Source: Tannockella kyphosi | GTDB taxonomy: Bacteria > Bacillota_I > Bacilli_A > Erysipelotrichales > Coprobacillaceae | Assembly (NCBI RefSeq): GCF_021054785.1 | Contig: NZ_CP088239.1 | Coordinates: 1,590,001-1,622,000 of the forward strand | Reading direction: 5' to 3' | Length of the DNA stretch: 32,000 bases | Shown: positions 1 through 32,000 of the stretch, piece by piece | How the letters are laid out: each line of letters opens with the position of its first letter | How positions within the stretch are numbered: the first letter of the stretch is position 1 | Made by a program: the position numbers and the translations under genes | The notes under the pieces: model-generated | Databases searched by the model: none | What the model was told of the DNA's origin: nothing | What the model saw: the letters and a program-made list of their open reading frames with translations, nothing else

Positions 1-173
1 CGACACTTTCCTTTTAAAAACAAATAACTAACAAAAGGAATCAAATCATACCAAGCAATCATATGATGACAACTAGGACAATAACTTCTACCTTTAATAA
101 ATCCTATATTCTTAGGTATTCGATAAATCAATACATTCATAAAACTTCCAATTATACTCCCTACTATAAACAT
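1..173 (-). CDS. Prepilin (type IV pilin/pseudopilin) leader peptidase, A24 family; N-terminal part only, since the gene runs off the left edge
   Basis: My own minus-strand translation from the ATG at 173-171 gives MFIVGSIIGSFMNVLIYRIPKNIGFIKGRSYCPSCHHMIAWYDLIPFVSYLFLKGKC.. A TM helix followed by CPSC...KGKC cysteine pairs is typical of PilD/ComC N-termini. A GAGGTG SD lies 6 nt upstream. It is absent from the ORF track because it is truncated. Confidence 0.6.
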   Translation of the reverse strand, partial: MFIVGSIIGSFMNVLIYRIPKNIGFIKGRSYCPSCHHMIAWYDLIPFVSYLFLKGKC

Positions 174-276
174 TTATTTCACCTCTTTTTCATATATACT
201 ATTTTAAAAGGCAAATTTCTTTTCATTTTCTAATTAATTTATCACCCCTCTTCTTTTATAATAGAAAAAGAAGCTC

Positions 277-1746
277 TTAAAAAGCTTCTCTTTCTATTAC
301 AGTAGATGTTAGTTGAATACCTAAACGTTTGTATATTTGAGCATCATTATTTACAATTGGACAAGTAACATGTGCTTGACTATGTTGTAAGTCCGATAAA
401 TGTTCCATTGCTTTTTTAGCCATTGGATCATCTTTTGCACTAATTGCTAGTGCAATCAATACTTCATCACTATGTAATTGTGGGTTTTGACTACCTAAGT
501 AATCTATTTTTAATTGTTGCATTGGATCGATTGCATGAGGTGAAATTAAATGAACCTTTTTTTCAATCCCTGCTAAATACTTTACTGCATTCATTAATAA
601 AGCTGCAGATACTCCCATAAAAGGAGAAGCTTTTGCTTTGATAATCGTTCCATCACTTAATTCTAAAGCACCGGTAATACAATCTAAATTAGCACTATGT
701 TGCAATGCTTCTACAACACATTTACGTTCCTCTACTTTTATTTTAGCGTTATTCATAATTAGTTCGATTTTTTCTACTTCTTCTTTTGAACATTCATCAT
801 TTCCATATCTTTGTAAAGCATGGAAATAACGGCGAATAATTTCTTGACGAGAGGCCTCGCGACATACATCCTCTTTTTCAATACAGAATCCTGCCATATT
901 TACACCCATATCAGTTGGTGATGCATATGGACTAGCACCATATATTGCTTCAAACATTCCTTTTAATACTGGGAATATTTCAACATCACGATTATAGTTA
1001 ATTGCTACTTCATTATATGCTTCTAAATGAAAAGGATCAATTAAGTTAACATCATTTAAATCAGCAGTAGCTGCTTCATAAGCAACATTTACTTCATGAT
1101 TTAATGGAATAGACCAAATTGGGAAAGTTTCAAATTTTGCATATCCTGCTTTTACTCCTCTTATCATTTCATGATATAGCTGAGATAAGCATGTAGCCAT
1201 CTTACCACTTCCTGGTCCTGGTGCAGTTACTACAACTAATGGTTTTGTTGTTTCAATAAAATCATTTTTCCCGAAACCATCTTCACTAATTATTGCTTTT
1301 ACATCTTGAGGATATCCTTCAATTATATAATGTAAATAAACTGGGATATTTCTTTTTTCTAAACGAGCCTTAAATATATCAGCTGCTTTTTGTCCACAAT
1401 ATTTTGTAATAACAACACTACCAACATACAATCCTTTTTGACGATATACTTCAATTAAACGAATTACATCTTGATCATATGTAATCCCTAAATCACCTCT
1501 TATTTTATTTTTTTCAATATCTTGGGCACTAATAACAATCACTATTTCTGCTTGTTCTTTTAATTCTAATAACATTTGTAATTTACTATCTGGTTGAAAA
1601 CCAGGTAGTACACGAGAAGCATGGTAATCATCAAATAATTTTCCACCAAACTCTAAATATAACTTATCTCCAAATTGATTAATTCTTTCTACAATATGTT
1701 TTGATTGCATTTTTAAATACTTATTATTATCAAATCCTATTTTCAT
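277..1746 (-). CDS. DUF1846 / UPF0371 family protein, a conserved Firmicute protein of unknown function
   Basis: 489-aa ORF. The N-terminus MKIGFDNNKYLKMQSKHIVERI..GGKLFDDYHASRVLPGF and the overall length match my recollection of the UPF0371 family. The ORF is long with no competing frame. Confidence 0.75.
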   Translation of the reverse strand: MKIGFDNNKYLKMQSKHIVERINQFGDKLYLEFGGKLFDDYHASRVLPGFQPDSKLQMLLELKEQAEIVIVISAQDIEKNKIRGDLGITYDQDVIRLIEVYRQKGLYVGSVVITKYCGQKAADIFKARLEKRNIPVYLHYIIEGYPQDVKAIISEDGFGKNDFIETTKPLVVVTAPGPGSGKMATCLSQLYHEMIRGVKAGYAKFETFPIWSIPLNHEVNVAYEAATADLNDVNLIDPFHLEAYNEVAINYNRDVEIFPVLKGMFEAIYGASPYASPTDMGVNMAGFCIEKEDVCREASRQEIIRRYFHALQRYGNDECSKEEVEKIELIMNNAKIKVEERKCVVEALQHSANLDCITGALELSDGTIIKAKASPFMGVSAALLMNAVKYLAGIEKKVHLISPHAIDPMQQLKIDYLGSQNPQLHSDEVLIALAISAKDDPMAKKAMEHLSDLQHSQAHVTCPIVNNDAQIYKRLGIQLTSTVIEREAF

Positions 1747-1825
1747 AATTCCTCCTGCTTTTTTTATCTTGCCTTATTTTACAAGAAATATCGAAAGAAT
1801 GCAAAAAAAACATAAGTTTTTTTAC

Positions 1826-2722
1826 TTATGTTCTTTTCGCTTCTAAATGTTGATAAAAAGCTCCTATTAAATTAGCGTCATTACGATATTGACATACTAC
1901 TACATTTGGATATTGAATTGGATGAGCTGGTCCTTCTTTGAAAACAGTATCCAAACATTCTCCTAACAATTCCATTAATAATGGTTGCCAAGAAATACCA
2001 CCACCTATAGCTATCTTTTGAGGATCATAAAATGCTTGCATATTAAATATTTGAATTGCAATATCTAAACAAAAATCACGAATTCCTTGTTTTACTAGTT
2101 CATTACCTTGATTAGCCATTTCAAATATTTCTTTGCCATTATAAACATCTTCACATTCCAATCTTTCTTGGACACAGTGTAGTAATCCTCTTGTTCCATT
2201 ACGGTAACACCAAAAATAATTCGAATTATGAAACTCTTTATTATTCACACGTAAAGAAGAAATTTCTCCAGCTGCAAAATTACGTCCTTGATGAACTTTT
2301 TTATCTTTGATAACACATCCACCAATACCAGTTCCTAATATAATAACAACTGCATCCTCTACATCTTGCAATGAACCACAAGCTACTTCTGCAAAACCAG
2401 CACATTTTGCATCATTTCCTATTGTTACTGGTATTCCTAATGCATTTTCTAACAATTCCACAAAAGGACAGTCCACTATATAGCTTAAAGCTCCCCCAGT
2501 ATAAGCAATTCCTTTCTCCATATCAATAATACCTGGCATACTAACTGCTAACCCTACTACTTTTGGAAAAAGCTGATGTAATGATTGAATACTTATGATT
2601 AGATCTTCTAGACTTGTATAAGGAACAGGTATATCTCCTTTTTCTAGAATATCACCTGACTTAGACATATGTGCATATTTAATGGCACTACCACCAATAT
2701 CTATTACTAAATATGTTTCCAT
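1826..2722 (-). CDS. ROK-family sugar kinase
   Basis: N-terminal DIGGSAIKYA phosphate-1 motif, GTGIGG motif and ~300 aa length. The classic ROK CxCGxxGC zinc motif is not obvious, so sugar specificity is unknown. Confidence 0.75.
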   Translation of the reverse strand: METYLVIDIGGSAIKYAHMSKSGDILEKGDIPVPYTSLEDLIISIQSLHQLFPKVVGLAVSMPGIIDMEKGIAYTGGALSYIVDCPFVELLENALGIPVTIGNDAKCAGFAEVACGSLQDVEDAVVIILGTGIGGCVIKDKKVHQGRNFAAGEISSLRVNNKEFHNSNYFWCYRNGTRGLLHCVQERLECEDVYNGKEIFEMANQGNELVKQGIRDFCLDIAIQIFNMQAFYDPQKIAIGGGISWQPLLMELLGECLDTVFKEGPAHPIQYPNVVVCQYRNDANLIGAFYQHLEAKRT

Positions 2723-2790
2723 TATTTCTCCTCACTTTCTTTTCCTTATTATACTAATTATTGGATTAAAAAAAATATTTTTTCAAAAAA

Positions 2791-2820
2791 TAAAACAAAA
2801 GTTATTTAAAACTTTTGTTT
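2791..2820 (-). terminator. Intrinsic terminator after the 114-aa gene
   Basis: 10-bp perfect stem AACAAAAGTT/AACTTTTGTT (2794-2803 / 2810-2819) with the stop codon in the loop. A T-run follows on the minus strand. Confidence 0.5.
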
Positions 2821-3150
2821 ATCATTTAATGCTTTATTTGTATTTAATTGTAATTGTTCTATTTCTGTTTTCATCTTATCTACGATACCATGACCACCTA
2901 ATTGACAATAAGTAGCATATAATTCCATAAAATGCTCATAAGCATAAATAGGAATAGTTCCAACCGGTGCATATCTTTCATAATAACGAATCATCTCTGT
3001 TTCTAATAACAAAGTAATACCTGAAAAGTTAGCATCTCTAGCACGTCCTTGATTCTTTAAATACCAAACAATATAACTTAAAACAATCGGTAAACAAATA
3101 GTGTACGTAATTCGAAAAAACTCATACATCAAAATCCCTATCCTTTTCAA
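2806..3150 (-). CDS. Hypothetical membrane protein (one N-terminal TM helix, C-terminal coiled-coil-like tail), partner of the upstream holin-like gene
   Basis: 114-aa ORF that overlaps the preceding ORF. An alternative start at 3129 (MYEFF..) gives an ATGTATGA start/stop overlap. Followed by a terminator. I recognise no family. Confidence 0.4.
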   Translation of the reverse strand: MKRIGILMYEFFRITYTICLPIVLSYIVWYLKNQGRARDANFSGITLLLETEMIRYYERYAPVGTIPIYAYEHFMELYATYCQLGGHGIVDKMKTEIEQLQLNTNKALNDKQKF

Positions 3151-3382
3151 TAAACCTTGTAAAAGCTTGATGCAAACCAGTTGACGCTAATCCACTCAAA
3201 GCCCCATATATGATATTCTCTAAACTAATACCACTAACCATGCAATTCATCAAAGCACCTAATATTGATAAAATAGTAGGAATATATTTGTTTTCTACAT
3301 CCTTCACCCATTTTTTCAATACATAACCACATAACAAACAACCTAATACAATAATCATAATAATATTTTCAGTAAAATTCAT
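3122..3382 (-). CDS. Small phage-holin-family-like membrane protein
   Basis: 86 aa with two hydrophobic segments. The KYIP..ILGALMN....GALSGLASTGLHQ pattern and a charged C-terminus (EKDRDFDV) resemble phi-LC3-type holins (Phage_holin_1). This assignment is from memory only. Confidence 0.45.
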   Translation of the reverse strand: MNFTENIIMIIVLGCLLCGYVLKKWVKDVENKYIPTILSILGALMNCMVSGISLENIIYGALSGLASTGLHQAFTRFIEKDRDFDV

Positions 3383-3555
3383 TCTTTCACTCCTTTCTAT
3401 CTATAATATGTATATTTCATAGATTGTTCTAGGTTGATTGCTGTTCTTTTGAATACATTTTTATCTTTTTTATGTGAAATTTTAGACAATTAACAAAAAT
3501 ACTATGTTATTGTTCGTATTCTTGGTAATTTTTTGTGAAAAAACTGTAAAACTAA

Positions 3556-3583
3556 TTGACATCGTTAGTAGGATTGTTATAAT
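3556..3583 (+). promoter_or_regulatory. Sigma-A type promoter of the liv-like operon
   Basis: TTGACA (3556-3561), 16-nt spacer, extended -10 TGtTATAAT (3575-3583). It sits about 45 nt upstream of the SBP start codon, which has a GAGGGGAG SD. Confidence 0.5.
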
Positions 3584-3627
3584 TTAAAACAAGTATTATA
3601 TATTTATGAAATCGAGGGGAGAAAAAA

Positions 3628-4776
3628 ATGAATATTAAAAAAATTATTTCTACAGTAGCTGTTGCCTCAATGCTTGTTGGGTGTAGCACTTCTACTGATT
3701 CAGGTAGCACTGAATTAAGCGAAGGAGATACAGTTTATATTGGTTATATTGGACCATTAACTGGTAGTACTTCTTCATACGGGATTCCAGTTGCGAATTC
3801 TGTAGAATTAGCGATTGCTGATTACAATGCATCTGAAGATGCAAAATATGTATTTGAATTAATCCAAGAAGATTCAGCTGGTGATGAAACACAAGCAGTA
3901 AATGCTTATAACAGTTTAGTAGCTGATGGTGTAGTTGGTATTATTGGACCTGTATTAACAGCAGAAAGTTTAGCAGTTGCTAATGCTTCAGCTGATGATT
4001 TAACTCCAATTATTTCTTCAAGTGCTTCAGGTGACTCTGTTACTTTAGCAACAGATGGTACAACAAGAACTAACTTCTTCCGTACTTGTGCTAATGACTC
4101 ACAAGGTGGTAGTTATATTGCTTCTAAAGTAGGAGATGGAACAATCGAAGCTACTTCAGTTGCTATCTTAACTAACAGTGATAGTGATTATAGTATTGGA
4201 TGTACTGATGCATTTGTTGAACAAGCAGAAGCTGATGGTGTAGAAATCGTTTATAGCGAATCTTATCCTTCAACAACTACTGATTTCAGTACTTATATTG
4301 ATTCAATCTTAGCTAGTGGTGCTGATGCAGTATTTATTCCTGATTATTATGAAACAATCGCATTAATGGTTAATCAATTCTCTAATAGAGGATATGATGG
4401 TATTTTCTTAGGAACTGATGGATGGGATGGAGTTTTAGATATCGAAGGTGTTGATACAAGCTTATTTAATGGTTCTTATTATACAAATACATTTGATGCT
4501 CGTGTTGATGCAATCGTAGCTTATGAAGCTGATTATTTAGCAACTTATGGAAGCAGTACAAATATGTTTGGTACAATGGCTTATGATGCAACAATGATCT
4601 TAATTGCTGCTGTTGAAGCTACTGGAACTACTGATGCTGCTACAATTTGTGAAGCTTTAGCTGCTACTGATTATGACGGTATTACAGGTAACTTCCAATT
4701 TGATGATTCACATAATCCAACTAAAGATTTAGTTATTAAAACAATCACAGATGGAGCATATTCTTATTTAGATTAA
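3628..4776 (+). CDS. livJ: Branched-chain amino-acid ABC transporter substrate-binding lipoprotein (LivJ/LivK-like, Peripla_BP_6)
   Basis: Signal peptide with lipobox LVGC|S. The mature part shows the typical YIGYIGPLTG...YG start. It is the first gene of a livHMGF-type operon. Confidence 0.85.
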   Translation: MNIKKIISTVAVASMLVGCSTSTDSGSTELSEGDTVYIGYIGPLTGSTSSYGIPVANSVELAIADYNASEDAKYVFELIQEDSAGDETQAVNAYNSLVADGVVGIIGPVLTAESLAVANASADDLTPIISSSASGDSVTLATDGTTRTNFFRTCANDSQGGSYIASKVGDGTIEATSVAILTNSDSDYSIGCTDAFVEQAEADGVEIVYSESYPSTTTDFSTYIDSILASGADAVFIPDYYETIALMVNQFSNRGYDGIFLGTDGWDGVLDIEGVDTSLFNGSYYTNTFDARVDAIVAYEADYLATYGSSTNMFGTMAYDATMILIAAVEATGTTDAATICEALAATDYDGITGNFQFDDSHNPTKDLVIKTITDGAYSYLD

Positions 4777-4801
4777 TATTTTAAACAAAGCAAATGAATA
4801 T

Positions 4802-4835
4802 AAAGGAGAATTATAGTTCTCCTTTATTTTATTTT
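4802..4835 (+). terminator. Intra-operon hairpin / partial terminator between the SBP and permease genes
   Basis: AAAGGAGAA-ttatag-TTCTCCTTT, a 9-bp perfect stem (4802-4825), followed by ATTTTATTTT. Confidence 0.45.
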
Positions 4836-4850
4836 ATAGGAGGTAGAAAA

Positions 4851-5726
4851 ATGGATTTTATTGCTCAGGTTATTAATGGTCTTAGCACTGGCGGAATGTA
4901 TGCCTTAGTAGCTATCGGATATACAATGGTATATGGTATTGCTAAGATGATTAATTTTGCTCATGGTGAAATTATTATGGTTGGTGCTTATTTTGCTTAT
5001 TTTGTTTCTAGTAGGTTAGGTTTACCGGCACCTATTGCTGTTGTGTTTTCAATTGTTGGATGTGCTGTTTTAGGGATGACAATTGAGAAGGTAGCATATA
5101 AACCACTTAGAAATAGTGGTAGTTTAGCTGTATTAATTACAGCAATTGGGGTTAGTTATTTATTACAAAATGTATTTTTAATTATTTTTGGTTCTGCTTC
5201 TATATCTTTTCCAAGATTTTTAGAATCAGGGCAATTTGAATTTTTATCTTTAAAGATTTCTTATATTTCTTTATTATCATTGATTCTTACTTTTGGGTGT
5301 ACTGCTTTATTAATGTTATTTGTTAATAAGACACGTATTGGTAAAGCAATGCGTGCAGTTAGTGAAGATAAAGGTGCTGCTCAGTTAATGGGTATTAATG
5401 TAGATAATACGATATCTATTACTTTTGCTATTGGTTCTGGTTTAGGGGCTATTGCAGGGATTATTTATGGTTTAAGTTATTCTTTAATTAATCCTTATTT
5501 AGGTACTATGTTAGGAATTAAAGCATTTATTGCTGCTGTATTAGGTGGTATTGGAAATATTAAGGGAGCAATGGTTGGTGGTTTAATCATTGGTATTGCA
5601 GAAGCTTTAACTATTGCTTATGTTTCTTCTACTTTCTCAGATGCTGTGGTGTTTGGTATTTTGATATTTATTTTACTTGTTAAACCTGCTGGTTTATTTG
5701 GTAAAAATGTTAGAGATAAGGTGTAG
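4851..5726 (+). CDS. livH: Branched-chain amino-acid ABC transporter permease LivH
   Basis: MDFIAQVINGLSTGGMYALVAIGYTMVYG is the canonical LivH N-terminus. AGGAGG lies 8 nt upstream of the ATG at 4851. The track start at 4794 would run through the hairpin and is unlikely. Confidence 0.85.
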   Translation: MDFIAQVINGLSTGGMYALVAIGYTMVYGIAKMINFAHGEIIMVGAYFAYFVSSRLGLPAPIAVVFSIVGCAVLGMTIEKVAYKPLRNSGSLAVLITAIGVSYLLQNVFLIIFGSASISFPRFLESGQFEFLSLKISYISLLSLILTFGCTALLMLFVNKTRIGKAMRAVSEDKGAAQLMGINVDNTISITFAIGSGLGAIAGIIYGLSYSLINPYLGTMLGIKAFIAAVLGGIGNIKGAMVGGLIIGIAEALTIAYVSSTFSDAVVFGILIFILLVKPAGLFGKNVRDKV

Positions 5727-6707
5727 GTGATCGATATGAATAAAAGTGTAAAAAAACAATTAATTACTTCATTCTTATTTTCAATGATAGTCTATGCTAT
5801 TTTATATTATGCGATGGCTACTAAAATGATTAATAACTACTGGACAGGTATTTTAATTACAGCAATTATTAATGTTATATTAGCTTCTAGTTTAAATTTA
5901 GCTAGTGGATTTTTAGGTCAATTAACATTAGGTCATGCTGGTTTTATGTCGATTGGGGCTTATGTTTGTTCTTTATGTACATTATATTTAGGTACTCCAT
6001 TTATTTTAAATCTTATTCTTGGTTCTATTGTAGCTGGGTGTGTTGGTTTTTTAATTGGAATTCCAACATTACGTTTAAAAGGTGATTATCTTTGTATTAT
6101 TACATTAGCTTTTAATGAAATTATTCGTGTTGTTTTATTAAATATTGATATTACCAATGGAGCTAGGGGTTTATTAGTTCCTAAGGAAACTTCATTTACT
6201 GCTGTTTTCTTTAGTGCCTTGATTACTATTTATGTTATTTATTGTATTGTGAAGTCAAGACAAGGGAGAGCGATTGTTTCTATTCGTGAAGATGAGATTG
6301 CTAGTGAGTTAGCTGGTATTCCTGTTTCTTATTTTAAAACAATTACTTTTGCTATTTCAGCTTTCTTTGCAGGGTTAGCTGGTGGTTTATATGCTCATTA
6401 TATTACCATCATTACACCTTCTGTATTTGATTATAATAAGTCTGTTGAAATATTAGTAATGGTTGTTATTGGTGGATTAGGAAGTATTAAGGGAGCTATT
6501 ATAGCTGCTATTGTGATGACTGTTTTACCTGAATACTTACGTGCTTTCTCTGAGTATCGTATGTTGTTATATGCAATTGTGCTTATTGTTGCCATGATTG
6601 CAAAGGAAAAGAATTTAGTTCAAACTATTAAAATTAAATTAAATTTAGATAAATATAAATCAAAATTAGGTATATTTAAATCAAAAAAAGAGGGGGTTGA
6701 TGAATAA
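5727..6707 (+). CDS. livM: Branched-chain amino-acid ABC transporter permease LivM
   Basis: Multi-TM protein with the LNLASGFLGQLTLGHAGF motif. It abuts the livH stop. The start is GTG 5727 or ATG 5736. Confidence 0.85.
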   Translation: MIDMNKSVKKQLITSFLFSMIVYAILYYAMATKMINNYWTGILITAIINVILASSLNLASGFLGQLTLGHAGFMSIGAYVCSLCTLYLGTPFILNLILGSIVAGCVGFLIGIPTLRLKGDYLCIITLAFNEIIRVVLLNIDITNGARGLLVPKETSFTAVFFSALITIYVIYCIVKSRQGRAIVSIREDEIASELAGIPVSYFKTITFAISAFFAGLAGGLYAHYITIITPSVFDYNKSVEILVMVVIGGLGSIKGAIIAAIVMTVLPEYLRAFSEYRMLLYAIVLIVAMIAKEKNLVQTIKIKLNLDKYKSKLGIFKSKKEGVDE

Positions 6708-7471
6708 TGAGTACGTTAAAAACAATCGGCCTTGGAATTCAATTCGGTGGTTTAAAAGCAGTTGATGAGTTTGATATTGAAATTGAAGAAAAACAATTGT
6801 ATGGTTTAATTGGTCCTAATGGAGCTGGTAAAACTACTGTATTTAATTTACTTACTGGTGTTTATACTCCTACTAGTGGTCAAATCTTATTTAATGATAA
6901 ACCAATTACTAAAAAATCTCCTACTCAAATTACTCAATTAGGAATTGCTAGAACTTTCCAAAATATTCGTTTATTTAAAAAGATGACCGTAATTGATAAT
7001 GTAAAAGTTGGTTTACATCATTCTCAAAACTATAACTTATTTGATGCTATTTTCCATACACCTAGCTTTAATAAAGCAGAAAAAGAAATGGAAACAGCAG
7101 CATTAGAACTATTAAAAGTATTTGATTTAGACCAATATGCCTATTCATTAGCTTCTAATTTACCTTATGGTAAACAAAGAAAATTAGAAATTGCTCGTGC
7201 TTTAGCTACTTCACCTACTTTATTATTATTAGATGAACCTGCTGCTGGTATGAATCCTACTGAAACTGCTGAATTAATGGATACTATTCATTTAGTAAGA
7301 GATCAGTTTAAAATTTCTATTTTATTAATTGAACATGATATGAAATTAGTAATGGGTATTTGTGAAAAGATTACAGTACTAAGTTTTGGTACAGAACTAG
7401 CAACAGGTACACCTGAAGAAATTAAAAATAATCCTGATGTTATTGCAGCATATTTAGGAACGGATGAATAG
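6707..7471 (+). CDS. livG: ABC transporter ATP-binding protein LivG
   Basis: Walker A GPNGAGKTT, signature-like LPYGKQRKLE, Walker B LLLLDEP. There is a 1-nt ATGA-type overlap with livM. Confidence 0.9.
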   Translation: MSTLKTIGLGIQFGGLKAVDEFDIEIEEKQLYGLIGPNGAGKTTVFNLLTGVYTPTSGQILFNDKPITKKSPTQITQLGIARTFQNIRLFKKMTVIDNVKVGLHHSQNYNLFDAIFHTPSFNKAEKEMETAALELLKVFDLDQYAYSLASNLPYGKQRKLEIARALATSPTLLLLDEPAAGMNPTETAELMDTIHLVRDQFKISILLIEHDMKLVMGICEKITVLSFGTELATGTPEEIKNNPDVIAAYLGTDE

Positions 7472-7480
7472 GAGGATATT

Positions 7481-8182
7481 ATGTTAAAAGTTAAAAATTT
7501 AAATGTACATTATGGTGTAATTCATGCTATTCACGATGTTTCTTTTGATGTAAAGCAAGGGGAAATCGTTGCTTTAATTGGAGCGAATGGAGCTGGTAAA
7601 ACTTCTATTATGCATGCTATTAGTGGATTGTTAAAACCTACTAGTGGTGAGATTGATTTTTTAGATGAAAATATTATGAAAATTCCTGCTCATCAAATCA
7701 TTAGTAAAAAATTAGCTCAAGTACCGGAAGGAAGACGCATCTTTGCTCAGTTAACGGTAGAAGAAAACTTAGAATTAGGTGCTTATCTTCGTACGGATAA
7801 CAAAGTAGCTGAAGATATGGAACAGGTTTATAAACGTTTTCCACGTTTAAAAGAAAGACAAAATCAATTTGCTGGTACTCTTTCTGGTGGTGAACAACAA
7901 ATGTTAGCTATGGGTAGAGCATTAATGTCAAAACCGAAGCTATTATTATTAGATGAACCATCAATGGGGTTATCACCAATCTTAGTAAATGAAATATTTG
8001 ATATTATTAAAGAAATTAACGCTAGAGACGGTGTTACAGTCCTTCTAGTAGAACAAAATGCGAATAAAGCATTATCAATTGCTTCTCGTGCTTATGTTCT
8101 TGAAACTGGAGATATCACTATTTCTGGTGATGCAAATGATGTAATGAATGACCCTCGTGTTAGAGAAGCATATTTAGGTTAA
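7481..8182 (+). CDS. livF: ABC transporter ATP-binding protein LivF
   Basis: Walker A GANGAGKTS, signature LSGGEQQ, Walker B LLLLDEP, and the C-terminal REAYLG typical of LivF. Confidence 0.9.
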   Translation: MLKVKNLNVHYGVIHAIHDVSFDVKQGEIVALIGANGAGKTSIMHAISGLLKPTSGEIDFLDENIMKIPAHQIISKKLAQVPEGRRIFAQLTVEENLELGAYLRTDNKVAEDMEQVYKRFPRLKERQNQFAGTLSGGEQQMLAMGRALMSKPKLLLLDEPSMGLSPILVNEIFDIIKEINARDGVTVLLVEQNANKALSIASRAYVLETGDITISGDANDVMNDPRVREAYLG

Positions 8183-8203
8183 AAAAGTATCTTTATTTCA
8201 AAC

Positions 8204-8257
8204 AAAACCACCAAGGTAGATAAATGAGAGTTCATTTATCTACTTAGGTGGTTTTTT
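8204..8257. terminator. Bidirectional terminator between the convergent livF and LCP genes
   Basis: Long near-perfect hairpin AAACCACCAAGGTAGATAAATGA-gag-TTCATTTATCTACTTAGGTGGTTT, flanked by an A-run and a T-run. Confidence 0.6.
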
Positions 8258-9678
8258 TATTCTTCTATTTCAATTAATTCTCCATTCATCATCGCTTCAA
8301 TATAAGTAGAGATTGTATCTACTACCTCTTGATCTGGGAATACAACTGACAACTCCAAAGAGCCATAGCTATAAGTAGTAGCCGAGCCTGTTGTTCCTTC
8401 TACTTGCAAAGTTAAAAACTCCCATTCATCATTATCATCTATTTGCATTTTTAATAAAGAAATAATTTCACTTGAAGTCATATTTGTTGAAAATGATCCA
8501 TCGACTGCATCTAAAATATCCGTATAGTTTAATAAAATACTCGGTGAAATCATTTTTTCTATCATTGCTTCTAATAGTACTGTTTGATTAATTCCACGGT
8601 CAAAATCTCCATTAGGAAGAGCATAACGTTCTCTAGCAAAAGCAAGTGCTGAAAGCCCATCTAAATCATTCAATCCAATTTCAATATCATAATCTAAGTA
8701 ATTCGTAGTAAATTCATACTCAGAATATACAGTTACTCCCCCTAGTGCATCCACTAAATCAACAACAGATGTAAAATTCACTTTTACATAATAATTAATT
8801 TCAATATCTAAAAACTCTTCAATAGTTGCAACAGATTCACTAATCCCATATGTCCCTGCATGCGTCAGTTTATCATAGGAATCATAACTAGCTAGTTCTA
8901 CATAACTATCTCTTGGAATAGAAGTCATTAGAATTTGATTTGTTTCCGGATTAATTGTTAACACCATATTTACATCACTTCTAGAAACAGTATCCACACT
9001 ACCATATGTATCAATACCACTAATATAAATAGTGAAAGGTTCACTAGTAACTTCCACACTTTTTGATATATCTTCTATTTCTTCTTCTATTTCATAATTC
9101 CAAATTACTTTTGTTTCATCATCAAAATCTGGATAATCAAATTCTATGGTAGTTCGATCTGTTTCATTAAAAACTATTGCATCTACTGTCCCATCATATA
9201 AATCATTTGTTAAAGATGTAAAATCTTCATAAACAACCATTGTTGTTCCTATTTCTTGTAATTCTTCGATAACGATCGATAAATTATCAACATCCCCATT
9301 CGTATTCACCCCAATACTTAACTCTTCTAATCCTTCAATATCTTCTATACTACTATCATTTAAAACAACTACTGAAAATCCTTGAATCTGTATGGTTGTT
9401 TCTGTCATATTCTCTAACAACATTCTACTATGATATACATAGACTCCCGCTATTGCAACTATACTGGATGTAATAAAAGTAAGCACAATAACATATCGAT
9501 TCATCTTCCCTTTTTTAAAGATACCTATTTTAAAAGCTGTAAACAACACTAAAAACGCTACTACATAAATAAGATATCTAGTAGGCAAGATATTAAAAAT
9601 AACTAATTCATATAAAAACATACTATTAATCAATACTTGTACTATTATCATTATTCTCTTTATATTTTCTTTTTTCAT
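8257..9678 (-). CDS. LCP (LytR-CpsA-Psr) family cell-wall glycopolymer ligase
   Basis: N-terminal TM helices. LCP core motifs are present: MTSIPRDSYV, KLTHAGTYG, INYYVKVNFTSVVDLVDALGGV and FARERYALPNGDFDR. A long acidic insert precedes the domain. Confidence 0.85.
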   Translation of the reverse strand: MKKENIKRIMIIVQVLINSMFLYELVIFNILPTRYLIYVVAFLVLFTAFKIGIFKKGKMNRYVIVLTFITSSIVAIAGVYVYHSRMLLENMTETTIQIQGFSVVVLNDSSIEDIEGLEELSIGVNTNGDVDNLSIVIEELQEIGTTMVVYEDFTSLTNDLYDGTVDAIVFNETDRTTIEFDYPDFDDETKVIWNYEIEEEIEDISKSVEVTSEPFTIYISGIDTYGSVDTVSRSDVNMVLTINPETNQILMTSIPRDSYVELASYDSYDKLTHAGTYGISESVATIEEFLDIEINYYVKVNFTSVVDLVDALGGVTVYSEYEFTTNYLDYDIEIGLNDLDGLSALAFARERYALPNGDFDRGINQTVLLEAMIEKMISPSILLNYTDILDAVDGSFSTNMTSSEIISLLKMQIDDNDEWEFLTLQVEGTTGSATTYSYGSLELSVVFPDQEVVDTISTYIEAMMNGELIEIEE

Positions 9679-9718
9679 ATAAACACCTCATTTCATTATT
9701 CACAAAACATAGTATAAT

Positions 9719-9747
9719 AAAACACATTTTATATAAATGTGTTTTTT
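9719..9747 (-). terminator. Second hairpin terminator downstream of glgA, upstream of the LCP gene
   Basis: 11-bp perfect stem AAAACACATTT/AAATGTGTTTT with a 5-nt loop and T-rich flanks on both strands. Confidence 0.45.
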
Positions 9748-9768
9748 GTGTAATTTCATGTTAAGTAA

Positions 9769-9790
9769 AAAGCACCTATTAGGGTGCTTT
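9769..9790 (-). terminator. Intrinsic terminator overlapping the glgA stop codon
   Basis: Minus strand reads AAAGCACC-ctaata-GGTGCTTTTT. Confidence 0.5.
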
Positions 9791-11207
9791 AGATGTTTTC
9801 AAAGATAGAAATATATGTTTTTGCACTTTCGTTCCAATCTAAATTAGTAGTCATTGCATTTTCAATAATACTATTCCATTGATCTTTATCATCGTACATT
9901 TCTAGAGCATAATCAATAACATGCATCATATCATAAGAGTTATAATTTGTGAAACTAAATCCTGTTCCTGTTTTTTCAAACTCATTATAAGGTGTTACAC
10001 TATCCTTTAATCCTCCAGTCTCTCTAACAATTGGGATTGTTCCATAACGCATAGACATCATTTGAGAAAGCCCACAAGGTTCAAATAATGATGGCATTAA
10101 GAACATATCACAACCTCCATAAATACGACATGACAATCCAAAATCATACTTCATATTTAAAGATAATTTACCTGGATACATCCAATCAATTTGATTGAAT
10201 TGTTGTTCTAATTCAAAATCACCTGCTCCAAGTAATACTACTTGAACATCTCTTTCCATTAAAGTATGGATTTGTTCTAAAATTAAACTAACTCCTTTTT
10301 GCCAAGTAAGTCTTGTAACAATACCAATTAATGGAATATCTTTATCTTCTACTAATCCTACTTCTTTTTGTAAAGCAACTTTATTGACATACTTTGATTC
10401 AATCGTTGCTAGATCAAAATTTTCTACCAACGCAGGATCTGTTGTTGGATTGTTTGTAACATAATCAATCCCATTTAAAATCCCATATAAATCGCCTTTT
10501 CTAAGTTCAAGAATATGTTGTAATCCTTCACCATATTCATTCGTTAAGATTTCTTGTGCATAGGTTGGTGATACTGTAGTGATAATATCACTATATAAAA
10601 TAGCACCTTTCATCATATTAAAGCAATCATCATTACGTAAATTACCTGATGTATATAAAGATTCAGATAATCCAAATACACTTTGTACTAAAGATGGTGC
10701 TGCTTTTCCTTGATAAGCAATATTATGAATTGTAAATACTAACTTAATATTTGCATAATAAGGATGCATACTATATTTTTCACGATACAAAGGAGCAATC
10801 ATTGCAGTTTGCCAATCATGCATGTGTAAGATATTTACTTCTAATTGTAAATGTGAAATTAATTCTAAAACTGCAAAATCAAAATAAGCATAACGAAGAT
10901 TATCATCATCATAACCATATAACCCAGGTCTTTTAAAATATTCTTCATTATCAATAAAATAGAAACGAACTCCATTCTTTTCACACGTAAAGACACCACA
11001 ATGTTTTTTACGCCATCCTAAATAAATATCATAGCTAGTAACATACTCTAAATCTTCACGGCATTTCAAATCCGCATACAGTGGTAAAACAACTGTACAA
11101 TCATGTCCCATTTCCACAAAAGCTTGTGGTAAAGAACCAACAACGTCTGCTAACCCTCCAGATTTAATAAATGGTGCACATTCACTAGTAGCCATTACTA
11201 TTTTCAT
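9789..11207 (-). CDS. glgA: Glycogen synthase (ADP-glucose type)
   Basis: N-terminal ECAPFIKSGGLADVVGSLP motif, 472 aa, last gene of the glg operon. Confidence 0.9.
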   Translation of the reverse strand: MKIVMATSECAPFIKSGGLADVVGSLPQAFVEMGHDCTVVLPLYADLKCREDLEYVTSYDIYLGWRKKHCGVFTCEKNGVRFYFIDNEEYFKRPGLYGYDDDNLRYAYFDFAVLELISHLQLEVNILHMHDWQTAMIAPLYREKYSMHPYYANIKLVFTIHNIAYQGKAAPSLVQSVFGLSESLYTSGNLRNDDCFNMMKGAILYSDIITTVSPTYAQEILTNEYGEGLQHILELRKGDLYGILNGIDYVTNNPTTDPALVENFDLATIESKYVNKVALQKEVGLVEDKDIPLIGIVTRLTWQKGVSLILEQIHTLMERDVQVVLLGAGDFELEQQFNQIDWMYPGKLSLNMKYDFGLSCRIYGGCDMFLMPSLFEPCGLSQMMSMRYGTIPIVRETGGLKDSVTPYNEFEKTGTGFSFTNYNSYDMMHVIDYALEMYDDKDQWNSIIENAMTTNLDWNESAKTYISIFENI

Positions 11208-12316
11208 TAAACAACATCTCCTTCTTTAACATAAAGTGGTTCAATGCTTGTACCAGTTAAAGACTTCGATACTTCTACTTTAGAATCTTTATCTAAAATT
11301 ACATTTTCTAAAACTGCTCCTGGTCCTACTACAGAACCTGATAATAAGATACTGTTTTTAACAACCGCTCCAGTTCCAATAACTACATCACGACCAATAA
11401 TACTATTTTCTACATGTCCATCAACAATTGCTCCATTAGCGACAAAACCTTTTTTCACTTTCGCATTTGCTTTATATTTTGATGGTGGTGTATCTTTTGT
11501 ATTTGTATAAATAGGCCAATTTGATTTAAATACAGTAGAGAATATTTCAATATCTAAGAACTCTAAAGAATGTTTATAATAAGCTTCTAGAGAATTTAAA
11601 CATGTTGCATATCCACGATATTCATATGCAGCAATATCTGCTTCATCGCATAAATAACCTAAAATATCACTTAAATCAAAGAACGCACTAACACTACTTG
11701 ATTTTTTCATTAATTTCATTAAGTAATCTAAATTAATAACATAAGTACTCAATGACATACATCTTTTTTTACGATTTCCTTTATTTACTACTACTTCAAT
11801 AATCTTATTATTTTTTACACTAACATATTTTTCACCAATAAATGATTTATCAGCATCGTCAATGTTTTTATAAACCATTGTAATTTTACTTCCTGATTTT
11901 TCATGAGCCTCTACTACTTCACTATAGTTTAGTGTTGTAATAATATGTGCAGGAGCAATTACTACATAATCTGCTTTTGTTTTATTAAAGAAATATTTGT
12001 TTTCAATCATGTTATTAATATCATGATTGTAATGAGGATTATTCGCATATTTTTCATTATATAATAACGAAATTCCTCCTGATTTTGAGTTAAAATTCCA
12101 TGAGTTACCAAGTCCCATATGTTTAAATAATGATCTAGGTTTTTCTTTAATTAATACACCAACACTATCAATCCCTGAATTTGAAAAGTTTGATAATGCA
12201 AAATCAATAATTCCATATCTTCCTAAAAAACTTACTGAAGCCGCTGGTCTTCTTTCTGTTAATCCTTTGTAATCTACATTCGCATGAAGATTTACTAATC
12301 CTATTACTTTTGCCAT
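11207..12316 (-). CDS. glgD: Glucose-1-phosphate adenylyltransferase regulatory subunit GlgD
   Basis: GlgC paralogue lacking the GGxGxRL motif (FLGRYGIIDFALSNFSNSGI). It sits in the typical Firmicute position between glgC and glgA and shares 1 nt with the glgA start. Confidence 0.85.
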   Translation of the reverse strand: MAKVIGLVNLHANVDYKGLTERRPAASVSFLGRYGIIDFALSNFSNSGIDSVGVLIKEKPRSLFKHMGLGNSWNFNSKSGGISLLYNEKYANNPHYNHDINNMIENKYFFNKTKADYVVIAPAHIITTLNYSEVVEAHEKSGSKITMVYKNIDDADKSFIGEKYVSVKNNKIIEVVVNKGNRKKRCMSLSTYVINLDYLMKLMKKSSSVSAFFDLSDILGYLCDEADIAAYEYRGYATCLNSLEAYYKHSLEFLDIEIFSTVFKSNWPIYTNTKDTPPSKYKANAKVKKGFVANGAIVDGHVENSIIGRDVVIGTGAVVKNSILLSGSVVGPGAVLENVILDKDSKVEVSKSLTGTSIEPLYVKEGDVV

Positions 12317-12328
12317 ATTATCTCCCTC

Positions 12329-13453
12329 CTAGTCATTATTAGAAACTAACGCCACATTTTTAGCTTCTTTATTTATTATTGTTCCACTTGTAACTACTAC
12401 ATTTTCATCAATAATTGCTTTATATACTTCTGCACCCTCTTCAATTAATGCTCCTGGCATAACAACTGAATCAACAACTTTTGCACCATTTCCTACATGC
12501 ACACTATCAAACAATACTGATCCTTTTACTTCACCTTCAATAATACATCCTTGTGTAACCATTGAATTCGTAATATCACCTTGTTCACCAATAATTTGTG
12601 GATGACTATTAGTATCTCCTGTATAAATTTTCCAATCTCTTTTTAAATTATACATATCTAAATCTTCATCTGATAATAAATCAATATTAGCTTGCCATAA
12701 ACTTTCTACAGTTCCTACATCTTTCCAATATCCTGCAAATTCATAAGCAAATAGTTTTTTCCCTGCATTTAACATAGCTGGAATAATATTCATACCAAAG
12801 TCATGTTTACTATCCGCAACTGCTGCATCATCCACTAAATATTTCTTTAGTTCTTTATATGTAAAGATATAAATACCCATTGACGCTAATGTAGATTTTG
12901 GATGTTCTGGTTTTTCTTCAAACTCATAAATGGTTCCATCTTCTTTTGCATTCATAATACCAAAACGACTAGCTTCTTCTAAACTTACATTTAATACTGC
13001 AATTGTACAATCCGCATTTTCTTTTTTATGCTCTTCTAACATTTTATCATAATCCATTTTATAAATATGATCTCCTGATAAAATCAATACATATTCTGGA
13101 TCATATTCATCTAAAAAGCTGATGTTTTGATAAATTGCATCCGCAGTACCTGCATACCATGTAGCTCCTACTTCTCCACGTTCACGGGCTGGTAAAATAG
13201 CTGCTGAAGAATTACTTCCACTAAGCCCCCATTTAATCCCTGACCCTACATAAGTACCTAATAATACCGATTCATATTGTGTTAATACACCTACTACATC
13301 GATACCTGAATTTGCACAGTTACTTAATGGGAAATCAATAATACGATACTTCCCTCCAAAATACACTGCTGGTTTAGCGATGTGAGCTGTTAACGCTTCT
13401 AGACGCGTTCCTCTCCCACCAGCTAAGATCATTGCTACCATTTCTCTGTTCAT
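12329..13453 (-). CDS. glgC: Glucose-1-phosphate adenylyltransferase
   Basis: ILAGGRGTRLEALT motif, RIIDFPLSNCANSGI, and a C-terminal left-handed beta-helix repeat region. Confidence 0.9.
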   Translation of the reverse strand: MNREMVAMILAGGRGTRLEALTAHIAKPAVYFGGKYRIIDFPLSNCANSGIDVVGVLTQYESVLLGTYVGSGIKWGLSGSNSSAAILPARERGEVGATWYAGTADAIYQNISFLDEYDPEYVLILSGDHIYKMDYDKMLEEHKKENADCTIAVLNVSLEEASRFGIMNAKEDGTIYEFEEKPEHPKSTLASMGIYIFTYKELKKYLVDDAAVADSKHDFGMNIIPAMLNAGKKLFAYEFAGYWKDVGTVESLWQANIDLLSDEDLDMYNLKRDWKIYTGDTNSHPQIIGEQGDITNSMVTQGCIIEGEVKGSVLFDSVHVGNGAKVVDSVVMPGALIEEGAEVYKAIIDENVVVTSGTIINKEAKNVALVSNND

Positions 13454-13476
13454 TTTCTTTCCTCCCAGTTCTTTTG

Positions 13477-15525
13477 TTATTTTTCCACGATAATGTATGT
13501 TTCTAGCGGCTCAATACATACAGATGAAAATTCTTTTTTTATGCTATTAGCACTTGTAAGAAAGACAAGTTGATCATCTTCCAAACAATAATGTGGACTC
13601 TCATTCGTTGGATTTACTATAATAGTAACCCTTTTTTCTCCCTCTAAATGATAAACTAAAATAGAATGCTCTAATTTTTCAATACGTAAAGACTTTTCTA
13701 TTTCCTTTTTATCCTTTAGTTTTAAATTAGAAAATGATTTTCTAAAAGCAATTAATGCTTTTACCCATCCTACTTGTTCAATATAAGTTTCCTTATTCTC
13801 CCAACGTATATGATTAATATCATCTCCTGCATTATAACTGTTTTCACAGCCTAATTTACTACGACAAAATTCTTGTCCTCCATGAATAAATGGAATTCCT
13901 GGACTTAATAAAATCATTGCATTCAACATTTTTTGTTGCTTTAAGCGAATTTCCAAAGAAAAATCAGTATGTTCCTGGATAAAATCAAATAATGTTAAAT
14001 TATCATGACAAGATACATAATTTAAAGATTGCATTGGCTCTTTCCAATTCGATTGATATGTTAAAACATGAACCAGTTTTTCATAACGACTTTGATTTCC
14101 CAAAGCATATCCTAAATACTGATTATCACCACGCATTAAATCTCTAAATTCATCATTAAAGAAGCTAATATTTGGCATCTTTTGTTGATTTACACTCATT
14201 GCCTTTTGATTATTAGCTAACATAGTGGGCATATCCCACCCTTCTCCATATACTACAAAAGAAGGATTAATCTCTTTACATCTCTTTTCAATCTCATTTA
14301 TTGTATCAATATCTAAAATCCCCATTAAATCAAAACGGAACCCATCAAAACCATAAATCTTTGTCCAACGTATTGCCATATCTACTAAATACTTACGTAC
14401 CATTAAACTAGCACTATTTATATCATTAGAACAAAAACTACCATTTGACATATTCATCCAATCATCATTACGGAAATAATAATAAGGTACTAACTTTTGA
14501 AAACTAGACGTATCAATATCATAAACATGATTAAACACAATGTCCATTACTGCATATATCCCACGACGATGAACTTCATTCACCATTTCAACACATTCAT
14601 TAACACGACATAACGGATCATAACAATCACTGCTATAGCTACCTTCTGGTACTCCAAATTGCATTGGATCATAACCCCAATTATATAACAACTCTGGCTT
14701 TGTTTCTTCTACTGATGCAAAATCATGAATTGGAAGAAATTGAAGATGAGTAATCCCCAAAGATACAATATGATCGATCCCTGTTGATAATCCATTTTTA
14801 GTTTTTAAACCTGGTTCTACAAAGCTCCTATACGTACCTTTTTTTGTATAATCACGGATACTTGCTTCATAAATAATCATTTCATGTTTTTTAATTAATT
14901 TTTTATTAGGAATAGAATTACTAATATATTCCTTTGCAATCACAACACTTTCTTTCCCATTTGCACTACTACTATAGGCATATGGATCTATTGTTTCTTG
15001 ATAATCTTGACCATCATAAACTAAATAAGTATATGTTGCTTTATGTAAATCTCCTAAAACATCCACAAAATATACTCCACGATCATGGCGTTCCATTTCA
15101 ACAACATGTTGTTTACCATCCAGTGTGTATTTTAATAACATCCCACAACTTGTAGGTGACCACACTTTAAAACTAGTATGATGCTTGTGATAACTTGCTC
15201 CCAAGTCATCACCATCATAAAAGTATACACGATCAAACAAAGGATCATTTACAATCCCTCGACACGCTATATAACGAGTTAAACCATAATTATTTAATAT
15301 TTGATAAGGATGTCCTAATCGGATATTATCTACAAGCAATTCATACACATGATATTCTCTATCTAAATAGTCATGAACTATTTTTGCTTCTTTTATTTTA
15401 TTGTGATCAATATCCTTAAGGTAAAAGTTCTTAACAATTCCTTTATAATACTGTTTATCTACCTCTACTTTAATGATATTAAAACGCTCTAAATAAGCAT
15501 TCATAGACATATGCTTCTTACTCAT
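13477..15525 (-). CDS. Type I pullulanase / intracellular glycogen debranching enzyme (GH13)
   Basis: YNWGYDP signature (LLYNWGYDPMQF) and the GH13 motifs DIVFNHV, GFRFDLMG, YGEGWD and YVSCHDN. No signal peptide, so it is probably cytoplasmic. Confidence 0.85.
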   Translation of the reverse strand: MSKKHMSMNAYLERFNIIKVEVDKQYYKGIVKNFYLKDIDHNKIKEAKIVHDYLDREYHVYELLVDNIRLGHPYQILNNYGLTRYIACRGIVNDPLFDRVYFYDGDDLGASYHKHHTSFKVWSPTSCGMLLKYTLDGKQHVVEMERHDRGVYFVDVLGDLHKATYTYLVYDGQDYQETIDPYAYSSSANGKESVVIAKEYISNSIPNKKLIKKHEMIIYEASIRDYTKKGTYRSFVEPGLKTKNGLSTGIDHIVSLGITHLQFLPIHDFASVEETKPELLYNWGYDPMQFGVPEGSYSSDCYDPLCRVNECVEMVNEVHRRGIYAVMDIVFNHVYDIDTSSFQKLVPYYYFRNDDWMNMSNGSFCSNDINSASLMVRKYLVDMAIRWTKIYGFDGFRFDLMGILDIDTINEIEKRCKEINPSFVVYGEGWDMPTMLANNQKAMSVNQQKMPNISFFNDEFRDLMRGDNQYLGYALGNQSRYEKLVHVLTYQSNWKEPMQSLNYVSCHDNLTLFDFIQEHTDFSLEIRLKQQKMLNAMILLSPGIPFIHGGQEFCRSKLGCENSYNAGDDINHIRWENKETYIEQVGWVKALIAFRKSFSNLKLKDKKEIEKSLRIEKLEHSILVYHLEGEKRVTIIVNPTNESPHYCLEDDQLVFLTSANSIKKEFSSVCIEPLETYIIVEK

Positions 15526-15550
15526 AAATTCTCCTTAGTCTTACTCTATA

Positions 15551-17950
15551 TTATAGTTTCTTTACTGGTTCAATATGCCAAATTTCTTTTGCATATTGTC
15601 CAATCGTACGATCTGAAGAGAAATATCCTGATTTCGCAATATTTACTAAACAAATTCTAGCCCATTTCGTTCTATCTTTATATAATTCTTCCACTCTTTT
15701 TTGTGCTTTTACATAACTATCAAAATCAGCTAATAATAAATATTGATCATTATGATTCATTAACTCTTCAAAAACTCCTCTAAACTCTTCAGAAGAAGTT
15801 CCCCACTCTGTACTTAATAAAGAATCAATGACAGTTTTAATACGGAAATCATTGTGGTAAATATCCCAAGAAGAATATGTTCCAGAACGATATGTTTCTT
15901 GTACTTGTTCTTCTGTTAAACCAAAGATAGCACAATTATCATCTCCCACTAATTCATGAATCTCTACATTAGCTCCATCCAATGTACCTACTGTAATAGC
16001 TCCATTCATCATAAACTTCATATTACCAGTACCACTAGCTTCTTTACCAGCTGTTGAAATTTGTTCTGATACATCTGCAGCAGGCATAATCATTTCAGCC
16101 AATGTAACTCCATAGTTTTCCACAAAAATAACTTTTAAATAATCTTTTGTAACTGGATCATTATTTACAACATCCCCAACACTAGTAATTAATTTAATTA
16201 CTTTTTTAGCAAAGAAATAAGCAGGTGCTGCTTTTGCTCCAAAAATAAATGTTCTAGGATAAATTCTAAATTCTGGATTACGTTTCATTTCTTGATATAA
16301 ATAAATAATATGCATTACATTTAATAACTGACGTTTATAAGCATGTAATCTTTTAACTTGGATATCAAAGATAGAATTAACATCTACTTCTACTCCATTA
16401 TGTTCTTTAATATAGGCTGCTAACTCTTCTTTTTTCTGTTTTTTAACATCTAAGAATTGTTCTTGTATTTTTGGATCATCTACAAACGCCATTAAATCTT
16501 CTAATTTATCTGGATTATGAATCCATTCTTCTCCAATTGTTTCTTTTAATAAGTTACGTAATGGTAAATTTGAATACGCTAACCATCTACGGTGTGTAAT
16601 ACCGTTTGTTTTATTATTAAATTTATTTGGATACAATGTAGCAAAATGTTTCATTTCTGAATTAATTAAAATATTTGTATGAATACGAGCTACTCCATTA
16701 ACACTATAACTACCAGCAATCGCTAAATGTGCCATATGTACTTGATCATCTTTAATAATACGTACATGATTTAATACTTCTTCTGGATTATCTGCTACCT
16801 CTTTTACAAAACCAGTAAAACGACGATTAATTTCTTCAATCATCATATAAACACGTGGTAATAAAGCACGCATAATATCAACAGGCCATTTTTCTAATGC
16901 TTCTGATAAGATAGTATGGTTTGTATAAGCCATTGTTTGTTTCACAATACTCCATGCATCTAACCATTCATAATCATATTCATCTACTAAAATACGCATT
17001 AATTCAGGTATTGCTAGAACTGGATGAGTATCATTTAATTGAATTGTATGTTTTTCATGGAAATTATCTAAATTTGGATATTGTCTTAAATGAGCTTTTA
17101 CAATTGCTTGCACACCTGCAGAAACAAAGAAATATTGTTGTTTTAAACGTAAAACACGACCTGCTTGTGTTGAATCATCAGGATATAAGTTTTGACAAAT
17201 TTCATTAACTTCTTGTGAATACTGTCTAAAGTCTTTATTCGTAGGAATGTTATCACTTACTTCAGATGACCACATACGCAACGTATTTGTAACAAAAGTA
17301 TCATTACCTACAATAGGTATATCATAAGGTACAGCACGAATACATTCTGCATCAACATGTGTAAATTTACCCGTTTGTTCATCCCAAACCACACGTCCCC
17401 AGAATTTAACATCTACCATATGTTTTGATTTTCTAATTTCCCATTTGTTTGTTAAACTCATCCATTGATCAGGTATCTCTGTTTGATATCCATCTACCAT
17501 CTTTTGTTTAAATAAACCAAATTGATAACGAATTGTATTCCCATGACCAGGTAGAGAACTAGACGCTAAAGAATCTAAGAAACAAGCAGCTAATCGACCA
17601 AGTCCCCCATTTCCTAATCCAGGATCTCTTTCTAAATCTTCTAAATCATGAATATTAATACCTAAATCTGCTAATCCTTCTTTTACCATTTCATAATAAC
17701 CCATATTCATTAAGTTATTTGTAAGTAAACGTCCCATTAAGAATTCCATTGAAAAATAATGAACTTCCTTTTGTTCGTTATCATGAACACATTTTTTTGT
17801 ATCCGCCCAATTCTTTGAAGTTTGGACACGTGTCATTCTTTCTAATACAACAAATTGTTCTGTCATATGTGATTCTTCTAAAGGTCTACCATAACTATCT
17901 AGTACTCCTTTACGAAATTGCTCTTTAAATTCCTCTTTACTTGTGAACAT
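15551..17950 (-). CDS. glgP: Glycogen/maltodextrin phosphorylase (GT35)
   Basis: 799 aa with the PLP-lysine motif EASGTGNMKFMMNGA. An AGGGGGA SD lies inside the glgB 3' end. Confidence 0.9.
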   Translation of the reverse strand: MFTSKEEFKEQFRKGVLDSYGRPLEESHMTEQFVVLERMTRVQTSKNWADTKKCVHDNEQKEVHYFSMEFLMGRLLTNNLMNMGYYEMVKEGLADLGINIHDLEDLERDPGLGNGGLGRLAACFLDSLASSSLPGHGNTIRYQFGLFKQKMVDGYQTEIPDQWMSLTNKWEIRKSKHMVDVKFWGRVVWDEQTGKFTHVDAECIRAVPYDIPIVGNDTFVTNTLRMWSSEVSDNIPTNKDFRQYSQEVNEICQNLYPDDSTQAGRVLRLKQQYFFVSAGVQAIVKAHLRQYPNLDNFHEKHTIQLNDTHPVLAIPELMRILVDEYDYEWLDAWSIVKQTMAYTNHTILSEALEKWPVDIMRALLPRVYMMIEEINRRFTGFVKEVADNPEEVLNHVRIIKDDQVHMAHLAIAGSYSVNGVARIHTNILINSEMKHFATLYPNKFNNKTNGITHRRWLAYSNLPLRNLLKETIGEEWIHNPDKLEDLMAFVDDPKIQEQFLDVKKQKKEELAAYIKEHNGVEVDVNSIFDIQVKRLHAYKRQLLNVMHIIYLYQEMKRNPEFRIYPRTFIFGAKAAPAYFFAKKVIKLITSVGDVVNNDPVTKDYLKVIFVENYGVTLAEMIMPAADVSEQISTAGKEASGTGNMKFMMNGAITVGTLDGANVEIHELVGDDNCAIFGLTEEQVQETYRSGTYSSWDIYHNDFRIKTVIDSLLSTEWGTSSEEFRGVFEELMNHNDQYLLLADFDSYVKAQKRVEELYKDRTKWARICLVNIAKSGYFSSDRTIGQYAKEIWHIEPVKKL

Positions 17951-19820
17951 CTTTTTTCCCCCTAATTTGTTCTTGCCATGTAAATATCATGGATGCATAT
18001 GGTGCAATAATAACAGGTATAAAATATTCTTTACCAAGCACATTTTCTTTTATTGCTTGAATTGGCTCTTTGTTAAACTTATTGCCTCCCGAATAAATCC
18101 CCTTATCACTATTTATTGCTTCTGTATATAAACCCTCTTTTACTACTGGAATCTTATACCCATTGTGATAATTTCCAGTAAAATTCATAACTACAACTAC
18201 TCTTTGCCCTAATTTATCACGTCTTTCATAAGCAAAAACACTTTGTTGATTGTCATCTACTACTAACCATTCAAAACCTTCCATATAATAATCATATTCA
18301 TACATACAAGGATTATGAAGTACAAATTGTTGTAATTCTCGAATGTATCGATGAAATGAGTCATGTACTGGATATTCTAAAATATTCCAACCTAATGACA
18401 TTGATTCATCCCACTCTTTATATTCACCCAACTCATTTCCCATAAAGTTTAACTTTTTACCAGGATGACTATACATATACATATATAGTGTTTTTAGTTG
18501 TGCTAACTTTTGACTATAATCTCCATGTATTTTATCAATAACCGTTCCTTTTGAATGAACTACCTCATCATGAGAGAATGGTAAAATATAGTTTTCTCCA
18601 TAAAAGTAAGCCATTGAAAAAGTCATCAAATGATGATGATATTGACGATGTACTGGATCTAATGACATATATTTAAGTGTGTCATTCATCCAACCTAAAT
18701 CCCATTTATAATCAAAGCCTAATCCACCATCCTGACTAGAACGTGTAACCTTTGGATAATCTGTTGAATCCTCCGCAATTAAAATAGCTCTAGGTACTCT
18801 TTCATTTAGTTTATATGACATACGTTTCATAAACTCAATAGCACCTCTATTTTCACCATTTTCTTTATTCCCTTTATAATAAATCAAATGACTAACTGCA
18901 TCAAATCGAATTCCATCAAAATGATAAACATCAATCCAAAAATGAACTGCTGACATCATAAAACTACGAACTTCTTCTCTACCCAAATCAAAATATACAC
19001 TATCCCATTCGCTATAGCGTAAACTCATATCAGGATACTCATACACACAACCACCATCAAACTCCACTAAACCATGGATATCTTTTACAAAGTGAACTGG
19101 TACAAAATCCATAATCACTCCTACACCAGCTTGATGACAAGCATCAATAAATGCCATTAATTGTTGTGGTTTTCCATAACGACTAGTTGCACTAAAATAA
19201 CCTGTTGATTGATATCCCCAAGAACCATCAAAAGGATGTTCTAACAAAGGCATCAATTCAATATGGGTATAACCCATTTTTATTACATAAGGAATAATTT
19301 TATCAATTAATTCATCATAATTAAAAAATATTCCATCTTCTTCAATCGTTGGTTCTTCTTTCATTTTCCAAGAACCAAAATGCATTTCATAAATAGTAAG
19401 CTTTTTATCAAAAAGCTTATCTTGATTTTCTAACCAACCAGCATCATCCCATTGATAGCTATTTACATCTGCTACCACGCTTGCACTATGAGGTCTAACC
19501 TCACTAGAAAAAGCATATGGGTCACTTTTATAAATCACTTGATCATAACTAGTTGTAATCGCATACTTATAAACACAATCGATAGCAACTCCCGCTACAA
19601 ATACTTCCCATATTCCTTCTGATTTCTTTTCCAAACAATGTGTGTCTACTTCCCAGTTATTAAATTCTCCCACGACAGCTACTTTTTTTGCATTTGGAGC
19701 ATACACACAAAAACGAACCCCTTGTTTGTTTTCGTGATTCATCGGATGAGCACCAAAGATCTTATACGCCTCTAAACATTGTCCTTCATGAAACATTTGT
19801 ACTAAAAAACGATCTAACAT
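17937..19820 (-). CDS. glgB: 1,4-alpha-glucan branching enzyme
   Basis: GH13 branching-enzyme motifs: DFVPVHF, GIRFDAVSH, IAEDST and FSHDEVVH. I place the start at ATG 19820 (MLDRFLVQMF..), preceded by AAAGGAAAGGGGAGAG. The track's 34-aa N-terminal extension runs into the promoter/terminator region. There is a 14-nt overlap with glgP. Confidence 0.9.
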   Translation of the reverse strand: MLDRFLVQMFHEGQCLEAYKIFGAHPMNHENKQGVRFCVYAPNAKKVAVVGEFNNWEVDTHCLEKKSEGIWEVFVAGVAIDCVYKYAITTSYDQVIYKSDPYAFSSEVRPHSASVVADVNSYQWDDAGWLENQDKLFDKKLTIYEMHFGSWKMKEEPTIEEDGIFFNYDELIDKIIPYVIKMGYTHIELMPLLEHPFDGSWGYQSTGYFSATSRYGKPQQLMAFIDACHQAGVGVIMDFVPVHFVKDIHGLVEFDGGCVYEYPDMSLRYSEWDSVYFDLGREEVRSFMMSAVHFWIDVYHFDGIRFDAVSHLIYYKGNKENGENRGAIEFMKRMSYKLNERVPRAILIAEDSTDYPKVTRSSQDGGLGFDYKWDLGWMNDTLKYMSLDPVHRQYHHHLMTFSMAYFYGENYILPFSHDEVVHSKGTVIDKIHGDYSQKLAQLKTLYMYMYSHPGKKLNFMGNELGEYKEWDESMSLGWNILEYPVHDSFHRYIRELQQFVLHNPCMYEYDYYMEGFEWLVVDDNQQSVFAYERRDKLGQRVVVVMNFTGNYHNGYKIPVVKEGLYTEAINSDKGIYSGGNKFNKEPIQAIKENVLGKEYFIPVIIAPYASMIFTWQEQIRGKKDVHK

Positions 19821-19845
19821 ACTGCTCTCCCCTTTCCTTTTTTCT

Positions 19846-19854
19846 ATTATATCA
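19846..19854 (-). promoter_or_regulatory. Candidate extended -10 (TGaTATAAT) of the glg operon promoter
   Basis: Minus strand reads TTTTGATATAATAG about 26 nt upstream of the glgB ATG. The -35 is weak. Confidence 0.3.
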
Positions 19855-19903
19855 AAATTAATAAGTAATAAAAAGTTAAAGCCAAAATTTAACTTAATAT
19901 TAG

Positions 19904-19941
19904 TAAAAAAATAAGGTAGCACTGATTATCTCGTGCTACCT
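19904..19941 (-). terminator. Intrinsic terminator after the HPr-like gene
   Basis: Minus strand reads AGGTAGCAC-gagataatca-GTGCTACCT followed by TATTTTTTT. Confidence 0.6.
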
Positions 19942-19953
19942 CCAATCTCCCCA

Positions 19954-20217
19954 CTATTCACTAATACCATATTCTACTAAGACAGTTTTAATTTTTTCAA
20001 TAGCAGCTACTTCATCGCCGCCTTCTGCTCTAACAGTACATATTGCTTTTGTAGGAACTCCTAATGCAATCAATCCCATGATTGATTTCAAGCTAGCCGT
20101 TTTTCCATTATATTCCAGTGTTAACTTGCTATCGTATACACCAACTTGACTAACTAATTGTGATAATAATTTGGCATGTAACCCAAGTGGGTCTAGCACA
20201 ATAAAATCATGTGTCAT
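19954..20217 (-). CDS. HPr-family phosphocarrier protein paralogue
   Basis: 87 aa. The GLHAK region (His14) and SLKSIMG (Ser45) align with the HPr His15 and Ser46 regions. The canonical HARPA is replaced by HAKLL. Confidence 0.8.
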   Translation of the reverse strand: MTHDFIVLDPLGLHAKLLSQLVSQVGVYDSKLTLEYNGKTASLKSIMGLIALGVPTKAICTVRAEGGDEVAAIEKIKTVLVEYGISE

Positions 20218-20246
20218 AACTTGCCCTCCTCGTATTCTATAGCCTC

Positions 20247-20275
20247 ATTATACACCTATAAAAGAATACTTTCAA
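20247..20275 (-). promoter_or_regulatory. Sigma-A promoter of the HPr-like gene
   Basis: Minus strand reads TTGAAA, 17 nt, TATAAT. A GAGGAGGG SD follows downstream. Confidence 0.45.
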
Positions 20276-20282
20276 ACAAAAA

Positions 20283-20296
20283 TGATAGCGGTTACA
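20283..20296. promoter_or_regulatory. cre (CcpA catabolite-responsive element) candidate
   Basis: TGATAGCGGTTACA (minus strand TGTAACCGCTATCA) fits the TGWNANCGNTNWCA consensus at every constrained position. It lies 7 nt upstream of the -35. Confidence 0.5.
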
Positions 20297-20320
20297 AAAA
20301 AAGACAGTTTCCTGTCTTTT
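20296..20320 (-). terminator. Intrinsic terminator after the 69-aa gene
   Basis: Minus strand reads AAAGACAG-gaaa-CTGTCTTTTTTTG. Confidence 0.55.
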
Positions 20321-20338
20321 CCCCCTCTTGCACCTTAC

Positions 20339-20548
20339 TTATAAATTGATATTTCCATCAATTATAGATTCATCTTTCATTGTAGCAAGGTAATAAACAA
20401 CTGATTCAGTTGGTTTGTAAAACATTTCTAAAGTATCAATTTGAGTTACTTTAACTTTTTGTGCTTTTAGTTCTTCTTTCACAGCTTTTTCTAAATCAGC
20501 TACTACTACGTTACTTCCTAAAAACTGTACTTCCATGCTTGCTTTCAT
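20339..20548 (-). CDS. Small hypothetical protein (69 aa)
   Basis: ORF with a GGGAGGGG SD and its own terminator. It has a soluble, alpha/beta-looking sequence. I cannot confidently name a family. Confidence 0.45.
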   Translation of the reverse strand: MKASMEVQFLGSNVVVADLEKAVKEELKAQKVKVTQIDTLEMFYKPTESVVYYLATMKDESIIDGNINL

Positions 20549-20592
20549 ACTTTACCCCTCCCTTTAAATTTGTATTCAATATATCATAACTT

Positions 20593-20892
20593 TCAACACA
20601 CATCAATATAATAAAGCATACAAATACATAAAATAGTCGAATTTATGCATAATTTTTGATTATCAAACGAATTTAACACCCCTTTTAGTCTATGATACTC
20701 TCCCATATCATAATACAAAACTTCTATTTCATCTCCTATCTTTAAACTTCTTAACGTATCATCAATATCTTGCATTGCTTCTTCAAATAATATTTTTTGA
20801 TGTTTTACTTCCTGTTCTTTTGCACGCATTGCCTCTTGCAATCCTTTCAAAGCATCCATGGGCATATATTGGGCCACCCTTGATTTATTCAC
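20593..20892 (-). CDS. YolD-like protein, accessory partner of Y-family polymerases
   Basis: AQYMPMDALKGLQEAMRAKE resembles the QF.PFAAL.G motif of YolD-like proteins. An EVLYYD..G.Y...G core is present. The GTG start overlaps the polymerase stop by 8 nt (cGTGAATAA). Confidence 0.55.
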   Translation of the reverse strand: MNKSRVAQYMPMDALKGLQEAMRAKEQEVKHQKILFEEAMQDIDDTLRSLKIGDEIEVLYYDMGEYHRLKGVLNSFDNQKLCINSTILCICMLYYIDVC

Positions 20893-22144
20893 GATTATGT
20901 CCTCCTATTAATAGATTCCTTTTTTTCATCGTTGCTTTTTCTTGCATATTCATTCCTTTCAAAACAGCATTTTTTCCATACTTATATTGGATAGTATGTA
21001 AAGCTTCTTGTAATTGCTTTTCTTTTTCAATTTCTTCTACATTATCAAACAGAGTATATTGAAAATATTCTTTTGGTTTTAAATGATTCATAGAAATAGA
21101 AACTTGGCGAATAGCAATATCTTGCACTGTCTTTTTTTGATACAACACCTTAAAATAACCAATCATTTGGCTATATAAATTCGTATAACCATCAATCCTC
21201 ATTGATCCACCAGTTGGTCGTATTTGTTCATTAGAATAACGAATAGATAAAGCAATATGATTACTAACAAGCCCCATCCCACTTAACTCCAAACATAGCC
21301 CTTCCACCATTTCTTTTACAATCAACCAAGCATCTTGATAATTATAATCCTCAAACAATACTTGTCCTTTTGATTTACTATGTTCCACTGATCGATATTG
21401 TTTAATATCTTGAATACTAACTATCTCTTTTCCCTTCGCATGATCTATCATTGCTTCACTAAGAATCCCAAATTCTTTATACAATACCTCACTACTAGTA
21501 TTAATAATATCATTCATTGTATAAATATGATGTTGATGTAACCTTCTTTGTATCCCTTTTCCTATTTGCCAAAAATCAGTTAATGGCTGATGTTCTCCTA
21601 ATTGTTCTTTAAATAATGATTCATTTAAATATGCTATCCCATCTTCTTGATGTTTTGCAAGAATATCCAAAGCTATCTTAGCAAGATATAAATTTGTTCC
21701 AATACCTGAGGATGCACTAATTCCTGTTTTTTGATAAACCCTAGTCATCATCGTTTGAACTAATTCATAAGGAGTTTGTTTATAAAACTTTAAATAACTA
21801 CTTAAATCTATAAATGCTTCATCAATAGAATAAACATGAATATCCTCTTTTGCAACAAACTCTAAATATACCCCATAAATAGTAGCTGCATAATCAATAT
21901 ACATTTGCATCCTAGGCTTTGCAATAAGATAGTCTATATAACTAGGTATCTCATAAATGCGACAACGATTCCTAATCCCTAAACTCTTTAAACTAGGAGA
22001 AATAGCTAAACACAATGCTCCTCTTCCTCTTTGCTTATCTGCTACCACTAAATTAGTACAAAAAGGATCCAATCCTCTTTCAACACATTCTACGGAAGCA
22101 TAAAACGTCTTTAAATCAATACATGCATATACTTTCATCTTCAT
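20885..22144 (-). CDS. Y-family (DinB/UmuC/ImpB-type) translesion DNA polymerase
   Basis: The N-terminus VYACIDLKTFYASVECVERGLDP (catalytic Asp, FYASVE) and YSIDEAFIDLS (DE motif) are present. The start is probably ATG 22144 or 22138. The track's 21-aa extension overlaps the promoter. Confidence 0.85.
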   Translation of the reverse strand: MKMKVYACIDLKTFYASVECVERGLDPFCTNLVVADKQRGRGALCLAISPSLKSLGIRNRCRIYEIPSYIDYLIAKPRMQMYIDYAATIYGVYLEFVAKEDIHVYSIDEAFIDLSSYLKFYKQTPYELVQTMMTRVYQKTGISASSGIGTNLYLAKIALDILAKHQEDGIAYLNESLFKEQLGEHQPLTDFWQIGKGIQRRLHQHHIYTMNDIINTSSEVLYKEFGILSEAMIDHAKGKEIVSIQDIKQYRSVEHSKSKGQVLFEDYNYQDAWLIVKEMVEGLCLELSGMGLVSNHIALSIRYSNEQIRPTGGSMRIDGYTNLYSQMIGYFKVLYQKKTVQDIAIRQVSISMNHLKPKEYFQYTLFDNVEEIEKEKQLQEALHTIQYKYGKNAVLKGMNMQEKATMKKRNLLIGGHNRE

Positions 22145-22159
22145 CACCAAAATGACTAT

Positions 22160-22188
22160 AACATATCTATTTTTTCTAACTTTGTCAA
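22160..22188 (-). promoter_or_regulatory. Candidate promoter of the polymerase-yolD pair
   Basis: Minus strand reads TTGACA, 17 nt, TATGTT. Confidence 0.4.
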
Positions 22189-22198
22189 AAAAACAGAT

Positions 22199-22220
22199 AA
22201 GAACCAATTATTTGGTTCTT
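22199..22220 (-). terminator. Hairpin terminator after the HAD hydrolase gene
   Basis: AAGAACCAA-ttat-TTGGTTCTT, a 9-bp perfect stem. On the minus strand it is followed by ATCTGTTTTTTT. Confidence 0.45.
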
Positions 22221-22237
22221 ATAAAAAAAAGAGAATC

Positions 22238-23020
22238 TTACGACCCTCCTAACATCTTATCTACTACTTGCCACACATAATCTACTTGACTCTGTGTATG
22301 CATTTGAATATCTTTATCTACACGGTGAAAAGTAAAAGCATGATCTGCTACTTCAAACATTGGAATATCATTATAAGAATCACCAATGCAGTATGTTTCG
22401 ACATCTAATTTTTCTTTTAAATAAGTAACCCCTTTTCCTTTATCACAACCCGGAGCACAAACATCCAAGTAATGTAAATTAACATGTCCTGTTACACTAT
22501 CACGATGATTGGTATCAATATATTCCTTCAATACCATTAATCTTTCTATTTGTTGATCCATTTGATGGAATGATATTAATTCAACACCTGATAAACCTTG
22601 AAATGTACCTAAATAATCAAAATCTTCTAATAATGTTCTACCACCCGTATTATCAATATAACTTTTCCCTTGTTCATAACAATACGTATTTGTTCCATCA
22701 AAGAAATAAGTAGTAATATCTAATTCCATTGCCTTTAATAAAATATCAAAAGCTGCTTTTTGATCCATTGTATAATGATACAATGGACCTTCTTCTTTCG
22801 AATAAAGATATCCTCCATTACTCAATACCAAATAATCATAAGACAATCCAAAAGCATTTAGAGGTACTTGTACCTCACTAAAATTTCTACCTGTATTAAA
22901 AGCTACTAAATGACCTGCTTCTTGTAACTCTTTTATTTTTGTTACATCCTTTGAACAAAGTAACTTATCGCCATGAATGATTGTCCCATCCATATCAATA
23001 AACAATATTTTCTTCTTCAT
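22238..23020 (-). CDS. Cof-type HAD-IIB family hydrolase (sugar-phosphate phosphatase-like)
   Basis: FIDMDGT motif I, the FNTGR region and the C-terminal GDSYND motif. Confidence 0.8.
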   Translation of the reverse strand: MKKKILFIDMDGTIIHGDKLLCSKDVTKIKELQEAGHLVAFNTGRNFSEVQVPLNAFGLSYDYLVLSNGGYLYSKEEGPLYHYTMDQKAAFDILLKAMELDITTYFFDGTNTYCYEQGKSYIDNTGGRTLLEDFDYLGTFQGLSGVELISFHQMDQQIERLMVLKEYIDTNHRDSVTGHVNLHYLDVCAPGCDKGKGVTYLKEKLDVETYCIGDSYNDIPMFEVADHAFTFHRVDKDIQMHTQSQVDYVWQVVDKMLGGS

Positions 23021-23038
23021 CTAATCTATCCTATCTTC

Positions 23039-24025
23039 TTATTTTAAATCTGCTGGAAACACTAATCCTGCTGATTTTCTAGCTTGCGTTAATACATCCA
23101 TTACATCCACACTAACTTTTAAACTCGCATCTACATATGCTTGATCTCTTGTTTTCATAATTTCAACAAATTTAACAAACTCAAAATACATACGATGTTC
23201 ATCCCCTTGAATATTTGTTGGAGCTACATTACTGTCACTGTTTTTAGCAACTGTAAAATCATTCAATAAACTAACTGGGCCCATAATCATAACATTCCCT
23301 TTATCACCTTGAATCGTACTCATCACTGGTGCTTTACAATCTTTTGCTCCAATACATACTGCTTTAAAAGTTCCATAATCCATTGTAACAATTCCTGAAG
23401 TATCAATATTTTGTTCAATATTAGCCATATATTCTACTTTTTTAGGCATCCCAAACAACGCTACTACAAAATTAATATTATAAACATTTAAATCCATTAA
23501 TGCTCCACCAGACATAGCATTATCAAATGCTGGTAAAATAGTACCTTGTTTAAAGGCATCATAACGTGATGAATATTGAGAATAGTTAGTTGTTACTATT
23601 TTAATATCTCCTAAACTAGAAATACTTTCTTTGACTAATGGCATATTTGGTAGAAAGTGAGTCGTTAGTGCTTCTATTAATATTTTCCCTTGTTTTTTAG
23701 CTAGCTCCACTAATTCTTCTAATTCTGTTTTATTAGAAGTAAATGGTTTTTCACAAATAACATCATAACCAGCAAGCAATGCTTGTTTACATGCTTGGTA
23801 GTGCATATGATTTGGCAAAGCAACATATACTACTTCCATTTCTTTATCTTCAAAGAATGCATCCATTTCATTATATTGGTTAGCTATCGAATGTTGTTTT
23901 CCAAACTCTGCTAGTTTCTCTTCATTTCTAGCATACATACTAACTACTTCTAATCCATCAACAAGATGACTAAATGTAAAAAAATCTCTAATAATAAATC
24001 CTGAACCCATAATCCCTAATTTCAT
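23039..24025 (-). CDS. Gfo/Idh/MocA family NAD(P)-dependent oxidoreductase
   Basis: N-terminal Rossmann motif MKLGIMGSGFI, EKPF motif (VICEKPF), ~330 aa. It lies 18 nt upstream of the HAD gene, so co-transcription is likely. Confidence 0.8.
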   Translation of the reverse strand: MKLGIMGSGFIIRDFFTFSHLVDGLEVVSMYARNEEKLAEFGKQHSIANQYNEMDAFFEDKEMEVVYVALPNHMHYQACKQALLAGYDVICEKPFTSNKTELEELVELAKKQGKILIEALTTHFLPNMPLVKESISSLGDIKIVTTNYSQYSSRYDAFKQGTILPAFDNAMSGGALMDLNVYNINFVVALFGMPKKVEYMANIEQNIDTSGIVTMDYGTFKAVCIGAKDCKAPVMSTIQGDKGNVMIMGPVSLLNDFTVAKNSDSNVAPTNIQGDEHRMYFEFVKFVEIMKTRDQAYVDASLKVSVDVMDVLTQARKSAGLVFPADLK

Positions 24026-24090
24026 TTTCTGTTCCCCTTTATTTATAAGTCTTATTTTATCATATTATAACGATGTTTCCAGTACATTTC

Positions 24091-24807
24091 TTAACTTTCA
24101 TAACTATCCCCACTAGAATAATCAATTTCTATTCCTGGTTGATTGTTATAAACATAAACACAAAACTCCAAAGCATCTCCTTGATCTTCATAAGACATAG
24201 CTTCCATTAATACACCAGAAGCAACTAAGTTATCCCCTTCATAAATTGCAGTTACACGATACAAAACATGATTCCCCGTTTCTTCTACATATCCTGCAAC
24301 CAAATTTTCAAAAGGCAACATTCCCTCTACATTCATTGATTGAGTACCCGTAATCAAATTTAATTCATTCGCATTTTCTCCTGTTAACTGAAACCCTAAC
24401 AAATGACTACGATGATATAAATATCCATTACTAACACAATCATATACTGCTACTTGATAACCAGTCGGGATAACACTACTAATGTCACCTCTTTGTTCTG
24501 TTGGCATTAATTCTTCACCAACTAAAGCATATCCTTGTTGTGCTCTTCCCCATTCATCTAGAGAAGCATATTCTTCAAAGACATCCAAATCTTGGTAATC
24601 TTCAAAGTATGGAACATTATTATTGATTTCTACAAATAGCTCATCACTATATGCTGGAATCGTATCTAATGTAATATTTGTTTCCACACTATCATTCAAA
24701 TTAAAAATAGAACTAAATTCTTCTAGGTAGTCGCCTTGTAAAACACTACCTCCTGCTGATAATAATATTAGTAATAAAACGAATATATTTTTTGGTTTTT
24801 TTCTCAT
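24091..24807 (-). CDS. Secreted/membrane-anchored non-specific DNA/RNA endonuclease (EndA / DNA-entry-nuclease-like)
   Basis: N-terminal signal/anchor MRKKPKNIFVLLLILLSAGG. The core YHRSHLLGFQLTGENANELNLITGTQSMN resembles the (D/H)RxHL..QL.G....NL..T motif of this nuclease family. Confidence 0.7.
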   Translation of the reverse strand: MRKKPKNIFVLLLILLSAGGSVLQGDYLEEFSSIFNLNDSVETNITLDTIPAYSDELFVEINNNVPYFEDYQDLDVFEEYASLDEWGRAQQGYALVGEELMPTEQRGDISSVIPTGYQVAVYDCVSNGYLYHRSHLLGFQLTGENANELNLITGTQSMNVEGMLPFENLVAGYVEETGNHVLYRVTAIYEGDNLVASGVLMEAMSYEDQGDALEFCVYVYNNQPGIEIDYSSGDSYES

Positions 24808-24871
24808 TTTAACATCCTTTTTATTCTTATTTATTTTAATTTAGGGTATACTATCTTCGGAGGTTTTTATT

Positions 24872-25852
24872 ATGAAAATAGTATTTTATAATGTTCGTTA
24901 TGACGAACAAGATTTTATTCTTTCTTTTGCAAAGAAACATCAAATAGATGCTACACTTTGTTACCAATCTTTAGGTCCAGATACATTTGAATATTTAAAA
25001 GGACAAGATGGTGTTAGTGTTGTTACATCAAAAATAGATCGTTCCATGATCGAAAAAATAAAAGAAAATAACATTCAATTCCTATCTACTAGAACCATTG
25101 GTTATGATCATATTGATATTCAAGCATGTCATGATTTAGGTATTAAAGTAAGTAATGTTACTTATAATTCTTATAGTGTTGCTGAATATACCTTAATGAT
25201 GATGTTAATGGGTCTTAGAAAGATACCTTCTTTAATGCAGCGTTTCCAAGGACAAGACTTTGGCCTATATACTGCTAGAGGAAAACAATTAAAAGATTTA
25301 ACTGTTGGTATTATTGGTACTGGTAAAATTGGACAAACAGTGATTGACTTACTTACCCCATTTCATTGTACCATCCTAGCATATGATGCTTATCACAATC
25401 CTAGTTTAAAGGATAAAGTAACTTATTGTTCCTTAGAAGAATTATATTGCCAAGCTGATCTTATTTCTCTTCATGCACCAAATACAGAAGAAACATATCA
25501 TATGCTTGATACAAAAGCATTTGATAACATGAAAGATGGTGTTGGTATTGTCAATACTGCAAGAGGTTCTCTTATTGATACCCAAGCTTTAATTAATGCA
25601 ATTGAATCAAAGAAAGTGGGTTTTGCATGTTTAGATGTATTAGAAAATGAAACAAACATTTATTACAAGGATATGAAAAATCAAGTGATCAATCATCGTG
25701 AACTAGCAATATTACGTTCTTTCCCGAATGTTCTATTAACACCACACACTGCTTTTTATAGCCAAGAAGCAGTAACCGATATGATTGACAACTCCATCTA
25801 TAGTTTACTCCAAATGTATCAAGGAAAAGAAAATCCTTGGCTTATTAAATAG
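24872..25852 (+). CDS. D-isomer-specific 2-hydroxyacid dehydrogenase (D-lactate dehydrogenase-like)
   Basis: NAD-binding GIIGTGKIG. Catalytic triad context is present: NTARGSLID (Arg), LDVLENE (Glu) and LTPHTAFYS (His). Confidence 0.85.
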   Translation: MKIVFYNVRYDEQDFILSFAKKHQIDATLCYQSLGPDTFEYLKGQDGVSVVTSKIDRSMIEKIKENNIQFLSTRTIGYDHIDIQACHDLGIKVSNVTYNSYSVAEYTLMMMLMGLRKIPSLMQRFQGQDFGLYTARGKQLKDLTVGIIGTGKIGQTVIDLLTPFHCTILAYDAYHNPSLKDKVTYCSLEELYCQADLISLHAPNTEETYHMLDTKAFDNMKDGVGIVNTARGSLIDTQALINAIESKKVGFACLDVLENETNIYYKDMKNQVINHRELAILRSFPNVLLTPHTAFYSQEAVTDMIDNSIYSLLQMYQGKENPWLIK

Positions 25853-25871
25853 GATGTGATTATCACATCCT
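25851..25871. terminator. Shared bidirectional terminator between the convergent dehydrogenase and PPK2 genes
   Basis: AGGATGTGAT-t-ATCACATCCT palindrome followed by ATTTTTT. Both stop codons touch the stem. Confidence 0.5.
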
Positions 25872-27332
25872 ATTTTTTATTTCTTCTTCTAATTTTTCTC
25901 TAATCGTACGCAACACTTTAATTCTTGCATACATTTTGTCATTACCTTCAATAATAATCCATGGTGCCTCATGTGTAGAAGTTCTTTGAATCATCGTATT
26001 AACAGCTTCTTCATAGACATCCCATTTTTCACGATTACGCCAATCTTCATCCGTTATCTTATAATTCTTTTCAGGAGTATTCACTCGTGTCATAAAACGA
26101 GTATACTGTTCCTCTTTATCAATTTGAATCCAGAACTTTAATACAACCGCACCCCAAGAATGCAACATATCTTCAAATTCATTAATTTCATTATATGCTT
26201 GTTCACAACGCTTTTTATCCGTTAAATCTTCTAGTTTTTCGACCATCACTCGACCATACCAAGTACGATCAAAAATAGCGATATGACCAACTTTAGGAAT
26301 TTCTTTATAAAAACGCCATAAATAATGATGCATTAATTCTTCTTTTGTAGGTGAAGCTACCGGTATCACATCAAAACCTCGAGGATCTAAAGCCCATGAT
26401 AAACGTCGAATGGCACCACCCTTTCCGGCTGCATCCCAGCCTTCAAAAGCTAATACAACAGGTATTTTATTACGATATAATAAGTTTTGTATTTTAGTAA
26501 GTCTATCTTGTTCTTTTTTTAGTTCTTGTTTATATTGTTCTTCTGTTAAATAAGGACGTAAAGAAACATCTTGTAGATAAGGTGTATTTAGATGATTTAC
26601 TAGTAAATTGCTTCTTGTAGTGATTGGTAAACCATTTTCTAAGACATCTTGAAATGTTTTGATCATCGTATCTAAAACTTCTAAAACACCGTCATATTTA
26701 TCTTCATTAAAAACAATATGCCATGGAGCATAGCTTGTATTTGTTTTTGAAAAGAAATCTTCTGCAAGTTTTTTTCGTTGATCATATTGTTTGTGATTGT
26801 TCCAATCTTTTTCAACAATTCTCCAACTCATGTCTTGATCTTCATCTAATTCTTTTAATCTTTTTGCTTGTTCTTTTTTAGAAATATGTAAAAAGAATTT
26901 CATTACAATTGTCCCATCATCTACTAATTGTGCTTCTAAACGATTAATTTTATCAGCCCATTGTTCTTGACTAGCACCATCAATTAGTTGTTCAAAAACA
27001 TCATTATACCAACCTCTATCAAACAATACCATTTTTCCATATAAAGGTAACTTAATGAAAAATCTCCAAAATAAAGGTCTTCTTAATTCATCAATACTTT
27101 TCACCTTTGAAGAATGTACTTGATAATGTCTTGGTTCTAATTGAGAAATAATTTTCCCCAATATTCTACCTTTACCAGAAGCACTCCATCCTTCTAAAAT
27201 AACTACTGTTGGAATATTTTTTTCAAAAATAGTTCTTTGTAAAACTCCTAATTCTTTTTGCTTTTCTTTCACTAATTTCTTTTTTTCTTTCGTAGTAAAT
27301 AAAGCATATTCATTTTCTTTATTATCAAACAT
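25863..27332 (-). CDS. Two-domain polyphosphate kinase 2 (PPK2-PPK2 fusion; polyphosphate:AMP/NMP phosphotransferase-type)
   Basis: Two tandem PPK2 modules, each with a Walker A motif (EGWSASGKG and EGWDAAGKG) and FDRGWY / FDRTWY motifs. 489 aa. Confidence 0.85.
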   Translation of the reverse strand: MFDNKENEYALFTTKEKKKLVKEKQKELGVLQRTIFEKNIPTVVILEGWSASGKGRILGKIISQLEPRHYQVHSSKVKSIDELRRPLFWRFFIKLPLYGKMVLFDRGWYNDVFEQLIDGASQEQWADKINRLEAQLVDDGTIVMKFFLHISKKEQAKRLKELDEDQDMSWRIVEKDWNNHKQYDQRKKLAEDFFSKTNTSYAPWHIVFNEDKYDGVLEVLDTMIKTFQDVLENGLPITTRSNLLVNHLNTPYLQDVSLRPYLTEEQYKQELKKEQDRLTKIQNLLYRNKIPVVLAFEGWDAAGKGGAIRRLSWALDPRGFDVIPVASPTKEELMHHYLWRFYKEIPKVGHIAIFDRTWYGRVMVEKLEDLTDKKRCEQAYNEINEFEDMLHSWGAVVLKFWIQIDKEEQYTRFMTRVNTPEKNYKITDEDWRNREKWDVYEEAVNTMIQRTSTHEAPWIIIEGNDKMYARIKVLRTIREKLEEEIKNRM

Positions 27333-27351
27333 TTTTGAATCCTCCCATTGA

Positions 27352-27376
27352 TAAAAAAGATGTGAAACTCACATCT
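27352..27376 (-). terminator. Hairpin terminator at the end of the GGDEF-EAL gene, immediately upstream of the PPK2 gene
   Basis: Minus strand reads AGATGTGA-gtt-TCACATCT followed by TTTTTTA. The stop codon of the upstream gene is part of the stem. Confidence 0.5.
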
Positions 27377-28787
27377 ATAATAATTTAATTAACTCTTCTT
27401 GTGGAATTGGTCTAGAAAATAGAAATCCTTGATATATATCACAATCAAATTCTTTAATTAAATCTAATTGTTCTTGTTCTTCAATACCCTCTACTACCGT
27501 CGTAATATTTAATTTCTTAGCCAGTGAGATAATCGCAAGCAACGTTTCTTTTGCTTTAAGACTAGAACTAGCACGATCTAAGAATGACTTATCAATCTTT
27601 AATGTATCAACAGCTATCTCACTAAATCTACTTAATCCCGACATTCCTGTACCAAAATCATCCATACTAACACTAAAACCAGCTTGACGTAATTGATCTA
27701 CTTTTAAGACAGCTTTGCAAGCATCCTGTATTAATGCTGTCTCTGTGATTTCGATATCGAAATCACTAGCACAAACAGAATGTTTTTCCATTATTTTTGT
27801 TAGTTGTTTTAAAACATCTCCTTCTAATAAAGTAATGGTAGAAAGATTGATTGATATTTTAAGGTTTTTCATTTTTTGATTTTTACTAACACTCTCACAA
27901 ACTCTTTCAAAAACATAATAATCTAAACTTAAAATAAATCCATTTCTTTCAAAAACAGGAATAAAATGATCTGGATAAATCAAATTATAATAACCACTAA
28001 CCCAACGAACTAACGCTTCAGCACCTACTATTTGATTTGTTTTTACATCTACTTTTGGTTGATACAACATCGTAAATTCTTTGTTTTCTATTCCTTTTTC
28101 CATAGAATGAACAATTTCATTCTTTACTTTAGAAGCTTTAGCCATATCTTTTGAATAGACTGAACAAGTATTGCCATAAATGAACTTTTCTTTCTTCCTA
28201 GCCTCATCAGCACAATCAATACAATAAGGAATATCTACATTATTAGTATCGATATGATAAATTCCTGAACTTATATAAATACGATAATAATCATGCGATA
28301 TTTGATCTAAAATATTAATACCTTGATTATATTCTTTGATTTTATCTTTTTCAATACTATCAACTACAAACTCTCTTTTCACAATAATCGCAAAACGATC
28401 CCCACCTACTCTAGAAATAGCCTTAGCTTCTTTAAAATAGTTTTCTAACTTCATTGAAAACTCTTGTAATATCCTTGTTCCTTCTTCATATCCAAATATT
28501 TCATTCACATACTTAAAATTATCAATATCCATAAATAACAAAGAATACTCATCATTTGATTCTCTAATAATTTTATTCCCTACTTCACAAAATGCTTGAT
28601 AAGACATAAAACCTGTTAATTCATCTATACTCAATCGTTTTGTAATTTGTCTTTTTTGATGAGTTAAATAGGTCCAAACACATAAAATATTCATCCCTAT
28701 TAACATCAATATCACAAAACTAACTATTTCAATATGACTAGTTTCAATAGCACCACTCGTCAGTCCTACTAATAAAATTTTCTCCAC
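27375..28787 (-). CDS. Membrane-anchored c-di-GMP protein: degenerate GGDEF domain (GGDRF) plus intact EAL phosphodiesterase domain
   Basis: N-terminal TM helix. The GGDEF domain has FMDIDNFKYVNE and RVGGDRFAII. The EAL domain has GAEALVRW, INLS, IEITE, DDFGTG, KIDKSF, EGIE and QGFLFSRP. Confidence 0.85.
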   Translation of the reverse strand: MEKILLVGLTSGAIETSHIEIVSFVILMLIGMNILCVWTYLTHQKRQITKRLSIDELTGFMSYQAFCEVGNKIIRESNDEYSLLFMDIDNFKYVNEIFGYEEGTRILQEFSMKLENYFKEAKAISRVGGDRFAIIVKREFVVDSIEKDKIKEYNQGINILDQISHDYYRIYISSGIYHIDTNNVDIPYCIDCADEARKKEKFIYGNTCSVYSKDMAKASKVKNEIVHSMEKGIENKEFTMLYQPKVDVKTNQIVGAEALVRWVSGYYNLIYPDHFIPVFERNGFILSLDYYVFERVCESVSKNQKMKNLKISINLSTITLLEGDVLKQLTKIMEKHSVCASDFDIEITETALIQDACKAVLKVDQLRQAGFSVSMDDFGTGMSGLSRFSEIAVDTLKIDKSFLDRASSSLKAKETLLAIISLAKKLNITTVVEGIEEQEQLDLIKEFDCDIYQGFLFSRPIPQEELIKLL

Positions 28788-29285
28788 ATTAATTATCTCT
28801 CTTTCTAGACTTCATCCTTATTCCTATAGCATACACTACACAATTTGTTATCAACAATTATGTTTTATTATATCCATATACTATCCTAAATCATTTACTT
28901 TCTTAGAACCATTCATTCCCTAATTACAAGCATATTATAAGGATTATAAAGTTCTTAAATGCTTCTTCAATTAAATAAATGATATCATAAAAAGATGTCT
29001 ATATCAAACAAATTCACCTTTATGTGAACTACTCAACAATTGAATTATTGATGTCTTCATTAAAAAATAGAAACAAAATAATATTTAACTATATGAACCC
29101 AACTACCCTTCTTATTTCTTACTATCACAAACTATTTTCACCTCTCATAAGTATATACCTAAATTCTTTTACAATTTCTTTAAAAAAATATTTTTTTATT
29201 AAAAAAGACATAAAATAATTACTTGTTATGATATATAAAAAGTTAAATTAACTATAGAAGTGTCTTTTTATTACATCTTGCTGTA

Positions 29286-29320
29286 TCTTTATTGAACTTA
29301 TTGATAATAAAGAATATAAT
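29286..29320 (+). promoter_or_regulatory. Promoter of the S24-repressor operon with an overlapping inverted repeat (candidate operator)
   Basis: TTGAAC (29292-29297), 17 nt, TATAAT (29315-29320). An 8-bp perfect inverted repeat TCTTTATT/AATAAAGA (29286-29293 / 29306-29313) brackets the -35 and spacer. Confidence 0.4.
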
Positions 29321-29342
29321 TTAGACACATGGAGTGCATATA

Positions 29343-29957
29343 ATGAACGTAGGACAACGTATCAAAGAGTTAAGAAAAGAAAAAGGGTTAACACAAGAAG
29401 AATTAGGTCTTTTAATCGGTGTTAAAAAGTCTGCTGTTGCTAAATATGAAAATAATCGAGTTGAAAACTTGAAAAGAACGACAATAAAGAAGTTAGCAGA
29501 TGTTTTTGATGTCAGTCCATCTATATTTATCATCGATGAAGAAGAAACAATAATCTATAATAAAGTTTTTGAAATTCCTGTTTTTAAAACAGTCCCTTGT
29601 GGTGTTCCTATGGCTGTTATTGAATGGATAGTTGACTATGAGAAAATAGATGAAAAAGCTATATCCAATGGTTCATTCTATGGATTAAGAGCTTTGGACG
29701 ATAGTATGTATCCAAATATAATGGAAGATGATATCCTGATTATCAAACAAACATCTATTGTAGATAGTGGAAAAATCGCTATTGTAAAAGTAAATGAGGA
29801 AGAAGCTACTTGTAAAAAAATAATTATTAGTGACTCTGGTATTACGATAGTACCTTTCAATTCAAGTTATGATCCTATTCATTATAGTAGAGATGATATT
29901 AAAAAAATACCTGTATCAATCTGTGGCGAAGTAGTCGAGATTAGAAGGAAGATGTAG
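29343..29957 (+). CDS. CI/LexA-like repressor: XRE-family HTH plus S24 self-cleaving peptidase domain
   Basis: HTH_3 motif QRIKELRKEKGLTQEELGLLIGVKKSAVAKYENN. The S24 part has the nucleophile context LDDSMYP and a Lys in TCKKI, plus a Cys-Gly (VPCGVP) at the position of the LexA/UmuD cleavage site. ATG 29343 has a GGAGTG SD 6 nt upstream; the track start 29334 is a GTG inside that SD. Confidence 0.8.
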   Translation: MNVGQRIKELRKEKGLTQEELGLLIGVKKSAVAKYENNRVENLKRTTIKKLADVFDVSPSIFIIDEEETIIYNKVFEIPVFKTVPCGVPMAVIEWIVDYEKIDEKAISNGSFYGLRALDDSMYPNIMEDDILIIKQTSIVDSGKIAIVKVNEEEATCKKIIISDSGITIVPFNSSYDPIHYSRDDIKKIPVSICGEVVEIRRKM

Positions 29958-29981
29958 ATAAAAACAAAGAGGAGGATCCCA

Positions 29982-30182
29982 ATGAAAATCGGCATGAGAA
30001 AACCTAGTATTAAAAAATCATTTAAAGCACGAACTACAGGCAAAGCAAAGAGAGCAGTAAAAAAGGCTATTATTCCAGCTTATGGTAAAAAGGGTACTGG
30101 TATTATTAAGAACCCCAAAAAAGCTGTATATAACAAGGTATACAACAAAACTAGCTTTAGTATTTTTAAGTTTTTTAAATAA
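29982..30182 (+). CDS. Very basic lysine-rich small protein (66 aa), function unknown
   Basis: Strong SD AAGAGGAGGA 7 nt upstream. About one third of the residues are Lys/Arg. The RKPS.KKS.KARTTGKAKR..KK...P.YGKKG.G..K.PKKA.YNKVY..T pattern looks like a conserved motif I have seen in Firmicute phage/mobile-element proteins, from memory only. Confidence 0.55.
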   Translation: MKIGMRKPSIKKSFKARTTGKAKRAVKKAIIPAYGKKGTGIIKNPKKAVYNKVYNKTSFSIFKFFK

Positions 30183-30246
30183 ACGTATTTAATAAGATAT
30201 ATAGAAAGGAATAAAAACAAAATATTTATCTATAATAATAAAGAGC

Positions 30247-30286
30247 GGTAGAAGTACTCTAAGTGAGCCTACTCGTGCATATGACG
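30247..30286 (+). repeat. Copy 1 of the module repeated upstream of abi
   Basis: GGTAGAAGTACTCTAAGTGAGCCTACTCGTGCATATGACG. It shares the blocks GTAG / TAYTCTAAGTGARCC / GTG / TGACG with copy 2 (25 of 27 aligned positions identical, with three indels). Confidence 0.6.
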
Positions 30287-30295
30287 AAATAAGTG

Positions 30296-30324
30296 TTGAC
30301 TTCAAAATCAATTTACTGTATATT
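30296..30324 (+). promoter_or_regulatory. Near-consensus sigma-A promoter inside the intergenic spacer, between the two module copies
   Basis: TTGACT (30296-30301), exactly 17 nt, TATATT (30319-30324), with TG immediately 5' of the -10. Confidence 0.5.
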
Positions 30325-30330
30325 TGTTGT

Positions 30331-30410
30331 ATGGAAAGCGACCGTAGTATTCTAAGTGAACCGTGTGACGCGCAAACAAACTCTTTATCGTTATGATAAA
30401 GGGTTTTTTG
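30331..30410 (+). ncRNA. Candidate ~80-nt small RNA (putative RNA antitoxin / regulatory RNA of the Abi_2 HEPN gene)
   Basis: Bounded by the promoter above (predicted TSS near A30331) and a canonical intrinsic terminator. It contains module copy 2. The ends are predicted, not measured. Confidence 0.4.
30342..30370 (+). repeat. Copy 2 of the module repeated upstream of abi
   Basis: CCGTAGTATTCTAAGTGAACCGTGTGACG. The 17-nt ungapped core AGTATTCTAAGTGAACC (30346-30362) matches AGTACTCTAAGTGAGCC (30253-30269), which is 93 nt upstream. Confidence 0.6.
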
Positions 30411-30413
30411 TTT
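30381..30413 (+). terminator. Canonical Rho-independent terminator directly upstream of the abi start codon
   Basis: CTCTTTATC-gttat-GATAAAGGG, a 9-bp stem with one G.U pair, followed by TTTTTTGTTT. Confidence 0.7.
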
Positions 30414-30423
30414 ATAATAATAT

Positions 30424-31383
30424 ATGAAACCATTTAAAAGCATAGACGAGCAAATTGAAATATTAAAAGAACGTGGATTAATTATCGATGACTATGAATT
30501 CGCTAAAAAGTATCTCTTGCATAATAATTACTATAATGTTATTAATGCTCACTCACACTTTATTTACAAAAATAATAATAATAATTTTATTGATAATTTG
30601 ACATTTAAAGAGATAGTAGCAATTCATTATTTTGACAAAGAAGTTAAGAGCATCCTGTTTAAACATCTACTTGATTCAGAGAAGAGATTTAAATCTATAG
30701 TCGCTTATAAATTTTCCGAAAAGTACGGCTCTAATGATTATCCATATCTTAATGTTAATAATTACAATCCAAAATCTATTTTCGAAGTAACTAGTACTAT
30801 TGCAAAAATTTCGCAAATTATACAAAGGAAAAAATCAAAACCCGGCAATTCCATTAGTCATTATTTCCAAATATATGATAATATTCCATTTTGGATAATT
30901 ACTAACGAATTAACATTCGGTCAAACACTCCATCTATATGATCATTTTGATATATCCCTACGAAATAGTATAGCTAAGGAATTTAGCCTGATTTTAGAGG
31001 ATAACTTAGAAGTTGAAGGGGTTCGAATAACACCTGACGACCTATATACAACGTTAAATAATTTATTAGAAATAAGAAATATACTAGCCCATAATAATCT
31101 TATGTACTACTTCAAATGTAGAAAGAACATTCCTTATATAACAGAATTACATAATCTCTTCGACATGAAACATGATTCCCCTAAGAATGCTGTATATGAC
31201 GTGTTTCTTGCACTATATTGTACTTTATCCTATAACCAATATGTCGAATTGCACAATACAATTAGAAAAAGAGCGAGGACACTTAACAGAAATCTAGTAG
31301 TTATTGATGCAAATGTGGTTATGAACAGCTTAGGTTTTCCAGACGATTGGTTTAATTGCCCTGCCAAACCTACCAGAAATTAA
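30424..31383 (+). CDS. Abi_2 family (AbiD/AbiD1/AbiF-like) abortive-infection protein with a HEPN Rx4H motif
   Basis: N-terminus KPFKSIDEQIEILKERGLIIDD...YLLHNNYY, central IPFWIITNELTFGQTLHLY, and a single HEPN motif R218-NILA-H223 (LLEIRNILAHNN, nt 31075-31092). 319 aa. Confidence 0.85.
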   Translation: MKPFKSIDEQIEILKERGLIIDDYEFAKKYLLHNNYYNVINAHSHFIYKNNNNNFIDNLTFKEIVAIHYFDKEVKSILFKHLLDSEKRFKSIVAYKFSEKYGSNDYPYLNVNNYNPKSIFEVTSTIAKISQIIQRKKSKPGNSISHYFQIYDNIPFWIITNELTFGQTLHLYDHFDISLRNSIAKEFSLILEDNLEVEGVRITPDDLYTTLNNLLEIRNILAHNNLMYYFKCRKNIPYITELHNLFDMKHDSPKNAVYDVFLALYCTLSYNQYVELHNTIRKRARTLNRNLVVIDANVVMNSLGFPDDWFNCPAKPTRN

Positions 31384-31436
31384 AAAAATAAAAAACATCC
31401 CGCGCCAACGAGATGTAAAATAAAAGCACATTTCAA

Positions 31437-31478
31437 GTCCTTTTATGCGCTAATTTTAGCATAAAACGGACCTTTTCA
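31437..31478 (+). terminator. Hairpin terminator candidate downstream of abi
   Basis: GTCCTTTTATGC-gctaatttta-GCATAAAAcGGAC (one bulged C) followed by CTTTTC. Confidence 0.4.
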
Positions 31479-31514
31479 CAGTGCCAATAAGAAGGGACTA
31501 TTAAATTTATGTAA

Positions 31515-32000
31515 TTAATAAAAGTAGCTGCCTATTGCAGATTTAATAGTGATAATCAAAGGACAGAAAGTATCGATGCACAATTGTGTGCAATAAAAGA
31601 ATACTGTAAAAGAAATAAATATATACTAGAACGCATTTATTTTGATGAGGCAAAGAGTAGAACTAATGATGATAGAGAACAGTTCCAGGCAATGATCAGT
31701 GACAGTAATAGAGCTTATTAGAGAGGCATTCTTTACACCTGGTAATATTGATGTCATTGCAAATGAAATCTATGCTTATGTAGAAAATAATTCTAAAAAC
31801 AATAATAAAATAGTAACTGATTTGATAAATGAAGTTAAAACCCTAGAAAGCAATATCCTAATGCTTATGCCAAGGAAACTATTATCTTTAATCTTGAAGA
31901 AATAAAGGATTATTTAAACGCTTTAGAAAAACAAAATAAAAGAATGCTCATTGAAGCATTCCTTTATAAAGTAATAGTATATGACAAACGTATTTTGGTT
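31515..32000 (+). pseudogene. Disrupted large serine recombinase (resolvase/invertase-type N-terminus joined to a C-terminal tail); continues past the window end
   Basis: My translation of 31515-31718 gives LIKVAAYCRFNSDNQRTESIDAQLCAIKEYCKRNKYILERIYFDEAKSRTNDDREQFQAMISDSNRAY*, a resolvase N-terminus. ATA sits where the start codon is expected, and Asn replaces the catalytic Ser (RFNSDNQ versus R[VY]S[ST]D.Q). From ~31700 a different frame gives ..VIELIREAFFTPGNIDVIANEI.., and after another frame change ..AKETIIFNLEEIKDYLNALEKQNKRMLIEAFLYKVIVYDKRILV, which looks like a typical recombinase C-terminal tail. Most of the catalytic, recombinase and zinc-ribbon domains are missing. Confidence 0.65.

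Follow-up and report, generated by a model that had tools for sequence, protein, structure and literature searches.

A putative AbiD/AbiF-type abortive-infection locus with two upstream copies of a structured RNA hairpin in Tannockella kyphosi

Features of the locus

The window analyzed here is a 32,000-nt stretch of Tannockella kyphosi contig NZ_CP088239.1 (1,590,001 to 1,622,000, forward strand), and all positions refer to this window. It contains an abi gene preceded by a 241-nt spacer (30183-30423) with two copies of a hairpin module, candidate promoters, and an intrinsic terminator (Table 1). The whole island spans only ∼3.6 kb between a GGDEF-EAL gene and smpB. The flanking recombinase is present only as resolvase fragments, which marks the island as decayed, and a search of the window and of the relative locus L082 yielded no tRNA or tmRNA at the island edge. 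The hairpin behind the abi stop codon is probably a bidirectional terminator closing the unit, because A/T runs lie on both of its flanks.

Table 1. Features of the abi locus, with positions counted within the window
Feature	Position	Strand	Basis
Candidate -10 box TATAAT of the distal promoter P1	30231..30236	+	Read from sequence; 7 nt before module copy 1
Hairpin module copy 1, AGCGGUAGAAGUACUCUAAGUGAGCCUACUCGUG	30244..30277	+	R2, R3, and HMM scores
Promoter P2, TTGACT-17-TATATT	30296..30324	+	Top site of region scan, 10/12 matches
Hairpin module copy 2, diverged, AGCGACCGUAGUAUUCUAAGUGAACCGUGUGACGCGC	30337..30373	+	R2 local match, pairing
Intrinsic terminator, 9-bp stem CUCUUUAUC/GAUAAAGGG, loop GUUAU, U6	30381..30409	+	Terminator scan, MFE fold
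14-nt leader without Shine-Dalgarno	30410..30423	+	Sequence
abi gene, 319-aa Abi_2/AbiD-F family HEPN protein, putative RNase toxin	30424..31383	+	Profile and fold matches
Codons of HEPN motif R218-N-I-L-A-H223	31075..31092	+	Single R-x4-H in protein
GC-rich hairpin directly after abi stop	31395..31416	-	Terminator scan and sequence; A/T runs on both sides

The distal promoter P1 has no recognizable -35 box, which makes its activity uncertain, and its -10 box falls below 9/12 matches and was not called by the consensus scan. A TATAAT-like box nevertheless lies 4 to 13 nt (mostly 6 to 9 nt) 5' of the first AGCG in all 11 relatives with two cassettes. P2 has a predicted start near 30331, which gives a predicted RNA of ∼79 nt ending at the T-run. 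Taken alone it does not rise above chance, as the region holds 12 promoter-like sites compared to 9.6 expected for DNA of 30% GC; its placement is conserved, with TTGACA-17-TAtAAT at the equivalent position in 11/11 two-cassette relatives. The terminator, with a core stem at 30381-30403 and the T6 at 30404-30409, ends 14 nt 5' of the ATG and has a counterpart at the equivalent position in every relative. It is proposed to end the small RNA or RNAs and to gate transcription into abi. Promoter and terminator, the elements expected of an AbiF-type toxin-antitoxin (TA) system, are thus recognized by consensus only, and both are positionally conserved among the relatives.

The leader behind the terminator contains a TATAAT at 30413-30418, 5 nt 5' of the ATG, and no Shine-Dalgarno sequence was found between positions -20 and -3. 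Such a sequence is present in at least 19 of the 25 window open reading frames (ORFs) checked. All 11 closest relatives, unlike Tannockella, carry GGAGG or AAGGAG ahead of abi, and in many relatives the Shine-Dalgarno sequence lies inside the 3' arm of the terminator. P2, the terminator with its stem, U-run, and spacing to the start codon, and the missing ribosome-binding site had all been pointed out in a preliminary description of this DNA, and each is confirmed.

The Abi protein

The gene product belongs to the Abi_2 family. It starts with MKPFKSIDEQIEILKERGLII, carries IPFWIITNELTFGQTL at residue 154, and is 100% identical to 'Abi family protein [Tannockella kyphosi]'. The Abi_2 layout that the preliminary description had read from the ORF is borne out by matches to Pfam Abi_2 (PF07751; 111 bits at a cut-off of 25.6, E 1.1e-31, covering positions 1-183 of the 184 in the profile), PADLOC AbiD (E 4.4e-47, profile positions 4-274 of 277), and PHROG 2158 (E 1.3e-70). 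The AF2 model of the protein (pLDDT 94.1, pTM 0.90) has a sole significant Foldseek match in the PDB, chain 8vz6_A of the PbAbiF dimer with its ncRNA (E 4.1e-9, probability 1.00, TM 0.68/0.72), with the runner-up at an E value above 1. The sequence itself matches 8vz6_A with an E value of 2e-10.

The single HEPN motif noticed earlier, RNILAH (residues 218 to 223), is the only R-x4-H present and shows the polar residue after the arginine that is typical for HEPN proteins. Across 30 homologues, R218, N219, A222, and H223 do not vary, and the intact ORF keeps every residue that is invariant among them. In AbiFCd and PbAbiF, toxicity depends on the equivalent residues (PMC12373285).

Two hairpin modules in the spacer

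The first module copy starts at 30244 and the second, 93 nt further on, at 30337; they share 77% identity over 26 nt, and the module repeat exceeds chance. They were scored with two covariance models, R2, built from relatives only, and R3, a general model from which the window was left out. Copy 1 forms an outer stem GCGGUAG/CUACU-(C)-GU of 7 bp with a one-base 3' bulge and an inner stem CUC/GAG closed by the loop UAAGU, with paired positions from 30245 to 30276 and 10/10 standard pairs. R2 matches it over the full length with zero mismatched pairs (36.1 bits, E 1.5e-8), R3 gives 29.5 bits (E 9e-5 in 436 kb), and a sequence-only HMM gives an E value of 0.0022. The first 28 nt of copy 1 are exactly those of the module at the relative locus L052, the protein of which is just 45% identical.

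Copy 2, the copy nearest to abi, is more irregular. Its inner stem UUC/GAA is joined to a proposed outer stem GCGACCG/CG-(U)-GU-(GA)-CGC with two bulges (paired positions 30338 to 30371), and 10/10 of the proposed pairs are Watson-Crick. The core (30344-30362) is found by R2 as a local match with 16.8 bits and an E value of 0.0064. Pairing of the 7-bp type seen in copy 2 arises by chance in 3.2% of shuffled flanks and in 0.9% of random 15-mers from the window, and the proposed fold is weak, at -2.6 kcal/mol compared to -4.0 for the minimum free energy (MFE) structure, from which it differs. Beyond these two copies, R2 finds nothing better than an E value of 3 on either strand of the 32 kb. The module and its further copy 93 nt upstream (copy 1 here), which had been described from inspection, are thereby both recovered by a model derived from other species.

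The differences between the two copies are compensatory: C-G is replaced by U-A in the inner stem, and U-A and A-U are each replaced by C-G in the outer stem. Single-sequence folding is less informative, with z values ranging from -1.3 to -1.9 for the P2 transcript and the spacer as a whole, and of -0.15 and +1.2 for the modules alone. It also puts the inner stem in a different register, so that comparative data are needed.

A conserved hairpin class upstream of related abi genes

A search of genome contigs with the single Abi protein returned nothing, and relatives were recovered with an alignment as the query, 296 of them in GTDB. The clade includes gut Erysipelotrichaceae, Negativicutes, lactobacilli, and streptococci, among them island-borne copies of the Streptococcus mitis group. 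The hairpin consensus comprises a 7-bp outer stem, a 5' bulge, an inner stem of 3 to 4 bp, and a UACG cap. Among 80 related loci, the general model detects it immediately upstream of abi in 46, and the remainder are variants by eye. At an E value of ≤1 in 436 kb, R3 has 60 matches, every one of them on the coding strand and directly 5' of abi. Three intermediate tools were set aside: the model R1, built from class A only, proved too restrictive (window copy 1 at 6.3 bits; L006, L009, and L040 missed); the alignment A4 derived from R1 (E ≤10) included false matches; and the descriptor 'AG...7-bp hairpin...G' matched too freely, at a background rate of 0.66 per 305 nt.

The hairpins fall into classes A and B, the latter of which includes the window type. 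In class A, 94.5% of cells are paired across 25 distinct modules compared to 32 to 47% when the 3' partners are slid, and in class B the values are 97.5% compared to 23 to 44%. Covarying pairs in class A are 9-30 (AU/CG/UA/GU), 10-29 (UA/CG), and 11-28 (GC/AU); the covariation score is reached by none of 500 shuffles, and RNAalifold independently returns the same fold. The covarying structure that the preliminary description had suggested looking for in upstream spacers of homologues is therefore present. Of 25 sequences, 23 have G-U at pair 8-31, where the opposite strand would give C-A. The structure is therefore strand-specific and hence RNA, and a DNA-level operator is excluded by these conserved G-U pairs. 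As in AbiF-type systems, the toxin gene is thus directly preceded by a conserved structured ncRNA on its own strand.

The closest relatives, of the Erysipelotrichales type, carry two or more full promoter-hairpin-terminator cassettes in tandem, with at least three at L005. The duplicated module with a promoter between the copies, singled out at first as an unfamiliar detail, is not peculiar to this locus and is the conserved plan of its closest relatives. Tannockella has lost terminator 1, and the mod1-to-P2 distance is 93 nt compared to 102 to 129 nt in relatives; judged from these arrangements, its layout is a derived version of the two-cassette plan minus terminator 1. The distal copy of 11 relatives comes with a -10 box and a terminator of its own and therefore cannot be an abi leader. 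Such autonomous distal cassettes, together with orphan copies in phages described below, suggest that the hairpin may act in trans.

Relation to known systems

That AbiF and an ncRNA encoded in cis form a type III TA system is established, as described by Zilberzwige-Tal et al. (Cell 2025, as cited in PMC12373285, PMC12737573, and PMC13064643) and by Saunier et al. (2025; PMC12373285), and Cas13 is proposed to descend from AbiF (PMC12737573). The literature on an AbiF ncRNA antitoxin and a Cas13 origin to which the preliminary description had referred is thus real, and the idea of AbiF with an RNA antitoxin is not new with Tannockella (Zilberzwige-Tal 2025; Saunier 2025). PbAbiF/AbiFr from Prevotellaceae (8VZ6) shares with the Tannockella locus the Abi_2 HEPN protein with its R-x4-H site and a short structured ncRNA directly upstream on the same strand, and the logic proposed for it is that of an RNA-blocked RNase, as in type III TA systems. 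Apart from being the only significant fold match, PbAbiF is distant, with a structural-alignment identity of only 17%, and differs in that the Tannockella locus has two RNA copies.

A shared layout is seen in AbiFCd/RCd22 from the Clostridioides difficile prophage phi027/phiC2, with the order promoter, two hairpin motifs, terminator, and abiF; this system also sits on mobile DNA, and its small RNA is the main product, with the toxin mRNA arising by read-through (PMC12373285), as proposed for Tannockella. The proteins share 29% identity over 233 aa. In RCd22, a single promoter yields one transcript with both RF03085 motifs, whereas a strong promoter lies between the copies in Tannockella and each copy has its own terminator in the Tannockella relatives. 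In addition, abiFCd has a Shine-Dalgarno sequence (AGGTGA), which Tannockella abi lacks.

RF03085, the abiF RNA motif of Weinberg et al. (2017), likewise is a hairpin of ∼35 nt with an interrupted stem 5' of Abi_2 genes. Its consensus CCCGCC-A-AGC-loop-GCU-CAAAUC-GGCGGG and its layout differ: RF03085 has a large single-stranded internal loop on the 3' side, while the Tannockella-type hairpin has its unpaired bases on the 5' side and a conserved UACG apical loop. The motif occurs in the Bacteroidales-type and C. difficile loci examined and is absent from the Tannockella clade. No RF03085 match was obtained in the window spacer or the L001 spacer even at an E value of ≤10, nor in 20 relatives at the gathering threshold (37 bits), compared to positive controls that do match (phiC2 RCd22, 37.6 and 19.5 bits; a B. 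fragilis plasmid, 40.1 bits). The Rfam scan that had been recommended for the spacer returned, at an E value of ≤10 across the window, terminator-driven noise only (STnc40, PyrR, and RsaA). By these comparisons, the predicted Tannockella RNA is not the Rfam abiF motif but a different hairpin class, and the protein-RNA contacts of 8VZ6 are therefore not simply transferable. The type of system was described in 2025. New here, measured against Rfam, are a lineage-specific covarying hairpin that is absent from that database and set apart from RF03085, its tandem cassettes in the closest relatives, and the Tannockella variant with its losses and its compensatory changes between copies.

The lactococcal proteins AbiD, AbiD1, and AbiF (plasmids pBF61, pIL105, and pNP40) belong to the same superfamily (PADLOC AbiD) and are very distant, with BLASTP aligning just 18 aa to an Abi from a lactococcal plasmid. 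Their upstream promoter-plus-terminator region is needed for activity or clonability and is better conserved than the gene (PMC11381338, PMC13064643). The RNA encoded there looks different from the Tannockella hairpin. ToxIN and AbiQ-antiQ, both acting in abortive infection, resemble the locus in having an RNA antitoxin 5' of an endoribonuclease toxin with a terminator between, but the ToxN/AbiQ fold is unrelated to the HEPN toxin, and neither this fold nor contiguous repeats are found at the Tannockella locus. In ToxI and antiQ, the tandem repeats adjoin one another, and the toxin cleaves them into monomers. A processed array of this kind is excluded, as the Tannockella copies do not adjoin and a promoter separates them; the initial analogy fails at this point, since the copies are separate transcription units. 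Cas13 with its crRNA direct-repeat hairpin is also an HEPN RNase restrained by a bound hairpin RNA, in contrast to which Tannockella Abi has one HEPN per chain and no spacer or guide, CRISPR array, or cas genes.

Proposed mechanism and alternative explanations

Taken together, the T. kyphosi locus is likely an AbiD/AbiF-type (Abi_2, HEPN RNase) abortive-infection or type III-like TA system in a small decayed mobile island. This is in essence what the preliminary description had proposed, and it fits all in silico evidence. Two upstream structured-RNA copies most likely keep the putative Abi toxin off. For transcription, binding, toxicity, neutralization, and trigger, we infer the course of events by homology with PbAbiF/AbiFr and AbiFCd/RCd22. 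P2 would give rise to large amounts of a ∼79-nt RNA made up of hairpin 2 and the terminator hairpin, and the weak distal -10 box or upstream read-in would supply transcripts with hairpin 1. With terminator 1 lost, these would reach the shared terminator and form a two-hairpin RNA of ∼167 nt, with a predicted start near 30243. The abi mRNA would come only from rare terminator read-through and would have no ribosome-binding site, and the toxin would therefore be very low relative to the RNA. Abi would dimerize via its HEPN domain and bind one hairpin per protomer, blocking the R218/H223 RNase site. Phage infection would stop host transcription or otherwise deplete or displace the labile RNA, and the freed RNase would cleave cellular RNA, leading to growth arrest and aborted infection.

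The locus might instead be a decaying, silent remnant of the family with an untranslated toxin and degenerating RNA copies, which is the least improbable alternative and still an unlikely one. The loss of both the Shine-Dalgarno sequence and terminator 1, the irregular and thermodynamically weak outer stem of copy 2, the recombinase fragments, and the small size of the island agree with such decay. The preserved ORF and its invariant residues, the strength of P2 and terminator 2, the compensatory rather than random differences between the copies, and the identity of spacer and gene across five independent assemblies all speak against it. The locus is an ordinary family member, slightly degraded; given the Shine-Dalgarno loss and the decayed island, the Tannockella system may be weakly active or silent.

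Somewhat less probable still is that the hairpin and terminator serve as a cis-acting leader only, that is, as an attenuator or as a sensor of a phage or host factor for read-through or translation, and never as a trans antitoxin. The proximal module and the terminator do lie within the abi 5' leader, and the Shine-Dalgarno sequence of many relatives is embedded in the terminator arm. RCd22 acts in cis too, via premature termination (PMC12373285), and for lactococcal AbiD1, binding of a phage protein to the abiD1 mRNA is reported to activate its translation (PMC13064643). Against this stand the distal copies outside the abi mRNA in the 11 relatives and the stand-alone hairpins of phages without abi. 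RCd22, moreover, combines cis control with antitoxin action, so that control in cis complements the antitoxin reading and does not exclude it. The idea that the AT-rich spacer contains module, promoter, and terminator by chance, as the number of promoter-like sites and the unremarkable folding energies would allow, can practically be dismissed, since covariance models from other species pick out the two copies alone in the 32 kb and the module is conserved and covarying at the same position in dozens of species.

Orphan hairpins in phages and significance of the hairpin class

A stand-alone hairpin without abi occurs in the Streptococcus thermophilus phages Sfi21, Sfi19, Sfi11, and O1205 and in a dozen IMG/VR contigs. 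It measures ∼40 nt, has an extended -10 promoter and a U-run, and lies in the region after the endolysin; in Sfi21 (NC_000872), it occupies 22631-22669, ∼0.9 kb from an annotated anti-CRISPR gene (AcrIIA5). An exact-pattern scan of IMG/VR gave 48 matches, none of them followed by abi and most of them chance occurrences in coding DNA, and the only meaningful group was formed by 12 contigs of S. thermophilus phages. Given its place near the anti-CRISPR gene in Sfi21, the S. thermophilus phage hairpin may be an antitoxin mimic. A phage-encoded mimic of this kind, pseudo-ToxI, is known for ToxIN.

That the hairpin represents a separate class of AbiF-family antitoxin RNA, undescribed so far, which has been both amplified as arrays of autonomous mini-genes and captured by phages is a tentative proposal, less likely than not to hold. 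If true, the array architecture would bear on how a single AbiF ncRNA could have turned into an array of several units in the descent of Cas13, and the phage hairpin would be an RNA anti-defense decoy against AbiD/F systems, analogous to pseudo-ToxI.

AbiD and AbiF are among the commonest single-gene defense matches in Bacillota, and their RNA-antitoxin nature and likely Cas13 ancestry have been recognized only since 2025. RF03085, the sole curated RNA model, misses the whole clade, and annotation pipelines therefore label these systems as single-gene. A second well-supported hairpin class offers a comparative handle on AbiF-RNA recognition, on blocking, and on RNA-protein coevolution. The tandem autonomous cassettes and the orphans in anti-defense regions of dairy phages provide directly testable cases of antitoxin dosage and of RNA-based counter-defense.

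Abi Protein and Known AbiF Systems

The abi product shows 100% identity to an 'Abi family protein [Tannockella kyphosi]' and matches Pfam Abi_2 in a profile search (E 1.1e-31), PADLOC AbiD (E 4.4e-47), and PHROG 2158, 'abortive infection resistance protein' (E 1.3e-70). Its Abi_2 layout is as noted in the preliminary description, with the N-terminus MKPFKSIDEQIEILKERGLII, the IPFWIITNELTFGQTL block from residue 154, and a single R-x4-H motif, RNILAH, at residues 218-223. R218, N219, A222, and H223 are invariant across 30 aligned homologues. The nearest homologues, with at most 49% identity, include proteins of Erysipelotrichaceae, Coprobacillus, and [Clostridium] innocuum, followed by Streptococcus, Enterococcus, Negativicutes, and lactobacilli; the characterised toxin of C. 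difficile, AbiFCd, is 29% identical. A PDB sequence search returned 8vz6_A alone (E 2e-10), and the AlphaFold2 model of the protein (pLDDT 94.1) has the same entry, 'PbAbiF dimer bound to ncRNA', as its sole significant Foldseek match (E 4.1e-9, TM 0.68/0.72).

The pairing of an upstream ncRNA with an AbiF-family protein is an established type III-like toxin-antitoxin system. RCd22, the RNA antitoxin of C. difficile, contains two Rfam abiF motifs (RF03085), is served by one promoter and a terminator that ends just 5' of abiF, and binds the toxin directly, neutralising it in cis and in trans (PMC12373285). The PbAbiF dimer binds two ncRNAs, which block its HEPN site, and Cas13 has been proposed to descend from AbiF (Zilberzwige-Tal et al. 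2025, cited through PMC12737573 and PMC13064643). Lactococcal AbiD, AbiD1, and AbiF need an upstream promoter-terminator sequence (PMC11381338). The preliminary description's account of AbiF proteins and their ncRNA agrees with these sources (PMC12373285, PMC12737573, PMC13064643). The RNA-antitoxin (type III-like) reading of the window locus is supported; as a new idea it does not stand, such systems having been published in 2025.

Upstream Spacer

The observation at 30205-31383 is confirmed as a whole, with all described elements present: the spacer, the promoter (top site of the scan, 10 of 12 matches), the terminator ending 14 nt 5' of the ATG, and the direct repeat with a spacing of 93 nt. 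The window is low in GC (30%). Promoter-like sites in the region are not above chance (12 found versus 9.6 expected at this composition), and single-sequence folding of the spacer is unremarkable, so the case rests on comparative evidence.

Locations of features in the window and in fetched loci (L-numbers)
Feature	Location	Remarks
Polyphosphate kinase 2, two-domain	window 25863-27332	neighbouring chromosomal gene (Pfam), unrelated to abi finding
GGDEF-EAL protein	window 27375-28787	neighbouring chromosomal gene (Pfam), unrelated to abi finding
CI/LexA-like HTH and peptidase S24 repressor	window 29334-29957	upstream of abi unit; island marker
66-aa lysine-rich, basic ORF	window 29982-30182	strong SD (Shine-Dalgarno)
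Spacer	window 30183-30423	241 nt
Hairpin module, copy 1	window, from 30244	
Promoter P2, between copies	window 30296-30324	TTGACT-17-TATATT
Hairpin module, copy 2	window, from 30337	
Terminator	window 30381-30409	9-bp stem and T6
TATAAT	window 30413-30418	5 nt before SD-less abi ATG; same sequence precedes copy 1 (repeat families D3, D4)
abi	window 30424-31383 (+)	319 aa
Serine-recombinase (resolvase) fragments	window 31584-31905	downstream of abi; Pfam E 0.0018, below threshold; island marker
smpB-rnr-secG	just past window end	
Island marker	L082 12008-14921	
Stand-alone hairpin	L142 1522-1560	Sfi21 NC_000872 22631-22669
Stand-alone hairpin	L143 1522-1560	O1205
Stand-alone hairpin	L128 11847-11885	
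Stand-alone hairpin	L097, L111, L113, L118, L119, L123, L131, L134, L136, L140, L141	
Distant Abi_2 loci with own RNA	L087-L090	Enterococcus phage IME197, Listeria phage LMC, Erysipelothrix phage SE-1, Leptotrichia plasmid
Distant Abi_2 locus with own RNA	L093 200-300	Lactococcus plasmid; judged by eye only

A Conserved Hairpin Class

Judged from covariance searches, the predicted RNA upstream of abi is distinct from the Rfam abiF motif, whose model RF03085 gives no match at E<=10 in the spacer of the window or of the relative L001, and none at the gathering threshold in 20 homologous loci, while the positive controls score 37.6 and 19.5 bits (RCd22 of phage phiC2) and 40.1 bits (Abi of a Bacteroides fragilis plasmid). 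The regions upstream of abi relatives, sampled as 80 loci from one-genome-per-species contigs, all follow one plan of promoter, ~32-nt module, terminator, and start codon. With 13 seed modules as its training set, a sequence-only HMM picks up 47 of the 80 loci; its matches sit almost without exception on the coding strand directly 5' of abi, and those with E<0.1 all do. In the window it finds copy 1 at E 0.0022 and copy 2 at E 2.1.

The modules of class A take the form AGYG-NNNN-(2 nt)-NCUC-UACG-GRGN-NNNN-YRCG and adopt a fold with an outer stem of 7 bp, a 5' bulge of 2 nt, and an inner stem of 3-4 bp capped by a UACG tetraloop. Among 25 distinct sequences, 94.5% of the cells are paired, compared to 32-47% after sliding the 3' partners by 1-3 columns. 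Full covariation is seen at three outer-stem pairs (AU/CG/UA/GU, UA/CG, and GC/AU); 0 of 500 shuffles attain the observed score, and RNAalifold arrives unguided at the same fold. One pair is G-U in 23 of the 25 sequences, which indicates a strand-specific structure and thus RNA rather than DNA. Class B comprises the window and six relatives (L006, L009, L037, L040, L046, and L052) that are among the closest to the window protein and are annotated mostly as Erysipelotrichales. Here, the fold has a 5' internal loop of 5 nt, an inner stem of CUC/GAG or UUC/GAA with C-G/U-A covariation, a UAYGU or UAAGU pentaloop, and a one-base 3' bulge; pairing amounts to 97.5% versus 23-44% when slid.

The general covariance model R3 gives 60 matches (E<=1) in 436 kb, all on the plus strand 5' of abi and distributed over 46 of the 80 loci and the window, where copy 1 scores 29.5 bits (E 9e-5). 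Among the 34 loci missed, the majority are L008-type loci of the S. mitis group, nearly identical to one another, with a variant hairpin seen by eye. R3 finds no matches in phiC2, nor in six Abi_2 loci that are variant or more distant and include an L008-type island of S. mitis. The cognate RNA of the window locus belongs to a conserved, covarying hairpin class absent from Rfam, with a layout different from that of RF03085.

The class-B model R2, trained with the window left out, detects copy 1 at 30240-30280 (36.1 bits, E 1.5e-8) without mismatched pairs and the core of copy 2 at 30344-30362 (16.8 bits, E 0.0064), and nothing better than E 3 elsewhere in the 32 kb. Copy 1 is identical to the L052 module over its first 28 nt, with proteins 45% identical, and the RNA is therefore conserved far better than the protein. 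In copy 2, the outer stem has diverged, with seven Watson-Crick pairs still possible (GCGACCG with CG-(U)-GU-(GA)-CGC), and the inner stem is UUC/GAA; relative to copy 1, there are three double, compensatory changes. The frequency of such pairing is 3.2% among shuffled flanks and 0.9% among 15-mers drawn at random from the window, and the proposed fold is thermodynamically marginal (-2.6 kcal/mol versus an MFE of -4.0).

Tandem Cassettes

Two complete tandem cassettes occur in 11 relatives (L001-L004, L006, L007, L009, L037, L040, L046, and L052), which are the closest to the window protein (42-49% identical) and derive mostly from Erysipelotrichales-type genomes or bins. In the first, a -10 box precedes module 1, which is followed by terminator 1; the second consists of TTGACA-17-TAtAAT, module 2, and terminator 2, after which come a strong SD and the ATG. 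The promoter between the copies, previously thought undescribed, is thus a conserved arrangement and represents the ancestral plan of the sub-clade. In L005 (1-260), a TTGACA promoter-hairpin-terminator cassette is repeated at least three times head to tail with a period of 117 nt up to the contig end; the remaining relatives have a single cassette.

The window is a derived form of the two-cassette plan that lacks terminator 1 and the SD. Its modules are 93 nt apart, compared to 102-129 nt in the relatives. A transcript from P2 only would be ~79 nt long; since terminator 1 is missing, the distal transcript would carry both hairpins (~167 nt), convergent with RCd22 and its two motifs on one transcript. 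The absence of an SD from abi is unusual for the window, where an SD core at -20 to -3 is present in at least 19 of 25 ORFs examined. Speculatively, the TATAAT before the ATG may act as a promoter for a leaderless abi mRNA. The sequence preceding copy 1, AAACAAAATATTTATCTATAATAATA, is similar to the terminator 5' arm joined to the pre-ATG sequence with the middle deleted (30215-30240 and 30374-30422; D3, D4). These features could reflect a leaderless abi mRNA or the remnant of an earlier cassette, and in AT-rich DNA they may be due to chance.

A further arrangement is seen in many single-cassette loci (L041, L047-L050, L073, and others), in which the terminator U-run abuts the start codon and, within the last ~35 nt before it, the GGAGG serving as SD forms the terminator 3' arm. 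The same hairpin would therefore also mask the ribosome-binding site of read-through transcripts.

Genomic Context and Other Abi_2 Clades

The abi unit lies in a ~3.6-kb island bordered by the GGDEF-EAL gene and smpB-rnr-secG. The S24 repressor upstream, the resolvase fragments downstream, and smpB-rnr-secG beyond, taken together, point to a decayed mobile island. The 66-aa ORF, which lies in the island as well, matches the first ~66 residues of phrog_10934, phrog_3374, phrog_29766, and phrog_4721 (E down to 6e-32, function unannotated), and its DNA is ~73% identical to hypothetical genes of Lactococcus, Paraclostridium, and [Eubacterium] eligens plasmids. No tRNA or tmRNA was found in the window or L082. 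Relatives of abi adjoin integrases in streptococcal satellite phages and prophages, and in L006 the cassette abuts a tmRNA gene. The spacer and abi are identical across five independent assemblies.

At the more distant Abi_2 loci, a sigma-70 promoter and a terminator likewise enclose a short hairpin RNA, a different one in each case. The IME197, LMC, SE-1, and Leptotrichia plasmid loci contain neither R3 matches nor RF03085, which among the loci examined is confined to the C. difficile and Bacteroides types. In the Bacteroides fragilis plasmid (L091), the CDS annotated as 'Abi family protein' (254-1270) encloses the motif (319-355, 40.1 bits); its start has therefore probably been placed too far upstream, swallowing the ncRNA.

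Stand-Alone Hairpins in Phages

Most matches of an exact-pattern scan of IMG/VR are due to chance; the scan also recovered a perfect class-A module, AGCGCCAGUAACUCUACGGGGUCUGGUGCG, on 12 contigs. An extended -10 promoter (TGnTATAAT) precedes the module on 11 of these, with U5-7 directly after the stem; the flanks in L140 differ from those of the other 11. The same unannotated element is found in the cultured S. thermophilus phages Sfi21, Sfi19, Sfi11, SFi18, O1205, and CHPC919. R3 scores 32-45 bits on the copies in six of the 12 contigs, Sfi21, and O1205. The DNA examined of the hairpin-bearing contigs contains no Abi_2 ORF, and the whole Sfi21 genome no Abi_2-clade ORF. The phage hairpin is located just after the endolysin gene and, in Sfi21, lies between it and a small-gene block including attP and an annotated AcrIIA5 gene ~0.9 kb downstream of the hairpin. 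The closest abi-linked relative is the S. infantis/S. mitis module, one compensatory U-A to C-G change apart.

The orphan hairpins of L128 and L142 are followed by more mini-units (11893-12035 and 1568-1640) of TGnTATAAT, a short GC-rich hairpin RNA, and a T-run. These match no Rfam family and could be small RNAs of the phage arranged as an array.

No published description of the phage hairpin was found in the literature searched. Its stand-alone copies support action of the hairpin in trans, and in the most economical reading it may be an orphan antitoxin or an antitoxin mimic. The window locus itself belongs, in a somewhat degraded form, to the AbiD/AbiF RNA-antitoxin systems. The concept of the system is not new; what appears to be new is the class of RNA, its tandem arrangement in autonomous cassettes, and its orphan copies in phages.
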